This document shows positions 1-64,000 of a stretch of 64,000 nt of DNA, one piece after another. The DNA is from an uncultured Gammaproteobacteria bacterium (lineage in GTDB: Bacteria > Patescibacteriota > Microgenomatia > Levybacterales > UBA12049): NCBI GenBank assembly GCA_964497535.1, contig CAZCCG010000002.1, forward strand, positions 104,227 to 168,226, in the 5' to 3' direction. The position numbers and the translations under genes were made by a program. Every line of letters begins with the position of its first letter. The stretch's first letter is position 1. The notes under the pieces were generated by a model. That model did not search any database. It had not been told where the DNA came from and worked only from the letters and a program-made list of their open reading frames with translations.

Positions 1-117
1 CAAGACAAAAAATCCCATACCACAGAGATAACCAATCCATAGTACATACCTCCGTTGTGATGCTTTTCGTTGCTATCAAAGAGCCAATATCAAATTGTCA
101 AAATAAAGTATAACAAA

Positions 118-1755
118 TTATGGTCTTTTGTATATCGTTACTGGTGTAGCAGCAATCAGTCCGGACAAATAAATGTTCAATTCATTTCCCAGATAAAGTT
201 GGAGGGCATGTGTCCTGGGAAAGTAAGCAATTGATTTATATTTTTCATGTTCCAGCCTTTTTATAAGTTCTTTTGTGGATGATAATTTTAAATAATTACG
301 ATTAAGCAGCGTGTCGGATAGGATAACATACTTCGGTAATTTCTTTGTAGTTGCATCAATAATTTGATAGGAAAAATAAGTATGGTAGTTGCGATTTTCC
401 TGTTTGAGGTAGTAGTCTTTGAGAACAAAATCAGGAACAGAGTGATAAATAGGGGTATTTTCAATACCAATATACGACCCTTTGGGAATATTTTTAAGAA
501 CCCATTCGGAAGACACCTGCACCGGTGCTTTTGTATATTTGGCACTGAGAAAAAAATAGGAAACAATCATTTGAAGTAGACCACAAACTATGAAAAGTGC
601 ATACCATGTATATTTTGTTTTTGTGGAGATACTTTTCACCCGTTCAAAGAGAACTCCGATCAAAAGAGCCAAAAATGGCAAGACTACCAGAAGCCTATTG
701 CCTGTTGCTCCAAGACCTAAAGGAATTAGAGAGATACTATAAACTACCAGACTGATTATGATAAAGACAGCTGGTTTATTTTTCTCTCTTTTCAGAAATA
801 TCTCGCCCACTGTCAGATATGATCCGTATACAAGTGCCGCAGTTGCAAGCAAAAAGAATCCATACCCGAAAATTCTGGGAAATTGTATCCCTATGGTATA
901 AACCCACGTCGGAATAGAGCCAATAAGAAAGTTAGTATCTTTTTGACTGGCTGTGGAAATATTTGAGGATAGATATTGCTGGTAGTTACTGAAACGAAAA
1001 ATAATATCCGGAATCCCCGCAAAAATGGCAAGAAGAGAACAAAATACTATCCCGATCGCCAGTTGTTTGTACTTACGCGTGAAGTTGGGTGTAAAATAAA
1101 AAAAGGCAATACCATAGAGAAGTAATTGAGGAAGGGCTGCCACTTTTGTCGCAAATGCCAATGCGCAGGGAATTGCCGCAAGTAAAAAGTTTTTAAGGGT
1201 TGGTTTTTCTCCATATCGCAAAATAAAAAAGAGTGAAAGCAGTATCCAAAACGTCAGGGCAATATCATATTTGAAATAATTGCTCAGGACTATCCACAGC
1301 GGTGTAACCGTAAAGAAAAAAACAGATACGAAAGGAGTTATTTTGAGATATTTTCTCGCAATGATTGCAATCAGAAGAATTGATAATACACCAAATAATA
1401 ACGTATTCAGACGCAAAACAATAAATATCTTTTCCTGCATTTGCAAATTGTCCATTGACGAATGTACTGAGAACGGTTGTATAACTCCTAAGATTACAAA
1501 AGGAATTAGATAAATACCCGTCAGAAAAAATTGGAAAATAGAACCATTTGCTGCTCCGCTAACATTTGGAGTACCATGTTTAAATAAAGCGCGGACTGCC
1601 TGCAATTGATGCCACTCATCCATATGATAATTAAAAGGATGTGTCTCATTTGGTATTCCCCATCCAATAACGCTTATCATCGCAAAAATGTAAACGAAAA
1701 CTACTAACAGAACCACTTTATTTTCTTTTCCCCATTGAAGAATCCTTGCCCACAT
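118..1755 (-). CDS. Polytopic GT-C family glycosyltransferase (PMT/ArnT-like, polyprenyl-phosphate-sugar dependent)
   Basis: 545 aa with more than 10 predicted TM helices. A DE motif sits in the first extracytoplasmic loop (NYHMDEWHQ), the typical GT39/GT83 architecture. Adjacent to the sugar-nucleotide genes. Confidence 0.55.
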   Translation of the reverse strand: MWARILQWGKENKVVLLVVFVYIFAMISVIGWGIPNETHPFNYHMDEWHQLQAVRALFKHGTPNVSGAANGSIFQFFLTGIYLIPFVILGVIQPFSVHSSMDNLQMQEKIFIVLRLNTLLFGVLSILLIAIIARKYLKITPFVSVFFFTVTPLWIVLSNYFKYDIALTFWILLSLFFILRYGEKPTLKNFLLAAIPCALAFATKVAALPQLLLYGIAFFYFTPNFTRKYKQLAIGIVFCSLLAIFAGIPDIIFRFSNYQQYLSSNISTASQKDTNFLIGSIPTWVYTIGIQFPRIFGYGFFLLATAALVYGSYLTVGEIFLKREKNKPAVFIIISLVVYSISLIPLGLGATGNRLLVVLPFLALLIGVLFERVKSISTKTKYTWYALFIVCGLLQMIVSYFFLSAKYTKAPVQVSSEWVLKNIPKGSYIGIENTPIYHSVPDFVLKDYYLKQENRNYHTYFSYQIIDATTKKLPKYVILSDTLLNRNYLKLSSTKELIKRLEHEKYKSIAYFPRTHALQLYLGNELNIYLSGLIAATPVTIYKRP

Positions 1756-1787
1756 AGTGATGTTATTATAGCTGATTTTTCTTCCTG

Positions 1788-1823
1788 TTCTACCTTTTTC
1801 TACTTTCTTCTACTTTTTTCTAC
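1788..1823. promoter_or_regulatory. Four direct TTCTAC repeats spaced exactly 10 bp apart in a divergent promoter region
   Basis: TTCTAC occurs at 1788, 1798, 1808 and 1818. The region lies between the divergently transcribed GT-C gene and the dehydrogenase operon. Confidence 0.3.
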
Positions 1824-1874
1824 TTCCTAGGCATTGATTTATACTCGCCTCTTCACTAAAATAGGGAAACGTAT

Positions 1875-3140
1875 ATGAGTAAAAAAACAATTTCGGTTAT
1901 TGGTATTGGCCGAGTGGGTCTTCCGCTCGCGCTGATCCTTGCCGAGGAAGGATACAAAGTATACGGAATTGGTCGTAACGAAGCAAAAATTGAACTCCTC
2001 AAAAAAAAGAAACTTCCCTTTATCGAAAAAGGAATCACAGCATTTAAAAAATATATTAATGTGTCTTTTATCCCTACCACTTCGTATGAAGTACTTTCAA
2101 AATCTTCTGTAATTATCCTTACACTGGGTACTCCCATTGATGAAAATATGAATCCGGTCCTGGATCAAATCAATGCTGCGCTTGATGCAATGATACCCTA
2201 TTTACGAAAAAATCAATTAATACTTCTGAGAAGCACTGTATCACCCGGAACTACAGTATATGTCAAAGACAAGCTGGAAATGATGACAAAATTTAAAGTA
2301 GGTAAAAATTTATTCCTTGCATTTTGTCCGGAACGAATCGCTGAAGGACAGGCTCTCCGAGAATTACGGGAAATTCCCCAAATTGTTGGAGGAATCAATG
2401 AAGCATCCAGCAAACACGCCAGAGAGTTTTTTGAATCCTGGAATGTACCGGTTGAAGTTACTGATTCAACTTCTGCTGAACTTGCCAAGCTTTTTACCAA
2501 CATGTATCGATATATTTCTTTTGCGATTTCAAATGAATTTATGGTAATTGCGGAAAGTTTTAATAAAAATATTCATGAAATCGTCCAGCTGGTAAATAAA
2601 GGATATAAAAGAGGAGGACTCGCATTACCAGGTCTCACTGCCGGGCCATGTCTTTTTAAAGATGGCTTTTTTTTAATCAATGAGAATCCTTTTTTGGACC
2701 TCATTACCGCATCGTGGAAAATCAATGAGGCAGTACCACTTTTTTTGATCAAAAAACTTCGGGAAAGAGTTAAATTAAAAAATAAGAGAGTTGCCATACT
2801 TGGCCTTGCTTTCAAGCCGGAAATTGACGACATACGGGAATCTTTGAGTTTTAAAATACGAAAGGCACTACTTCGGGAACATGCCCAGGTACTGCTCCAT
2901 GACCCGTTCGTCAAAAATTATCCAGCCCAAACGGTCTTTAGCAACATTAAAGAAGTACTCAAAGATGTAGATGTTGTAATTATTGCCACCAATCATAATC
3001 AATATAAAAAAGAAAAGGCCAAGATATTATCTCTCCTGAATAACAAAGTCTATATCTGTGATATCTGGAATATATTCGGGATTAATAAATTGCTTTTTAC
3101 CGTAAATCAAATCAAAACACATACTACTCGTAAAAAATAA
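1875..3140 (+). CDS. UDP-glucose/GDP-mannose dehydrogenase family nucleotide-sugar dehydrogenase
   Basis: N-terminal Rossmann motif VIGIGRVGLPLALILA. Family-typical central and C-terminal UDP-binding regions (GLAFKPEIDDIRES). Confidence 0.85.
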   Translation: MSKKTISVIGIGRVGLPLALILAEEGYKVYGIGRNEAKIELLKKKKLPFIEKGITAFKKYINVSFIPTTSYEVLSKSSVIILTLGTPIDENMNPVLDQINAALDAMIPYLRKNQLILLRSTVSPGTTVYVKDKLEMMTKFKVGKNLFLAFCPERIAEGQALRELREIPQIVGGINEASSKHAREFFESWNVPVEVTDSTSAELAKLFTNMYRYISFAISNEFMVIAESFNKNIHEIVQLVNKGYKRGGLALPGLTAGPCLFKDGFFLINENPFLDLITASWKINEAVPLFLIKKLRERVKLKNKRVAILGLAFKPEIDDIRESLSFKIRKALLREHAQVLLHDPFVKNYPAQTVFSNIKEVLKDVDVVIIATNHNQYKKEKAKILSLLNNKVYICDIWNIFGINKLLFTVNQIKTHTTRKK

Positions 3141-3141
3141 T

Positions 3142-4161
3142 ATGAAAATTCTAGTTACCGGCTCAGCCGGCTTCATCGGAGGATACTTGGTTGAAGAATT
3201 ATTACGTCTTGGACATACGGTGGTCGGAATTGACAATTATTCAAAGTATGGGAAACTTGAAAAAAGTTATGATCACAACAAAAACTATATCTTTATACAA
3301 GGGGATGCTAAAAATACCGTGCTTTTGAAAAAAGCAATAAAAAATTGTGACTATGTCGTCGCATTAGCTGCAAAAATAGGAGGAATCAGTTACTTTCATT
3401 CCCTGGCATATGATTTACTGGCGGAAAATGAACGGATTATTGCGGCAACATTTGATGCCGCAATTGCGGCTTTTCAAAAAGATAAATTGAAAAAAATAGT
3501 AGTTATCTCATCAAGTATGGTTTTTGAATCCGCAGAGATATTCCCTACTCCTGAAAGCGCTATTGATACATGTCCGCCTCCGAAATCGACCTATGGATTC
3601 CAGAAATTAGCCTGTGAATATTTTGCCAAAGGAGCATACGAACAATATAGGCTCCCCTACACAATAGTCAGACCCTTTAATTGCGTAGGAATCGGAGAAA
3701 CCAGGGCAAAAATGGGAACTACGTTAAAAAGCGGCAATGTAAAATTAGCTCTGAGCCACGTTGTTCCTGATTTAGTACAAAAAATTCTCAAGGGTCAGTA
3801 TCCCCTTCATATCTTAGGATCAGGCAAACAAATTCGTCATTACACCTATGCCGGCGATATAGCCAAGGGAATTTGCACCGCGATGTTTTCAAAAAAAGCG
3901 CTCAACCAGGATTTTAACATCTCAACAGATGAATCTACTTCTGTCCTGGAGTTGGCAAAACATATTTGGAAAAAAACACAGCAAAAAAAAGTATTCCGTT
4001 TTGTGAGCGATACTCCTTTTACCTATGATGTGCAAAAAAGGATTCCCGATACTACCAAATCAAAGAAAATCCTCCAGTTTGAAGCAACCACACCGCTTGA
4101 TACTATGCTTGATGAAGTAATTCCCTGGATTGAGCAGGAAATGAAACTGGGGAAATTGTAA
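3142..4161 (+). CDS. NAD-dependent epimerase/dehydratase (extended SDR)
   Basis: ILVTGSAGFIGGYLVEEL Rossmann motif and a YxxxK-type active-site region. Follows the dehydrogenase with a 1-nt gap. Confidence 0.8.
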   Translation: MKILVTGSAGFIGGYLVEELLRLGHTVVGIDNYSKYGKLEKSYDHNKNYIFIQGDAKNTVLLKKAIKNCDYVVALAAKIGGISYFHSLAYDLLAENERIIAATFDAAIAAFQKDKLKKIVVISSSMVFESAEIFPTPESAIDTCPPPKSTYGFQKLACEYFAKGAYEQYRLPYTIVRPFNCVGIGETRAKMGTTLKSGNVKLALSHVVPDLVQKILKGQYPLHILGSGKQIRHYTYAGDIAKGICTAMFSKKALNQDFNISTDESTSVLELAKHIWKKTQQKKVFRFVSDTPFTYDVQKRIPDTTKSKKILQFEATTPLDTMLDEVIPWIEQEMKLGKL

Positions 4162-4163
4162 GA

Positions 4164-6734
4164 ATGAAATTATCAATTATTGTACCTGTATTCCATGAAG
4201 AAAAAAATATTATCCAGGTTATAAAAAGAATCAATCACGATGTTGATACCTCTCATGAAATACTTATTATTTACGACAGCGTACTAGATCCGACCTATAT
4301 CGTCCTAAAAGATTATCTCCAGAAAAACCCAAAGAGCATCCGCCTCTTGCAGAGTGATCAGGGATCAAAAAAAGGAGTCATGAATGCCATAAAGACCGGT
4401 TTTGTCCATGCAAAAGGAAATGCCTGTGTAGTTCTGATGGCAGATCTTTCTGATGATATAACCCAAATAGATACTATGTATCATCTCTTCGAAAAAGGGT
4501 GGGATATTGTCTGCGCCTCACGGTATATGAAAGGCGGCAAGAAAATCGGCGGTCCTTTTATCAAGACTTTCCTTTCACGCATTGCAGGACTGACATTGCA
4601 TTATCTCTTTCGTATTCCTACTATGGACTCAACCAATGCTTTCAAACTCTACAACAGAAAGATTTTTGACGTAATAACACTGGAAAGTACCGGAGGGTTT
4701 GAATATTCCTTGGAAATAATACTAAAAGCACATAAAAAAGGATATAAAATTACTGAAATTCCGACAGTCTGGAAAGACCGGGAAGAAGGTACGTCAAACT
4801 TCAAAATGCTTGCCTGGCTTCCCCAATATGCAAAATGGTATTTTTATTCTTTTTCTCTACCATTTTTTAAAAAAATCTTTTCTTCAAATGTAGGGTTGGT
4901 TCTTATTAGCATGGTAGTGATTGTGTTAAAACTCAATGACATAGGGTTGGCATTGCGGGATAAAATAGTAATCAGCTCAAGCCTGGATTTTTCCTGGCAG
5001 GTCGATACAGTCCAACGGTTGCTGCACGGATATATCTTGGGAAAAGATTTTGTCTTTACCTATGGCCCCCTCTTTCAATTTCTTATCTCACTTCCTTCTC
5101 TGTTGCTGCATGTTCCTTCATACCTCTCCGTTGCGTTGTTCCCTGCAACAGGAATGGTAATAACCGGTATTTTGCTTACAATAGTAGTCAGACTGCTGTT
5201 GCCGAAAGACTCTGAACAGGTGATTCTTTTTGCCTATCTCCTTTTTGTTATTGGCATTGCATCTTTGGAACAGCTTATTGCAATTCGAATTCTTCTTCCT
5301 ATGGTCTATGCACTTATCTGGACAAAATATCTCATCTTTGATAAACCAACACTTAAAAAACACATAGGTATTGCACTACTGCCCAGTATCTTTGGGCTGT
5401 TTACCTATGATCTTTTTCTCTCATGTTTATTCATTACCATACTTCTTGCTTTTGGTTTTGTTCTTTATTCCAAAGACAAAAAACAAAAATTAAAATCTTT
5501 TTCTCTCTCAATTGTGCTGATACTCATGGCCCAGCTGCTCACCAGTCTTTTGCTGACAAATAATGGAGACTATATTCAGTATGCTGTTACCACGCTGCAT
5601 GATTACTATTATGTGATGAATATCCCCTGGCAATATGATCGTGATAATATACTTTTTATATTTCCCTGTATTCTTCTCCTGCTCATTCCGTACATAATTA
5701 CAATCAAAAATCTTTCAAACCACTTAAAAATATTGCTTATTGTTCTGACTATTGCGTCACTTCTTGAGATAAAAAGTGCGTTCATTCGTCCGGATGCGGG
5801 TCATATTATAAAAGCAGTATATCCCAGTATCATTATGGTTTTTTTAGTCCTGTATTTTGTCGCGCGTAATAAAAAAGGACTTATAATGCTAGGAATTCTT
5901 CTCTATATGCTAATTCCCTACAAACCGGTCTATTACAATACACTTGCCCCAAAAAATATTATTAATCTTTTGCATATTATACAAACCAAACCATCTTTTT
6001 TTTCTCTCTATAAGATGCCACCGGGCTATTACTATTCTGAGCAGGATTTTAAGACTTTTTCCTACCTTACTTCTGCCAATAGAAATAACATATGGATCTA
6101 TCCCTATGATAACTACATTGCCAATATTCAAAATAGCACGTATAACTCATTTGCTCTTCAATTGTATGATTATTCAAATTCATCAATAGAACAACAAACA
6201 GTCACACGGCTTGGGCAAAACCCGCCCGGCTATATTATCTTCGGCATTGATACAAAAGGAGCTTTGAATTTGGATGATATTCCAAATCTCACCCGTAATC
6301 CCCTTGTTTTTGCTTGGATTCTCAAAAATTATTCTGTTATGCAAACCAAACCTCATTATCTGATTTTGAAATATAATCCGGAAAAGAAAACCGCTGTAGA
6401 TAATACATCATGTAATCTATATAAGCTGGTTGTTGATTTAACTCCTGTTAACCCTTTTGAAAAAATATTCTCAAGTTTTGTGAAACCGTCTATTTATCTA
6501 ACAGGAGATCACAAACTCAGGTTACCCTATACTTCTTCGGCCAACTCATATAGTATCTTTACCGGATATAGAGATTCAAAAAAATTACAGCAACTTTTTG
6601 AAAATTCTATCAATTGGAATAACACAAAGGAAACCAATCAACAAGTAGGTATAAACAAACAAAATCCTTTTACTCACCACATTACTCTACTTGATTCATC
6701 GAAATTAAACACTGCTGTTATTTGTCTCAATTAA
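4164..6734 (+). CDS. GT2 glycosyltransferase (DPM1/GtrB-like, polyprenyl-phosphate sugar synthase) fused to a large polytopic membrane domain
   Basis: N-terminal ~230 aa resembles DPM1-like GT2 (IIVPVFHEEKNI ... LMADLSDD ... CASRYMKGG). It is followed by more than 10 TM helices and a C-terminal soluble region. Confidence 0.7.
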   Translation: MKLSIIVPVFHEEKNIIQVIKRINHDVDTSHEILIIYDSVLDPTYIVLKDYLQKNPKSIRLLQSDQGSKKGVMNAIKTGFVHAKGNACVVLMADLSDDITQIDTMYHLFEKGWDIVCASRYMKGGKKIGGPFIKTFLSRIAGLTLHYLFRIPTMDSTNAFKLYNRKIFDVITLESTGGFEYSLEIILKAHKKGYKITEIPTVWKDREEGTSNFKMLAWLPQYAKWYFYSFSLPFFKKIFSSNVGLVLISMVVIVLKLNDIGLALRDKIVISSSLDFSWQVDTVQRLLHGYILGKDFVFTYGPLFQFLISLPSLLLHVPSYLSVALFPATGMVITGILLTIVVRLLLPKDSEQVILFAYLLFVIGIASLEQLIAIRILLPMVYALIWTKYLIFDKPTLKKHIGIALLPSIFGLFTYDLFLSCLFITILLAFGFVLYSKDKKQKLKSFSLSIVLILMAQLLTSLLLTNNGDYIQYAVTTLHDYYYVMNIPWQYDRDNILFIFPCILLLLIPYIITIKNLSNHLKILLIVLTIASLLEIKSAFIRPDAGHIIKAVYPSIIMVFLVLYFVARNKKGLIMLGILLYMLIPYKPVYYNTLAPKNIINLLHIIQTKPSFFSLYKMPPGYYYSEQDFKTFSYLTSANRNNIWIYPYDNYIANIQNSTYNSFALQLYDYSNSSIEQQTVTRLGQNPPGYIIFGIDTKGALNLDDIPNLTRNPLVFAWILKNYSVMQTKPHYLILKYNPEKKTAVDNTSCNLYKLVVDLTPVNPFEKIFSSFVKPSIYLTGDHKLRLPYTSSANSYSIFTGYRDSKKLQQLFENSINWNNTKETNQQVGINKQNPFTHHITLLDSSKLNTAVICLN

Positions 6735-6736
6735 CT

Positions 6737-8002
6737 ATGAATCATTTCCAAACAATCGGAGAATATAGAAGCTATACCGGATGCCGCTTTTGCGAAAGTA
6801 AGCGCATAGTACCGGTTATTGATCTGGGACTCATGCCGCTGGCAGGAGGATTTCTCAAAAACAAAAATGAATTTGAGAAAGAAAAACTCTATCCGCTCGA
6901 GCTTCTCTTTTGTAAAGATTGCTTTTTACTCCAAACCAAACAGGTAATACAAAGCGATATATTATTTAAAAACTACTTTTATTTTTCTTCTTCCATTCAT
7001 ACGCTGGTCGAACATTTTCGAAAGCTCGCCAAAGAGCTGGGTCAAGCATATGCTTCTAAAGGAAAAAAGATAGTGGTGGAAATCGGATGTAATGACGGAA
7101 GTTTTCTCAAAGCCTGCGAAAACAATGGTTTTGTGCCGATTGGTGTGGACCCTGCTACCAATGTAGTTATGCCGCTCATCAAAAATGGTATGAATATCTT
7201 CAATGAATATTTCAACCAGCATTCGGCAACGAAGATTATTAAAAACTTCGGTAAAGCAGACATTATTTTTAGCTCAAATACTCTTGCCCATATCGAAGAT
7301 ATGCATGAGGTACTACGAGGAATCAAAAAAGTATTACAACCCCAAGGTTTGTTTATTTTTGAAGTGCATTATTTGGCAAAACTATTAAAAGACCTCCATT
7401 ATGACATGATCTATCACGAACACCAGTATTATTACTCTGTTCTTACCCTGCAACAGTTTCTGGATCAATTTGATATGGAAATCTGTGACGTCAAAGACAT
7501 TCCGATCCATGGAGGTTCTATACAAGTATGGGCACAGCACAAAAGTGAAGGAACACACAAAATCTCCCCTTCTGTCAAAAGATTCATCCGACAGGAACAG
7601 AAATTAGGATTGGACAAAGTCCAGACATTCAAGAAATTTTATAAAGAGATTGATACTACCAGAAAGAGCCTCCTTCGTTTACTTACAAGGCTTAGGAAGC
7701 AACAGAAAACTATTGCCGGATACGGCGCATCAGGGCGAGCGACAATCATTACTAATTTTTGTGGAATTGACTCAAGGCTTCTTGATTATATTATGGATGA
7801 TTCTCCGGCTCGCCAAAATATATATATGCCAGGAGTTCATATACAGACTTATTCTTCTTCAATTTTGGAAAGCAAACAGCCCCCGGCTTATACCCTTCTC
7901 TTTGCCTGGGCATTTATCGACGAGATCAAAAAAAGACATAGAAAGTATGAGAAAAGAGGAGGAAGATTTATTGTCCCGCTCCCAACAGTAAAAATTGTAT
8001 GA
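6737..8002 (+). CDS. NDP-hexose C-methyltransferase (TylC3/EvaC-type, zinc-ribbon + class I MTase + C-MT C-terminal domain)
   Basis: N-terminal CRFCES...LGLMPLAGGF zinc-binding motif, a central SAM-MTase region (VVEIGCNDGSFL), and a C-terminal IAGYGASGRATIITNF motif. The ORF track starts at a TTG at 6722; the ATG at 6737 avoids overlap with the upstream stop. Confidence 0.7.
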   Translation: MNHFQTIGEYRSYTGCRFCESKRIVPVIDLGLMPLAGGFLKNKNEFEKEKLYPLELLFCKDCFLLQTKQVIQSDILFKNYFYFSSSIHTLVEHFRKLAKELGQAYASKGKKIVVEIGCNDGSFLKACENNGFVPIGVDPATNVVMPLIKNGMNIFNEYFNQHSATKIIKNFGKADIIFSSNTLAHIEDMHEVLRGIKKVLQPQGLFIFEVHYLAKLLKDLHYDMIYHEHQYYYSVLTLQQFLDQFDMEICDVKDIPIHGGSIQVWAQHKSEGTHKISPSVKRFIRQEQKLGLDKVQTFKKFYKEIDTTRKSLLRLLTRLRKQQKTIAGYGASGRATIITNFCGIDSRLLDYIMDDSPARQNIYMPGVHIQTYSSSILESKQPPAYTLLFAWAFIDEIKKRHRKYEKRGGRFIVPLPTVKIV

Positions 8003-8868
8003 AAAAACATCCTACTATTTTGATTTTGGGAACCCGGGGAATGCTGGGACATACATTGTTTTCTTATTTTTCTTCTGTGTATCCAAAAACTACCTGGGGA
8101 ACCCAACGTAAAAAATCTTCCAACCCGTATCTACTACCTCTTTCTGTTGAAGGCTATGAAACGGATTTCAAAAAAATATTCAGAAGGGTAAAAAAGGTTG
8201 ATTATGTCATCAACGCAATTGTGATCAACCAAAAAGATGCAGCTATTCAAGATATCATCCGGGCTAACTCAATCTTCCCTCACCAACTGGAGACACTGGG
8301 CAAAAAGTATGGTTTTAAGCTCATCCACGTGTCAACGGACGCGGTATTCTCAGAACGGGCGGGCAAAGTAAATGAAAACACTCCGATCTCCCCTACAACG
8401 TTCTATGGTGCAAGTAAATTGCTCGGAGAAACGTCTGAGCCAAACGCCATAACCATCCGAACCTCACTGATTGGCCGAAGTCCCTATAAAAAAGAAGGGC
8501 TATTGGAACGGACAACAGGCCAAAAGACAGTAACTGCTTCTCCCAATCAACGCTGGGCAGGAGCTACAACACTTCAATTTACCACGTTTTGTAATTATCT
8601 ATGTAATGAAAAAGTATTTAAAAAACTACGCATTAAATCCACCGTGTTTCACTTTGCACCTTTGGGACCGACCAATAAGTATCACTTATTAAAGACCTAT
8701 CTTTCCTTGATTCATTCATCTTGCAAAGTACAAAAAACTACTCTTCCAAAAATGACCCGTCAATTGGCAACTCTTTACTCCCAGTTGCTTTTGAACAAAT
8801 ATTATCTCAATAATATTGAAAAGGCTCTTGAAGAATTACTCCTGTTTGAAGATAAAGCGGCTAACTAG
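7999..8868 (+). CDS. RmlD-like NAD(P)-dependent sugar reductase (dTDP-4-dehydrorhamnose reductase family)
   Basis: ILILGTRGMLG Rossmann motif. The HVSTDAVF...YGASKLLGE motifs match the RmlD substrate-binding domain. ATGA overlap with the upstream gene. Confidence 0.55.
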   Translation: MKKHPTILILGTRGMLGHTLFSYFSSVYPKTTWGTQRKKSSNPYLLPLSVEGYETDFKKIFRRVKKVDYVINAIVINQKDAAIQDIIRANSIFPHQLETLGKKYGFKLIHVSTDAVFSERAGKVNENTPISPTTFYGASKLLGETSEPNAITIRTSLIGRSPYKKEGLLERTTGQKTVTASPNQRWAGATTLQFTTFCNYLCNEKVFKKLRIKSTVFHFAPLGPTNKYHLLKTYLSLIHSSCKVQKTTLPKMTRQLATLYSQLLLNKYYLNNIEKALEELLLFEDKAAN

Positions 8869-9905
8869 TGTTTGAGGAGCTCCTCCTGGATTTCGGGGAG
8901 TGCTAACAAAAGCTTTGTTGTTTGTTTTTGATTTAACTGTTTGGTATTGGCCGAAGTATACGCATCCATTTTTGCAGCATCTGTCTTTTTCCAATGAAAC
9001 AGGTATTTATTGTAATCCAACCCCTGTGATTCAGAACGGATTCTATAATAGTTCCCATGTTCACTTGAACGTATCAGTTCCTCCTGAGCAATCAATGTCT
9101 CATGAACTTTTTCGCCTGCCCGTATACCCACTATTTCATATCCTTTGGAGTAATCAAATATTTCGCATACTGACCGTGCCAAAGTCTCCATTGTGCATGC
9201 AGGAGATTTACGAACATAGGTGCAGCCATTCTCCCCATAGATGAGGGTGTATAAGACCAGGTCTACGGCATCTTTGAGGGGAAGTAAAAACCGGGTCATA
9301 TCAGGATTGGTCACGGGAAGCTTTTTATTCTTGTGAATATGTTTTACAAAGTAAGGGATTACAGAACCTCTGGTGTACAGGACATTTCCATACCGTACTG
9401 TACAAAAGATAGTTTTTCCCTGATCCAGTAAGTTTTTGGATTCGGCAATAAATATTTTTTCCATCAATGCTTTTGACATCCCCATCGCATTAATGGGATA
9501 CACTGCTTTATCTGTGGAGAGTGCTACCACCTTTTGTACCTTGTGTTCTATTGCAGCGCTTACTACATTGTAAGCTCCCAGGATATTGGTCTTAACGGCT
9601 TCCATAGGATAAAATTCACAGTTGGGTACTTGCTTGAGTGCCGCCGCATGAAAAACATAGTCCACTCCTGACATCACACGGCTCAAACTTTCCTTGTCCC
9701 TAACATCTCCAATAACAAAGATAAGAATAGGATTATCAAATTCATTACGCATATCAAATTGTTTTTTTTCATCCCTGCTGAAAATGATAATTCTCTTTGG
9801 TTTACAATCCAAAAGGGCACCTACCACATAATGTCCAAAGGAACCGGTACCGCCGGTGATAAGAATTGTTTTGTTTTTTATAGCTTGCTTGTATACTCGT
9901 TTCAT
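8865..9905 (-). CDS. CapD/PseB/FlaA1-like UDP-GlcNAc 4,6-dehydratase (polysaccharide biosynthesis protein)
   Basis: The ILITGGTGSFG motif and family-typical layout. The start was trimmed to the ATG giving MKRVYK; the ORF track extends to 9941. Confidence 0.8.
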   Translation of the reverse strand: MKRVYKQAIKNKTILITGGTGSFGHYVVGALLDCKPKRIIIFSRDEKKQFDMRNEFDNPILIFVIGDVRDKESLSRVMSGVDYVFHAAALKQVPNCEFYPMEAVKTNILGAYNVVSAAIEHKVQKVVALSTDKAVYPINAMGMSKALMEKIFIAESKNLLDQGKTIFCTVRYGNVLYTRGSVIPYFVKHIHKNKKLPVTNPDMTRFLLPLKDAVDLVLYTLIYGENGCTYVRKSPACTMETLARSVCEIFDYSKGYEIVGIRAGEKVHETLIAQEELIRSSEHGNYYRIRSESQGLDYNKYLFHWKKTDAAKMDAYTSANTKQLNQKQTTKLLLALPEIQEELLKH

Positions 9906-9984
9906 AGAAGAGATGTGTATTATACAAAAAAAAGAAAGCACTAAGAACTACCTGAGAAAGACTTAACTATATCAAATCATGTCA

Positions 9985-10953
9985 TTATTGTCTGAATAAC
10001 CCTTCTGTAGTTCCCAAAAGCACTGCAAAGTCAGAGGTAAACTGAAAAAGGGGTAAATACCACAGTGCCGAAAGATGGTTGACATACCGGTAATTCTTTC
10101 CGATTGCCCAGAGACAATAAAAAATGAAAAAAAATAGTAAAAGTCCTATAAGAATATAATTCCCTGAAGTAAGAGCAATCACCAGAAGAATTCCTACCGA
10201 GAGATAGCGGGCAAAGATCAAAAATACCTTGGGTCTCCATAGCTTCGCTTGGGCATCGCCGAGGGCGAACCGGTAGAACATGGTATAGGCAGAAGTAAGA
10301 TTATCAGGTGGAATCCAGTATACTATAGCACTTTTTTCAAAGATAATTTTGTAGTTTTCGCTCTTCATTTTGTGGGCAAAAACATAGTCCTCATTATGAG
10401 AGAACTGCTCAGGAAACCCTCCGATTTTTTTCCATACGCTCTTTCGAAATGCCATAGAACGGGATGCGGGGAGAAAATTATCAGGAGTAACGTTGTCTTC
10501 CATAACCAAAACATAGGGGATAAGTGCCCGTTCAAAAAAAGTGTTCGAATAGCCACGATAATAGCCTGCAACTACTTCTGTCTTTGGATCTAAAAAGTGC
10601 TCATATATTTTCTCGATCCACTGAGAGTCCAGGCTACATCCGGCATCGGTAATAAAGATAACGTCCCCGCTGGATTTCCTAATCCCCTCATTTCTTCCTA
10701 CCGAACGATTCCCTCTTTTTTGCAAAATCTTTATAGGACTATTATCAGTCTTCTGTTGGTTGTGCTTAGTAGTATGATTTCTCTCTCTTAGATACTGAGT
10801 AATAACACCCATTGTATTATCGGCAGAACCTCCATCCACCAAAACAATTTCATCGGGATGACGCGTCTGCTGATCTATCGATTCCAACAATTTACCTATA
10901 GTATTTTCTTCGTTAAGGACTGTTATTACCAAAGATGTTCTTATTCTCGCCAT
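9985..10953 (-). CDS. GT2 glycosyltransferase with C-terminal TM helices (ArnC/GtrB-like)
   Basis: The VITVLNEENTIGKLLESI...VDGGSADNT motif region of GT2, with two C-terminal TM helices. Confidence 0.75.
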   Translation of the reverse strand: MARIRTSLVITVLNEENTIGKLLESIDQQTRHPDEIVLVDGGSADNTMGVITQYLRERNHTTKHNQQKTDNSPIKILQKRGNRSVGRNEGIRKSSGDVIFITDAGCSLDSQWIEKIYEHFLDPKTEVVAGYYRGYSNTFFERALIPYVLVMEDNVTPDNFLPASRSMAFRKSVWKKIGGFPEQFSHNEDYVFAHKMKSENYKIIFEKSAIVYWIPPDNLTSAYTMFYRFALGDAQAKLWRPKVFLIFARYLSVGILLVIALTSGNYILIGLLLFFFIFYCLWAIGKNYRYVNHLSALWYLPLFQFTSDFAVLLGTTEGLFRQ

Positions 10954-11981
10954 AAGTTAATATATAAATCGGCTACCCGATCCCACGTCTGCTCCCTCGC
11001 CCATGCATACGCCTTGCTGGTAAGAAGCTTTATCCTTTCGGGCTTATTTAGCAGATATTTTATTTGAATGCTAATCTCTTGGGAGGAATTGCCTATGATG
11101 AGGAATTTTGAAAAGGGAGTTAGCCTCAAATAGTCAGCTTTGAGAGGATTGTCGTATACCGCAAAGACAAGTCTTTTCGCAATAAAGGCTTCAAGGATGG
11201 ATAAATAGGAAGAAGCAAAGATAAAATCATACTTAGGAATTTCTTTCTCAACCCCCTTGGTGAATCCTGTTACACTCCCTACTGTCTCGACTTCCTGCCG
11301 GAGTGACCCATCACCTATGGCTGTAAACTCTACTTTCTGGTCACCTTCCCGTAATTGCCTGATAACATCTGCATACAATTCTATACCAGTATCTTTTTCA
11401 AGCCTCCCCAGGAAAGCAATTTTTATGACCTCTGCGGAAGGTTTTTTGTACAGAGACAGTATCGGATGGACTCCTCCATAGGTAATATAATTTGCCTTTG
11501 TATAGTACCACTTCTCAATAAACTCCCCAATACAGATATTTCCTTTTGACAACAGTTCACTCAATTTACGAATGACTATCGCCCTTTTTGCTGGAGGATA
11601 GACTCCTTCATATCCATGAAAGGTAGTGAAAACCGGCTTGTCCCGATAGATAAAACGGAAGGGTAAATACCAGAAAAAAACATCATGACAATGAATGACA
11701 TCAGCATCTTTGAGAATACTTTGATGATGGGAAAGCCAGGACCAAATCCGAAACTTTTTATACCAGTCGTCTTTCCCCGCCGGAATATGATGAATTGTTA
11801 ATCTACTCAGGACTGTTGGAGACAGGGGTAATTTGACCTTTGGATAACCGCTCGATAACTCTTCCGTAATGATAGTAACTTTATATCCTTTTTGGATCAG
11901 ATGCTTGGTAACCTCAAGGACATGGGTTTCAACTCCCCCAATGTGGGGATAGAAGTATTTGGTCAAAAAAACAACGGTCAT
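10941..11981 (-). CDS. GT4 (GT-B fold) glycosyltransferase
   Basis: N-terminal YFYPHIGGVETHVLEL-like motif; length and layout fit GT4. Confidence 0.7.
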   Translation of the reverse strand: MTVVFLTKYFYPHIGGVETHVLEVTKHLIQKGYKVTIITEELSSGYPKVKLPLSPTVLSRLTIHHIPAGKDDWYKKFRIWSWLSHHQSILKDADVIHCHDVFFWYLPFRFIYRDKPVFTTFHGYEGVYPPAKRAIVIRKLSELLSKGNICIGEFIEKWYYTKANYITYGGVHPILSLYKKPSAEVIKIAFLGRLEKDTGIELYADVIRQLREGDQKVEFTAIGDGSLRQEVETVGSVTGFTKGVEKEIPKYDFIFASSYLSILEAFIAKRLVFAVYDNPLKADYLRLTPFSKFLIIGNSSQEISIQIKYLLNKPERIKLLTSKAYAWAREQTWDRVADLYINLWRE

Positions 11982-12739
11982 GGTTTCTGGACTACGATGA
12001 AGATTTGGGATTCTCCAAAGAGCTTAAGAGAAATATAGTCTAGAAAGCTCACGATATCAACTAGAGAAAACTTGATAAAACGGATCAATTTGCCGGCAAT
12101 TGGATTGAGAAATAAAAAGTTACGCAAAACCCCTTCTGTTTTTTCCGTAGCAATAACGGTAAATCCAGCATTTTTTGCAATATCCTTGAGTTCCTCTACT
12201 GTATACCGGCGCAAGTGTCCAACTCTTTTATCAAAACCTGATGCATACCCCAACTTGTACAAAGGCGCGTTTTTTGATGGGGTGGACAAAATGGCTATTC
12301 CTTTTTTATTCAGGAGGTTAAAAATCTTCTTCATCGCATGCTTATCATCAGGCAAATGCTCCAGGACTTCACTGCAAAGTACATAATCATAGTTCCCCCC
12401 CGGCACCTTATGGGGAAATTCCATGGCTTCAAACTTCACATTTTTCAGATCCATCAATTTCGCGCTTTCCCTGGCAGATTCAACAGCCCTTTGTGAAATA
12501 TCAATCCCCACCACTGTATTGCCTTTGCTGGCCAGGTAGAAATCGATAGTCCCCGCCCCACAACCAATATCCAACACATTCCCCTTTTTTATGAATTTAT
12601 CAATGTATTTAATTATTATTTGATAAGTTATGTTGTTACCTTTAATCATATGGGTTTGTTTTGATGTGGTTTGATGAAAAATTTCATATTCTCTTTTATT
12701 CATGAGCTTAATTTTAACATTCAACAACATACTTGACAA
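11978..12739 (-). CDS. Class I SAM-dependent methyltransferase
   Basis: VLDIGCGAGTIDFYLA motif I and a downstream acidic motif. ATGA overlap with the GT4 gene. Confidence 0.75.
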   Translation of the reverse strand: MSSMLLNVKIKLMNKREYEIFHQTTSKQTHMIKGNNITYQIIIKYIDKFIKKGNVLDIGCGAGTIDFYLASKGNTVVGIDISQRAVESARESAKLMDLKNVKFEAMEFPHKVPGGNYDYVLCSEVLEHLPDDKHAMKKIFNLLNKKGIAILSTPSKNAPLYKLGYASGFDKRVGHLRRYTVEELKDIAKNAGFTVIATEKTEGVLRNFLFLNPIAGKLIRFIKFSLVDIVSFLDYISLKLFGESQIFIVVQKP

Positions 12740-15700
12740 ACAGTAACTTTTTTGATTATTCTGTTAATGTTGTGAGAAACTTCCTTGCCCAAAAGTTTCT
12801 TTTTTGGTTTATTCTAATAGCGGTATTACTCCTGCTATTTTCTTCTCGTTCTGTGTACGCAACTTCCAAAGTATTTAAGGATGATTTTGATGATGGCAAT
12901 GCTGATGGGTGGATTGTACCAAGGAATACATGTTTTTTTAATGGTTCTCCCTCACAATGGCAAGTTATTAATGGGAAGGTAGGGACAAAAATAAATGGTG
13001 GTGGGTGTATAACAGAACTAGTTCCTAATGATATTCTTTGGAATAATATTGGAGATAACTATTCGTTTGAATTTGACATGGACTTAGTTAGCGGAACGGA
13101 TCATAACTTTGGTTTTAGAAATACTGATCCAACTAAACTCTACTATGGAATCCATACATCTGCACCTAATTCTATGATATTACAACTGGTTGGTAATAGT
13201 AATATATACCAAAATACTGTTTATTTACCTGGAGAATTTTCTAATGGTCAAACTATACATTTTAAGATTGATGTGATAGGTGAACATATTAAGATATACA
13301 AGGGAATTCCTCCCCAACTAATATTAGATTATCCAGATGCCGGTGGATTAGCCCCAACTGGCAAAATAGTTTTACAAGCTTCTGCAGGAAGTGATCCTAG
13401 TTCTGAAACATATTTTGATAACATTGTTGTTACGAGTATTAATCCTGATCTTAATATTCCCTCTCTCAAACAAACGTCTGAACCATGGCAAGGACTTACT
13501 TATGATACTGCAAATATTTGGACTTCAGCCAATTCTACTATTAACCTATGGGGATGTGCCTTGACTTCAGTCACTATGGTTTTACAATATTACGGAATTA
13601 CAAAGCTAGTTGACGGAACAGTACTCAATCCAGGCACTCTTAATTCCTGGCTTAAGAGTCAAACTGATGGATATATAGGTAATGGTCTTTTGAACTGGCT
13701 AGCAATCTCAAGACTTAGCAAATTAGCAAAAGTACAAAATTCTTCCTTTTTATATGATGCACTTGAATTTCGAAGAATAAGTGGATCAGATTCGGCTCAA
13801 TTAACTTATGATATTAATAACTTAACTCCAGATATCTTAGAAGAACCCGGGCATTTTGTTGTTGCGAAAGGCATGAATGGAAATACTTTTAACATTAATG
13901 ATCCATATTATGACCGATTAACCCTCAATGAAGGTTATAATAATTCCTATTTATCGATTGAAAAATATATTCCTTCCCACACCAACCTCTCTTATATTTT
14001 ATTAGCTATTGACCCAAGTATGGATTTACTTATAATCGATCCACAAAATAATAAAACAGGGTCAGATGGAATAACAAACTATACACAAATTTCAAACTCC
14101 TCCTATTATTTACAAACTGGAATAACAGCACCTATCACCGGGATAACTTCTACTTCAAAAAAAATTCTTCTCCTTCCTACTCCTGTTGATGGAAATTATT
14201 CAATTGTTATTTATACAAACAATTCTTCTGTTCAAAACACCACTTTTAACCTCTATGAATACAATAAAAGTGGATATTTAAGTACGGCAACTTTTAGCGC
14301 AGCTCTGAAGCAAAATTTTCCTGCTCAGTATGAATTTATCTTCTCCCAAGATCTAGATCAACAATCAGCACCTATTGATAATACGAAACCAAAAATAATA
14401 AGTGCTAAAACTGCAGATACTGATAAAAACGGCAGGCTGGATGAAATAATAATAACATTTTCAAAGGATTTATTAGGATCCACGGTTACCAATTCTGACT
14501 TTTCTGTAACAACTTATACGCTAAAGCAAAACCAAGATGCTTCTGAAAATAACGGTGTTGTTACTTTGTATCTTGTTGAAAAAACAGAGAACGATACAGG
14601 ACAAACTCCGAAGATTTCATTAGCTAATCATGGAGTTGAAGATTTTAGTAATGGAAATTGGAATACTGAACAAACTATTACGACACAAGATTTTGCATCA
14701 CCGCTCGTTCCTATCATAAATATTGCTCAAGGTGATTATTATGCACCACAGCTGCTAACAATTTCCAGCTCAGATTTACCAAATATCCCTTCCCTTTACT
14801 ATACTTTTGATGGTTCAGATCCAGCTTCTTCCAGCAGTAGACTCCTCTATTCGACCCCTTTAACTATATCCGATGATCTGATTTTCAAAGCAGTTGCTAT
14901 AGATACAGGAGGAAATATTAGTGACACTCGCATTCAAACATATGGAATTGCTCCAGTTATTGATCCTGATTCTATTACCGTAACGGTAAGTGATACAGTC
15001 GCACTCGTATCTTGGACAACTAATAAAAACTCATATAGTAGAGTTATTTTTGGCAAACAACCAAAAAACATTCTTACATTTACTACGAGTGGTGGAACAT
15101 ATGGATATGAAAATACTACAATTGAAGATAATACTCGTGTACAAAATCATACTGTTACCCTTCCAAACCTTGAACCCGGATCAACATACTATTATCGAGT
15201 TATATCACGAGCAAGTCCTGAGCAAATTAGTACTGAAAGAAATTTTACTATTCCTGTAACTCCTATTGAATCTGTTATTTCATCAACTTCGCATTCTCCA
15301 GCCTCCCCCCAATTATCTAGCTCTATCTCTTCTTCAAATTTTTCCAAAAATATGGATTCATCTCAACCCTGTAATGATCAAAAACCTCAGAATTCTCCAG
15401 TACTTCTTTCTGCATTCCCAGGTATCAATACAGTAACACTTACTTGGACAGAATCTTCAACTCCGGTATCTTATTATTTAGTTTCTTATGGAATACATAG
15501 TGGGGAAACAATATATGGCAATCCCAATATTGGAGGTCGGGGAACAACGAGTTACGTGGTAGAAAATTTGTCAGGTGGAAAAAGATATTATTTTAAGATA
15601 CGTGCAGGAAATGGATGTATGCCCGGGGAGTATTCAAATGAAATTACCGCAACACCACTTGGTTTTGAATTGACAGGTATTGGAAGAGGATTTACAAAAG

Positions 15701-15921
15701 ATGTTCTAGGAACATCGACTAATGAAATTACAAAATTAAAACAACATCCAATCAGTTCTTTTATTATGAATACTAACACCCAATCGGCAAAATCAAATCT
15801 ACTAGTATTAAATAACCTTGAAACTACACTTAAAATTGTTTTTATCACTTTAGGATTAACCCTTGTAGGATGGGGTGGAATTAATATTTGGAGATTCTAC
15901 ATTGAAAAAGATCAAGTCTAA
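12733..15921 (+). CDS. Large secreted/surface protein with DUF1080-like N-terminal domain, C39-like papain-fold peptidase domain, FN3-like repeats and C-terminal TM anchor
   Basis: The WGCALTSVTMVLQYYGI motif resembles the C39/C39-like catalytic Cys region. N-terminal signal/TM segment. The C-terminal Cys-containing FN3-like module (TLTW...YYFKIRAGNGC) is followed by a TM helix. The true start may be the GTG at 12772. Confidence 0.5.
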   Translation: MTNSNFFDYSVNVVRNFLAQKFLFWFILIAVLLLLFSSRSVYATSKVFKDDFDDGNADGWIVPRNTCFFNGSPSQWQVINGKVGTKINGGGCITELVPNDILWNNIGDNYSFEFDMDLVSGTDHNFGFRNTDPTKLYYGIHTSAPNSMILQLVGNSNIYQNTVYLPGEFSNGQTIHFKIDVIGEHIKIYKGIPPQLILDYPDAGGLAPTGKIVLQASAGSDPSSETYFDNIVVTSINPDLNIPSLKQTSEPWQGLTYDTANIWTSANSTINLWGCALTSVTMVLQYYGITKLVDGTVLNPGTLNSWLKSQTDGYIGNGLLNWLAISRLSKLAKVQNSSFLYDALEFRRISGSDSAQLTYDINNLTPDILEEPGHFVVAKGMNGNTFNINDPYYDRLTLNEGYNNSYLSIEKYIPSHTNLSYILLAIDPSMDLLIIDPQNNKTGSDGITNYTQISNSSYYLQTGITAPITGITSTSKKILLLPTPVDGNYSIVIYTNNSSVQNTTFNLYEYNKSGYLSTATFSAALKQNFPAQYEFIFSQDLDQQSAPIDNTKPKIISAKTADTDKNGRLDEIIITFSKDLLGSTVTNSDFSVTTYTLKQNQDASENNGVVTLYLVEKTENDTGQTPKISLANHGVEDFSNGNWNTEQTITTQDFASPLVPIINIAQGDYYAPQLLTISSSDLPNIPSLYYTFDGSDPASSSSRLLYSTPLTISDDLIFKAVAIDTGGNISDTRIQTYGIAPVIDPDSITVTVSDTVALVSWTTNKNSYSRVIFGKQPKNILTFTTSGGTYGYENTTIEDNTRVQNHTVTLPNLEPGSTYYYRVISRASPEQISTERNFTIPVTPIESVISSTSHSPASPQLSSSISSSNFSKNMDSSQPCNDQKPQNSPVLLSAFPGINTVTLTWTESSTPVSYYLVSYGIHSGETIYGNPNIGGRGTTSYVVENLSGGKRYYFKIRAGNGCMPGEYSNEITATPLGFELTGIGRGFTKDVLGTSTNEITKLKQHPISSFIMNTNTQSAKSNLLVLNNLETTLKIVFITLGLTLVGWGGINIWRFYIEKDQV

Positions 15922-15994
15922 TACTTTGTATTAAAAAAAGAGAATGAATAATGGTGTTTGTCTCAGGAATTAAGTAAGAAGTAGTTTAATTTTA

Positions 15995-16026
15995 GCTAGA
16001 CACACCCGGTGTGTTAGGTAGACACA
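15995..16026 (-). repeat. REP-like palindromic element, copy A (reverse orientation)
   Basis: CTAGACACACCCGGTGTGTTAGGTAGACACAT is the reverse complement of the GATGTGTCTACCTAG-CACACACCGGGTGTGTG unit seen in copies C and D. Confidence 0.6.
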
Positions 16027-16040
16027 TAAGGATTTTATTT

Positions 16041-16712
16041 ATGCCATACAGAAAAGAACCAATTATTGTTAATCAGATCTACCATGTATTTAATAGAAGT
16101 ATTGCCAAACAGCCAATTTTTATTAATACTAGGGATTTTAAACGAATTACGAAACTCATTGATTTTTATAGATACAAGAACCTTCCATTACGTTTTTCTC
16201 ACTTTCAACGTATATCCTATGAGGAAAAAGTGGAAATAAAGAATACATTTATGATTCAAGAAAACCTTTCTATCGATATTCTCTGTTATTGTATAATGCC
16301 AAATCATATCCATTTTTTACTACGAGTAGTCAAATCTCAAGGGATATCTAATTTTATGAGAAATTTACAAAATAGTTATTCAAAATATTTTAATACTAAA
16401 TATCATAGAACAGGTTCTTTATTTCAGGACATGTTTAAAGCCGTCTTAATTGAAACAAATGAACAGTTAATTCATGTTTCAAAATATATCCATTTAAATC
16501 CGGCTACAGCATATATGGTTGAAATCGATAAATTAGAAACTTATGAGTGGTCATCATTTAAAAGTTATCTTGTAAATGATATTAATTCTTTAATTGAAGA
16601 TAGAACAGTTATGAATTTTTTTAGAACAAAAGAAGATTATAAAAGCTTTGTATTAGACCAAGCAACCTACCAAAGAGATCTAGACAATATCAAACATTTA
16701 ATGTTAGAGTGA
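16041..16712 (+). CDS. HUH Y1 transposase, IS200-like / REP-associated tyrosine transposase (RAYT)
   Basis: HuH motif MPNHIHFLL and catalytic Tyr motif KYIHLNP. 223 aa. Flanked by inverted REP-like copies A and B. The ORF-track start at 16011 (a GTG inside the repeat) was replaced by the ATG at 16041. Confidence 0.8.
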   Translation: MPYRKEPIIVNQIYHVFNRSIAKQPIFINTRDFKRITKLIDFYRYKNLPLRFSHFQRISYEEKVEIKNTFMIQENLSIDILCYCIMPNHIHFLLRVVKSQGISNFMRNLQNSYSKYFNTKYHRTGSLFQDMFKAVLIETNEQLIHVSKYIHLNPATAYMVEIDKLETYEWSSFKSYLVNDINSLIEDRTVMNFFRTKEDYKSFVLDQATYQRDLDNIKHLMLE

Positions 16713-16715
16713 ATT

Positions 16716-16775
16716 CCTGATGTGTCTAGCCCTGCCTGCCGGCAGGCAGGTGGCACACAACGGGTGTGTGGAATT
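16716..16775 (+). repeat. REP-like element, copy B, with an embedded GC-rich perfect palindrome
   Basis: CCTGATGTGTCTAG + CCTGCCTGCCGGCAGGCAGG (a perfect 20-nt palindrome) + TGGCACACAACGGGTGTGTGG. Confidence 0.6.
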
Positions 16776-18154
16776 TAGAGGAAGTGGCGGAGGAAGTTGG
16801 CATAGCGTGGATGTCGTAATTTCTCAAAAATTTCTTCTTCTAGCTGCCCGATACGCTGCCGGTTGGTCCCAACCCGTTCTCCTACCTCTTTTCCTGTACG
16901 TTGTATACCATCCTCCAGACCGAGCCGTAATTTCAATACTTCCAAATCTCTTTTGGTCAGAAGACCTGATCCGGGTACATAATCCTCATTCGCTACACTG
17001 TGGTCGTCCAAATAGGTAAGTATTTCATCCAGTGAAACTGAGGATACTGCCTGCTCCTGAGGGAGAGGTTTTTTATCCTTAGCAAATTCCAGCAATGTAA
17101 CACCATTCACATCAAGTGGTATATCAGAAGACACAGTATAGATTTTCTCCGCTTCCTGGATTTGTCTGATTTGTTTCTCTCCAAAAGGAGCACCTTTTCT
17201 GCCAATTAACTCCTCATCAGGTACTTCTCTTCCTTCTTCAATGCTTACTCGAGTACGATATTCATTCCATCGTCTCATTTTAGCGTGCATATGGATTGCT
17301 ATACGAATGGTAGTTCCATGATTATCCCTAAATCGGCTTTGAGCTTGCCGAATCCACCAGGTGGCGTAGGTTGAAAATGCATACCCCTGCCACCGTTCAT
17401 ATAATTCCACTGATTTTATTACCCCCATTGCTCCAACCTGGGTTAACTCCTTATACATGTCGTCTGAAAGATGAAAACGGCCTGCATTTGACATAGCCAG
17501 ACGGACATTGCGCTCAATCAGTTCTTGTTCTCCTCGCTTCCCTGCTGCAATCAGATCAGACAACGCCTCCTCATCGATACTTCCCACACGGATATCGCGC
17601 GTCACAGCAATCCCATCATATATTGGCAGGGGGTCTTTGACAAATTGGCTTTTCTTTTTCTGCTCTGCGAGTTTTGCATCACGTTCCTCCTGTTTTTTCA
17701 CTAATATATACGGAGAAATAAGCTCGGAAAGGGGATATCCCTCTACGCAAACCCCAGCCAGTACGTTGTGTACCTCCTGCTGTGTATAGGGAACTTTTCC
17801 AAAATTGAGTCTATGTCCGGTCAGAATAGTTCTCCCCACAAGCCCAGCCTGCAGAGTCTGAGCAATTCTACCCCGTTCTATTTCCTCACATAGCGCTGAT
17901 TCTATTTCTTTATTCTCCAGCGGACGGATAACATCAGGATGCAACCCATAGACTCCCTGCTTTTCCATAACATATTCCAATTCCTCATGGGAAGCCCCCA
18001 GGTATCCATTTCTATCTCCTCCAATGATTGGAACTGCTTCCTCCAATAGTTCACTCTCCAAGTCATCTAATTGCTCGTAAACTTGATCATCTCCCACCAA
18101 CTCCAATTCAGCAGCATCTTCACGTGGATTTAGAAATTCATTTTCTTGTCTCAT
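16775..18154 (-). CDS. RNA polymerase sigma-70 family factor (RpoD-like, regions 1.2-4 present)
   Basis: Region 2 FSTYATWWIRQAQSRF and IRIAIHM. Region 4 LTKRDLEVLKLRLGL...VGERVGTNRQRIGQLEEEIFEKLRHP. Acidic N-terminal region. GC content is markedly higher than in the flanking genes. Confidence 0.85.
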   Translation of the reverse strand: MRQENEFLNPREDAAELELVGDDQVYEQLDDLESELLEEAVPIIGGDRNGYLGASHEELEYVMEKQGVYGLHPDVIRPLENKEIESALCEEIERGRIAQTLQAGLVGRTILTGHRLNFGKVPYTQQEVHNVLAGVCVEGYPLSELISPYILVKKQEERDAKLAEQKKKSQFVKDPLPIYDGIAVTRDIRVGSIDEEALSDLIAAGKRGEQELIERNVRLAMSNAGRFHLSDDMYKELTQVGAMGVIKSVELYERWQGYAFSTYATWWIRQAQSRFRDNHGTTIRIAIHMHAKMRRWNEYRTRVSIEEGREVPDEELIGRKGAPFGEKQIRQIQEAEKIYTVSSDIPLDVNGVTLLEFAKDKKPLPQEQAVSSVSLDEILTYLDDHSVANEDYVPGSGLLTKRDLEVLKLRLGLEDGIQRTGKEVGERVGTNRQRIGQLEEEIFEKLRHPRYANFLRHFL

Positions 18155-18215
18155 AAAAAATCATGATAACACTTGATTATTGTATTATCAAAATGGTGAT
18201 TAACAATGCTGAGGA

Positions 18216-19517
18216 TTAGACTTTGGTTACATTCATGTGCATGATATGGGGAGCTTCAATAAAATGACGGATCCTTTTGTCATGTATCTCACGGGATACT
18301 CTTTCAGCGTCAACTTCACAAGGGAATACTGTTTCTATCTGGGACCCATCTCCCATGAGGTCTACAATCGTAAAATGGACTTTATCATCTTCATCTATAA
18401 AAAAACTATACATGTCAGTACCAAATTGGTAAAACTTTCCGCTTTGCAAACCTTCAGATATATCGGAAGCTTTAAATGTTCTTAATTGTGTGTAAAATGG
18501 CGGTTCCGGCGTTAACCCTCCATTTTCATGGGATGTAGTAATACGAAACGCTGAATCTGGCGATTGCGGCATTACAATAAAGACAGTATAGTTACCAGCT
18601 TGTTGCATTCTCAGGATATTGGTATCGAGCAAATCCGCAATTGCGCGGGTTACACTTAAATTCTCCAACGAGGCTTGCTCACGGATAGTACAGGTACCCA
18701 AATCTTGCGGTAACATACCAATCGCATGTGAATGAATATAATCGATTAAAATATCCCTATCTTTTTGTTCCATCTCATCATCCACACCGCGTGTCACAAC
18801 ACGTTGTGCAATAGCATACAGGTTTTCAATAATCCTATTTTGGTCCTTAGGCGGAAGCGAGCCAAGTAAGCTGTTTTCATATGCTTCCAATTCGTCCTTT
18901 TCTTCTTCTGCAACTTCCTCATCATCTAATAGAGGATCTGCGTTATCCAGCAAAGCACGAACTCCATAATGGTCATAAAAATGGGCCAAATCCCTGACAT
19001 TTGCAGAAACTTTTCGTCTCAAAAGCACCTGTTGACGTTCATCTGAGGGTAAAGATAATAACTCTGAATCATCCGGTAATGGAGTATCTACATACACACC
19101 AAATTTCTCAAGTTCTCCAAATACCCCATAGACAGCCTGTACGTTCCGCAGTAACTGTCTATGAGGAAGCTTCATGGCAACTGACATCCGTCCCTCGTTA
19201 TCGTACTGTGCTACTTCAACCGGCGGAAGCCCTTCTCGATCATAGGGCGTAAAATAATAGGCAACTTCCTCAAGGCTTTCTAAATCTTCACCATATTGTT
19301 CAAAACGAGTACGGCTTTGTCCGGATTGGGTAAATTCTTCAAGATGCTCTACCGTACCTCTTCTCAAATCAACAATGCAGGTTTTGTCAACATAAGGACC
19401 TTTGTTCCTTAAAACAAATGCTTTTTCTCCTGTTGAGGGATCTACTACTTTCCATTCCCAATCAGAAGGTGTAGAGGGTATACCATTGGGGGGTTGATCT
19501 TCTGGTCCTCGTCCCAT
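18216..19517 (-). CDS. Hypothetical acidic protein (no recognisable domain)
   Basis: Long ORF in the GC-rich segment. The ORF-track start (MLGRHIR...) lies inside REP copy C, so it was trimmed to the ATG giving MGRGPEDQ. Confidence 0.45.
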   Translation of the reverse strand: MGRGPEDQPPNGIPSTPSDWEWKVVDPSTGEKAFVLRNKGPYVDKTCIVDLRRGTVEHLEEFTQSGQSRTRFEQYGEDLESLEEVAYYFTPYDREGLPPVEVAQYDNEGRMSVAMKLPHRQLLRNVQAVYGVFGELEKFGVYVDTPLPDDSELLSLPSDERQQVLLRRKVSANVRDLAHFYDHYGVRALLDNADPLLDDEEVAEEEKDELEAYENSLLGSLPPKDQNRIIENLYAIAQRVVTRGVDDEMEQKDRDILIDYIHSHAIGMLPQDLGTCTIREQASLENLSVTRAIADLLDTNILRMQQAGNYTVFIVMPQSPDSAFRITTSHENGGLTPEPPFYTQLRTFKASDISEGLQSGKFYQFGTDMYSFFIDEDDKVHFTIVDLMGDGSQIETVFPCEVDAERVSREIHDKRIRHFIEAPHIMHMNVTKV

Positions 19518-19599
19518 AAAAATGAATTTTAACACTTTGGTTGAGAAAGGAAAAGCTCCAATAAATTGTGCTATGTAAAGAGAATTTTCAGCAACGCTC

Positions 19600-19637
19600 C
19601 TGATGTGTCTACCTAGCACACACCGGGTGTGTGCAGG
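19600..19637 (+). repeat. REP-like element, copy C
   Basis: CCTGATGTGTCTACCTAGCACACACCGGGTGTGTGCAGG. Confidence 0.6.
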
Positions 19638-19696
19638 TAAATAAAAAGGGGTGCCGCCGACGAATCAGCTGACACCCCACGTGTGTATTGATCAAG

Positions 19697-20167
19697 TTAC
19701 TCTTGACCAGGAAATATATGCAAAGCGTAACCATGCATCGCCTTTACTCGATCACGGGCATGCTCTAACTGCTCTGCATCCGGCTCCGGGAATACCGTCC
19801 GATAACGACCGTATCGCCAGGTAACCCCATGAGAGTCCACGACTATGAACTCATGTGGCTTACCCAGATAACTGGTGTAGCGCCTGGCTGCTCCTAGTAT
19901 AAGGTTAAGCGCTTGCACGAAAGCCAACGCCAAGGCAGGATTCTGGCAGATTTCCTGCTTCTGAGCAAAGTAACGATCGTCAGGAAAATAGGACAAGAGC
20001 TCAAGCGCCCGATCCTGCTCAACCGGAGCATCCGACTCGTGTGCGATAACGCAGATAAGCTCCAATGGTATTTCATTTACCATCTGGAAAACTGCCGCGG
20101 TATCCAACGCCATGGGAACTCCTTCCAATCGCGACTGTGGACTCAATGGTCCAATCCCTCCGTACAA
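19697..20167 (-). CDS. Hypothetical protein, paralog family A (member 1)
   Basis: Shares VxxMVNEIPLELICVIAHESD and a C-terminal W(R/K)YG(G)R...VFP motif with the next ORF. Followed at its 3' end by a GGGTG/CACCC-stem hairpin plus T-run. Confidence 0.5.
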   Translation of the reverse strand: MYGGIGPLSPQSRLEGVPMALDTAAVFQMVNEIPLELICVIAHESDAPVEQDRALELLSYFPDDRYFAQKQEICQNPALALAFVQALNLILGAARRYTSYLGKPHEFIVVDSHGVTWRYGRYRTVFPEPDAEQLEHARDRVKAMHGYALHIFPGQE

Positions 20168-20248
20168 CCGCTGAGATTATATAGTGAAGAGTTAAAGAAG
20201 TCAAAATAAAAGGGTGCCATCGAAGAACGATAACACCCGTATAGTATA

Positions 20249-20686
20249 TTAGCGGAGCCCAGCACCGGCACTGGAAATGATAGCTTTTATGCGTCGTTGC
20301 ATACGAGCTGTATTCTTCTCATCCAACGCAGGAAAGACTGAAACACGTCCTCCATACTTCCAGATTTGGTCACCAACTTGTAGGGTGATCTCATGGGCAT
20401 CCCCGATATAGTTGATGTTTTGCCGTGCATGGTCAAGCCGCCGCATCATCGCGTCGGCGAAAAACTGCATCCCTGACGGGTCTTGAAGAATTGTCTCCTT
20501 CATAGCACTGTAGTGCTCATCCGGAAATAGATCCAAGAGCAACAATGTCTGTGTCGGTGTAATCTCCGTATCTGCCTGGTGGGCTATGATACACACCAAT
20601 TCCAGCGGCATCTCGTTGGCCAGATCATAAGCAGTGCGCAAAATGTGCGGTACCGGCATGACTCTGCTCCTTTCCCAACTATGCAA
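20249..20686 (-). CDS. Hypothetical protein, paralog family A (member 2)
   Basis: Carries the NEMPLELVCIIAHQAD motif, paralogous to 19697-20167. It has its own downstream hairpin terminator. Confidence 0.5.
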   Translation of the reverse strand: MHSWERSRVMPVPHILRTAYDLANEMPLELVCIIAHQADTEITPTQTLLLLDLFPDEHYSAMKETILQDPSGMQFFADAMMRRLDHARQNINYIGDAHEITLQVGDQIWKYGGRVSVFPALDEKNTARMQRRIKAIISSAGAGLR

Positions 20687-20776
20687 TACCGTGGAGATTA
20701 TATAGTGAAGATCTTATGAAGTCAAAAAAAGAGGGTGCCCCGAGTCAGACTCGGAACACCCCATGGATAACGATGA

Positions 20777-21109
20777 TCAAGGAATTTTTGGATTTGAAAG
20801 TTCGAGACGTTGTCGTCTCTCGTAATCTCCAATTAACCTACTAATTGCATGCATCTCCTCCCGGATAGGCTGGAGTGAGCAATCGATTGTCTCCTGATCC
20901 AGGTTACACCTGGCCAGAATGGGCTGTATCTCTCTAACAGCTCCATCAAGCCGCATAAACTCTTGGTAGGCGAGATGGTAATCTTGACCAGACTGAAGCG
21001 ACTGCTCCTTTCTTGTCCGAGACAGCCAGACAATTACGACGACTACCCAGATAGCGCAGAGAACGATGACTACGACTAGCGGGTTGATGAGCCACTCCAA
21101 AGAATACAT
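20777..21109 (-). CDS. Hypothetical N-terminally membrane-anchored protein
   Basis: One N-terminal TM helix (LVVVIVLCAIWVVVVIVWL). GC-rich codon usage matches its neighbours. Confidence 0.4.
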   Translation of the reverse strand: MYSLEWLINPLVVVIVLCAIWVVVVIVWLSRTRKEQSLQSGQDYHLAYQEFMRLDGAVREIQPILARCNLDQETIDCSLQPIREEMHAISRLIGDYERRQRLELSNPKIP

Positions 21110-21125
21110 GATCCCTCCCCTCTCT

Positions 21126-21395
21126 CTAGTCTTCGAGTTTTGTTGTAATCCTGTCGATGATACGATTTACGTAATCGTTCAACTTTTCCCGGTGATGATA
21201 TACCACAGGACCTACTACCACAAAGATCACACCTGTGACAATGGAAGCAAGAAGAAAATGGTTAGTGAAGACTATTGTCAGGAAATGGCCAGCTGCAGTC
21301 CCCAGTAAGACCCCAACCATCAGACATGCAATCCCACCAAAAAGCCCCACGTAGTAACTCTTGACACTGTTTGCGAAGCTGTGGAACTTTTTCAC
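21126..21395 (-). CDS. Small membrane protein (2 TM helices)
   Basis: 89 aa with two hydrophobic helices. Confidence 0.35.
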   Translation of the reverse strand: MKKFHSFANSVKSYYVGLFGGIACLMVGVLLGTAAGHFLTIVFTNHFLLASIVTGVIFVVVGPVVYHHREKLNDYVNRIIDRITTKLED

Positions 21396-21547
21396 CTCAG
21401 TCCCCTTTCAATGTACTCACCACACGGAAAACTCCGCGGGTATTGATTGAGAGTATACACTACTATGAGATAGAAATCAAAGGTGTACAGATAAAAAAAG
21501 CCTCCCCCGCGAAGCGGGAAAGGCCTGGGATGCGCCACACGGCGCGG

Positions 21548-21940
21548 TTAACAGACGAGAACTAAGAAAGCGTGATCCGCCTCCTCACGGCTGGGGAATG
21601 CCTCGATAAGGCGAGTTCCGAGAAACTCAAGATGGCTGAGTTTGCGGGGGTGACCGATTTCCTCGGCGAACATGGACAATCCCCACGACTTGATCGTTGG
21701 CTGGTAAATCGCTACAACCTCAGCAATTCCTTGCCCAGGGTCGCAGACAATCGCCCAGTGGAGCGGGGAATTTTTGATGTCCTCGACCAAGTCGAGGGCG
21801 GCCCCCCAATGACCTGTCTGAAAGACGAACTCCCGACTAGGATGGATTCCGTGCAGGATCTGGAAGAACTCTTCCGAGTAACCTACCAGGATATCCGGCT
21901 CACCGGTCTGCTTATCGGCATAAACCAGGTAAATCATCAC
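21548..21940 (-). CDS. Hypothetical protein
   Basis: 130-aa ORF in the GC-rich, same-strand gene run; no recognised motif. Confidence 0.4.
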   Translation of the reverse strand: MMIYLVYADKQTGEPDILVGYSEEFFQILHGIHPSREFVFQTGHWGAALDLVEDIKNSPLHWAIVCDPGQGIAEVVAIYQPTIKSWGLSMFAEEIGHPRKLSHLEFLGTRLIEAFPSREEADHAFLVLVC

Positions 21941-22269
21941 GTCCTCCTGCTATGGTTTTGCTGAACATCGTGCTCAAGGACTCGCTGCAAGCATCTATTC
22001 CTGCAAGAATTGAAATCCTGCGCCAGGATAAATGTTGTCGGAGCCACCCCACAAAGCAAATCATGAGGGACAGTCATCCACCGGTTGAGACCCTCTATTG
22101 TGGGAAACTGACTCAATAGCCGGATCAAAAACCGGGACGATGCAGGATCCTGCATAAGTTGGCCTATCGCTTCATACACCAAATGTGAGACCTCGTGTCC
22201 TTCATCGAGGTATTCTTGACACCGGCGAGCTGTTTCATAATTGGTATGATCTGACGCAGACATTCCCAA
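21937..22269 (-). CDS. Hypothetical protein
   Basis: 110-aa ORF with an ATGA overlap with the downstream ORF; no recognised motif. Confidence 0.4.
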   Translation of the reverse strand: MGMSASDHTNYETARRCQEYLDEGHEVSHLVYEAIGQLMQDPASSRFLIRLLSQFPTIEGLNRWMTVPHDLLCGVAPTTFILAQDFNSCRNRCLQRVLEHDVQQNHSRRT

Positions 22270-22289
22270 CTCCTTCCATCTCTGGTCGA

Positions 22290-22502
22290 TTATTTCAGTA
22301 CGTCAAAGATGACTATCACAATCATCACTACACACGCAAAAACTAACCCTCCAAATACTGAAATCAAGAACCTCTCCATAGTCTCTCCCTGGGGAGAAGA
22401 ATACGCATAACCAGTCTTGAGCATTGGCATCTTTGGGATAAGCAACCACAGAAATGCTGACCCAAACAACAATGCCACAAGAGATACAGCTACAGATGCC
22501 AT
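22290..22502 (-). CDS. Small membrane protein
   Basis: 70 aa with two hydrophobic segments. Confidence 0.3.
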   Translation of the reverse strand: MASVAVSLVALLFGSAFLWLLIPKMPMLKTGYAYSSPQGETMERFLISVFGGLVFACVVMIVIVIFDVLK

Positions 22503-22697
22503 TTCCCCTCCCTGGAGTGTTGGTTCGCTTGAACGTATTCCAAGCGAGTACCCTTCTATCTACCAAAATAAACAGAATGTCACCCGCTTGGCAAAATCAA
22601 GGTGCAATTTACTCATTTCATGACCAGAAACTGGTGAAAAATGATTGAAGAGATTATAACAAAGGAAGAATACAGAGTCAAACTATAGGATTATGAT

Positions 22698-22724
22698 GGG
22701 CGGTCGAGTCTGACTCGACCGCCC
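22698..22724. terminator. Perfect 12-bp-stem hairpin (GGGCGGTCGAGTC-TGA-CTCGACCGCCC), probable terminator downstream of the SDR gene
   Basis: Perfect inverted repeat directly 3' of the minus-strand FabG-like gene. There is no strong U-tract, so the terminator role is tentative. Confidence 0.35.
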
Positions 22725-22746
22725 AGTAGACTTGCATGTTGGGAAA

Positions 22747-23520
22747 CTATGCCATGACCATGCCGCCATCGACGTGAAGTACCTGTCCAGTAATATATGC
22801 CGCTGCGGGATCAAGGAGCAAGAATGCTACGACTCCAGCTACCTCAACCGAAGTACCAGGACGCCCGATAGGAATCATCGCAAGGATTTGATCTTTCATG
22901 CTCTCAGATACGTTGTCCCACATGGGACTTGGGATGTATCCGGGAGCGACAGCGTTGACTGTAATCCCTCGTTTGGCGTTCTCCAGAGCCGCAGACTTGG
23001 TTAGTCCGATCAAACCAGCTTTGGCTGCTGCATAGTTGGCTTGGCCGGCATTCCCGATCACGCCAACCACCGAGGTGACATTGACGATCCGTCCAAACCT
23101 ACGATGTGCCATCCTTCTGTATTCCCTATTTCCCAAGACCTCCCGGGTACAGAGGAATGCCCCTCGAAGATTGGTAGCCAGCACCGAATCCCAATCAGCC
23201 GGGGGCAGGAATGGGATAAGGTTATCGCGATTGATACCGGCGTTGTTTACCAGGAAATCAATGCGGCCAAACCGATTATATGTCCTGGCAACAAGCCGAA
23301 CCACTTCCGATTCTTTGGCAACATCAGCCTGAAGCGCAATGGTCTCACTACCAGAGAGACGGATTGACCGAGCAACCTTCAACGCCTGGGAACGATCCCG
23401 ATGATAGTGGACTACAACTGAAACTCCTTCTCGTCCCAGTGCCTCTGCAATTGCAGCACCAATCTCTCCGGAAGCTCCGGTAACCAGAGCCACTTTGCCA
23501 ATTCCCCTCTGATCTGCCAT
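22747..23520 (-). CDS. 3-oxoacyl-ACP reductase-like short-chain dehydrogenase/reductase (FabG family)
   Basis: TGASGEIGAAIA Rossmann motif, NNAG, and a catalytic S...YxxxK region (NYAAAKAG). Confidence 0.85.
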   Translation of the reverse strand: MADQRGIGKVALVTGASGEIGAAIAEALGREGVSVVVHYHRDRSQALKVARSIRLSGSETIALQADVAKESEVVRLVARTYNRFGRIDFLVNNAGINRDNLIPFLPPADWDSVLATNLRGAFLCTREVLGNREYRRMAHRRFGRIVNVTSVVGVIGNAGQANYAAAKAGLIGLTKSAALENAKRGITVNAVAPGYIPSPMWDNVSESMKDQILAMIPIGRPGTSVEVAGVVAFLLLDPAAAYITGQVLHVDGGMVMA

Positions 23521-23624
23521 GAAAAAACTCCTTGGATCTGGCCAATTGGCTTGACCTGTGCCCCTTTTTCATCAATAGAAATATACTGATGAGCAAAGTC
23601 AGAAGATTATATCACTCTTTTCAT

Positions 23625-24656
23625 CTAAATCTTTATTTTTATGAAAACGATTGTGGGAGTTTGGCCCAGTAGTCCAATTTTGTAACTACTGATCTGATGA
23701 TTGGGAAACACGTGCTTTGCATGTTTGATTAGTAAGTCAGGTTTGGATACTAATAAACATAACGCTGCCTCTGGTTGAAGGATTCTTTTGTACTCCTCAA
23801 GTGTCTTTCTATACAAATCTGTAATACTTCCTATCGCAATCTGCTTATCCCAGGGGAGATTGGAAATAGCAGCATTAAAGAAATCACTATTCCATGTAAT
23901 TTTGGTAGCATCCAAGTTTTTTATGTGATCTAATTGATCAAAACCTAACCTGCTTAAGTTGTTTTGGCTAATCGTTACACTTTCCGGGTCACTATCTCCT
24001 CCATACACACTGTTACCCATAAAGAATGCTTCACAAAGGACTGTCCCGCTGCCACAAAAATTATCGACAACCTTTAGGTTTTGCTTTCCTTCTGTAACCA
24101 TCACTACCATTGCTGCCGCTACTGTTGCTTTCAAAGAACCTGGCTTGGATACTGTTTTGTAGCTGCGATGATGTAAGCTTTCCGGGGTCAACCGCACAGA
24201 AATAAAAAGCTTTGATCCATCGATAAAGATACGGATGTCAAAATTGCTGTGGTCAAACGCACGATATTCCCATTGGTATTTTTGAGAAATTTCCTGTGCT
24301 GCGGTTCTGGTTATTTCTTTTGAATCCAACTTATTTTTGGCGCTACTGATTGTCAGGGAAAACGTCTGAGGATCCAGTGTTCGTACCTGTTGCAGCATAC
24401 TTCTGGTTTTGCGTAAGTCCAAGCCATTTATTATTTCCAAAAGTTGCGGCAACGCAGTTACCTCTTCATCAGATGCGAGAAGTATTCCAATATCATCAAC
24501 CGTTCTTAACCGAACCAGAGTTTCAAAAGAAGCATGTGTTTTAAATACAATCCGTTTGTCCAAAACCTCAAGGATATGTGCATCTTTTATATACGATACA
24601 ATTTCCTGTTCAACAATTTGTTCCAGGCCTTTGGTGCAATACGCAATGTAGTTCAT
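23625..24656 (-). CDS. THUMP-domain class I SAM-dependent RNA methyltransferase (RlmL/Trm11-like)
   Basis: N-terminal THUMP-like region. MTase motif I DNFCGSGTV and motif IV NLPW. Confidence 0.6.
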   Translation of the reverse strand: MNYIAYCTKGLEQIVEQEIVSYIKDAHILEVLDKRIVFKTHASFETLVRLRTVDDIGILLASDEEVTALPQLLEIINGLDLRKTRSMLQQVRTLDPQTFSLTISSAKNKLDSKEITRTAAQEISQKYQWEYRAFDHSNFDIRIFIDGSKLFISVRLTPESLHHRSYKTVSKPGSLKATVAAAMVVMVTEGKQNLKVVDNFCGSGTVLCEAFFMGNSVYGGDSDPESVTISQNNLSRLGFDQLDHIKNLDATKITWNSDFFNAAISNLPWDKQIAIGSITDLYRKTLEEYKRILQPEAALCLLVSKPDLLIKHAKHVFPNHQISSYKIGLLGQTPTIVFIKIKI

Positions 24657-25423
24657 GAAGAGAGAATAAATTTGTTAACCACATCAACTACTCCGTCTTC
24701 TGTTACAGAAGGTGCGATATAATCTGCAATTGCTTTAAGATCCGGTACCGCATTACCCATAGCAACTTTGAGTCCACATGCCATCAGAAGCGGAAAATCA
24801 TTATAACTGTCTCCTACTCCGATGACCTCTTCTTTTTTCAGGTTCAACTGTTTTAAAACCGCCGCAATACCTTGCAGTTTTGTAGCTTTTACATGAGTAA
24901 TATTTATTCCATATTTGTGAGGATTTTTATGATGTATTTTTTGTACAGAAATATTGTGAAGATGAGAAAGTTTTTTGGCAAGATCATCTATTTTTTTTGA
25001 AGAATAATGTTCATAGGTAAAAATCATATAGGCTTTTTGGAAAGGATCTCCCTTTTTGAAGTAATTATTTATAAATGACCTGTCAAAGGTTTTTTGTTTG
25101 AGATAGAACGGTATTTTTTCCTGATCTAAGAGGTTAATAATGATTTCCGCATCCCGTAAGTCTAACGGTTGCTCATACATAACTTCTTTACTGGAAAGTT
25201 CTATGACTTGTGCGCCATTATTTACGATAACAAATCCTTTTTTTAATTGTAACTTTTCCAGAATATTGAGAATAAACGGATAAGAACGCCCTGTTACCAA
25301 ACAGATTTCTAACTTTTGCTGTGCTTTGCCAATAGCTATTGCTACGGCATCTGAAGGAAGAGCATTATAGTCATAGGGAATCAATGTCCCATCGACATCA
25401 AGCATGATTGCCTTGTATTTCAT
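24653..25423 (-). CDS. HAD-IIB Cof-type phosphatase
   Basis: DVDGTL motif I, GDSYND motif, and Cof-like length. Very low GC. Confidence 0.8.
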   Translation of the reverse strand: MKYKAIMLDVDGTLIPYDYNALPSDAVAIAIGKAQQKLEICLVTGRSYPFILNILEKLQLKKGFVIVNNGAQVIELSSKEVMYEQPLDLRDAEIIINLLDQEKIPFYLKQKTFDRSFINNYFKKGDPFQKAYMIFTYEHYSSKKIDDLAKKLSHLHNISVQKIHHKNPHKYGINITHVKATKLQGIAAVLKQLNLKKEEVIGVGDSYNDFPLLMACGLKVAMGNAVPDLKAIADYIAPSVTEDGVVDVVNKFILSS

Positions 25424-25526
25424 AGGGGAATTGTATCACAGGAATTTGAAGCCAAAGGGGTATGGATTAAAAAAGTGCCGGGAAGATTGCTCTTCCCGGC
25501 TTTATAGAATCGGACGTTGTGGACGA

Positions 25527-25805
25527 CTAGCCGTACATGAACTTCATCACCAATAGCGCAAGTGATTGAAACGCAATAAAGATGTTTGTTATCACAATTG
25601 GTGGACTCTTGACAGCCTTTGTACCGTAGATCATCCAGCAACAACTCTGAGTGAAGAATAGAAGCAAAGTCCAAGGAGACAAATCTTTTGTCTCGCTGGT
25701 CTGCAAAACCTGGATAAGCTGAGGTGTAAGCATAAAGATGGCCAATATAGACCCTATATAGCCAAACGTATGCCACGAGATCAGCCGCTTCATCTTTCCC
25801 TCCAC
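25527..25805 (-). CDS. SemiSWEET (PQ-loop/MtN3 family) sugar transporter
   Basis: 92 aa, three TM helices, PQ motif in TM1 (LTPQLIQVLQT). Matches the SemiSWEET layout. Confidence 0.6.
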   Translation of the reverse strand: MEGKMKRLISWHTFGYIGSILAIFMLTPQLIQVLQTSETKDLSPWTLLLFFTQSCCWMIYGTKAVKSPPIVITNIFIAFQSLALLVMKFMYG

Positions 25806-25939
25806 TTAACGTGCGATGGGGGGAATTATAACAAAAAACATGAGATAAAACAAACTATGGGGTTCTTTAAGGGTTGGGGTTTCAAAAAATAAAAAACCCC
25901 CGGTACCCAAAAGGTACCGAGGGCGTCGTCTTGCAGAGA

Positions 25940-26611
25940 TTACTGTCCCTGCCCGCACTGGCGGAAATAGTTGTTGCGGAGCTGCCGCAACCTTGGAAAT
26001 ACAACCATTTTCCACCATGGCGCTGCCGCTGCATCGAGCTGTACGGTGTCCTGAACCCAGGTGAGAAACTCTTCCTCTGATGCGTTCACAGAGAGCTTTC
26101 TTCCCGGTGAAACGAGCGTCGAATCCTCTGCGCCTATGATGCGCAGATTCCATGCTCTCTTCTGCGGATCCTCCTCCATTGTGAAATATATCTGCAGGTA
26201 CTTGGTAGAGGAAAGGGGTTGAATCAGAGTCGTGGTAGCCTCGCCGTAATTTCCCCCGGGGATTGGCATGGGCCACACTCCGGATATAGTTCCCGGCGGC
26301 ATATACGGTGCTACTTCCAGTCCCGCCAACAACGCGGCCTTGAGTTGCCGTTGTGCAGCAGAGGTGGCTGTGGGGATACCATTTTCCCCAACGGAGAAGT
26401 AGATGTCCAGACAAATGTCGCGGGAGTTATCCCACAACTCAATGAGCTGGAAGTGTACCTCCACTTCTTCCACAGACACCTGGATCCGCTCGTCTGAAAA
26501 AGCTATCGAGACTGCGGTCCTCCACTCCCGACACGCTTGCTCCCTAATGTCATGATGGGCCATGAAGTACCGGTACAAGTCGGGCAAACACTTCGCGATG
26601 ATACGCGGCAT
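25940..26611 (-). CDS. Hypothetical protein (GC-rich segment)
   Basis: 223-aa ORF with ordinary amino-acid composition. The overlapping alternative-frame ORF 25806-26414 is R/G-rich and was judged spurious. A hairpin plus T-run lies 3' of it at about 25875-25920. Confidence 0.45.
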   Translation of the reverse strand: MPRIIAKCLPDLYRYFMAHHDIREQACREWRTAVSIAFSDERIQVSVEEVEVHFQLIELWDNSRDICLDIYFSVGENGIPTATSAAQRQLKAALLAGLEVAPYMPPGTISGVWPMPIPGGNYGEATTTLIQPLSSTKYLQIYFTMEEDPQKRAWNLRIIGAEDSTLVSPGRKLSVNASEEEFLTWVQDTVQLDAAAAPWWKMVVFPRLRQLRNNYFRQCGQGQ

Positions 26612-26845
26612 GATCTGCTCCTTTTCTGGGCTTCACCTTTGTCTACTCCGAATCGTCGGAGTGAAGTGAAACTGCCCCATCAAATAAGAATGTGTTCTTA
26701 TCTCATAGGGTAGTATCACTTAACAAAAGGAAACAATTGCAGTAATCTTAATGTGCAAGAATTTGAAATGCTACAAAATCGTTTTTGAGCCTGCAGAGTA
26801 TAGCAAAAAAGAATATGAAAGTAAACTATAGGGCAAAATATTTTC

Positions 26846-26875
26846 TTGACAAAGGCTATGGGCTCATGATATAGT
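26846..26875 (+). promoter_or_regulatory. Sigma-70-type promoter with extended -10 (TTGACA-18-TGaTATAGT)
   Basis: TTGACA at 26846-26851, TG at 26867-68 and TATAGT at 26870-75. Confidence 0.45.
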
Positions 26876-26954
26876 AATCTCATGAACAAAGCACAGCAAT
26901 TAAATAGAAGACCAATAACTTCCTAACGGGGAGGTATTTGTCGTGTGTACAAAA

Positions 26955-26974
26955 CTCCCCCTGGGAGTTTTTTT
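26955..26974 (+). terminator. Intrinsic terminator hairpin (CTCCC-CCT-GGGAG + T7) in the leader upstream of the paralog-B pair; an upstream GGGGAG could form an alternative pairing
   Basis: Stem-loop followed by TTTTTTT about 80 nt downstream of the predicted promoter and about 110 nt upstream of the ATG at 27083. GGGGAG at 26927-26932 could alternatively pair with CTCCCC. Confidence 0.4.
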
Positions 26975-27082
26975 GTTGTGGAAAAGCACCTTAAAACTTA
27001 TAGGAGGCAGTGACCTCAGGAAGATTATAAGTCTTTCTGCGGGTGCTGCTTACCTATACTATAGCAGCGCCGGGAGAGGTAG

Positions 27083-27736
27083 ATGGACGACCGTTCCTAT
27101 GCGAGAGTACATGTTCATGGAGACAAATCTATGGAAGGAGACAAAGTATCACTGGTGAGTACCTCACCCCTTGGGCCCCGCCTCGAAACCAACATCGGGT
27201 ACTGTCCCTTTGTACGCGAGGTTGAATACTGCGCCTTCTTTGGACAAGTACCGTTGGGTGAATACTATTTGGTATATACCACACAAACCGGTATCCACCA
27301 GATCGATACGGCTTTGGAAGCTTTTATCGATCTGCCGAAGTTCCGGCTGGATACCGCTCGTGTGGTACCGGTAGTACCTTTCTCCGCCGAAAAAGACCTC
27401 GTAAAGGCAATGCGTGAAGCACAACAAGACCTCATGCATTGTCTTGTGTTGTCTCCGAGCATCAAGTATGGAGTACTTTGGTACGCTCGCAGTGTACTTA
27501 CGTCTCGATTGGCTCAAGCTGAAAAAGAGTTGGAGCGTCGGGGAAAGCAACAACTGGGAGGTTTGACAACCGAGCAACAGAGAGGCCTGCAGGAACTCTC
27601 CGAATGTGTTCTGCGGAGTATGAAAACCTTGGAGCTCCATAGCGCACTTGACTTCTACCGATTGCTTTCGATCCTCTGTAACGAAAGTACTACGGTAGCC
27701 AAAGTTATGCGGATAATCTATCCTGCACTCCGCTGA
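27083..27736 (+). CDS. Hypothetical protein, paralog family B (member 1)
   Basis: Shares SLVSTSPLGP, ELERRGKQQLGGLTTEQQ and DFYRLLSIL with the next ORF. Confidence 0.55.
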   Translation: MDDRSYARVHVHGDKSMEGDKVSLVSTSPLGPRLETNIGYCPFVREVEYCAFFGQVPLGEYYLVYTTQTGIHQIDTALEAFIDLPKFRLDTARVVPVVPFSAEKDLVKAMREAQQDLMHCLVLSPSIKYGVLWYARSVLTSRLAQAEKELERRGKQQLGGLTTEQQRGLQELSECVLRSMKTLELHSALDFYRLLSILCNESTTVAKVMRIIYPALR

Positions 27737-27750
27737 GAAGTACACACCGA

Positions 27751-28467
27751 GTGTATGCAAACACTAGAAGCACTGGAGGAGAAATGGACGAACATTGGGC
27801 AAGTGTGTGGGGCAAAACCTACAAAGATGAGGTAGTTGTACACGTTGGAAGAGGAATGAAAGGAGCCCGTATTTCGCTCGTCAGCACTAATCCGCTTGGG
27901 CCGCATCTCCACGCATACGTTGAGCAATTCGGTTCTCTGAGAGGAGAAGGAGGAGGGTTTGGCGCCGTCTTTGAGAACGTACCCGCCGGCGAGTACTGGG
28001 TTGTTGGGATGCACTTGGGACACTGCATCATTGAGGCAGGAGTAGATGCCAAACTTCTACCTGGGGATATCCCGGATAACATCGTACTGCTAGATCCCGG
28101 ATACCAGGATTCTCATCTGCGTAAGGCCATCTCCGCTGCATGTAACAACCTCAAGAAACTTACCGGCGTCTCCTGGGGTATGAAATATGCAGCACTGTTG
28201 TATACTCGCAGGCAGTTTGCACCCGAGATGAGTGCAGCTGAAAAGATCCTCGAACGGCGGGGCAAGAACCATCTTGCCGGTCTCACAACAGAGCAAGAGA
28301 AGATACTCGGTATTATTTCCCAAACTGTTGTGGAGAATATGACAGAGCTTGGGCTGTGTCGGGCAATCGATTTCTATCGGTTGCTCTCGCTTCTTTACAA
28401 AGGAAGGAAAGACAGCGCCAAAATCCTGGAGATGCTTCATCCGAATCAAGGTAATTCGGTGGAGTAA
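27751..28467 (+). CDS. Hypothetical protein, paralog family B (member 2)
   Basis: Tandem paralog of 27083-27736 (SLVSTNPLGP, ILERRGKNHLAGLTTEQE, DFYRLLSLL). An imperfect hairpin plus T-run follows at about 28473-28516. Confidence 0.55.
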   Translation: MYANTRSTGGEMDEHWASVWGKTYKDEVVVHVGRGMKGARISLVSTNPLGPHLHAYVEQFGSLRGEGGGFGAVFENVPAGEYWVVGMHLGHCIIEAGVDAKLLPGDIPDNIVLLDPGYQDSHLRKAISAACNNLKKLTGVSWGMKYAALLYTRRQFAPEMSAAEKILERRGKNHLAGLTTEQEKILGIISQTVVENMTELGLCRAIDFYRLLSLLYKGRKDSAKILEMLHPNQGNSVE

Positions 28468-28524
28468 AACCATCATGCCCGGTTTCCCATTCGTGGGGAG
28501 CCGGGCTCTTTTTATGGGATAATC

Positions 28525-28560
28525 CCGATGTGTCTACCTACCACACACCGGGTGTGTGTA
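28525..28560 (+). repeat. REP-like element, copy D (abuts tRNA-Val 3' end)
   Basis: CCCGATGTGTCTACCTACCACACACCGGGTGTGTGTA. Confidence 0.6.
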
Positions 28561-28568
28561 AAAAGGAG

Positions 28569-28640
28569 TGGACCCGAGAGGATTCGAACCCCTGACATCT
28601 GCAATGTGAATGCAGCGCTCTACCACTGAGCTACGAGTCC
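28569..28640 (-). tRNA. tRNA-Val (anticodon CAC)
   Basis: Cloverleaf by eye: acceptor GGACTCG/CGGGTCC, D-arm GCTC-AGTGGTA-GAGC, anticodon arm CTGCA-TTCACAT-TGCAG, T-arm with TTCGAAT loop. No encoded CCA. Confidence 0.85.
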
Positions 28641-28808
28641 TAATAAACCAGCTGCTTGCCCCGTATATTTGCTCTTGCGAAACCCCGATATAATGGGGAT
28701 GAGCAAGTAAGAATTGTACGGGGAGCCAAGCGGCCTCAAATCAACCCTTATCTTACCATAAAAACCCTCACATTGACAAAGAAAGCCAATATTTGGGAGA
28801 ATAGATAG

Positions 28809-29399
28809 ATGAGTCTTACTACCCGAATATTTCTCTTCCTTGTTGATATTGCCCAAACACTTCTGATTGCAGGAGTTTTATTTTTAATCATTTATAAAAC
28901 GCTGGTAGCTCCTTTTCAGGTCAATGGACAATCTATGTTTCCCAATTTCCATGATGGAGAGTATGTGCTTACCAACCTGATCGGATTTGAAGATCTCTTT
29001 GTATATAAAGTACATTTTGGCAAGCTCAAATTAGGAGATGTAGTGGTATTTAAGGCTCCTCCTGATCCTTCAAAAGATTATATAAAACGTGTAATTGGCG
29101 TGGCAGGTGATACCGTAATGATCCAAAATGGGGATGTTTATTTGAATGGAAAACTTCTTGACCAAAGTTCGTTTCTGGGAGCTGAGGTAAAAACATACGG
29201 CGGAGCATTTATGCCGGAAGGGGTTACCAAAACAGTACCACAAGGGAATTATTTTGTAATGGGTGACAATCGGGGAGGAAGTTCAGATTCGCGGGAATGG
29301 GGATTTGTTCCTCAAGATGTAGTAATTGGGACATCCATGTTAGTGTATTGGCCGGTTAATGAAGTACGAATAGTGAAAAATCCCTATACCAAACAATAA
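28809..29399 (+). CDS. lepB: Signal peptidase I
   Basis: N-terminal TM helix, catalytic Ser region GQSMFPNF, Lys box YIKRVIGVAGD, and GDNRGGSSDSR. Confidence 0.85.
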   Translation: MSLTTRIFLFLVDIAQTLLIAGVLFLIIYKTLVAPFQVNGQSMFPNFHDGEYVLTNLIGFEDLFVYKVHFGKLKLGDVVVFKAPPDPSKDYIKRVIGVAGDTVMIQNGDVYLNGKLLDQSSFLGAEVKTYGGAFMPEGVTKTVPQGNYFVMGDNRGGSSDSREWGFVPQDVVIGTSMLVYWPVNEVRIVKNPYTKQ

Positions 29400-30233
29400 T
29401 TATTCTGCCAAACCTTCTTTTGTTAAAATTTCGTGGATTTTCTTCAGCTGTGGTGACGTTTTTTCCGGATCTCCTTTGATCACAATTGTCATACGAGCCA
29501 ACAAACGGGATTGAAATACTGATACTTTGTCAAATTCATATTTCTTCTCAATTGCCTGTGCCATTTCATCAAGCTCAGGAATCCATAACCGGTCTTTTTT
29601 GGTGTTGGGCTCTTTTTTCTGTTGTTCACCTTTGATATGCCGGGCATCTTCCTCTGCCTGACGAACCGTCAGATTTTCTTTGAGAATCTTTTTAAAAAGT
29701 TCCAGCATAAGCTTGGGATCTCCCAAAGAAATCAAAGGCCGCACATGTCCTTCGGTAATAACTCCGGCTACTAACGCATCTTTAATAGCATCAGGAAGCG
29801 TCAATAACCGAATCGTGTTGGAAACTGCAGGAGCACTTTTTCCTACTCTTTTAGCAACTTCTGTGGTTCCGAGACCAAATTCATCAATAAGTCTCTTGTA
29901 TGCCAGGGCTCGTTCAATAGGATTAAGATCCTCCCGTTGTACATTTTCAACGATTGACATCTCAAGCATTCCCTGAGGAGTGGTTATCTTCACGACTACA
30001 GGAACCACCTTCAAGCCTACAATTTTTGCTGCTCTCCAACGGCGTTCACCTGCAATAATCTGATACCCTGCCGGTGTTTTGGCAACTACAATTGGTTCCA
30101 AAATCCCCTGTTCTTTAATAGAATCAACCAGTTCTGAAAGAGATTCGGGCATAATTACACCCCGGGGCTGAAGAGGATTTGACTGAAGGAGCTGAATTTC
30201 CAGCTCGTATATTCGTTCTTCTTGTGAATCCAT
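29400..30233 (-). CDS. parB: ParB/Spo0J family chromosome partitioning protein
   Basis: ParB box GERRWRAA and an HTH region. Its stop abuts the lepB stop (convergent, zero gap). Confidence 0.85.
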   Translation of the reverse strand: MDSQEERIYELEIQLLQSNPLQPRGVIMPESLSELVDSIKEQGILEPIVVAKTPAGYQIIAGERRWRAAKIVGLKVVPVVVKITTPQGMLEMSIVENVQREDLNPIERALAYKRLIDEFGLGTTEVAKRVGKSAPAVSNTIRLLTLPDAIKDALVAGVITEGHVRPLISLGDPKLMLELFKKILKENLTVRQAEEDARHIKGEQQKKEPNTKKDRLWIPELDEMAQAIEKKYEFDKVSVFQSRLLARMTIVIKGDPEKTSPQLKKIHEILTKEGLAE

Positions 30234-30241
30234 ACAATTGG

Positions 30242-30499
30242 TTAACCTTGAGCAGTAACTACCTCTACTACTTTTTTGCCTCTGCGGATTTTAAACTGAA
30301 CAACACCCTGCGCTACCGCAAATAAGGTGTAATCTCTTCCCATACCCACATTTTTCCCAGGATGAAATTTAGTACCTTTTTGACGAACCAAAATATTTCC
30401 CGCAATTGCAGGCTGTCCACCATAGATTTTAACTCCAAGTCTTTTGGCTTTGGAATCTCTATTTCCTTTAACTGCTCCTTGTGCTTTTGTATGTGCCAT
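30242..30499 (-). CDS. rpmA: 50S ribosomal protein L27
   Basis: MAHTKAQG...[13 protein letters not shown] is the canonical L27 N-terminus. Confidence 0.9.
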
Positions 30500-30572
30500 A
30501 TAAATCTTTGTTTGTGAAAACTTAAGTCTATTTTAGCTTGATTTTTCACAATGTCAAGCTACTCAAAATAGA

Positions 30573-30995
30573 TCAGCTTGTTTTACTTTTTTTGACGATT
30601 GCTTTCTTTTTTACAACCTTGGGTGCTACGCTTCCTTTTTCTACTTTGGGGGCTGTTTCTACTTTTTTTGCGGGTTTGTCATCCTTGCCACGAATTTGGC
30701 TGATTTTGACTTTGGTCAAAGATTGACGATGTCCCTGTACTCTTCTATATCGTGCTTTTGCCTTGAATTGAGAAACGCGAATTTTGTCGCCTTTCATATC
30801 GCCCAGAATATCGGCTGTTACAACCACATCTGAAAGAAGAGGAGCCCCAACGAGTGAATGAGCATCATTTACATACAAAAGAACTTCTCCAAAGGTGATT
30901 GTCTTCCCATCATGGGTAAGTCGCTCTACCTCAAGGATATCCCCTTCTGATACTCTATATTGCTTTCCCCCGGTCTTAATAACTGCGTATTTCAT
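30573..30995 (-). CDS. rplU: 50S ribosomal protein L21 (with Lys-rich C-terminal extension)
   Basis: MKYAVIKTGGKQYRVSEGD is the canonical L21 start. Confidence 0.9.
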   Translation of the reverse strand: MKYAVIKTGGKQYRVSEGDILEVERLTHDGKTITFGEVLLYVNDAHSLVGAPLLSDVVVTADILGDMKGDKIRVSQFKAKARYRRVQGHRQSLTKVKISQIRGKDDKPAKKVETAPKVEKGSVAPKVVKKKAIVKKSKTS

Positions 30996-31022
30996 AGATA
31001 TTTGGGTATTATACCAAAATAC

Positions 31023-32102
31023 TCACCGGATTTCTAGAATCTCCTTCTTTTTGGAGTATCTACTAAAAGAAGAGACTATTCCTACTATTATAAAACTGGA
31101 GAGAATGGAGCTACCTCCATAGGATACAAAGGGCAATGTAATACCTACAATCGGAACCAACCCGATATTCATGCCTATGTTTATAAAAAATTGGATTAAT
31201 AACAGAAAAAAGGCTGAAATGGTGAATATTTTACAAAACATATCGGAGGAATCCAAAAATACACGAAACATGTGATAGAGAAGCAAAGCAAAGAGCACAA
31301 TTACCAAAACTGAGCCTACAAACCCTAAATCTTCCGAAAGGGTAGCAAATATAAAATCTGTATGATGCTCAGGCAAAAACTGTAACCCCGATTGTGTCCC
31401 CAAGCTCAACCCCTTGCCAAAAAATCCTCCGGATCCCACCGCAATCAGTGACTGAATCGCATTATAAGAAATGCCCAATGGATCGCTAGCGGGATTGATA
31501 AATGTCAAAAGCCGTTGCCGTTGATATCCATGCAGAAACGTCAGCAAAAAAGGAAAAGAAATTCCCACCAATACTATTCCTCCTAGAAATACCCAGAGTG
31601 GATATCCGACAACCAACAAAGTAGAAAATACGACAAGACAATATAAAATCGCGTTGCCCAGATCCGGTTGCTTATCAATCAGAAGTACAATGGGAGAAAG
31701 AAAAAGCAGTACCAGAAAAAAATTTCTGACAGTGGGAGTTCTCTGGGATAAAAAAGTTGCAAAGGCAATCAGGAGAAATGGTTTGAGAATTTCTGAGAAT
31801 TGAATACGAAACCCTATAATTTCAACCCAACGGACTGCTCCGCGGCTGGAGATTCCCAACAGGAGCACCAATACCAATAATATAAAAGAAACAATATAAA
31901 TCGGCTTCTCATATATTTGCAAAAGCCGGATATCTATTTGAGAAATACCAACAAATACAATCAATGAGAAAATCGCATATACGAGCTGGGCTTTAAAATA
32001 ATCTCCCTGAATAGAAAAAAGAGTAACTAACCCCAGAAGTACCAGAAAAACCACCGGCAATAGAATTCCCCAATTAATATTGGCCAAAAGTGATCTGATC
32101 AT
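31023..32102 (-). CDS. SEDS family peptidoglycan glycosyltransferase (FtsW/RodA)
   Basis: 10-TM layout and the conserved GSGGFFGKGLSLGTQ ... LPEHHTDFIFA motifs. Confidence 0.85.
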   Translation of the reverse strand: MIRSLLANINWGILLPVVFLVLLGLVTLFSIQGDYFKAQLVYAIFSLIVFVGISQIDIRLLQIYEKPIYIVSFILLVLVLLLGISSRGAVRWVEIIGFRIQFSEILKPFLLIAFATFLSQRTPTVRNFFLVLLFLSPIVLLIDKQPDLGNAILYCLVVFSTLLVVGYPLWVFLGGIVLVGISFPFLLTFLHGYQRQRLLTFINPASDPLGISYNAIQSLIAVGSGGFFGKGLSLGTQSGLQFLPEHHTDFIFATLSEDLGFVGSVLVIVLFALLLYHMFRVFLDSSDMFCKIFTISAFFLLLIQFFINIGMNIGLVPIVGITLPFVSYGGSSILSSFIIVGIVSSFSRYSKKKEILEIR

Positions 32103-35056
32103 ATGCGTTGGACAGAAAACGCATCACTTGTTGAAAGGTTGCGAACCAATGCTTGTTTTTTGATATGCTCTTCAAATTCTTTCGGCCAATCAGACAACGT
32201 CACATCTACCTGTTCAGAAAGTGTCGTGCCAAGTTTTTTTCTCTCTTCCTGAATCTTTCTCACAATATCTCTGGCTTGTCCTTCCTTCTCAAGCTGAGGA
32301 GTAATCATAGTATCAAGTTCAACCTTGAGTTCTCCCGTTCCTTTTTCAAACTTTATTTCCTTAACATTTAGTTCTTCTTTTAATAATTGCGTCATTTGAT
32401 CATTGAATGAAAATTGAAAATTATAAATTGTAAATTTAGATAAGGGTTGTTTTACTTTTAGTTGTTTCTCCTTCCGCTGTGCATGCCCAAGTTCTACAAT
32501 CTTTCTAATGTGATCCATCTGCGCTCCCAATTCTTGATTCATAATTCGTGATTCATAATTTGGCCATGCAGCAAGATGAACAGATTCTTCCCCAGTTAAA
32601 TTCTTGTAAATACTTTCGGCAAAAAAAGGCGTGATCGGAGCAAGAAGCTTAGATAGTGTTATGAGAACTTCATAACAGGTAGCATAAAATGCTTGTTTGT
32701 CTGCTTCATCCTCTGTGCTTGGTCCGACTCTATCACGACTGCGTCTGATATACCACGTTGAAAAATCAGTAATAAAGTTTTGAAGAAGTGTTATTGCGGT
32801 AACCGTATCAAAATCTTCCAGTGCATCAGTTACCTCTTTGATAAGCGTATGTAAAAGAGAACTAATCCACTGATCCAATATATTCTTTGAAATTGGAAAT
32901 TGGAAATTGGAAATTTGAAATTCTTTTAGATTCCATCCATCAGTCGTGGCGTAGGTTACAAAGAAGTTATAGACATTCCACAAAATCAGCATCATTCCCC
33001 GTACCTGCAGACGGTATTGTTCTTCAGAAATGATAATATCCTCTCCATGCATGACCGGGCTTCCCAACAAATAGAGGCGCAATGCATCTCCTCCATATCG
33101 TTCAAGCATTTCTTTGGGGTCAGGATAGTTTTTGAAGTTTTTACTCATTTTTCTGCCATCAGTTCCCAGAATTACTCCTTCAACTACTACATTTTTTGCC
33201 AGATAATTCTGTCCGTCATGGCGCAACTTGAGTGCATTGGCAATAACATGCAGGACATAAAACCATGCCCGGATTTGTCCGGTGTATTCGGCAATAAATT
33301 GCGGAGGATAAAAACTCTCAAGAGGAGGCAACTTGCCCTGAGAGGAATCAAAGGGCTTGCCCTGAGCGGAGTCGAAGGGCTTGCCCTGAACGGAGCTGAA
33401 GGGATAATGCCGTTCACCAAAAGAGGCAGAACCGGCTTCTATCCAACTGTCCAGAACCTCCGGTACCCGATGGGCTTTTTTGCCGCATTTTTTGCACGTT
33501 ACAACAATCTCATCAATCTCGGGTTTGTGCAAAGTAGTAACTGTTTGCCCTGACGCTTGCTCTAATTCTTTAATACTACCCGGTACAAACCGCTGTCCAC
33601 ATTCACATTCCCATACCGGCACCGGACTTCCCCAATATCTGTTACGGGATATATTCCAATCAGGAGCATTCTCAAGACTCTTTAAAAATCTACCGTTTTT
33701 AAAATGAGCCGGGAACCAATTCACCATTTCATTCGTCTTGGCCATATCCTTTTTCAAATCCTGGACATGCACATACCATGCATTAATTGGAGCGTGATAC
33801 AAACGAGTATGACACCGCCAGCATAGCGGGACATTATGTAATGCTTCTTCGTTTCTATAAATTAATCCTCTGTTTTTCAAATCTTCGTCCACAACCTTAT
33901 TGGCTTTGAGATAATACATGCCGCCAAATTTGGGAACATCGGTTTTGATAATTCCCTCTTCATCCAAATGCATTTCGATATGGATATTATTCTCAAGCAT
34001 TGCCTTCAAATCTTCTTCTCCATATGGTGCTATCGTGACAACGCCAGTCCCCTCTTCTGCGGTGACAAAATCTCCCCCAACGATTTCAAATGCTTTTTCT
34101 CCGGGTTCGATTGGATAGTAATCATAATGAGGAATAAAATGCCGCCCGATCAGTTTGGTGCCTTTGAATTCTTCAACAACTTCATATTCTCCCGTGAGCA
34201 TTTTAAGGGTGGTCTTTGCGAGAATATAATACTCATCACGTTGCTTAACTTTCATATATGTGAATTGGGGATTTACTGCCAGAGCCGAAGTTACAATTTT
34301 ATTCCATGGAGTAGTAGACCACGCTAATATGAAAGTCCCCGGTTCGTCTTTCAATTCATACTTATATGTCGTTGCCGCATCAAGAATTTCTTTATGGTTC
34401 TCAGCATCCATTGCTACTTCAAAATTGGAAATGGGGGTTGCACAATGTGGACAGTAGAGTGAAACCCGAAGACCTTTATAAACAAACCCTTTCTCATACA
34501 TTTGCTTAAAAACCCACATGACCGATTCCATGTAGGGCATGTCCCAGGTTTTATAGGCATGCTTGAAATCTGCCCATCTCCCAATATGATCGATATACCA
34601 CTCCCATTCCCCTGAAACTTCATTTACGTAGTGAAGGCATCGTTGAATAAACTTTTTTATTCCGATTTTTTCTTCAATATCTTTTTTGCGCTTTATCTCC
34701 AATTCTCCCTCTACTTTGTTTTCAATCGGAAGTCCGTGTCCATCCCATCCCCATACCCGTCGCACATGATACCCCTTCATTGTCCAATACCGGCCATAGA
34801 CATCTTTAGGGAGACTGGAAAGAAGGGTTCCATAATGCGGCATGCCGGTAACAAAAGGCGGACCGTCCAGAAATGTCCAGTCACCTTTGGGAGAATCCTT
34901 TTCCAAAGACTTTTCAAATATTTTATCTTTTTTCCAAAACTTCAATATCTCTTCCTCAAGTTGTGGGAAATTTACTTTAGGATCAACAGGAGCAAACCTG
35001 TTTTGTTTTTTGTCAGCCATATGCCTCATTGTACCTAATTTATGCTTATTCTTCAA
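32099..35056 (-). CDS. ileS: Isoleucine--tRNA ligase
   Basis: HYGT (HIGH-class) motif PHYGTLL, KMSKN (KMSKS) motif, and zinc-finger Cys pairs. ATGA overlap with ftsW/rodA. Confidence 0.95.
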   Translation of the reverse strand: MKNKHKLGTMRHMADKKQNRFAPVDPKVNFPQLEEEILKFWKKDKIFEKSLEKDSPKGDWTFLDGPPFVTGMPHYGTLLSSLPKDVYGRYWTMKGYHVRRVWGWDGHGLPIENKVEGELEIKRKKDIEEKIGIKKFIQRCLHYVNEVSGEWEWYIDHIGRWADFKHAYKTWDMPYMESVMWVFKQMYEKGFVYKGLRVSLYCPHCATPISNFEVAMDAENHKEILDAATTYKYELKDEPGTFILAWSTTPWNKIVTSALAVNPQFTYMKVKQRDEYYILAKTTLKMLTGEYEVVEEFKGTKLIGRHFIPHYDYYPIEPGEKAFEIVGGDFVTAEEGTGVVTIAPYGEEDLKAMLENNIHIEMHLDEEGIIKTDVPKFGGMYYLKANKVVDEDLKNRGLIYRNEEALHNVPLCWRCHTRLYHAPINAWYVHVQDLKKDMAKTNEMVNWFPAHFKNGRFLKSLENAPDWNISRNRYWGSPVPVWECECGQRFVPGSIKELEQASGQTVTTLHKPEIDEIVVTCKKCGKKAHRVPEVLDSWIEAGSASFGERHYPFSSVQGKPFDSAQGKPFDSSQGKLPPLESFYPPQFIAEYTGQIRAWFYVLHVIANALKLRHDGQNYLAKNVVVEGVILGTDGRKMSKNFKNYPDPKEMLERYGGDALRLYLLGSPVMHGEDIIISEEQYRLQVRGMMLILWNVYNFFVTYATTDGWNLKEFQISNFQFPISKNILDQWISSLLHTLIKEVTDALEDFDTVTAITLLQNFITDFSTWYIRRSRDRVGPSTEDEADKQAFYATCYEVLITLSKLLAPITPFFAESIYKNLTGEESVHLAAWPNYESRIMNQELGAQMDHIRKIVELGHAQRKEKQLKVKQPLSKFTIYNFQFSFNDQMTQLLKEELNVKEIKFEKGTGELKVELDTMITPQLEKEGQARDIVRKIQEERKKLGTTLSEQVDVTLSDWPKEFEEHIKKQALVRNLSTSDAFSVQRI
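33333..33404 (-). repeat. In-frame 3 x 24-bp GC-rich tandem repeat inside ileS encoding (PFDS[AS]QGK)x3
   Basis: Three near-identical 24-nt units (CTTGCCCTGAGNGGANTCNAAGGG). The local GC is about 58% against about 38% for the gene. Confidence 0.8.
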
Positions 35057-35082
35057 TCCAGCCTATCTGTTATAATTGCGCT

Positions 35083-35448
35083 ATGAATAAACGACGAATT
35101 GTTGAGACGTATACCCAAGGTTGGGAGAGAGGAAATAAAGAACAAATTCTGAGTGTTTTGAACACTGACTGCACGATTATTGAATCCCATGGACCTTTGT
35201 ATCGGGGTTTGCAAAAAGTAGAGTTGTGGATTGATGATTGGAAGAAAAAAAGAAATAGAGTAATGCGCTGGGATATTAAATCTTTTTACGTCCTCCAGGA
35301 CACGGTCCTTTTTGAATGGCATTTTCAGTGCATGGTAGATAATATGGCACATGCATTTGATGGAATTAGTATTGTGAAGTTCTCAAAAAACAAAATAAGC
35401 TATATACGCGAATACAAAACAACCGCTCCCCTCTACACCCCTAACTAA
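35083..35448 (+). CDS. NTF2-like/SnoaL-like small protein
   Basis: Start trimmed to the ATG at 35083, which is preceded by a TATAAT box. Weak similarity to NTF2-fold proteins (WERGNKEQILSVL...). Confidence 0.35.
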   Translation: MNKRRIVETYTQGWERGNKEQILSVLNTDCTIIESHGPLYRGLQKVELWIDDWKKKRNRVMRWDIKSFYVLQDTVLFEWHFQCMVDNMAHAFDGISIVKFSKNKISYIREYKTTAPLYTPN

Positions 35449-35526
35449 CTCTATACTTTACGCTTTACGTTTCCTCTTTAACTATACGCTATACCCTAAC
35501 ACCTAAACGCTAACGCATTCTCCCTA

Positions 35527-36975
35527 TTGTTTTTGAAAAAAAATTCTAATACACTATTTTATACTGCAATGAAATACATCTTTATTACCTTTGCCAGACT
35601 TGCTGACCCAGTCGCTTACAAACTAAAACTTGAAGGTTTTGATGTAACCGTCGGCGTTATCGAAAATGTCAAAGAATACGTAATGGAAGAGGAAGTATCA
35701 GGAGCCAAAGAAGATGAATACGAAAAGCAAACCCGTATCTCCCAATTTAAAGGACTATTAGAACTGCAAGAAGCCAATAAAGTTATTGAATGGATGAAAA
35801 CTATCAAGAATCCTCATGACTATTTTGTTTTTTTTGATGAAAACAATTTATATCGATGGGCAGATAAAATCCGTGATTTGGGCTTTGAGGGAAATTTCCC
35901 CACCAAAGAAGATTTCATGTTTGAAATAGACCGCGACATGGCGAAAAAATTTGTAAAAGAACATTATCCCCGACTCAATACTCCCGAAGTTGTAGAATTT
36001 AGCAAAGTTGAAGATGCACTGAAATTTGTAGAAAAGACAGACCAGATTTGGGTACTGAAAGGAAAAGATGATAGCGCCCAAACATTTGTCCCCGACGTAA
36101 ATGATGTAGGGTTGGCAAAGGGACAATTGACAGAGATGCTTAAAAACTTCCCCAACAAATATGAAAAACGGGGATTTATCCTGGAGCTTTTGATCCCATC
36201 AATCGTAGAACTAACTCCTGAAAAACTCTATTATGATGGTGTTCCGTTGGGCACCAGTATCGATCTGGAAAACAAGTCATTTGGGAGCGGAAATATCTCG
36301 ACTCAGACAGGATGTGCCCAGGATCTGGTGTTTCCGACGGATATGGATGACCGTATCAATCGAATTGCTTTCCCCGAAATTGTTGATGAAATGGCGAGAA
36401 ATCATAAAGGACTTTTCATCTGGGATGCGTCAATTCTTATCAATAGACGGGATGGGAAAATGTATTTTGGGGAATTCTGTTCAAACCGCGCCGGATACAA
36501 TTCATTCTTTACAGAACTTGCGCAATCTCCATCTGTAAATGACTTTTTTGAAAAAGTAGTCCACAAAAAAAATCCCTATACCCTGGGAACTGTTGCCACA
36601 TCAGTCCGTATTTTTAACATGAATACCGATGATAATGATAAAGTTTCGGCAAATATCACTATTGATTACAAACCGGAAATCGAAAAAGATTTATGGTTGT
36701 GGGATGTACGCAAAAATCAGCGGGGAAGACTTGTTACCGTCGGTGCGGATTGGAATTTAGCAGTCATTACAGGATCGGGCAAATCAATTGATGAAGCTGT
36801 AAATAGAATGTATAAAAATGTTGATGGGTTTTCATTTGTAGGAGGGTATTGGAGATCAAAAGACGATTACTTATCCCTGGATTATTCAACTTCAATTCTC
36901 AACCGGTTAAATTACGGATTGGAACGAGGACTCTACAAACTTCCTTTTGACGTAAAAGTCGGGAATATTAAATAA
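35527..36975 (+). CDS. ATP-grasp superfamily protein with PurD-like (glycinamide ribonucleotide synthetase-like) pattern
   Basis: The central region WVLKGKDDSAQTFV...GFILELLIP...YYDGVPLGT...GSGNISTQTGCAQD...LFIWDASILINRRDGKMYFGEFCSNRAGYNS follows the PurD ATP-grasp motif order. There is no neighbouring purine-pathway gene. Confidence 0.4.
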   Translation: MFLKKNSNTLFYTAMKYIFITFARLADPVAYKLKLEGFDVTVGVIENVKEYVMEEEVSGAKEDEYEKQTRISQFKGLLELQEANKVIEWMKTIKNPHDYFVFFDENNLYRWADKIRDLGFEGNFPTKEDFMFEIDRDMAKKFVKEHYPRLNTPEVVEFSKVEDALKFVEKTDQIWVLKGKDDSAQTFVPDVNDVGLAKGQLTEMLKNFPNKYEKRGFILELLIPSIVELTPEKLYYDGVPLGTSIDLENKSFGSGNISTQTGCAQDLVFPTDMDDRINRIAFPEIVDEMARNHKGLFIWDASILINRRDGKMYFGEFCSNRAGYNSFFTELAQSPSVNDFFEKVVHKKNPYTLGTVATSVRIFNMNTDDNDKVSANITIDYKPEIEKDLWLWDVRKNQRGRLVTVGADWNLAVITGSGKSIDEAVNRMYKNVDGFSFVGGYWRSKDDYLSLDYSTSILNRLNYGLERGLYKLPFDVKVGNIK

Positions 36976-36988
36976 AGCAGCTTATTCT

Positions 36989-37504
36989 TTAGTTCTCTTC
37001 CCAAACTTCCGCAATCGCAACTTTTGATTTTTCTATTCTTTTTTCAGACGGTTGGTCTTTGTGTAGTTGGTCAGTGACATGCTCCACAGCGGTCTGGATT
37101 TTTGCAGTATCAATTCGTTTCTCATGGCTCTTCCAGTCATATCCCAGGTTTTCTATAAATTGACGTTCAATTTTATTGGCGAGCCGGTGATATTTTCGAT
37201 ATAATTTGTACTCTTGAGGATACTGATCCGGAGCATCATCATCAGTATCAAATTTATCAATAAGTGCGGGGGTAATTCCTGCAGATTTTATCAATGTAAA
37301 TTCGATAAATTCATGGATAAAAATTGCGTTGTTGACAATCGGGTCACCCATATCATAGGCAACAATCGTATTATCAAAATAGTCTCCCACATCTTCATAC
37401 CGCATGATTTTGCGGATTTCAAAACGCACCTTTTGGTAGTCTACGAGTCGTTCCTTGAGCTCATCCTGGGATTTCATGTCCCTATTATAGCTCTTCATTT
37501 CCAA
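36989..37504 (-). CDS. Hypothetical protein
   Basis: 171-aa ORF with no recognised motif. Confidence 0.4.
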   Translation of the reverse strand: MEMKSYNRDMKSQDELKERLVDYQKVRFEIRKIMRYEDVGDYFDNTIVAYDMGDPIVNNAIFIHEFIEFTLIKSAGITPALIDKFDTDDDAPDQYPQEYKLYRKYHRLANKIERQFIENLGYDWKSHEKRIDTAKIQTAVEHVTDQLHKDQPSEKRIEKSKVAIAEVWEEN

Positions 37505-37576
37505 AAAAGAAACGTACTCATCAAACCCTTACTGCTTTCATATACCCTTCTTACTCTTGCTTACTATCATTAGCCT

Positions 37577-38821
37577 ATGCAAAAGCCAGGTGAACATATT
37601 TCTTTGTGGATCAAAACCGCACCCTCAACAGATTATCCATCGCTGAGAAAAGATACTACGGTAGACGTCGTAATTATAGGTGGAGGAATTGCCGGTATAA
37701 CTACTGCATATTTTCTCAAGGAAAAAGGGTTGAAAGTGGCACTCTGTGAAGCAGACAGGATTGTAAAAAATGTCACAGGGTACACAACCGCAAAAGTACC
37801 CTCACTTCATGATGTTATTTATAACCCCATCTCGAAATCATACGGCAAAGACCAGGCACAACTTTATGCGGATGCTAATCAAGATGCAATTGAAATGCTT
37901 GCGGCAATTATCAAAAAAAACAACATTGATTGTGACTTTATAAGAAAGGATTCTTATACCTATACTCAAGAGAATCAATATATTGACGATCTAAAAAAAG
38001 AAGCAACTACAGCAAAAGATATTGGACTTCCGGCAGAATTTACAACCGAGGTTCCCTTGCCATTCAAAGTAAAAGCTGCGGTATGTTTTAAAAATCAAGC
38101 TCAATTTCATCCCCGCAAGTACTTATTGGCACTGAGCAAAACTATTGCTGATAATAAAAATTTCCTTTTTGAACAAACCCGTGCATTGAAGATTCGAGAA
38201 GGTGAACCGTGTATTGTAGAAACTGCTACATCGAGCATCAAAGCAAAATACATTGTTATAGCAACACATTTCCCTATTTTTGATGAGAATCATTTTTATG
38301 CCCGCATGTATCAACAACGGTCATATGTACTTGCAGCAAAAATAAAAAGCAAACTTCCGAGTGGAATGTTTATTAGCATTGAGCATCCATTTCATACCTT
38401 TCGTACACAAAGGGACGGAATGGATGAATTACTTATATTTGGTGGACAAGACCACAAAAGCGGACAAGGAGGAGATACACAAAAGCGTTATAATTTACTT
38501 GAAAAAAAACTAAAAGAATGGTATTCCCTTTCCTCTATCAAATATAGCTGGTCAACACAAGACAATATGACTCCCGATAAAATTCCCTATGTTGGTAGAT
38601 CAACCAAAAAATCTAAATATATATTTGTGGCAACAGGATTTAATGGATGGGGTATGACCAACTCTGTCGTTGCAGCACAACTTCTAACAGACCTGATAAC
38701 CGGCAAAAAAAATCCATTAGAAAAATTATATGATCCATCGCGGCTCACCCTACAACAAACCAAAGAACTCATTGCACAAAATATTAATACCGGTATAGAA
38801 CTTGTGAAAGGAAAAGTATGA
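37577..38821 (+). CDS. FAD-dependent oxidoreductase (DAO family)
   Basis: FAD-binding motif VDVVIIGGGIAGITTAYFL at the N-terminus. Confidence 0.75.
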   Translation: MQKPGEHISLWIKTAPSTDYPSLRKDTTVDVVIIGGGIAGITTAYFLKEKGLKVALCEADRIVKNVTGYTTAKVPSLHDVIYNPISKSYGKDQAQLYADANQDAIEMLAAIIKKNNIDCDFIRKDSYTYTQENQYIDDLKKEATTAKDIGLPAEFTTEVPLPFKVKAAVCFKNQAQFHPRKYLLALSKTIADNKNFLFEQTRALKIREGEPCIVETATSSIKAKYIVIATHFPIFDENHFYARMYQQRSYVLAAKIKSKLPSGMFISIEHPFHTFRTQRDGMDELLIFGGQDHKSGQGGDTQKRYNLLEKKLKEWYSLSSIKYSWSTQDNMTPDKIPYVGRSTKKSKYIFVATGFNGWGMTNSVVAAQLLTDLITGKKNPLEKLYDPSRLTLQQTKELIAQNINTGIELVKGKV

Positions 38822-39126
38822 CCAAAAAAATAAATAAAGTATCAGACTTAAAAAACGGACAAGCAACAGTTATTGAATCAGGGAAGGAGAAAATCGCTGT
38901 ATATAAAGACATGAAAGGGAAAATCCACTCAGTTTCTGCAGTTTGTACCCATATGGGCTGCATTGTACTCTGGAATAATGCTGAGCTCACATGGGATTGT
39001 CCCTGTCATGGATCCAGATTCTCTTTTGAAGGAAAAGTAATTCAAAGCCCGGCAAATACTGACTTACCTGTAAAACCAATTCCTCACAAAAACCATGAAT
39101 GCGAGAACTGCGAATGTAAGAGTTAA
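38818..39126 (+). CDS. Rieske [2Fe-2S] domain protein
   Basis: CTHMGC ... CPCHGS (CxH...CxxH). ATGA overlap with the upstream oxidoreductase suggests translational coupling. Confidence 0.8.
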   Translation: MTKKINKVSDLKNGQATVIESGKEKIAVYKDMKGKIHSVSAVCTHMGCIVLWNNAELTWDCPCHGSRFSFEGKVIQSPANTDLPVKPIPHKNHECENCECKS

Positions 39127-39143
39127 ACTTTTAACCTACCAAA

Positions 39144-39347
39144 TTACTCGTACTCATCATACTCAGTATTGGTTTCCTCTCTTTCTTTCATTTTTTCATC
39201 AGCATCTTTTTGCTTGATTTTCCCTTTTACTTTTTGGATACCCCCTTTAATCCCTTTTACAGGATTTACAGAATGCTGATTCCAGTCGCCTTTTGCTTCA
39301 TCTACCATGCCTTCTGTTTTTTCTTTTAAATCATCTGCCATTCCCAT
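39144..39347 (-). CDS. Small highly charged protein, possibly CsbD-like stress protein
   Basis: 67 aa, Lys/Glu-rich, with KGxxKEA-like motifs. Confidence 0.3.
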   Translation of the reverse strand: MGMADDLKEKTEGMVDEAKGDWNQHSVNPVKGIKGGIQKVKGKIKQKDADEKMKEREETNTEYDEYE

Positions 39348-39445
39348 ACTATCACCTCCTTTTATTACCCTAGTCTAATCTTTTAAACTCTGTTTTGAAT
39401 AAAAAGACCGTAATAAACCCGTAATAACTACGGTATAATGGGCAT

Positions 39446-40273
39446 ATGAAAAGCCGGAACAAACCCACAAAAATCATAGGGGTCCTCAATATAACTCCTG
39501 ATTCCTTTTCTGATGGAGGACAATTTTTGGATCCTCAAGCAGCAATAAAACGAGCGCTTACCATGATCCACGAAGGAGCTGATATCATTGATGTCGGTGG
39601 GCAGTCGTCACGGCCCGGAAGTGAACCCATATCACCACAAGAAGAATTGGATCGAGTTTTGCCTGTTATCACAGAGTTAAAAAAGCTGGTTCCCTCCCAT
39701 GTCAGGCTTTCTATTGACACCTATCATGCTCTTGTTGCGCAGATTGCCCTGGAAGCAGGGATACATATGGTAAATAGTCTGGGAGGGTTTCTCTTTGATC
39801 CATCCCTGGCGCAGATTATCCGACACTATAATTGTGAGATTATTATCTATCATATTAAAGGTACGCCAAAAACTATGCAAAAAACTATTATCTATACCGA
39901 TATTATCCAGGAGATCAAAGAATTTTTTAAACAACAAATTGACATAGGCAAAAAGCACGGAATTGAAAAAAATAAATTCTTACTTGATCCGGGTATTGGA
40001 TTTGGAAAAAGTAGTAACCATAATCTTGAGATTATCCGCAAGTTTGAGAAATTTTCAACTTTTGATATACCTCTTGTTATCGGAATCTCACGAAAAAGCC
40101 ACCTGGGTATAATCCTACAAGAAAAACTGGGTATAGAAACAAAACCGGATGAACGACTTGAAGCGTCTCTGGCAGAAACCGCAATCGCGGTACTTAAAGG
40201 TGCATCAATAATAAGAACCCATGATGTAAAAGAAACCAGAAAGTTTCTGGCAATCTTAGATGAGTTAAAATAA
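39446..40273 (+). CDS. folP: Dihydropteroate synthase
   Basis: IIGVLNITPDSFSDGG and DVGGQSSRPG pterin-binding motifs. Confidence 0.9.
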   Translation: MKSRNKPTKIIGVLNITPDSFSDGGQFLDPQAAIKRALTMIHEGADIIDVGGQSSRPGSEPISPQEELDRVLPVITELKKLVPSHVRLSIDTYHALVAQIALEAGIHMVNSLGGFLFDPSLAQIIRHYNCEIIIYHIKGTPKTMQKTIIYTDIIQEIKEFFKQQIDIGKKHGIEKNKFLLDPGIGFGKSSNHNLEIIRKFEKFSTFDIPLVIGISRKSHLGIILQEKLGIETKPDERLEASLAETAIAVLKGASIIRTHDVKETRKFLAILDELK

Positions 40274-40304
40274 TCTATACTGTCATCACAAGAAACAACT
40301 ATAA

Positions 40305-40371
40305 TTGTCATTGCGAGGAACCCTTCGACTTACTATGTTCACTCAGGGTGACGAAGCAATCTCAATGACAA
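40305..40371 (+). other. Long imperfect inverted repeat in the folP-folK spacer (TTGTCATTG...CAATGACAA outer stem, nested CTTCGAC/GACGAAG)
   Basis: A 9-bp outer stem plus inner pairings seen directly. A TATAAT lies at 40301-40306. Confidence 0.3.
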
Positions 40372-40396
40372 AAATATATAGAATAAAACAAAAACT

Positions 40397-40885
40397 ATGC
40401 ATAAAGTAATACTGGCACTGGGATCAAATGTTGGGAATAAACAGGAAAATATTAGCAAAGCTGTTGATTCATTACACATCCTATTGGAAGATATTCATGT
40501 TGCGAATTTGTATCGTTCACATGCTGTTGGATTTACCGAGCAGGATGATTTCATAAATACGGCAGTGAGGGGATATACTAATCTATCTCCTCAAGAGTTA
40601 TTGGAGAGAATAAAAAAACTCGAAAAAAAACTGGGAAGGAAAAAGAGATTCCGTTGGGGACCACGAGAAATAGACATTGATATTATTTTTTATGATGATC
40701 AAATAATTCAGACAGAACTGTTGGAACTACCCCACCCCAGAATGCATGAGCGGGATTTTGTCCTCCAACCATTAACAGATCTCCAGCCACAGTTACTCCA
40801 TCCGGTTTTGAATAAAACAGTCCAAACTCTTTTGGAAGAACTACCGCCGGAGTCTCATTCAATCGTGGAAAAACTCTACAGCTAG
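40397..40885 (+). CDS. folK: 6-hydroxymethyl-7,8-dihydropterin pyrophosphokinase
   Basis: [10 protein letters not shown] start, [12 protein letters not shown] and [14 protein letters not shown] motifs. Confidence 0.85.
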
Positions 40886-40907
40886 ACACATCCGGTGTGT
40901 GCTACAA
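40882..40907 (-). repeat. REP-like element, copy E (short form, reverse orientation) between folK and folE
   Basis: GCTAGACACATCCGGTGTGTGCTAC; it overlaps the folK stop codon. Confidence 0.5.
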
Positions 40908-40917
40908 TCCCAGAGTT

Positions 40918-41475
40918 ATGAAGCGGACGAAAATTCAACATCTTATATCTCAATTACTCAAGGAGCTCGGGGAAGATCCAGGACGTGAAGGACTTAAAAA
41001 GACTCCAGAACGTGTTGAAAAAATGCTGGAATATCTTACCAGTGGCTACAAAACTTCTTCCAAAAAAATCGTGAACAATGCTATTTATACCCACGAAGTG
41101 AGCAATATGGTGATTTTGAAAAATATTGAGCTTTATAGTCTATGCGAGCACCATATGCTCCCTTTTTTTGGTAAATGCCATATCGGATATATCGCAAATG
41201 GCAAAGTATTGGGAGTAAGCAAACTTGCCAGAATTGTCGATATGTATTCCAGACGGCTACAAATACAGGAACGGCTCACTGAGCAAATTGCCCATGAAAT
41301 TATGGAAGTAACTCGACCCTTGGGAGTAGGGGTAGTAATTGAAGCACAACATCTGTGTATGATGATGCGAGGGGTGGAAAAACAAAATTCAGTAATGGTA
41401 ACATCATCGGTTTTGGGAAACTTCCGTACCCAACAGGCAACCCGGGAAGAATTCCTCACCCTCATCCACAGATAA
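40918..41475 (+). CDS. folE: GTP cyclohydrolase I
   Basis: [16 protein letters not shown] and the QERLT motif. Start trimmed to the ATG at 40918; the ORF track begins at a GTG inside REP copy E. Confidence 0.9.
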
Positions 41476-41593
41476 TTCCTGGTTTGAATCCTGACCTTCC
41501 ATGCCTCATTTAGCCTCATGTATATTGATAAAATACTTAAGCGATGGTAATCAAAGCTTGCAATGAACTGAGAAACATCACTACAATTAAGAA

Positions 41594-42304
41594 GTGGAAA
41601 TTAAGACAAAAGTATTTAAAGATATTTTTTCTAATGATATTCTCATTGTCGGTGAAGCAGGAATAATAATCAGAAGAGGAAACTTATTTCCATTCCCATC
41701 CTTTAATGGATCGTTTTATACAGATAAAATATTACTTTACTCAGAGATTGCCTCTATCGATTCTTATCCAGCTATTCCTTTAATAAATCGTGGATTTATT
41801 CATTTTATAATGAAAGGGGATACACGCCATTGGATAACTGGATGGTTGGCTTCTTGTTATTATATTCTAGAACCTTTATTTGTTTGGTATAGTTTCATGG
41901 GAAATAATCAATTTAAGGAGGCACTTGTGCTCATTCAGCAACGAATGAATGGTAGCCCAGCTATAACTCAAAAACAGATAGATTTGCTGCATGCATTAGC
42001 ACCTTATCAGAAACGTTCATGGGTAGGAATTCTACTTAGCTATGGCATACTTTTAATTAGTGTGTTTGTAATTTACATATTCGGGATAAATATACTTTAT
42101 GGAATAGGTGATATTTTGAAGTTCATTAGTAATTTATTCCCGGAGTTAGATCCTTTAGCTCTATTTATTCCACTCTTTATTTTGATGATAATCATTTTTC
42201 AAATAGTTCCAATGTTTCTCAATTTTATTGGGAATATTTATATAACTCGTAAGCAAATTCAACAGCTCAACAAGGAAATCTCAGATCTAGAAAGATCATC
42301 GTAA
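41594..42304 (+). CDS. Hypothetical polytopic membrane protein
   Basis: Several TM helices; no recognised motif. Confidence 0.4.
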   Translation: MEIKTKVFKDIFSNDILIVGEAGIIIRRGNLFPFPSFNGSFYTDKILLYSEIASIDSYPAIPLINRGFIHFIMKGDTRHWITGWLASCYYILEPLFVWYSFMGNNQFKEALVLIQQRMNGSPAITQKQIDLLHALAPYQKRSWVGILLSYGILLISVFVIYIFGINILYGIGDILKFISNLFPELDPLALFIPLFILMIIIFQIVPMFLNFIGNIYITRKQIQQLNKEISDLERSS

Positions 42305-42452
42305 AAAGTTCCGACATAGTAGTTCGGCTTCTCTCACTATCTTCGATCCAGAAGAACAATGCTCAATTTAGCCTTAGAAAGCCGTTAAAAATGCCATGCC
42401 CCTGTTTGGATTAATAGTTTTCAATAGATTAAAAGTGTTGTAGAATAGTTTT

Positions 42453-43046
42453 ATGAGAAAGATTGTTGTTCTTGAATTTATTACCCTTGATGGCATCATG
42501 CAGGCACCGGGTGGACCAAAAGAAGATACGTCTGGCGGTTTCAAATATGGCGGGTGGACAGCTCCTTATTTTGATACAGTGTCGGGAAAAGAAATGGAAA
42601 AGCAGATGAAAGGAAAATATGATCTTCTTCTTGGACACAAAACGTATGACATCTGGACGGGATATTGGCCAGAGCATACAGAAGGGTGGCCACAAGTAAA
42701 CAAAATTACAAAATATGTTGTCTCAAAAACCTTAAAAAACCCAACATGGGAAAATACTGTAGTGATAAAAGATATTAAAGAATTAAAAAAACTAAAGAAC
42801 TCAAACGGTCCGACTCTGCAGGTGTACGGAAGCAGTATTCTTGTCCAGACATTAATGGAGTATGATTTGGTAGATGAATTTTGGCTTAAAATATTTCCTA
42901 TTACTCTTGGAACCGGAAAACGGTTGTTTGATAAAGGGACAATACCTGCTTCTTTTACACTCGTTGAATCTAAAATTTCCCCAAGTGGTGTAATTTTTGC
43001 TTCATACAAACGTGCAGGAAAAGTCAAAACGGGAGTCATAGAATAA
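42453..43046 (+). CDS. Dihydrofolate reductase family protein (RibD C-terminal domain-like)
   Basis: MRKIVVLEFITLDGIMQAPGGP start, typical of the RibD_C/YwjB DHFR-like family. Confidence 0.7.
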   Translation: MRKIVVLEFITLDGIMQAPGGPKEDTSGGFKYGGWTAPYFDTVSGKEMEKQMKGKYDLLLGHKTYDIWTGYWPEHTEGWPQVNKITKYVVSKTLKNPTWENTVVIKDIKELKKLKNSNGPTLQVYGSSILVQTLMEYDLVDEFWLKIFPITLGTGKRLFDKGTIPASFTLVESKISPSGVIFASYKRAGKVKTGVIE

Positions 43047-43069
43047 AAAGTTCCCACAAGATTGTACTT

Positions 43070-43369
43070 TTGCAAAAGGGAATTCCCCCAGATATAATAT
43101 CTTCAATGGATAACAAGAAAAGATGCCAGAGTTGTGGTATGCCTCTATCAGATACATTTAATAACTACGGAACAAACGCTGACGGGTCAAAAAATCCACT
43201 GTTTTGTACGTTTTGTTTTCAGAAAGGAAATTTCACCAATCCCAATCAGACTCTTGAAGAAATGATCCAATCATCCATAAAGAACATGACAGAGGATCAA
43301 GGACTAGAGCCTGATCAAGCAGACAAATTAGCCAGACAGGTTATTCCACAACTCGGCCGTTGGACCTAA
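43070..43369 (+). CDS. Hypothetical zinc-ribbon protein
   Basis: CQSCG...CTFC four-Cys arrangement. Confidence 0.35.
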   Translation: MQKGIPPDIISSMDNKKRCQSCGMPLSDTFNNYGTNADGSKNPLFCTFCFQKGNFTNPNQTLEEMIQSSIKNMTEDQGLEPDQADKLARQVIPQLGRWT

Positions 43370-43381
43370 ATCCTCTTCATT

Positions 43382-44122
43382 ATGAATTTGATAAAAACAA
43401 AAAGCTTTGAACTGGCTATCTATACCCAGGGCAATCCTAATTCTGAAAAATTTGCACTCGTTTTGCCAGGAAAACTCGATACAAAAGATTACTCACATAT
43501 GAGAAGCCACGTGGAATACCTTGCCAATCAAGGATACTTTGCTCTTTCTTTCGATCCACCCGGAACCTGGGAAAGTCCGGGAGATATAAGGCTTTATACA
43601 ATGACGAATTACTTAAAAGTTATAAATGAACTAATAGAATCGTATGGGAATAAACCAACTTTTTTGATGGGTCACAGTAGAGGTGGAACAATGGCAATAT
43701 TAGTAGGGACCTCCAATCCTCTGGTAACAGGTTTTGTAGCAATTTTCTCAGGATTTATAAATGGACGGGGTGAAGAAGATTTAGAATGGAAAGAAAAAGG
43801 AATGTATGTCTCAATGCGTGATTTACCTCCCGGTGGAGGATCGAAAGAAAAACAATTTGAATTACCATATAGTTTTCTGAAAGATGAAAGAAATTATGAT
43901 ATTACTCAAGGATTAGAAACATCGGATAAACCCAAACTTTTTATGCTTGGCTTACAAGATAATCTAGTTCAACCACAAATAATAAGAGAAACATATAATC
44001 TAGCAGCAGAACCAAAACAACTATATGAAATGAATTCCAACCATGATTATAGACATGACCAAACATTGATAGAAGAAGTTAATAATAGAGTTGGAAAATT
44101 TATAAAAGATTTTAATTTATAA
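43382..44122 (+). CDS. Alpha/beta hydrolase
   Basis: GHSRGG nucleophile elbow (GxSxG). Confidence 0.65.
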   Translation: MNLIKTKSFELAIYTQGNPNSEKFALVLPGKLDTKDYSHMRSHVEYLANQGYFALSFDPPGTWESPGDIRLYTMTNYLKVINELIESYGNKPTFLMGHSRGGTMAILVGTSNPLVTGFVAIFSGFINGRGEEDLEWKEKGMYVSMRDLPPGGGSKEKQFELPYSFLKDERNYDITQGLETSDKPKLFMLGLQDNLVQPQIIRETYNLAAEPKQLYEMNSNHDYRHDQTLIEEVNNRVGKFIKDFNL

Positions 44123-44125
44123 ACG

Positions 44126-44698
44126 ATGACAGTTTCTACAAAAATCAGATGTGAATGGGTGAGTACAGATTCCCTTGATATTGCATATCATGATACGGAA
44201 TGGGGTAGGCCTGTCCATGATGATAAAAAACTCTTTGAATTTATAACACTGGAAGGTGCACAAGCAGGACTATCGTGGACAACAATTTTAAAAAAAAGAG
44301 AAAACTATAGAAAAGCTTTTGACTTATTCGATGTAAAAAAAATTGCAAAATATGATTCCAAAAAAGTTACTTCCCTTCTTGCAGATAGTGGCATTATCAG
44401 AAACAAACTAAAAATTGCCGCAACGATTCAAAACGCAAAAGCATTTATCGCTGTACAAAAAGAATTTGGAAGTTTTGATACATATATCTGGCAATTTGTA
44501 GAGAATAAACCAATCAAAAACTCATTTAAAACACTCAGTGACTATCCAACCAAAACAAAAGTTGCCGAAAAAATGAGTAAGGATTTACTATCAAGAGGAT
44601 TTAAATTTGTCGGCCCTACCATTTGTTATGCTTTCATGCAGGCTGTTGGGATGACAAATGACCATCAGCTGCAATGCTTCCGTTATAACAACGTCTAA
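44126..44698 (+). CDS. tag: DNA-3-methyladenine glycosylase I
   Basis: HDTEWGRPVHDD ... EFITLEGAQAGLSWTTIL are canonical Tag motifs. Confidence 0.85.
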   Translation: MTVSTKIRCEWVSTDSLDIAYHDTEWGRPVHDDKKLFEFITLEGAQAGLSWTTILKKRENYRKAFDLFDVKKIAKYDSKKVTSLLADSGIIRNKLKIAATIQNAKAFIAVQKEFGSFDTYIWQFVENKPIKNSFKTLSDYPTKTKVAEKMSKDLLSRGFKFVGPTICYAFMQAVGMTNDHQLQCFRYNNV

Positions 44699-44720
44699 CA
44701 TTTTTGATATACTTCTATCA

Positions 44721-45290
44721 ATGAATTTAATATTTATCAGACATTCAAAATCCCTGGTTAACCCACATATTCCTATCACTACTTGGGGACTCTCGCAAGA
44801 AGGCGTTGTTTTGGCAAAAAAGTTGCAAGATCTTACACAGATAAAAACTCTGGATGTGATTTATGTAAGTTTGCAGCCGAAAGCATTGGAGACAGCTCTC
44901 CTGGCAACAAAAAATCTGGGAATTCCTATAAAAACAGATGACAACCTTACAGAATCGACTTCTTTTACCGCTAAGTTTGTAAGTGTTGAGCAGCTAGATA
45001 AAAATACAAAAGATTATTATTCCAGTAAAGACAAAAGTATTAACGGCGGAGAGACTTCGCACGTTGCAGTAAATCGTTTTAACAATGTAATAAGCGATAT
45101 TGTAAAAAGAGAAAAAGACAAACAAAATATAGGAATTGTTTCTCATGGTAATATTTTGGCCGACTTTACAATGCAATATGCCAAAGGAAATGCATATGAA
45201 CTGGTGGAAAAAATGAAACAGCCCGACATTGCGGTTTTTGATTGGAATACCAAAAAGTTTACCATTTTTTTTGGAGATATTACACTCTAA
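44721..45290 (+). CDS. Histidine phosphatase family protein (phosphoglycerate mutase-like)
   Basis: RHSKS (RHG-like) motif at the N-terminus after trimming to the ATG at 44721. The H of HGN lies near SHGNILA. Confidence 0.6.
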   Translation: MNLIFIRHSKSLVNPHIPITTWGLSQEGVVLAKKLQDLTQIKTLDVIYVSLQPKALETALLATKNLGIPIKTDDNLTESTSFTAKFVSVEQLDKNTKDYYSSKDKSINGGETSHVAVNRFNNVISDIVKREKDKQNIGIVSHGNILADFTMQYAKGNAYELVEKMKQPDIAVFDWNTKKFTIFFGDITL

Positions 45291-45315
45291 CAACCTTATT
45301 ATAAAAATTTAGAAC

Positions 45316-45873
45316 TTACTTCATTCTTTTATACATGTATACATGGTCGTCGTAATCATTGCCTCGTTTTATTCCTTTTGGTAATACTCCATATGTCACA
45401 AATCCATATTTCTCATACATATGCAGGGCGATTTTATTTTGGGCATAAAGCGTCATGCGTATCAATTCCATTTGTGGCAATTCTTTTTTTGCCACTGTGA
45501 TGATACTATCCAAAAGAATCGTCCCGATCCCCTCTGCACGGGCATCTTTTGCCAATGTTATACCTAACACTCCAACATGAGTATGGATTGCTTCTTCCAT
45601 GATGATTGAAGCAGTTCCTACTAAGGAATCTTTACTCCATACTGTTAACATTATTGCCTTGTGCTGATCAATTTTCTCAAGAAATGATTTCAACCACTTT
45701 TTTTCCGCTTCAAGCGGCACATGTTCTCCCTGAAGTCTGAGAAATATACGTTCCTTCGAAAGCGCGTTGATATAGTCACACAAAATCTGCGCATCAGACA
45801 TCTGAGGATAACAAATAGTAATATCTCTCCCGGTTTTTGATATGCCTTGATAAACAATGCTGTGGTGGTTCAT
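45316..45873 (-). CDS. GNAT family N-acetyltransferase
   Basis: Acetyl-CoA binding region VGVLGITLAKDARAEGIGTILL. Confidence 0.7.
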   Translation of the reverse strand: MNHHSIVYQGISKTGRDITICYPQMSDAQILCDYINALSKERIFLRLQGEHVPLEAEKKWLKSFLEKIDQHKAIMLTVWSKDSLVGTASIIMEEAIHTHVGVLGITLAKDARAEGIGTILLDSIITVAKKELPQMELIRMTLYAQNKIALHMYEKYGFVTYGVLPKGIKRGNDYDDHVYMYKRMK

Positions 45874-45925
45874 TCAACCATTATAACAATTTCTGCTGAG
45901 GAATCTGTCTGCAAATACTGAGGAA

Positions 45926-46189
45926 CTATTTTTTTCTTTCAACTACAATTGAGCACTCCGTAACCAGCGCCGCAATAGCGCCAATTGCTGCCAAAGCCGG
46001 AGCTAACAATGCTCCTACTACGCCAAAAGTTAGGGGAAATTCTACCAAGGTCTTGCCTTGTTTGTCTTTTATAATAATTCGTCTGATATTGCCCTCTTTC
46101 AGCAATTCTTTCACCTTTGCCAAAAGCTGCTCGCCTTTTACCTCAAATGTCTCTTCCGTTGTAGCCGTTTTCTTTGCTTTTGTTGCCAT
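45926..46189 (-). CDS. Small hypothetical protein with C-terminal hydrophobic segment
   Basis: Start trimmed to MATKAKK; resembles the DUF4342-like layout. Confidence 0.35.
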   Translation of the reverse strand: MATKAKKTATTEETFEVKGEQLLAKVKELLKEGNIRRIIIKDKQGKTLVEFPLTFGVVGALLAPALAAIGAIAALVTECSIVVERKK

Positions 46190-46271
46190 AGACCCAGTAT
46201 ACCAAAGATAGAACACATTACAATAGAATTACTCCTTTTCATCCATGCAGTCATATGCTACAGTAGTGCAT

Positions 46272-46305
46272 AATCTGCCCCGAAATACTCAAATCTGCCC
46301 CAAAA
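46272..46305 (+). promoter_or_regulatory. Two direct repeats AATCTGCCCC(G/A)AAA spaced 20 bp apart upstream of the RND efflux operon
   Basis: Seen directly at 46272-46285 and 46292-46305. Confidence 0.3.
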
Positions 46306-46357
46306 CAATAGCATATCTCAATACTACAGCTAATTATATGGTCTCTGACTATATTTT

Positions 46358-47854
46358 TTGATGTGGATCAGTACGTCAATTATTTCTATGAGAATTACAT
46401 CTATAAGAAACTCTGTTATTCACGTTACAAAAAATGCCCATACACGAGGCTTTGTCATATATAGAAAAGTGCGAATAGAGCTTGGCAAAAGACCACTCCT
46501 AGTATTTTTCCTTACGCTTGGCCTTCTGTTACTGTTGATCATTTTAGGAAATCTTTTGCGCAGTCCTACTCAAACTTCTCAAAAACAAGTTACATCGATA
46601 AAGCAAGTTTCAGTATATAACATAGGAAGTGTACCTAAAATACGAGTTCAAGCACAAATTGAAAAATCAGGCGTAGTAACAATTACTTCACTTACTCAAG
46701 GAGTCGTACAAAAAATTCACGCAATCCAGGGAGAGCATGTACGTCGCGGGCAAACACTTATTTCCTTGTCTACTAACTACCAGGGAGGAAATGCACTCTC
46801 AACACAACGTTTGATTACTCAAAAACAGTATGAAAGTACAAAAGATACTTTCCAATTGCAAAAAGAAACGATTGACAAACAAAAAGACCAAGCGCGTAAA
46901 ACTGAGATACAGGCTTCTGAACTGCGTGCAATCCAAGCCCAATCAATCAGCTCTACCCAATCGCTTATCAGCCTCAATAACACGATTCTTTCAACTCTGG
47001 GACAAAATTTAAATCAGTTCCAAGCAAACAATACCGGAGGGATTAATAATCAAAATATCCTTTCCACCCAAATTTTACAGAGTCAATTTCAGAGCGCAAA
47101 TAACCAACTCAACCAGTCTCTTCTCACCGCCCAATACCAGTCGAGTGATACGAATACTCCTGCAGAGCTTGCCAGACTCCAAAGAGACATAACAATCAAA
47201 CAGCTGGAGCTACAACAGAAAACACTTGACTTAAATCTTGAAGTGAGCAAACTTCAACTACAAGTTGCTCAAATCAACGAAGCTACTATGTACCCATCTG
47301 CTCCTTTTTCCAGTACTGTCCAGCGTGTCTTTGTAAAAATGGGAGAAGCTGTTAACCCCGGAACTCCTTTGGTACTACTTGCTCAAGATGTGGAAGATGA
47401 CCCAATTGTAGCAATAGCCTATGTCCCCAAGGATATTGCTGACCAGGTATCTCTGCTTGAACCAAGTGTTTTATATTTTAATGGGAAATCGTACCAAACA
47501 TATCCCTCATATATTAGCCAGGAAGCAATTTCAGGAGAACTCTATGGCATTTATTATCCTATTCCGGATGGATTTAGCGCAGATCTGACCGATAAAGGAT
47601 CAATTCAGGTTGATCTTCCCGTAGGCAGACTCAATACGAGCGCAATCGTCCCCTTCGTACCAATAGATGCAGTATTTCAAACCCAGGATGGCGCCTTTAT
47701 TTATATTGTTACGAAGGGACAGGTCGTAAGCAAAAAAGTAACATTGGGAGCTGTACTGGGCAACCAGGTTGAAATTCTCTCCGGACTGAGTGACAAAGAC
47801 CAGGTAATTCTGAATAGAAATGTAATAGCCGGAGATAAAGTACAAGTAAATTAA
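46358..47854 (+). CDS. Efflux RND transporter periplasmic adaptor (membrane fusion protein)
   Basis: N-terminal TM helix, a lipoyl-like motif GVVQKIHAIQGEHVRRGQTLISL, and a long Q-rich coiled coil. The start codon is uncertain. Confidence 0.65.
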   Translation: MMWISTSIISMRITSIRNSVIHVTKNAHTRGFVIYRKVRIELGKRPLLVFFLTLGLLLLLIILGNLLRSPTQTSQKQVTSIKQVSVYNIGSVPKIRVQAQIEKSGVVTITSLTQGVVQKIHAIQGEHVRRGQTLISLSTNYQGGNALSTQRLITQKQYESTKDTFQLQKETIDKQKDQARKTEIQASELRAIQAQSISSTQSLISLNNTILSTLGQNLNQFQANNTGGINNQNILSTQILQSQFQSANNQLNQSLLTAQYQSSDTNTPAELARLQRDITIKQLELQQKTLDLNLEVSKLQLQVAQINEATMYPSAPFSSTVQRVFVKMGEAVNPGTPLVLLAQDVEDDPIVAIAYVPKDIADQVSLLEPSVLYFNGKSYQTYPSYISQEAISGELYGIYYPIPDGFSADLTDKGSIQVDLPVGRLNTSAIVPFVPIDAVFQTQDGAFIYIVTKGQVVSKKVTLGAVLGNQVEILSGLSDKDQVILNRNVIAGDKVQVN

Positions 47855-47864
47855 CCTATGAACT

Positions 47865-50800
47865 ATGGCAAAACAAGAAAGCACATTTTTAAAACATCTC
47901 AAACTTGACCCCAGACAGGAAAAATCTTTTATCGCTGCCTATCTTGGAAATTCCAGATTGGTTATTCTCTTATTGCTCTTAATTATATTGATAGGACTTA
48001 GCTCTTTCTTTGGACTCTCCAGAACTCTTAACCCCGAAATTAAAATTCCTATTGTAGTGGTAACCACTATACTTCCCGGAGCAAATCCACAGGATATTGA
48101 AAGCCTGGTAACGATTCCAATCGAAGATTCAGTACGAGGGGTACAAAAAATTAAGACTCTCACCTCAACTTCTCAAGATTCTGTCTCTTCCATTAGTATT
48201 GAATTTAATTCTGGTGTTGATCCTGATAAGGCAAAAGCAGATATCCAATCTGCTGTAGATTCAGTAACTACACTTCCACAAGATGCACAAACGCCCACTG
48301 TTATTAAATTGGATTTTGAAAATCAGCCGGTGTGGATATTTGATGTAACAACCTCCAAAGATGATGGATCGTTATTTCGATTCGCAAAAGACCTGCAGGC
48401 CAAATTGAAGGATCTGCCCGAAATTGACAAAGCGGATGTTTCAGGACTTGAAGATACCGAAGTTCAAATAACTATCAAACCTGAGGCCTTTACTACCTAT
48501 CAGATAAACCCTGTCCAAATTTCTCAGTTAGTTACCAGTGCTCTCAAAGCTTTTCCGGCAGGTTCTGTACGTGCCCAGAATAGCACGTTTGCTATGAGTA
48601 TTAATGCTCAAGCTGTAACTGTGGCAGATATCCGTAAATTGGAAATAAATCTCAACGGGCAACCGGTTGCTCTTTCTCAAATTGCATTCATTTCAGAGCA
48701 TCCCAAACCTGACCAATCACAGTCATATCTGATATACCCCAATCAAATACCCAAACGCTCAGTAACATTTAATGTTTATAAAGTTTCCAGCGTAAATATC
48801 GACACGGCAGCAAATGCGGCTACTACATTGGTAGAAGATCAAATCAAAGCAAGTGGAGGGGGGTTCCAAATCGCGACTGTTCAAAATACTTCGGAAGAAA
48901 TCGATCGACAATTTTTTGATTTGGCACGAGACTTTACTATAACAATTGTTCTTGTTGTTATTGTTTTATTCATATTCCTGGGCGGCAGACAAGCATTGGT
49001 ATCTGCATTGTCTGCACCACTGAGTTTTTTAATAGTGTTTTCTGTAATGAAAGCCACAGGAATTTCCCTCAATTTCTTATCATTGTTCTCTCTTATTTTG
49101 TCATTGGGACTGTTGGTTGATGATACTGTCGTTGTGATCTCAGCAATGACGTTCTACTACAAAACTGGCAGATTTACTCCGCTTCAAACAGGGCTTCTGG
49201 TCTGGAGAGATTTTTTGATTCCTGTATTTACTACCACCATCACAACGGTATGGGCATTTTTACCTCTGTTGCTGGCAACCGGTATTATTGGAGAGTTTAT
49301 TAAATCTATTCCGGTCGTTGTATCAACCGCGTTGGCAGCATCATTTTTTGTCAGTATCTTTATTACATTACCACTTATCATTATTTTATTTATTGGTAAT
49401 ATTCCTAAAAGAGTAGTAATTTTTCTCAAAATTATTGTTTTTTTAGGGATTGTAGGACTATTTTATATTCTCTTACCAAAAAATAATAACTTTGTCGTAT
49501 TACAAGTACTGGTTTTTATGATAGTTTTACTGATTGGGTACCATATCCGTACCAATCTGAATCAGGCCATCCATCTCTTTTTTCATCGAATAGTAATCTT
49601 TACTAAAAGACTACGAAAATCTTCCAAAAAAACTCCCGTTATTCCTACCACTGTATCTGGTTTTCAGTGGAGAAAAACAATTGACAGCGGAATTATTAGC
49701 TTTGACAGATTTAATATACGGTACCGCAAGATGATAGAAGGAATTATTAAAAATCCCACGAAACGAAGACAAACAGTAGCAATGGTTATTATCTTTTTTA
49801 TTTTCGCGTTTCTTCTGGTACCGCTTGGATTTGTTAAAAGTGAATTCTTTCCAAAATCTGATCAAGACATTATTTATCTCAACTTAGAACTTCCTGCCGG
49901 AACGTATATTAATGAAACACAAGTTGAATCGTTACAATTGTTGAAAACTGTCAAAAATACACCCGAATTAAAATTCGCGACCCTGGATGTGTCAAAAAGT
50001 TATACCTCAGGACAAGGAGCAGGATCAGGAGGAGGAAATACTGCACTTATTACTTTAACACTTTTGAAAAAAGACGAGCGCAAAATAAGTTCTTCAGATA
50101 TTGCAGATCAGTTGCGCAAACAATTCGCAAATTACCAGAAAGGAACATTAAGTGTTGTTGAACTTTCCGGAGGACCTCCGGTTGGAGCTGACCTTCAGAT
50201 AAAATTACTCGGAGATAACTTAAATACCCTAGATGCATATGCTAATAAAGTACAAACCTTTTTAAAACAACAAAAAGGGGTAACCAACATAGAAAAATCT
50301 ATCAAACCCGGTACCCCAAAAGTTACCTTTACCCCCAACCTTACGGTACTTTCTAAAAACAATATGGGAATTGATCAGGTAGGATTATATCTACGGATGT
50401 ATGCTTCTGGATTTGGGGTGGGAAAGATAAAATTTGACGGTGATACAAAAGATACTGATATAACACTGCGATTCTACCAGGGCTCTGCTTTTGCAAACTC
50501 GGTCAATTCAGTCCTAATTCCAAATACAAGTGGAGACAAGCTTCCTATCTCATCCTTAGGGACTTTTTCTCTCACACCAAACCCGACTTTAATAACGCGA
50601 GAGGAAGGGAAACGGACTCTTTCTATTTCAGCCTCGGTAACCAAAGGATTCAATGTTACGGATCTGAATAAAAAGCTGGAGTCGTATGCTGACACCGGAC
50701 TCAATCTACCAAGCGGTTATTCATGGAAGACTGGAGGAGCAAATGAAGAAAATCAAAATAGCATACAGTCAATTTTACAAGCTATGATACTATCATTTTT

Positions 50801-51281
50801 GTTAATCATTATAACAATGGTTGTCCAGTTTTCTTCATTCCGAAGAGCCCTGATTGTTATGCTTGTTATTCCTCTGTCAATTTCCGGAGTATTTATTATC
50901 TTTGCTCTCCTGGGTATACCACTCTCATTTCCGGCTCTCATAGGACTGTTGGCTCTTTTTGGAATAGTAGTCAAAAATTCTATATTGATTGTGGATCGAA
51001 TCGTACAAAACAGCAAAGAAGGATTGACACTTATTGACTCAATTGGAGAAGCATCGGCATCACGACTTGAACCAATTGCTCTTACTTCTTTTTGTACTAT
51101 CGTAGGTCTTATTCCTATTACCCTTACCGACCCCTTATGGAGAGGTTTGGGAGGAGCGATTATTGCAGGACTGACGTTCTCAGGAACAATTATGTTATTC
51201 TTTATTCCGGTAGTCTATTATCTGTTATTTCGAGGAGAGGAAAAAAACGAAAAACTCACTGTTACAAACCATCCCCGGTAA
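47865..51281 (+). CDS. RND family efflux transporter permease (AcrB/HAE-like), 12 TM
   Basis: 1138 aa. The N-terminal TM1 plus large loop pattern (IPIVVVTTILPGANPQDIE...) is characteristic of AcrB-type pumps. Confidence 0.85.
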   Translation: MAKQESTFLKHLKLDPRQEKSFIAAYLGNSRLVILLLLLIILIGLSSFFGLSRTLNPEIKIPIVVVTTILPGANPQDIESLVTIPIEDSVRGVQKIKTLTSTSQDSVSSISIEFNSGVDPDKAKADIQSAVDSVTTLPQDAQTPTVIKLDFENQPVWIFDVTTSKDDGSLFRFAKDLQAKLKDLPEIDKADVSGLEDTEVQITIKPEAFTTYQINPVQISQLVTSALKAFPAGSVRAQNSTFAMSINAQAVTVADIRKLEINLNGQPVALSQIAFISEHPKPDQSQSYLIYPNQIPKRSVTFNVYKVSSVNIDTAANAATTLVEDQIKASGGGFQIATVQNTSEEIDRQFFDLARDFTITIVLVVIVLFIFLGGRQALVSALSAPLSFLIVFSVMKATGISLNFLSLFSLILSLGLLVDDTVVVISAMTFYYKTGRFTPLQTGLLVWRDFLIPVFTTTITTVWAFLPLLLATGIIGEFIKSIPVVVSTALAASFFVSIFITLPLIIILFIGNIPKRVVIFLKIIVFLGIVGLFYILLPKNNNFVVLQVLVFMIVLLIGYHIRTNLNQAIHLFFHRIVIFTKRLRKSSKKTPVIPTTVSGFQWRKTIDSGIISFDRFNIRYRKMIEGIIKNPTKRRQTVAMVIIFFIFAFLLVPLGFVKSEFFPKSDQDIIYLNLELPAGTYINETQVESLQLLKTVKNTPELKFATLDVSKSYTSGQGAGSGGGNTALITLTLLKKDERKISSSDIADQLRKQFANYQKGTLSVVELSGGPPVGADLQIKLLGDNLNTLDAYANKVQTFLKQQKGVTNIEKSIKPGTPKVTFTPNLTVLSKNNMGIDQVGLYLRMYASGFGVGKIKFDGDTKDTDITLRFYQGSAFANSVNSVLIPNTSGDKLPISSLGTFSLTPNPTLITREEGKRTLSISASVTKGFNVTDLNKKLESYADTGLNLPSGYSWKTGGANEENQNSIQSILQAMILSFLLIIITMVVQFSSFRRALIVMLVIPLSISGVFIIFALLGIPLSFPALIGLLALFGIVVKNSILIVDRIVQNSKEGLTLIDSIGEASASRLEPIALTSFCTIVGLIPITLTDPLWRGLGGAIIAGLTFSGTIMLFFIPVVYYLLFRGEEKNEKLTVTNHPR

Positions 51282-51293
51282 ATCGAAACTCAA

Positions 51294-51941
51294 TTATTTA
51301 CTGCTAAGCTTCTGGTCGATAACCTTTTTGAAGTCTGCTACCTGAGGTACTCCCTCCATCTTTTGTCCATTTACAAAAAATGTCGGCGTGGCATTTACTC
51401 CCAATGCATCTCCATCCTGTATATCCTGCTCAATCCGTTTGGCAGAAGCATTATTTTGCACCTCTGTTTTAAATTTCTCAATATCCAACCCGAGCTTTTG
51501 GGCATACTTTATATAGAGATCAAGGGGTTGAGGACTATCGCTCCACTCACTTTGGTTTTTATAGAGCACGTCATGCATTTCCCAGAATTTCCCCTGGTTC
51601 CCTGCCGCTTCGGCCGCTTCGGCAGCGCTATGGGAATTTTTATGCATTGTCAAAGGGAAATTTCGAAACACAAAGGTTATCTTCTTACCATACGTAGATT
51701 CTATTTGCTCAACAACCGGCTCTGCTACTCCACAAGCAGGACATTGATAATCTCCAAATTCTACAATAATAACTTTGGAAGAACCCTTTGTAGTATGGCT
51801 ACTCTTGCGAACCAGAAGTTTTGGATCAATTTTTTGGACTTGGTTGGGAGCTGCATTCCCACCCATCAGAAATACTGCTCCGCCCAAAAGAACCAGGCTA
51901 ACAATCCCAATTCCAATCATGATTTTTACATCTTGCTTCAT
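51294..51941 (-). CDS. DsbA/BdbD-like thiol:disulfide oxidoreductase
   Basis: Signal anchor, thioredoxin fold and a CPAC active site. Confidence 0.8.
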   Translation of the reverse strand: MKQDVKIMIGIGIVSLVLLGGAVFLMGGNAAPNQVQKIDPKLLVRKSSHTTKGSSKVIIVEFGDYQCPACGVAEPVVEQIESTYGKKITFVFRNFPLTMHKNSHSAAEAAEAAGNQGKFWEMHDVLYKNQSEWSDSPQPLDLYIKYAQKLGLDIEKFKTEVQNNASAKRIEQDIQDGDALGVNATPTFFVNGQKMEGVPQVADFKKVIDQKLSSK

Positions 51942-52405
51942 TTTTTCCTGTTAATTCTGTGTAATTGTACCATACACAATGTAATAAGGGTAAATGCTAC
52001 AAAAGAAAGCATAGGAACTGTCAAAAAGCCAAAAATCTGAAGCTGTACGGTTGCACAAGATATAACTTCTGAACCGCAAGGAATAGTAATAGGCAACAGA
52101 TTAGCTTGAAGGAGAATCTGATAGAACGCAACAATCATTCCTAAAATACTCAATGGTACAACAAAAAAAGGGATATTTTTGTCTTCTTTTAAAATTCCAG
52201 CAGGGATTAACCAGACCAAGGGATACATTACTATTCGTTGGAACCAGCAGAGTGAGCAGGGGGGATACTGCAATATTTCACTGATATACAAACTGGAGAG
52301 CAGTGATAAAAGGGCAATCACCCATGAAAAATAGAGAAGATATTTCCTTTGTGTTACCATTCTGAGATCATTTTCATTATATATCTTCGCTCTTACCTCA
52401 TGCAA
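51938..52405 (-). CDS. DsbB/BdbC-like disulfide bond formation protein B
   Basis: PCSLCWFQRIVMYP first Cys pair and PCGSEVISC second pair, with 4 TM helices. ATGA overlap with the DsbA-like gene. Confidence 0.75.
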   Translation of the reverse strand: MHEVRAKIYNENDLRMVTQRKYLLYFSWVIALLSLLSSLYISEILQYPPCSLCWFQRIVMYPLVWLIPAGILKEDKNIPFFVVPLSILGMIVAFYQILLQANLLPITIPCGSEVISCATVQLQIFGFLTVPMLSFVAFTLITLCMVQLHRINRKK

Positions 52406-52474
52406 CTAATTTCCTATTTGACTCTTCAAAAATTCTTAGCTATGCTAGATAGAGAGCTCTAACCAGACAATTGC

Positions 52475-53371
52475 ATGAACAAACAGAGAGTTATTATTTT
52501 AGGCATTATTGGTACTCTGTTACTCGGAGGTATTTTATTTACAGTAATTGTAGCAAACCAACAACAAGAGATCCGATCCAATGCGCAAGCTGTCCCTACT
52601 CCTACTACTGCTGTCTGTCCCGCGCCTGACGCTGTACAGAATGTAATAATAGACTATCCAAATTGTACCGGACAAACAGTAGGAAGCACATGTGATTATG
52701 TGACTGCTTCCTGCAGCTGGTCCCCTGTTACTACGGCAAGCACCTATACCGTAAAGGTCACAGAAGTAGAAACAGGAACTGTCGTTAAAAATAACGAACA
52801 GCAAAATAGCAGTACTACCAAAATAACATTCCCCGTGAATCAAGGAAAAACATATAAGTGCGACGTTTTTGCCACAAACTCATGTGGAACCAACGGTGGG
52901 GTAGGTACCTTTAGCCTCCTGTGTAAAGCAGACGCCCTGTTAACTACTCCCACACCGGTTATCACAACTGCACCTACCACAGCACCTACCCCTACTCCAG
53001 TAACACTTGCCTGCGGCTTCACTCCCTGCAATGTAAATGCCAAATGCCAAACAGGTTTAGTCTGTATTATCACCAATAATAACCAAGGATACTGCGCATT
53101 CCCACAATACCAAACCGCATGTAAAAATAGTCCTTCTACTGCCAGTTGCTGCACTCCACCTGCGGCTCCGACGACACCTCCCAACTCACCTCCCAACTCA
53201 TCTCCAAGCGCAGTGGTACAACCAACCGCCTGGCCTACTCAAATAGCAGTAGTACCAACAGCAATACCCACACTGCCGGCTACAGGAGATACTTCACCGG
53301 TTATTTTGGTAGGAAGTATTGGGGCAGCCCTCACAATCATCGGTGGTATCCTTGCCTTCTTCGTCCTCTAA
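52475..53371 (+). CDS. Secreted Cys-, Pro- and Thr-rich protein with FN3-like module and C-terminal LPATG sorting motif
   Basis: Signal anchor, a Cys-containing FN3-like module, and LPATG followed by a hydrophobic segment. There is no terminal positively charged tail. Confidence 0.5.
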   Translation: MNKQRVIILGIIGTLLLGGILFTVIVANQQQEIRSNAQAVPTPTTAVCPAPDAVQNVIIDYPNCTGQTVGSTCDYVTASCSWSPVTTASTYTVKVTEVETGTVVKNNEQQNSSTTKITFPVNQGKTYKCDVFATNSCGTNGGVGTFSLLCKADALLTTPTPVITTAPTTAPTPTPVTLACGFTPCNVNAKCQTGLVCIITNNNQGYCAFPQYQTACKNSPSTASCCTPPAAPTTPPNSPPNSSPSAVVQPTAWPTQIAVVPTAIPTLPATGDTSPVILVGSIGAALTIIGGILAFFVL

Positions 53372-53507
53372 AAGAGTAAAGCTAAAAGCGAAAAGTGTAA
53401 AACAACGTATAACGTATAGTTATTAGGGTCTAGCGTTTAGTTTTACTGGAGACGGTAGCTCGCCTCGCTTCGCAGGCGAAGCGGGTCTGTAGACCGTAGA
53501 CCTGCTT

Positions 53508-53552
53508 CCTGATGTGTCTAGCTAATCTGTCTACAGCAAATGCGGTAGACAG
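53508..53552 (+). repeat. REP-like element, copy F (variant: GATGTGTCTAG head plus CTGTCTAC...GTAGACAG palindrome) in a palindrome-rich convergent intergenic region
   Basis: CCTGATGTGTCTAGCTAATCTGTCTACAGCAAATGCGGTAGACAG. A CGCTTCGC-AG-GCGAAGCG hairpin lies upstream at 53466-53483. Confidence 0.45.
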
Positions 53553-53574
53553 TTTCAACTCTGAATGATTATAC

Positions 53575-54315
53575 CTACTCCGTGGGGGTTATCCCATATA
53601 CAGTAAGCGGCGTACCTGGATTATTATCAGTAGCGTAGGTTGTAAAGCCTTCAGTCACTGGACCTGCCCAATCAAAGAGTTTTTTAGCATTTTCATTGCT
53701 GATATTAATACAGCCATGGCTCATCGGATGACCAAAATTATTATGCCAATATGCTCCATGTAATCCAAATCCCTGAGTTTTGGGTACTTCATTATTATAG
53801 AAATACATCGTATATTCTACATTTGGTAAATTGTAATAGGTTCCAATAGCCGGATTGCCACCCGCCATACGGGTACTACGAAGCTTTATCCATATCGTAA
53901 ATTCACCTGCTGGTGTCGGATACCACTTCCCTGAGGATATCGGGAAATCCATATCCAAAATTCCATCATCATAGGCATACAAATGTTGCGAGGAAAGATC
54001 AACGTAAATATGTTTTTTTGAATTATCCGTTTGTGCTCCTAAAACATTAGGCATAGTATCGGTTTGAGCAACAATTAAAGGCGCTGCTACTTTTTTCCCC
54101 ATAAATATTCCTTGGGTACTTGTTTGTGGTTTCCCACTGAGATCTTTTATACAGCTGATAGAATTTGCGCAGGAGGCAACTAACGCTTTCGGAGGAGTAC
54201 CATGAAGCACTGTCAAAACACCAATACTGAGTAGAGCAAGGATTCCAAATACCCACGCACGAGACAGTGAGGTACGCTTTGTTTTTCGCCGGATACTATG
54301 ATGTTTTTTGGGCAT
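53575..54315 (-). CDS. L,D-transpeptidase (YkuD fold)
   Basis: Catalytic HG...SHGCI motif (GFGLHGAYWHNNFGHPMSHGCINI), with an N-terminal TM anchor. Confidence 0.8.
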   Translation of the reverse strand: MPKKHHSIRRKTKRTSLSRAWVFGILALLSIGVLTVLHGTPPKALVASCANSISCIKDLSGKPQTSTQGIFMGKKVAAPLIVAQTDTMPNVLGAQTDNSKKHIYVDLSSQHLYAYDDGILDMDFPISSGKWYPTPAGEFTIWIKLRSTRMAGGNPAIGTYYNLPNVEYTMYFYNNEVPKTQGFGLHGAYWHNNFGHPMSHGCINISNENAKKLFDWAGPVTEGFTTYATDNNPGTPLTVYGITPTE

Positions 54316-54429
54316 GTAGTATTACAGTAGAGCAAAATTCACCTTGTGTAAAGAGGCAATGTGAGGCTAAAATAAGCATCCCTGGTCTTGACAATAGCCC
54401 TATAGTATGTTATACTTCGTCTTCTGCCT

Positions 54430-55086
54430 ATGATACTAATACCACTTTTTTCAGCTATAACTTTGGTCTTGACAGGACTCATGTTTGGGCCTATAAACCC
54501 CATGCAACACCCTCAAAGTAGGGTTCTTTCAACACATCAAATGTCACTTACCGACCGGTATCAGGTACCAAGTGTGAATGATGTGTTTAAAGATAATATC
54601 CTTCTTAATATCGCCTATATGAACGGGAGAGTAGCCTCCCCCAGAGACATAAATTGGAATAGCCTGAATAAACCCTTCCAAACTCATTTTATACTGCAAC
54701 CCGGTGAGATGTTTGCTTTCCATGATGATGTACTTCCTCAGTTTGAAGGCAAAGTAACCAAAACAACCAAAGCTCATTTTAATGCCCAGGAAGGATTCAA
54801 ATCCGATGGATATTTATTTGGAGACGGGGTATGTCATTTGGCATCATTAATTGGTTGGGCAGCACGTGACGCACAACTGGATGTTGTAGCACCAACAAAT
54901 CATGATTTTATGACAATTCCGGAAATTCCTTCCAAATATGGCGTCTCTATTTACGCAGCTTCGGGAGAATCATCAGTGAGTGAACAACAAAATCTCTATA
55001 TCAAAAATAATTTTAAAAAACCGATCGCATTTGTATTTGACTATAAAAACGAGCAATTAAAAGTTTCGGTCCTCCGACTGGACTAA
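54430..55086 (+). CDS. VanW-like protein
   Basis: GDGVCHLASLIGWAARDAQLDVVAPTNHDF matches the GGGVCQVSSTLYNAAL...NH core of the VanW domain. Confidence 0.55.
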   Translation: MILIPLFSAITLVLTGLMFGPINPMQHPQSRVLSTHQMSLTDRYQVPSVNDVFKDNILLNIAYMNGRVASPRDINWNSLNKPFQTHFILQPGEMFAFHDDVLPQFEGKVTKTTKAHFNAQEGFKSDGYLFGDGVCHLASLIGWAARDAQLDVVAPTNHDFMTIPEIPSKYGVSIYAASGESSVSEQQNLYIKNNFKKPIAFVFDYKNEQLKVSVLRLD

Positions 55087-55093
55087 TCTCTTC

Positions 55094-55891
55094 TTGCATT
55101 TTTGTCCATTACTGTTTAGTATAATAACTATGGATAGAAAAATTGTTGTAGCAGTAATTCTATTAATAGTTCTGGGGATCGTAGTTACAAAATCCTCAAT
55201 GAGATCCTCACTATTTTCTTCACCTTCTGCGTCTACTGTAACGGCACAAGATATATCGATAGTTTCAAATTCTATAAAACAAAATGCCAATAACATTACT
55301 ATATCCATGGTATATCCGCAGATTTTATCTGATTCAAATAACTCGGCTCAAAATGCAATAAATACGGATATTCAAAAGTTTGTGAATAGCAACATTACCT
55401 TTATGCAAACTCAAATTAATGATTATAATACCGGTAGCCCATCCAAAAATCCTGCTTCTCAAATAAATGGTGTCTATACAACCGGCCAACAGGGAAAAAC
55501 AGTTGTTTCTGTTCATTTCACCTTTTTCTATAACACCCAATTTCTCGCCCATCCGATTACCTATAACAAAACACTAGTTTATAATCTTAATTCAGGCAAG
55601 AGGATAACAACCGGTGGGTTATTCAAATCAAATTCTAATTATGTACAGGTACTTTCAAACTATGTCCAAAAAGATCTTGCGAAAAAATTCGAGCAAAACC
55701 CCAACTCTTCAGCATTTATTACTGAAGGACTTTCAAATCCAAAAAATCTCCAAAACATTATAGTCAGCGATAATAGCGTTATTATTTTCTTTGACCCTGC
55801 TACTATTGCACCCGATTATGTAGGTACTGTTGAGGTAGCTATTCCTTTTTCTTCAATCCAAAGCATTCTAAATCCCCAACTCCTTCAATAG
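55094..55891 (+). CDS. Membrane-anchored protein, possibly RsiV-like (DUF4163/DUF3298)
   Basis: N-terminal TM helix and a weak pattern match only. Confidence 0.3.
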   Translation: MHFCPLLFSIITMDRKIVVAVILLIVLGIVVTKSSMRSSLFSSPSASTVTAQDISIVSNSIKQNANNITISMVYPQILSDSNNSAQNAINTDIQKFVNSNITFMQTQINDYNTGSPSKNPASQINGVYTTGQQGKTVVSVHFTFFYNTQFLAHPITYNKTLVYNLNSGKRITTGGLFKSNSNYVQVLSNYVQKDLAKKFEQNPNSSAFITEGLSNPKNLQNIIVSDNSVIIFFDPATIAPDYVGTVEVAIPFSSIQSILNPQLLQ

Positions 55892-55937
55892 TTTTTAAAT
55901 TTCGAATTCATGGCCCAACAGCAATATTTCGAAGAGT

Positions 55938-57014
55938 TTGGTACAATACCGTATGCCTTCCCTTGCTGAGCAAAAATCATCTTATAATTTTGCTGTTGAC
56001 GTACTTCGTATTGTTGCTATCACGGCAGTTGTAGGAATCCATACTACTACAAAGGTACTAGAAGCAACCCATTATAATATTGCAGCTGAATTCATAACAT
56101 TATTTTTCAATCAATCTCTTCGTTTTGCTGTACCTCTTTTTTTCTTAATTTCCGGATTTGTTCTGGAATTGAATTATCGGGAACTGTTTCATTATTCTAC
56201 CTATTTCAAACGTAGAGCAGCGCGTCTTATTATCCCTTATTTATTCTGGAGCCTTTTCTATTGGGTGGGAATCTTCCACTATCCTCTTTTTTCTATCAAC
56301 TTTTTATTTGCTCTATTGGTAGGCAGTGCTTCCTATCAACTTTATTTTATTCCAACTCTTATCATTTTTTATGCTCTTTTTCCTCTCTTTCATCGCTATT
56401 ACTCATTCATAAAAAATAAACTATTTCTTGTGGTAATTATCATCAGTGAGATATTCCTACTCGGATATGATTATTATATCCATCGCTTTTCTCTGGCTGA
56501 TCCGTTACGGGTATCACTGCTTAATTTAGGAATCTTTATTTTGGGAATGATCGCAAGCCACCATGAAACTTCTATTTTGAGCTTCTTTAAAAAATACAGT
56601 CTCGCCTTAAAATGGTCTCTTCTTTTATTGCCGTTGTTTCTTACTATTCAATCCGGTTATTTATATCTGACTACGCATCGCTTAGATGCTATCTACTCAC
56701 AATATCATCCATTTGTCTATTGTTACACTCTTTTATTAAGTGTTGTTCTATTCTCTATTTTCACTCGCTGGGAGCCCCTGCGGAAAAAAGTTCTGTTACT
56801 TTCCAAGCTTTCTTTTTTTGTTTTTTTTGTACATATAGCATTCTTATATCTTTTTTGGAATACCCTGGGGAGAAATCTCTTGCAATCATTGCCTGAGAAT
56901 ATACTTTTTGATATTCTCTACAATCTATTCTTTTTTGTAACAGTTGCCATTCTCTCATTTTTGGCTGCATGGATTATCCATACCCTTCCGTGGGTTAAAA
57001 GAATTACCGGCTAA
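55938..57014 (+). CDS. Acyltransferase family 3 membrane protein (OatA/OafA-like O-acyltransferase)
   Basis: VDVLRIVAITAVVGIHT start and about 10 TM helices. Confidence 0.75.
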   Translation: MVQYRMPSLAEQKSSYNFAVDVLRIVAITAVVGIHTTTKVLEATHYNIAAEFITLFFNQSLRFAVPLFFLISGFVLELNYRELFHYSTYFKRRAARLIIPYLFWSLFYWVGIFHYPLFSINFLFALLVGSASYQLYFIPTLIIFYALFPLFHRYYSFIKNKLFLVVIIISEIFLLGYDYYIHRFSLADPLRVSLLNLGIFILGMIASHHETSILSFFKKYSLALKWSLLLLPLFLTIQSGYLYLTTHRLDAIYSQYHPFVYCYTLLLSVVLFSIFTRWEPLRKKVLLLSKLSFFVFFVHIAFLYLFWNTLGRNLLQSLPENILFDILYNLFFFVTVAILSFLAAWIIHTLPWVKRITG

Positions 57015-57621
57015 GATACTGTTGAAATATATTCCTATCTTCGTATTTTTGTTGGGTATAAACTACTAGACGCTGAGAATAATTTTTTTTCAATCGGTCA
57101 AATGTACCTTTGCATGTAATTAAATTTAACCGTGGGTTAGAACTTGTGCCAAAAACTTTGTTGACCGGAAATTGATCATATTGGTATGTTTCTTTTGCCG
57201 TAACGATAAAATATAGTTGTTTGTTATCACCCTGTATGATGATACTATCCCCTTTTTCAAGTTGTGAAAGGTTATAAAAAACAGCAGGTCCCGTGAGAGA
57301 ATCTACATGCCCATCAATAACGGCATTCCCCACCTCTCCCGGCTTATATCCCAACTTATACCATCCCACATTATTCGTATCTTTGGGTACATCCATTCTC
57401 TTTACAGAATCCAACCCCACTGCTTCTATTTTTGCTGTAATACCAAGACGAGGGATGGAGAGTATCTGCGGATGCTGAATAACATGGGGAGCAAATACTA
57501 TTGAGGATGCCATTCCCATCCTGCCAGGATTGTTTCGAAGATATACAAGAGTAGTGCCTCCTCCCCACCCAATTATTATCCCAACCAAAAGGGAGAAGAA
57601 TATAATCATTACTTTTTTCAT
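57004..57621 (-). CDS. Sortase
   Basis: N-terminal TM helix, catalytic His region AVIDGHVD, TLxTC-type Cys motif LNLITCKG, and a conserved Arg downstream. Confidence 0.8.
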   Translation of the reverse strand: MKKVMIIFFSLLVGIIIGWGGGTTLVYLRNNPGRMGMASSIVFAPHVIQHPQILSIPRLGITAKIEAVGLDSVKRMDVPKDTNNVGWYKLGYKPGEVGNAVIDGHVDSLTGPAVFYNLSQLEKGDSIIIQGDNKQLYFIVTAKETYQYDQFPVNKVFGTSSNPRLNLITCKGTFDRLKKNYSQRLVVYTQQKYEDRNIFQQYLSR

Positions 57622-57684
57622 ATTTTATATGCCAATAGGTACTGTTGAGTATCAGTACCTATCAAGCATTTGTTGGACAGATTT

Positions 57685-57990
57685 TTATTGACTACCGCCC
57701 AATCCTGTTGAAGGAGCGCTATTTGGCATAGTTCCCGGTCCTCCACCAACTCCCGGTTTGAAATCGTTTGAGTTAGTATCATTATTTGATGATCCGGCTG
57801 AACCATTCATACTACTCCCATTATTGGTAGTCCCGACCCCGGTATTACCACTCATATTGGAATTTGAGCTGTTATAAGTAGAACTATTGTTACCCATACC
57901 TGGAGTTGTACTCTGTGCTAATACTACTCCTGCAGTTAAAAGAAGTGCTGATGCAGCAATGGCTGCAGAAGTTGCAAGTGTTTTTCTCAT
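57685..57990 (-). CDS. Secreted low-complexity (Gly/Ser/Asn-rich) protein
   Basis: Signal peptide MRKTLATSAAIAASALLLTAGVVLA, then a low-complexity region. Confidence 0.4.
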   Translation of the reverse strand: MRKTLATSAAIAASALLLTAGVVLAQSTTPGMGNNSSTYNSSNSNMSGNTGVGTTNNGSSMNGSAGSSNNDTNSNDFKPGVGGGPGTMPNSAPSTGLGGSQ

Positions 57991-58156
57991 TAATAATTCA
58001 CCTCCTTTTCTGTATTACCTATCATGTAAAATATTCTGCAATGACAATCAATTGTTCTTGTTCATTGCTACGGTATAATACCTTTTGTCTGTTAGAAAGA
58101 AACATGGTAGGGGTAAGAAAAAAGTAAATTAGATAGTATGCTCCTGATATCTCACC

Positions 58157-58194
58157 AAAAAGCGCACTACTATTTCTATTTGAGTGCGCCTTTT
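58157..58194. terminator. Bidirectional intrinsic terminator (AAAAA-GCGCACT...AGTGCGC-TTTT)
   Basis: A 7-bp stem flanked by an A-run and a T-run, 3' of the minus-strand gene 58218-58685. Confidence 0.5.
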
Positions 58195-58217
58195 GTGGCT
58201 CATTTTTTGATGAACTA

Positions 58218-58685
58218 TTACTGCCCTGTAGTTGTATTACTTGCAGTAGTATTCATCATAGCTGGAGCTTGACCTGCTCCGGTACCGCTCACCTCAATGG
58301 AAGGGGTTGCAGGACCACCTTGCATGCCGGAATTATTGTTTCCTTCGCAATATGACCATAGTTGGAAATAATATTTTGTTCCCGGTGTTAAGGAAGCTAC
58401 AGTATATTGTCGTGTATTTCCATTTCCCGGCAACTGGACTGCGCCAAATTGATAATTTCCAGGATTATATCCATACACGAGCGAATAGTTCGTTATCGGC
58501 CCTGATTGTCCCCACGTAAGTGTTACAGCTCCCGATTGTGGGCCAGTAACAGCTGTAACTGGACTAGCCGCTTGTGCCTGACATGCTGCATACGCTGACG
58601 AAGGAGTTTGGAGAGTTCCTCCGATTAACAACAAAAACGCGATAACGGGAATTGATATTTTTTTCAAGACTACTTTCAGACTCAT
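58218..58685 (-). CDS. Secreted protein with Cys-containing FN3-like domain
   Basis: Signal peptide ending AYA. The TLTW...YSLVYGY...YYFQLWSYCEG pattern is shared with the C-terminus of 12733-15921 and with 52475-53371. Confidence 0.5.
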   Translation of the reverse strand: MSLKVVLKKISIPVIAFLLLIGGTLQTPSSAYAACQAQAASPVTAVTGPQSGAVTLTWGQSGPITNYSLVYGYNPGNYQFGAVQLPGNGNTRQYTVASLTPGTKYYFQLWSYCEGNNNSGMQGGPATPSIEVSGTGAGQAPAMMNTTASNTTTGQ

Positions 58686-58837
58686 AGTGCCTCATTCACC
58701 TCCTTTGTCAAATTAGAGTAGCAAAGAAATGTAAATCTACAACTATTACAGTGTAAGAGAATTGAAAACAGCCCGGTATGTCAATCACCTTTTAAGAAGA
58801 AACCGTGAACAACGCGCTCTGAAGAGAACACCGCAAC

Positions 58838-60187
58838 CTATTGGCACTTTACTGTTACAGAGGGAGAAAATGCTGACCAATTATTACTATTTTGTGACGT
58901 CGTATAGGCATATTGTGCATAATATGTCGTACCAGAGTTGAGAATAAAACCGGTATTCAAATTCTGGTTGGCACCGGGATTATTTGGGGTAACCACAGAA
59001 TTCATAGTATTATTTGCATTACTTGAGGTACCTATTGTTACGAGATATTGTTGTACGTTTGCAAGATTGGCTTTCGTATTATAATTGATAGTCGCTTCAC
59101 GCATACTTCCCTGCTGTTGATTGCTACAATTGGCAGTAATAGTATTGCCAGGAGTTCCTGTGCTTGGAGCTTGTATTGTAAGTACTTCTCCGGATGCTGG
59201 GGCGGCAATTGTCAAAACTTGAGATTGTGAAAATGGTTGATTATTGACCCATAAATATGCCTGAACGTCATATGATACTCCTGCAGTTGCACCGTTCCAA
59301 TTCCAATTCATACCGTTTCCTGCAGAAAGTCCTGATGCTGCTTGGCTAAAGGTACCTCCACCACTGCGGCGTACTCCCAGACTAACTGTTGCATTATTTG
59401 GTATGTTCCCGTTGAAATTGATAGTACCTGAAAGGCTAACTTTTGACGGAGCAGCGGCAACAGCTGGCGCGGGTGGAGTAACTGTGGAGTTAATAGTAAG
59501 TGTTTCGTCATCAGCAGGCCCTGCGGTTTGGATCGTTGATCCCGTAACGATTGTATCTCCATTTTGTACAAGAATCGGTCGGATTGTATATTTAACTCCT
59601 TCTTGAGCATCTGTCCAACTCCACGTACTGCCATCAGTAGGTGCAAGATCTGATTGGATTGTTTGGTAATCGCTGCTTCCTGCTTCTTTGGCTTGTATTG
59701 TTATCGTGCTTCCCGATGGGATATAACCGTTTATATTGAGTGCTCCTACTATCGTTGTTTTTTTCGGTTGTGCGGGCTTTTCTACTGCTAAAATTCTAAG
59801 TGATGCGTTATCGGTTGGTGCCACAATTTGGGTAATGTTTGATTGAGTAGTAGCGGCATTGTTTTGCATGACATATGCTTGAAGTTCATAAGTAACTCCT
59901 GACTCAGCGCCCTCCCAACTCCATGTTGCTCGATCTTTTGCCGGCACCTGGGTTACAACGATATTAAATTGCCGTGCTCCAAGTTTTCGTGCTCCTATAG
60001 AAATTGTTGAACCCTCTGGTACATCCCCATCCAAATCAATTACTCCATCAATACCTGAAACATTATTTTTTGTGTTTTGGGGAATAATAGTAATAGGAGA
60101 TTTCGTACCACTTGCAGAAAACCACCCGATAATTCCAATAATAATCAGAAGAAGAATAATGATGCCAAGCAAAAATTTAGTGCTCAT
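58838..60187 (-). CDS. Membrane-anchored secreted protein with three internal ~95-aa repeats
   Basis: N-terminal TM helix. Three repeats each contain a (S/N)W(S/N)W...GV(T/K/S)Y core. Confidence 0.5.
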   Translation of the reverse strand: MSTKFLLGIIILLLIIIGIIGWFSASGTKSPITIIPQNTKNNVSGIDGVIDLDGDVPEGSTISIGARKLGARQFNIVVTQVPAKDRATWSWEGAESGVTYELQAYVMQNNAATTQSNITQIVAPTDNASLRILAVEKPAQPKKTTIVGALNINGYIPSGSTITIQAKEAGSSDYQTIQSDLAPTDGSTWSWTDAQEGVKYTIRPILVQNGDTIVTGSTIQTAGPADDETLTINSTVTPPAPAVAAAPSKVSLSGTINFNGNIPNNATVSLGVRRSGGGTFSQAASGLSAGNGMNWNWNGATAGVSYDVQAYLWVNNQPFSQSQVLTIAAPASGEVLTIQAPSTGTPGNTITANCSNQQQGSMREATINYNTKANLANVQQYLVTIGTSSNANNTMNSVVTPNNPGANQNLNTGFILNSGTTYYAQYAYTTSQNSNNWSAFSPSVTVKCQ

Positions 60188-60280
60188 CTATATTGCTCAT
60201 TCTCCAAAAATTCGCTACCTTTGTCAAGATATCAAAACTCAAGCATTATGCAATTTACTTTAATTGTTAGAAGTTAGTAG

Positions 60281-60793
60281 TTATATTCCGCATTGCTCAC
60301 TGTGTTTTTCAATTGACTGTATATATTGTTTGGTAACTTCATTTTTAAGATAACTCTTGCTATTGCCGTGACTACCCACCAGAACTATCAAACTGTCATA
60401 TGGATGAATTTGCACAGAAAGAAAATCAGGTGCTTTTTTTCCGTTTATATACGCACTCATCGGTTTTGATGTATCAAAAGAATATTTTAAATTAGTAAAA
60501 AGATCACTCCAATACACCGGTTCCCGATGTACATGCACCACATCACCTACCAACTCATGCAAATGAGCTTTTTCTATCTGTTCGTCTTCATGTTCTACAT
60601 TTTTTGCAACAGTACATGGTTTTTCATGCATATATTCAGGTTTGGCAAAGTCAACTTGTTTTCCATTTACATAGACTTGAAAACCGGCATGATAATGAAC
60701 ATGTTTCAATTCAGGATGGTTAAAAAAGGAGAGAGCTGCCATTCCCATGAAAAGCACAACAATAATTGTTATTGGTATAAAATATTTTTGCAT
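60281..60793 (-). CDS. Hypothetical membrane-anchored His-rich protein
   Basis: N-terminal TM helix and HVHYH / HLHEL / HVH clusters. Confidence 0.4.
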   Translation of the reverse strand: MQKYFIPITIIVVLFMGMAALSFFNHPELKHVHYHAGFQVYVNGKQVDFAKPEYMHEKPCTVAKNVEHEDEQIEKAHLHELVGDVVHVHREPVYWSDLFTNLKYSFDTSKPMSAYINGKKAPDFLSVQIHPYDSLIVLVGSHGNSKSYLKNEVTKQYIQSIEKHSEQCGI

Positions 60794-60930
60794 ACAAGCA
60801 TTGTATTAATTCCATCATTTTAAGTCAACAAAACGAAACGGAAAATGTATTTTGTATTTATTATTATTGACAATCCTGCAATTCTCCTCTACTATTTCTA
60901 TAACTCTTCAATTAGAAAGGAGGTGAGTAC

Positions 60931-61482
60931 ATGAAATTACAAAACTTATGGTGGCTCCTTCTCCTGCAAGGACTTTTTCTTATTCTTTTCGGATTTGTAG
61001 CAATCGCTTGGCCAGGACTTACTTTTGTAACACTTGTTTTCATATTTGCGATTTATATTTTACTTTCCGGAGTTTTAAACATTATACATAGTGTTATTGG
61101 AACCAAAGATCATCAATACTGGTTCTTAACTTTGGTCTTAGGAATAGTAGAAGTTTCTGCAGGTGTCTATGCACTCAATAACCCAGGAATAAGTATTGCT
61201 ATATTGGTTCTTCTTATTGGATTTACCTTTATTGTGCGCGGGGTATTGGGCGTCATTTCAGCATTTGCTCCCATGTATACAGATACCCATAAACTTCTTC
61301 TTATTGTAATCGGAGTTTTGAGTGTAGTAGCTGGAATTATTGTGTTGAGGTATCCAGTAGCTGGTACTCTCGCTTTTACATGGGTTATCGGTGTCTACGC
61401 ACTCATTGCCGGAGCGATTATGATTGCTCTTTCAATTTCGGTAAAAGATCTTACTCAGTCGCGTTCCAAAAGATCCCGATAA
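60931..61482 (+). CDS. HdeD/DUF308 family membrane protein
   Basis: Six TM helices with the typical LLLQGLFLILFGFVAIAWPG start. Confidence 0.65.
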   Translation: MKLQNLWWLLLLQGLFLILFGFVAIAWPGLTFVTLVFIFAIYILLSGVLNIIHSVIGTKDHQYWFLTLVLGIVEVSAGVYALNNPGISIAILVLLIGFTFIVRGVLGVISAFAPMYTDTHKLLLIVIGVLSVVAGIIVLRYPVAGTLAFTWVIGVYALIAGAIMIALSISVKDLTQSRSKRSR

Positions 61483-61559
61483 GAATCCGTATTTCAATAA
61501 ATAACACTGAGTTAAATCGGTGTTATTTATGTGAGCAGGATATATCAATATTATAATAT

Positions 61560-62327
61560 ATGGTTGCTAAAGAATTAACAGAATATATTAGAAAAGCCCG
61601 AAAGAGCAATTTATCAGATAACCAAATCAGATACAAGCTCGTAACTGGAGGGTGGCCGGCAGAAGATGTCGATCATGCTCTTATTCAGACTAATGATCCT
61701 TCTCTCTTTTCTCAAATTCCTACCCGTATATGGATAGGCGGAGCTACTGTTCTTTGCGTATTGATAGGACTTGTGTTGATCTCTCCATTTATTTCTGCTG
61801 CCATCAATAGTTTTGTTACGGCACATACTCCTTCTCATTGTTCTATTCCATTTAATACAAGCAATAACGACATACTGTTCCAAAAGGCAAATGGAGAAAG
61901 TATCAAGATATCAAGTAAAACATATCATTATACTTTTATATCTCCTTGCACACTTTCTCCCTCCGTCGATCCTTCTCAAATCTCCACCAGTAGTACCATA
62001 CGTTTCTTCAATCAATTCCGCCTCAAAAGAAATTCATATGCTCATGCTTCCATCGATTTTCTGACAACTATTGTAAAAGAAGATCAGGAAAAAATAAACT
62101 CAGTACTGGTTATAAATTCAACTGCCGTCACCCAAGTTGTTATAAATAAGATCTCCTGGACAAAATTTGATAATAAGAAAGAAAAAAATACATGGTATGT
62201 AACTACAAAAGATAATATAATGTATCGATTTATTCTGGTTTATGATAATACTAAGATACCGCAGGAATTTCAAAAAGAAAAACAAGCACTTGAGACTATG
62301 CTTTCGACATTTTCTATGACTCAATGA
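61560..62327 (+). CDS. Hypothetical protein with one TM helix
   Basis: No recognised motif. Confidence 0.4.
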   Translation: MVAKELTEYIRKARKSNLSDNQIRYKLVTGGWPAEDVDHALIQTNDPSLFSQIPTRIWIGGATVLCVLIGLVLISPFISAAINSFVTAHTPSHCSIPFNTSNNDILFQKANGESIKISSKTYHYTFISPCTLSPSVDPSQISTSSTIRFFNQFRLKRNSYAHASIDFLTTIVKEDQEKINSVLVINSTAVTQVVINKISWTKFDNKKEKNTWYVTTKDNIMYRFILVYDNTKIPQEFQKEKQALETMLSTFSMTQ

Positions 62328-62335
62328 AAGTGAAA

Positions 62336-63094
62336 TTACGTTAGTGTTACGCAAACTGGAAAATGATCAGAGGCTACATTTGTTAATTCATTTTTTATTA
62401 CGTGATACTCTTTGAGATAAGGACCCAATAATGTAGAGAGAAAAATGTAATCCAATCGCAAAGCTGCATGAGCCGCATCTGTGCTTGATGGGGTGGGAAC
62501 AGTATTTTCACCATTTTTCATAAAATCGAGCGCTGCATCAATATACCCTGATCTAAAAACTTTTTCTACTACATCAAAACGAAGCTTCCCCCTATCTGCA
62601 AACTTTTTCAATTGGGTAGTATTGAAAGATTCAACAATCTCCGGATTATAATTATCTCTTGGTGACAATGAATTAAAGTCTCCCATAAGAATTGAATTTT
62701 TATAATTATTTTGAAATGAAAGAACGGTATCAATCTCTTTGAGTCGTATGTCTTCAGAGTAAGGGGCCAAATGTAGACTGGCAATAGAAAGTTCTCCAAG
62801 CGGAGAATCAATAAGAGCTACCATGCAAGCCCGCATGAAATTATTTAGTTTAAAAACTTTTTTGAGGGGATATTTGGAAAAGATTGCTACATGATAATCA
62901 AATTCGCTAGACTGTGCCACATCAAAGAAAGGTAATTGTGTAGTATCAGCAAATCTTTTGATAATATTTTTATCTAAAAACATATTTGCTTCGTTAATAG
63001 TTAAATAGTCCGGCGACCGCTGCTTGATTACTTGAGCAATTGTGGGTAATCTCTTTGCTCCTCCATCCAAAATGTTATATGTCATCAATTTCAT
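62336..63094 (-). CDS. Endonuclease/exonuclease/phosphatase (EEP) family protein
   Basis: MTYNIL...NEAN N-terminal motifs and SDHFPV at the C-terminus. Confidence 0.75.
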   Translation of the reverse strand: MKLMTYNILDGGAKRLPTIAQVIKQRSPDYLTINEANMFLDKNIIKRFADTTQLPFFDVAQSSEFDYHVAIFSKYPLKKVFKLNNFMRACMVALIDSPLGELSIASLHLAPYSEDIRLKEIDTVLSFQNNYKNSILMGDFNSLSPRDNYNPEIVESFNTTQLKKFADRGKLRFDVVEKVFRSGYIDAALDFMKNGENTVPTPSSTDAAHAALRLDYIFLSTLLGPYLKEYHVIKNELTNVASDHFPVCVTLT

Positions 63095-63095
63095 A

Positions 63096-63512
63096 TCACT
63101 CCCAAGGGAATACTTTAACCTCAGTTACTTCTTTCAGAAAATAATCAGGTTTTATCTGGGTGATCGGCATTGTATACAAACAGGTTGTTGTCACACGGAC
63201 TCCTTTTCCTTCAAGATATTTCTTTGCAACAATCAAACTCTTTCCCGTCTCAAGCATATCCTCAACGAGTAAAATATCTTTCCCGGAAATATTTTCTACA
63301 ATGTCTGTTGTTACTTTTCTATCCTCCCCTATTTTTTTGACCGTTAAACAATACATATCTTTTACTTCCAAATTCCTCGACAATAATCGGGCAGGTATAA
63401 TCCCACCTTTCACAATTCCAATAACGATATCCGGCGTAATATCTATTTTGGTAGAGAGTTTTTCAATTTCATTTTCACATTCTTCCCACGTCATAAAACT
63501 TTTACCTTTCAT
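63096..63512 (-). CDS. Type I phosphoribosyltransferase (purine PRTase-like)
   Basis: PRPP-binding motif ILLVEDMLETGKSL. Confidence 0.7.
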   Translation of the reverse strand: MKGKSFMTWEECENEIEKLSTKIDITPDIVIGIVKGGIIPARLLSRNLEVKDMYCLTVKKIGEDRKVTTDIVENISGKDILLVEDMLETGKSLIVAKKYLEGKGVRVTTTCLYTMPITQIKPDYFLKEVTEVKVFPWE

Positions 63513-63585
63513 GAGCTTATGATAGCAGAGGTATATTCTTTTTTCTACTTTCTTTTACTTTTTATACTCTATTTACTTTTGAAGA

Positions 63586-64000
63586 TTACATTTTCCCTTG
63601 TGATTTGAGGCGTCGTGCTTCTACTTCGTCCAGAATCTTTTTTCGGATTCTGATATTTTTTGGTGTTACTTCTACCAATTCATCATCAGCGATGTATTCC
63701 AATGCGTCTTCAAGTCCCATGATTTTAGGAGTATTTTGTTTCAGGTTTGTCCCTTCTCCTTTTGAGCGCATATTACTGAGTTGTTTGGTTTTGCAAACAT
63801 TGATACTCATATCATCAGGACGAGCATTTTGGCCTACCACTTCTCCTTTATATATTTGGGTAGCGGGTCCAATAAACAATGTCCCTCGGTCTTGTGCATT
63901 CACGAGTCCATACAAATTGCTAACGCCACTCTCATGGGCGACAAGTGATCCTTGTTCACGCTTCACACTAAATCCGTCATCCGGTCGATATTCCAAAAAC
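63586..64000 (-). CDS. typA: Translational GTPase TypA/BipA, C-terminal part (gene continues beyond window end)
   Basis: The C-terminal ...ADDELVEVTPKNIRIRKKILD...RRLK tail is characteristic of BipA. The sequence is truncated at the window edge. Confidence 0.75.
   Translation of the reverse strand, partial: FLEYRPDDGFSVKREQGSLVAHESGVSNLYGLVNAQDRGTLFIGPATQIYKGEVVGQNARPDDMSINVCKTKQLSNMRSKGEGTNLKQNTPKIMGLEDALEYIADDELVEVTPKNIRIRKKILDEVEARRLKSQGKM

Follow-up and report, generated by a model that had tools for sequence, protein, structure and literature searches.

The DNA analyzed here is a stretch of 64,000 nucleotides from an uncultured bacterium, which is called the window in this report. Its forward strand carries an operon of two adjacent genes, which we call paralogs A and B. 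Paralog A (27083-27736) encodes 217 amino acids and is preceded by the SD sequence GGGAGAGG at 27072-27079. Paralog B (27784-28467) encodes 227 amino acids from the ATG at 27784 and is preceded by the SD sequence GGAGGAG at 27775-27781. The operon terminator, a 13-bp stem followed by TCTTTTT, is located at 28477-28516. An earlier note on this DNA had described the genes as tandem paralogs of 217 and 238 amino acids with shared motifs. The two proteins are indeed 37% identical over 209 amino acids (E 3e-37), and the motifs are present in their alignment. The size of paralog A was also correct, but the 238 amino acids of paralog B correspond to an alternative start, GTG 27751. This start is less likely, because GGAGGAG lies 5 nt before ATG 27784 and the public call (P0002) has 227 amino acids.

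Neither paralog matched a family in Pfam, NCBIfam, PHROG or PADLOC, so that the description of the proteins as lacking a recognizable domain was right at the sequence level. In word-indexed searches and an exhaustive HMMER search, P0003 was the sole true relative of the paralogs. These genes were found in two organisms only, in searches representing about 15 billion public proteins, and a PDB sequence search with the paralogs was empty. The remote homology search and structure prediction proposed in the earlier note gave a low-confidence model (pLDDT 63) but no family. The model suggests an N-terminal beta-sandwich followed by a C-terminal helical domain, and Foldseek against the PDB returned generic beta-sandwich matches only (CBM41, CnaB2 and FN3 at E about 0.01). 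The motif F.NVPAGEY.VV of the paralogs matches the SdrD-B-like repeats of P0004; for a CnaB-, SdrD-B- or CarboxypepD_reg-like beta-sandwich domain in their N-terminal half, Pfam gave no hit. No signal peptide or transmembrane stretch was evident on reading the sequences, which suggests that the paralogs are cytoplasmic.

Several readings of the neighbourhood were rejected. A tRNA-Val-targeted integrative island was considered, and a scan of the neighbouring ORFs over about 16-29 kb detected no integrase. The 36-nt direct repeat at 19598 and 28523, a candidate border of such an island, does not fall within tRNA-Val and is one member of a family of REP-like hairpins; this REP-like repeat (CACACACCGGGTGTGTG) also flanks a Y1/RayT-type transposase gene. 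To look for a prophage or defence island, the paralogs and their neighbours were compared with PHROG and PADLOC, and the only match was a sigma factor. The divergent 223-aa gene was dismissed as a relative of the paralogs; it has no similarity to them, and its AlphaFold model was unusable (pLDDT 49).

Upstream of paralog A, a sigma-70-type promoter is located at 26846-26875 of the forward strand. It consists of the -35 box TTGACA (26846-26851), an 18-nt spacer and the extended -10 element TGaTATAGT (26867-26875), in which TG occupies 26867-26868 and TATAGT 26870-26875. The site matches 11 of the 12 consensus positions in addition to the extended -10 TG, and it is the top-scoring site within 25.5-29.5 kb. 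The extended -10 promoter claimed previously was thus confirmed, and the same arrangement occurs in L004, an independent metagenome contig that carries the sole outside homolog of the paralogs.

The ATG of a short ORF (MNKAQQLNRRPITS, 26882-26926, forward strand) lies 6 nt past the -10 box. This leader ORF has 14 codons, contains the tandem Arg codons AGA AGA at 26906-26911, and ends with the stop codon TAA at 26924-26926. Solely from the -10 spacing, we infer that transcription starts at 26882, that is, at or beside the A of this ATG. Because the ATG is just 6 nt past the -10 box, the mRNA is probably leaderless, with the ORF beginning at the first base of the transcript. We likewise infer that the leader ORF is translated, and this would occur without a 5' UTR.

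From the last codons of the leader ORF onward, the RNA contains two hairpins and an alternative helix formed from four pairing segments. The first hairpin (1:2, anti-antiterminator; 26917-26935, forward strand) pairs AACUUCC with GGGGAGGU and holds the stop codon of the leader ORF in its loop. The antiterminator helix (2:3; 26928-26960, forward strand) has the form GGGGAG..UUUGU / ACAAA.CUCCCC, with an energy of -12.3 kcal/mol and a z-score of -2.5. The earlier note had proposed that GGGGAG could pair alternatively with CTCCCC; folding agreed with this pairing (26928-26933 with 26955-26960) and extended the helix inward by UUUGU/ACAAA. The intrinsic terminator (3:4; 26951-26974, forward strand), which had also been claimed there, was found as a 9-bp stem with the loop CCU, followed by T7. 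Its hairpin, AAAACTCCC-CCT-GGGAGTTTT, covers 26951-26971 and its T-run 26968-26974.

We compared this leader with three others, so that the comparison set consisted of four distinct leaders, those of the window, L004, L010 and L012. The promoter, the mini-ORF, all four pairing segments and the terminator of the window recur in L004. Conservation between the two extends over the entire block that runs from the -35 box up to the gene, and promoter, leader and UTR can be aligned at the DNA level, despite an identity of only 26-28% between the L004 protein homolog and the paralogs. The similarity begins exactly at the -35 box, where the DNA homology stops, and the upstream gene in L004 is unrelated to the divergent 223-aa gene of the window.

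L010 and L012 were found by a pattern that required the conserved core. The metagenome scan with this pattern returned 8 loci, of which these 2 were real; the genome scan yielded L015 alone, the same copy as L012, and the viral scans returned nothing real. No additional copy emerged when 161 kb were searched with a covariance model (R1). When we scanned for the complete architecture, this locus was the only one detected among the 58 terminator-like hairpins in the window, and other loci gave family members only. In L010, the same cassette is located upstream of an unrelated orphan gene, whose product lacked homologs, PDB relatives and any Pfam or NCBIfam family. The L012/L015 copy is located between rplT and pheS-pheT; in L012, the attenuator is separated from pheS by a 69-aa ORF. 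Orphan genes are thus downstream of three of the four cassettes.

The leader ORF is present in all four leaders. The distance from the -10 box to its ATG is 6, 6, 7 and 6 nt, and the in-frame ORFs of the window, L004, L010 and L012 have 14, 15, 15 and 14 codons, respectively; the length differences are therefore multiples of 3. All four ORFs finish with ACU UCC UAA (Thr-Ser-stop), with the stop codon inside the loop of hairpin 1:2. The leader peptides are MQKEIVITNSRRTTS in L004 and MKLKNVFYLAYFTS in L012, and that of L010 ends with SKKKTTS. As candidate sensor codons, the window and L004 have Arg-Arg, L010 has Lys-Lys-Lys, and L012, located before pheST, has Phe and Tyr, with only 2 Phe codons. 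Apart from the shared features, the peptides are unconserved.

The pairing segments are also common to the four leaders. The 14-nt core of hairpin 1:2, ACTTCCTAACGGGG, is identical in all of them, an identity that is partly ascertainment because L010 and L012 came from a pattern demanding this core. Helices 2:3 of 10-12 bp occur in L004, L010 and L012 with z-scores of -3.2 to -5.4, that of the window being the weakest of the four; measured against shuffled sequences, all four leaders showed greater stability, both for helix 2:3 and for the element as a whole (z -2.5 to -5.4). An intrinsic terminator with a stem of 7-9 bp and U5-U7 is present in every leader. Constraint folds showed that the antiterminator 2:3 is mutually exclusive with both the terminator 3:4 and hairpin 1:2.

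We then mimicked the ribosome by masking bases before folding in all four leaders. Without a ribosome, or with a ribosome at the stop codon, all four folded into the terminator. With the A-site at codons -5 to -3, the leaders folded into the 2:3 antiterminator, except that the equilibrium fold of the window continued to favour the terminator when the A-site was at codon -4. Segment 2 starts 1 nt past the UAA (5 nt past it in L012), and the Arg codons of the window lie 15-18 nt upstream of the stop. This geometry fits an attenuator, in that segment 2 is hidden by a ribosome that has reached the stop codon, and segment 1 alone by one that sits on the sensor codons. The simulated switching thus follows the logic of the trp operon in all four leaders. 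The leader of the window has the anatomy of an attenuator, this anatomy is conserved, and its alternative folds form an energetic switch.

Sequence covariation was examined in a fixed-column alignment of the four sequences. No pair changed on both sides, most pairs were invariant, and the result was not significant. In the same alignment, 87% of the cells were paired, as compared to 48-72% when the partners were slid, and the shuffle controls matched. From these four sequences, the helices thus gain no support from covariation. Of the folding and covariation analysis proposed in the earlier note, the conservation of the alternative structures in homologous leaders held, but the covariation in the four sequences was not significant. 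A second stem-loop in the 5' UTR (27005-27051, forward strand; 18 bp) is conserved in the window and L004, absent from L010 and L012, and thus specific to the paralog family. In the consensus fold of the window and L004, 2 of its 18 pairs have compensatory changes, and the single-sequence z-scores are -3.3 and -2.95.

These structures could also belong to an RNA-only switch that binds a metabolite, a protein or a tRNA, with the short ORF being incidental. The strongly conserved hairpin core and the alternative pairings are consistent with such a switch, and the stem-loop at 27005-27051 could serve as a binding site. However, Rfam searches of the window and the related loci at gathering and permissive thresholds gave only tRNA matches and a sub-threshold Phe_leader (RF01859; 23.2 bits against a gathering threshold of 55), with no other relevant family and no Trp_leader match to the leader. 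Rfam gave no match to a riboswitch class. What is conserved amounts to a single, simple hairpin, which has a loop of 4 nt and overlaps the end of the ORF, and it contains no multi-helix aptamer or junction. In addition, an ATG at start-site spacing, frame-preserving lengths and a fixed stop codon in four leaders are unexpected for an untranslated RNA. We therefore consider an RNA-only switch to be very unlikely. The earlier note had described the leader as an attenuator or riboswitch-like layout; the attenuator layout agrees with our results, and the riboswitch-like part is not the best fit. The note had overlooked the 14-codon ORF, which is the decisive feature.

That note had offered a small RNA of about 90 nt as an alternative. 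According to this explanation, promoter and terminator would bound a separate small RNA gene of about 93 nt, a 14-aa micropeptide, or both, and the paralogs would be expressed separately. The strong promoter and the efficient-looking terminator do delimit about 93 nt, and rnTrpL and peTrpL exemplify that a terminated attenuator RNA or a leader peptide may have a function in trans (PMC6614838, PMC7298713). Against this, no promoter-like site was found on the forward strand between the terminator and ATG 27083, and expression of the paralogs would therefore depend on read-through. The genes downstream of the cassette in L010 and L012 begin about 15-20 nt from the terminator and thus must also use read-through. 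Moreover, the unit travels together with a paralog-family gene in L004. A separate unit is thus not the best fit, and we regard it as highly improbable.

Taken together, we think it reasonably probable that the leader is a leaderless, ribosome-mediated leader-peptide attenuator of the trp/pheST type that controls the two-gene operon of orphan paralogs, likely with Arg-Arg as the sensor. The assignment to this type is based on a conserved ORF of 14-15 codons, which starts 6-7 nt past the -10 box and has its stop codon within the loop of hairpin 1:2. In the proposed mechanism, segment 1 is ACUUCC, the last two sense codons of the leader ORF; segment 2 begins with GGGGAG, segment 3 ends with CUCCCC, and segment 4 is GGGAGU followed by U7. 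A ribosome at the UAA would cover segments 1 and 2, so that the 3:4 terminator would form and a transcript of about 93 nt would be released. Without a ribosome, the RNA would adopt either 1:2 with 3:4 or 1:4 with 2:3, and termination would follow because both folds pair segment 4 just before the U-tract. A ribosome stalled 3-5 codons before the stop would cover segment 1 alone. Segments 2 and 3 would then pair, segment 4 would remain single-stranded, and RNA polymerase would go on to transcribe both paralogs.

This stalling zone comprises the codons AGA AGA CCA AUA (Arg-Arg-Pro-Ile), and a shortage of charged tRNA-Arg is therefore proposed as the inducing signal. As read from the leader sequence, the Arg-Arg codon pair is likely the sensor. 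Since the genes behind three of the four cassettes are orphans, the amino-acid specificity is only presumptive. A pair of Arg codons would be a minimal sensor, and the paralogs have no known link to arginine. The paralogs are not poor in Arg (7.4% and 4.8%, as compared to a background of 3.3%), and this composition does not support Arg-sparing, which we rejected.

The same ribosome-dependent attenuator might respond instead to general stalling, that is, to translation stress, a ribosome-targeting antibiotic, or a nascent-peptide or ligand arrest through the basic residues RRP, RRT or KKK. The leaders of resistance and stress genes operate by general ribosome stalling. In the present family, the absence of a metabolic link for the orphan genes behind three cassettes, the basic cluster just before the peptide end in three of the four leaders, and the undepleted Arg content of the paralogs would agree with such a trigger. 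In contrast, L012 has no basic cluster and has Phe and Tyr codons at the pheST position, and the leader peptides are otherwise unconserved, unlike known arrest peptides. We therefore consider general stalling to be an unlikely trigger.

Under the attenuator with an Arg-Arg sensor, limitation of arginine or tRNA-Arg would be a testable condition for expression of the orphan family, and the attenuator design would have been reused as a swappable cassette beyond biosynthetic operons. A wider speculation, which we think rather doubtful, is that the cassette is portable and conserved among low-GC uncultured bacteria, that its sensor codons are exchanged (Arg-Arg, Lys-Lys-Lys, Phe/Tyr), and that the paralogs and the extra UTR stem-loop form an arginine-starvation response module. 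Unrelated, mostly orphan genes would then be put under individual amino-acid supplies. If the Arg reading is wrong, the locus remains a clean, ordinary attenuator annotation. The element is a probable attenuator outside Rfam that is apparently translated from a leaderless transcript, and it adds another example to an already known type.

The control of amino-acid operons and pheST by leader-peptide attenuators is textbook knowledge. The pheM attenuator of E. coli occupies the same rplT-pheS intergenic position as the L012/L015 copy. The E. coli pheST attenuator and L012 both have a 2:3:4 design of the GGAG/CUCC type, the ORF of L012 having 14 codons with Phe and Tyr. In contrast, the copy in the window is located away from pheST and lacks Phe codons, and E. 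coli pheM carries its own SD.

In Salmonella, two consecutive Arg codons of speF orf34 sense arginine by ribosome pausing and RNA refolding (PMC6386406). The core of orf34/SpeFL is HIRRT.H and L004 has SRRTTS, with no sequence relationship demonstrated between them. Unlike the leader of the window, orf34 has 34 codons, acts via Rho and RNase G, and senses ornithine too.

Attenuators with a leaderless sensory sORF are known, including those of Actinobacteria (bioRxiv 10.1101/834739; PMC1262725; PMC11857589). In the mycobacterial poly-Cys sORFs and the ilvBNC and trp leaders of Corynebacterium, as proposed for the window, the transcript opens with the sORF and codon-specific stalling remodels the downstream RNA. 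The output of the mycobacterial Cys sORFs is sequestration of the ribosome-binding site, whereas that of the window is an intrinsic terminator; the host of the window also differs in being a low-GC uncultured bacterium with orphan downstream genes.

The trp operon of E. coli offers a further comparison. The element of the window has Arg in place of the Trp sensor codons, is far more compact (about 93 nt), controls orphan paralogs and not a biosynthetic operon, and has a probably leaderless ORF without an SD, its ATG being at start-site spacing. The trpL leader, of which we checked the sequence, ends with TGG TGG CGC ACT TCC TGA AAC GGG. Like the leader of the window, it has an ORF of 14 codons in which a tandem pair of sensor codons precedes the stop by 4-6 codons, and the resemblance includes sensor codons at -5/-4. 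It also ends with Thr-Ser-stop through an ACU UCC that serves as segment 1, and its stop codon is likewise placed in the loop of hairpin 1:2. In both elements, the antiterminator is formed by 2:3 and the terminator, which a U-run follows, by 3:4.

The leader upstream of the tandem orphan paralogs A and B contains all of the features described in the earlier note. The promoter TTGACA-18-TGaTATAGT (26846-26875) matches at 11 of 12 positions, carries the extended -10 TG and is the top site in 4 kb. The terminator AAAACTCCC-CCT-GGGAGTTTT, followed by a T-run, lies at 26951-26974, and GGGGAG (26928-33) can pair alternatively with CTCCCC (26955-60). No plus-strand promoter-like site was found between the terminator and ORF A. 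A minus-strand promoter-like site (26825-26852; TTGTCA 26852-47, 16-nt spacer, TATAGT 26830-25) overlaps the -35 box (TTGACA 26846-51) back to back and points toward a divergent 223-aa orphan gene (25940-26611).

Paralogs A and B are real coding genes. ORF A (27083-27736) and ORF B show 37% identity (E 3e-37); the 238-aa length first proposed for ORF B has to be revised, because a strong SD precedes ATG 27784 and the protein is 227 aa long in public gene calls. As had been claimed, the proteins have no recognisable domain at the sequence level, matching no family in Pfam, NCBIfam, PHROG or PADLOC. In a word-indexed search covering 5.8 billion clusters, the paralogs retrieved nothing but themselves. 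A single true relative, P0003 (224 aa, E 2.7e-12), emerged when 1.84 billion representatives were searched exhaustively with a HMMER profile; it is encoded on the outside locus L004 and shares just 26-28% identity with the paralogs. The profile also hit a repeat protein, in which SdrD-B/CnaB-like repeats fit the motif F.NVPAGEY.VV. An AlphaFold model built on three sequences had a pLDDT of 63, with strands at residues 6-96 and six helices at 101-212, and Foldseek against the PDB gave only weak beta-sandwich matches (CBM41, CnaB2, FN3; E ~0.01).

The leader and paralogs occupy a block of ~50% G+C (25.9-28.56 kb) in a window background of ~37%. The block adjoins tRNA-Val(CAC) on the minus strand (28568-28640). 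Housekeeping genes lie on one flank (HAD hydrolase, UPF0020-type methyltransferase, PQ-loop protein) and on the other (signal peptidase, ParB, L27, L21, RodA/FtsW-like protein, IleRS).

Despite the low protein identity, the 250 nt upstream of the P0003 gene can be aligned with the window. The L004 promoter (TTGACA-17-TGtTATAGT) has the same arrangement, the 15-mer AACTTCCTAACGGGG is identical, the terminator arm GGGAGTTTTTTTGT is common to both, and in both loci the SD is preceded by another long stem-loop. The DNA similarity starts at the -35 box; the divergent genes upstream of it in the two loci are unrelated. When metagenomes were scanned for the terminator arm and the core, a 14-nt stretch identical in all four leaders, 8 loci came up, two of them real (L010 and L012); since the pattern demanded the core, its identity there is partly built in. 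In L010, the leader follows greA and immediately precedes an orphan gene; in L012, it has rplT on one side and, on the other, a 69-aa ORF and then pheS-pheT. L015, from a genome scan, is the same as L012. In this part of L012 (3636-4022; about 6718-7100 in L015), the promoter is inside the rplT 3' end, and the unannotated 69-aa ORF (3792-4001), which has a strong SD and precedes pheS, matched no family.

Joint reading of the four leaders revealed a short ORF overlooked by the earlier note. In each, an ATG is located 6-7 nt past the -10 hexamer, and all four ORFs end ACU UCC UAA within the core. The peptides are MNKAQQLNRRPITS (window), MQKEIVITNSRRTTS (L004), MYIRNSFDSKKKTTS (L010) and MKLKNVFYLAYFTS (L012), each followed by the stop; their lengths differ by whole codons only. 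In 4/4 leaders the stop codon is in the loop of hairpin 1:2, the anti-antiterminator. We infer a transcription start that would make the window mini-ORF leaderless, and likewise its translation.

We mimicked the ribosome by masking the bases that it would cover and folded each leader, and the classical attenuation logic was reproduced in all four. Without a ribosome, the fold was terminator-competent. When the A-site was placed on the stop codon, segments 1 and 2 were covered and the 3:4 terminator formed. When it was placed 3-5 codons upstream of the stop, segment 1 alone was covered, the 2:3 antiterminator formed and GGGAGU-U7 was unpaired. The isolated MFE fold of segments 1 through 4 was a single long hairpin, 1:4 around 2:3, ahead of the U-tract (z-scores -2.7 to -5.1). 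Because this hairpin abuts the U-tract, termination would be prevented only by a ribosome parked on segment 1.

We then scanned for the complete layout: a terminator whose 5' arm can pair with a segment further upstream, a short ORF that stops immediately ahead of this segment, and a -10 box spaced as for a leaderless ORF. Among 58 terminator-like hairpins in the window, this locus alone was returned, and in the other loci examined, family members only. The four leaders scored 69-81 bits with the covariance model R1, which found nothing else above noise over 161 kb. The comparison of homologous leaders proposed earlier gave a conserved layout in all four but no covariation: 0 pairs were changed on both sides in the model-fitted alignment, equal to shuffle controls. 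The leader structure thus rests on conservation, energetics and geometry. A different hairpin, GCCCCGUUGGGAGCGCAG...CUGCAUUCCUAACGGGGC with a U-run behind it, is conserved in three metagenome contigs, L005 (10690-10760), L009 (160-230) and L011 (2590-2655). It carries the string UUCCUAACGGGG, as the leaders do, but not the leader ORF architecture; its R1 score is at noise level, and it looks like an unrelated terminator.

The leader is best read as a new, uncatalogued leader-peptide attenuator of a well-known class. Of the earlier readings attenuation is retained, and a riboswitch or small RNA is unlikely. In the stalling zone, the window leader encodes Arg-Arg-Pro-Ile, that of L004 Arg-Arg-Thr, that of L010 Lys-Lys-Lys-Thr and that of L012 Tyr-Phe. 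The last, at pheST, fits amino-acid sensing; arginine may, by analogy, be the signal for the window leader, a tentative and somewhat doubtful assignment. The paralogs are not Arg-poor, which counts against arginine, as does their orphan status, and a sensor of non-specific ribosome stalling is a serious alternative. The attenuator is notable for its putatively leaderless mini-ORF, proposed Arg-Arg sensor and orphan cargo.

The 5' UTR carries a second conserved stem-loop of 18 bp (27005-27051; L004 about 424-472), downstream of the attenuator and ahead of the paralog A SD; two of its pairs are compensatory when window and L004 are compared. The 3' arm (GGUGCUGCU) has an alternative partner, AGCAGCGCC, immediately upstream of the SD, which suggests a second control level, translational or protein-binding.

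A REP-like hairpin family (CACACACCGGGTGTGTG) occurs at 15999-16015, 16754-16770, 19598-19633, 28523-28558 and 40885-40901. A 36-nt stretch is 94% identical between two copies, a transposase gene of the IS200/Y1 type (RayT-like; 16011-16712, plus strand; Pfam Y1_Tnp, E 2.9e-12) has a copy on either side, and one copy separates the terminator of the paralog operon from tRNA-Val. A second tandem orphan paralog pair (19697-20167 and 20249-20686, minus strand; 37% identity, E 1e-28) is in another G+C-rich block (16775-23520; 45-53% against ~37%). A 52-nt repeat, 85% identical, precedes each gene (20167-20218, 20688-20739) and reads TTGACT-N17-TATAAT on the minus strand. This block also holds a sigma-70 family protein (16775-18154) with an N-terminal extension of roughly 200 aa, along with several small orphan ORFs and an orphan protein of 467 aa; besides the sigma factor, only an SDR/FabG-like reductase at the far end (22747-23520) had a Pfam or PHROG match.

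The E. coli trpL and pheM sequences were checked in annotated genomes. No Rfam leader model reached threshold on the leaders, so the likeness to trpL is architectural, with homology not demonstrated. trpL reads ATG...TGG TGG CGC ACT TCC TGA AAC GGG and encodes a 14-residue peptide; the window leader is likewise 14 codons long, with tandem putative sensor codons near -5, a Thr-Ser-stop end coded by ACUUCC and the stop codon in the hairpin loop. pheM, between rplT and pheS, also encodes a 14-residue peptide, with the design GGAGGCU/AGCCUCC/GGAGGCU-U7. Actinobacteria provide documented examples of leaderless sensory sORFs (bioRxiv 10.1101/834739; PMC11857589; PMC1262725), and in the Salmonella speF leader ORF arginine is sensed by two consecutive Arg codons (PMC6386406).
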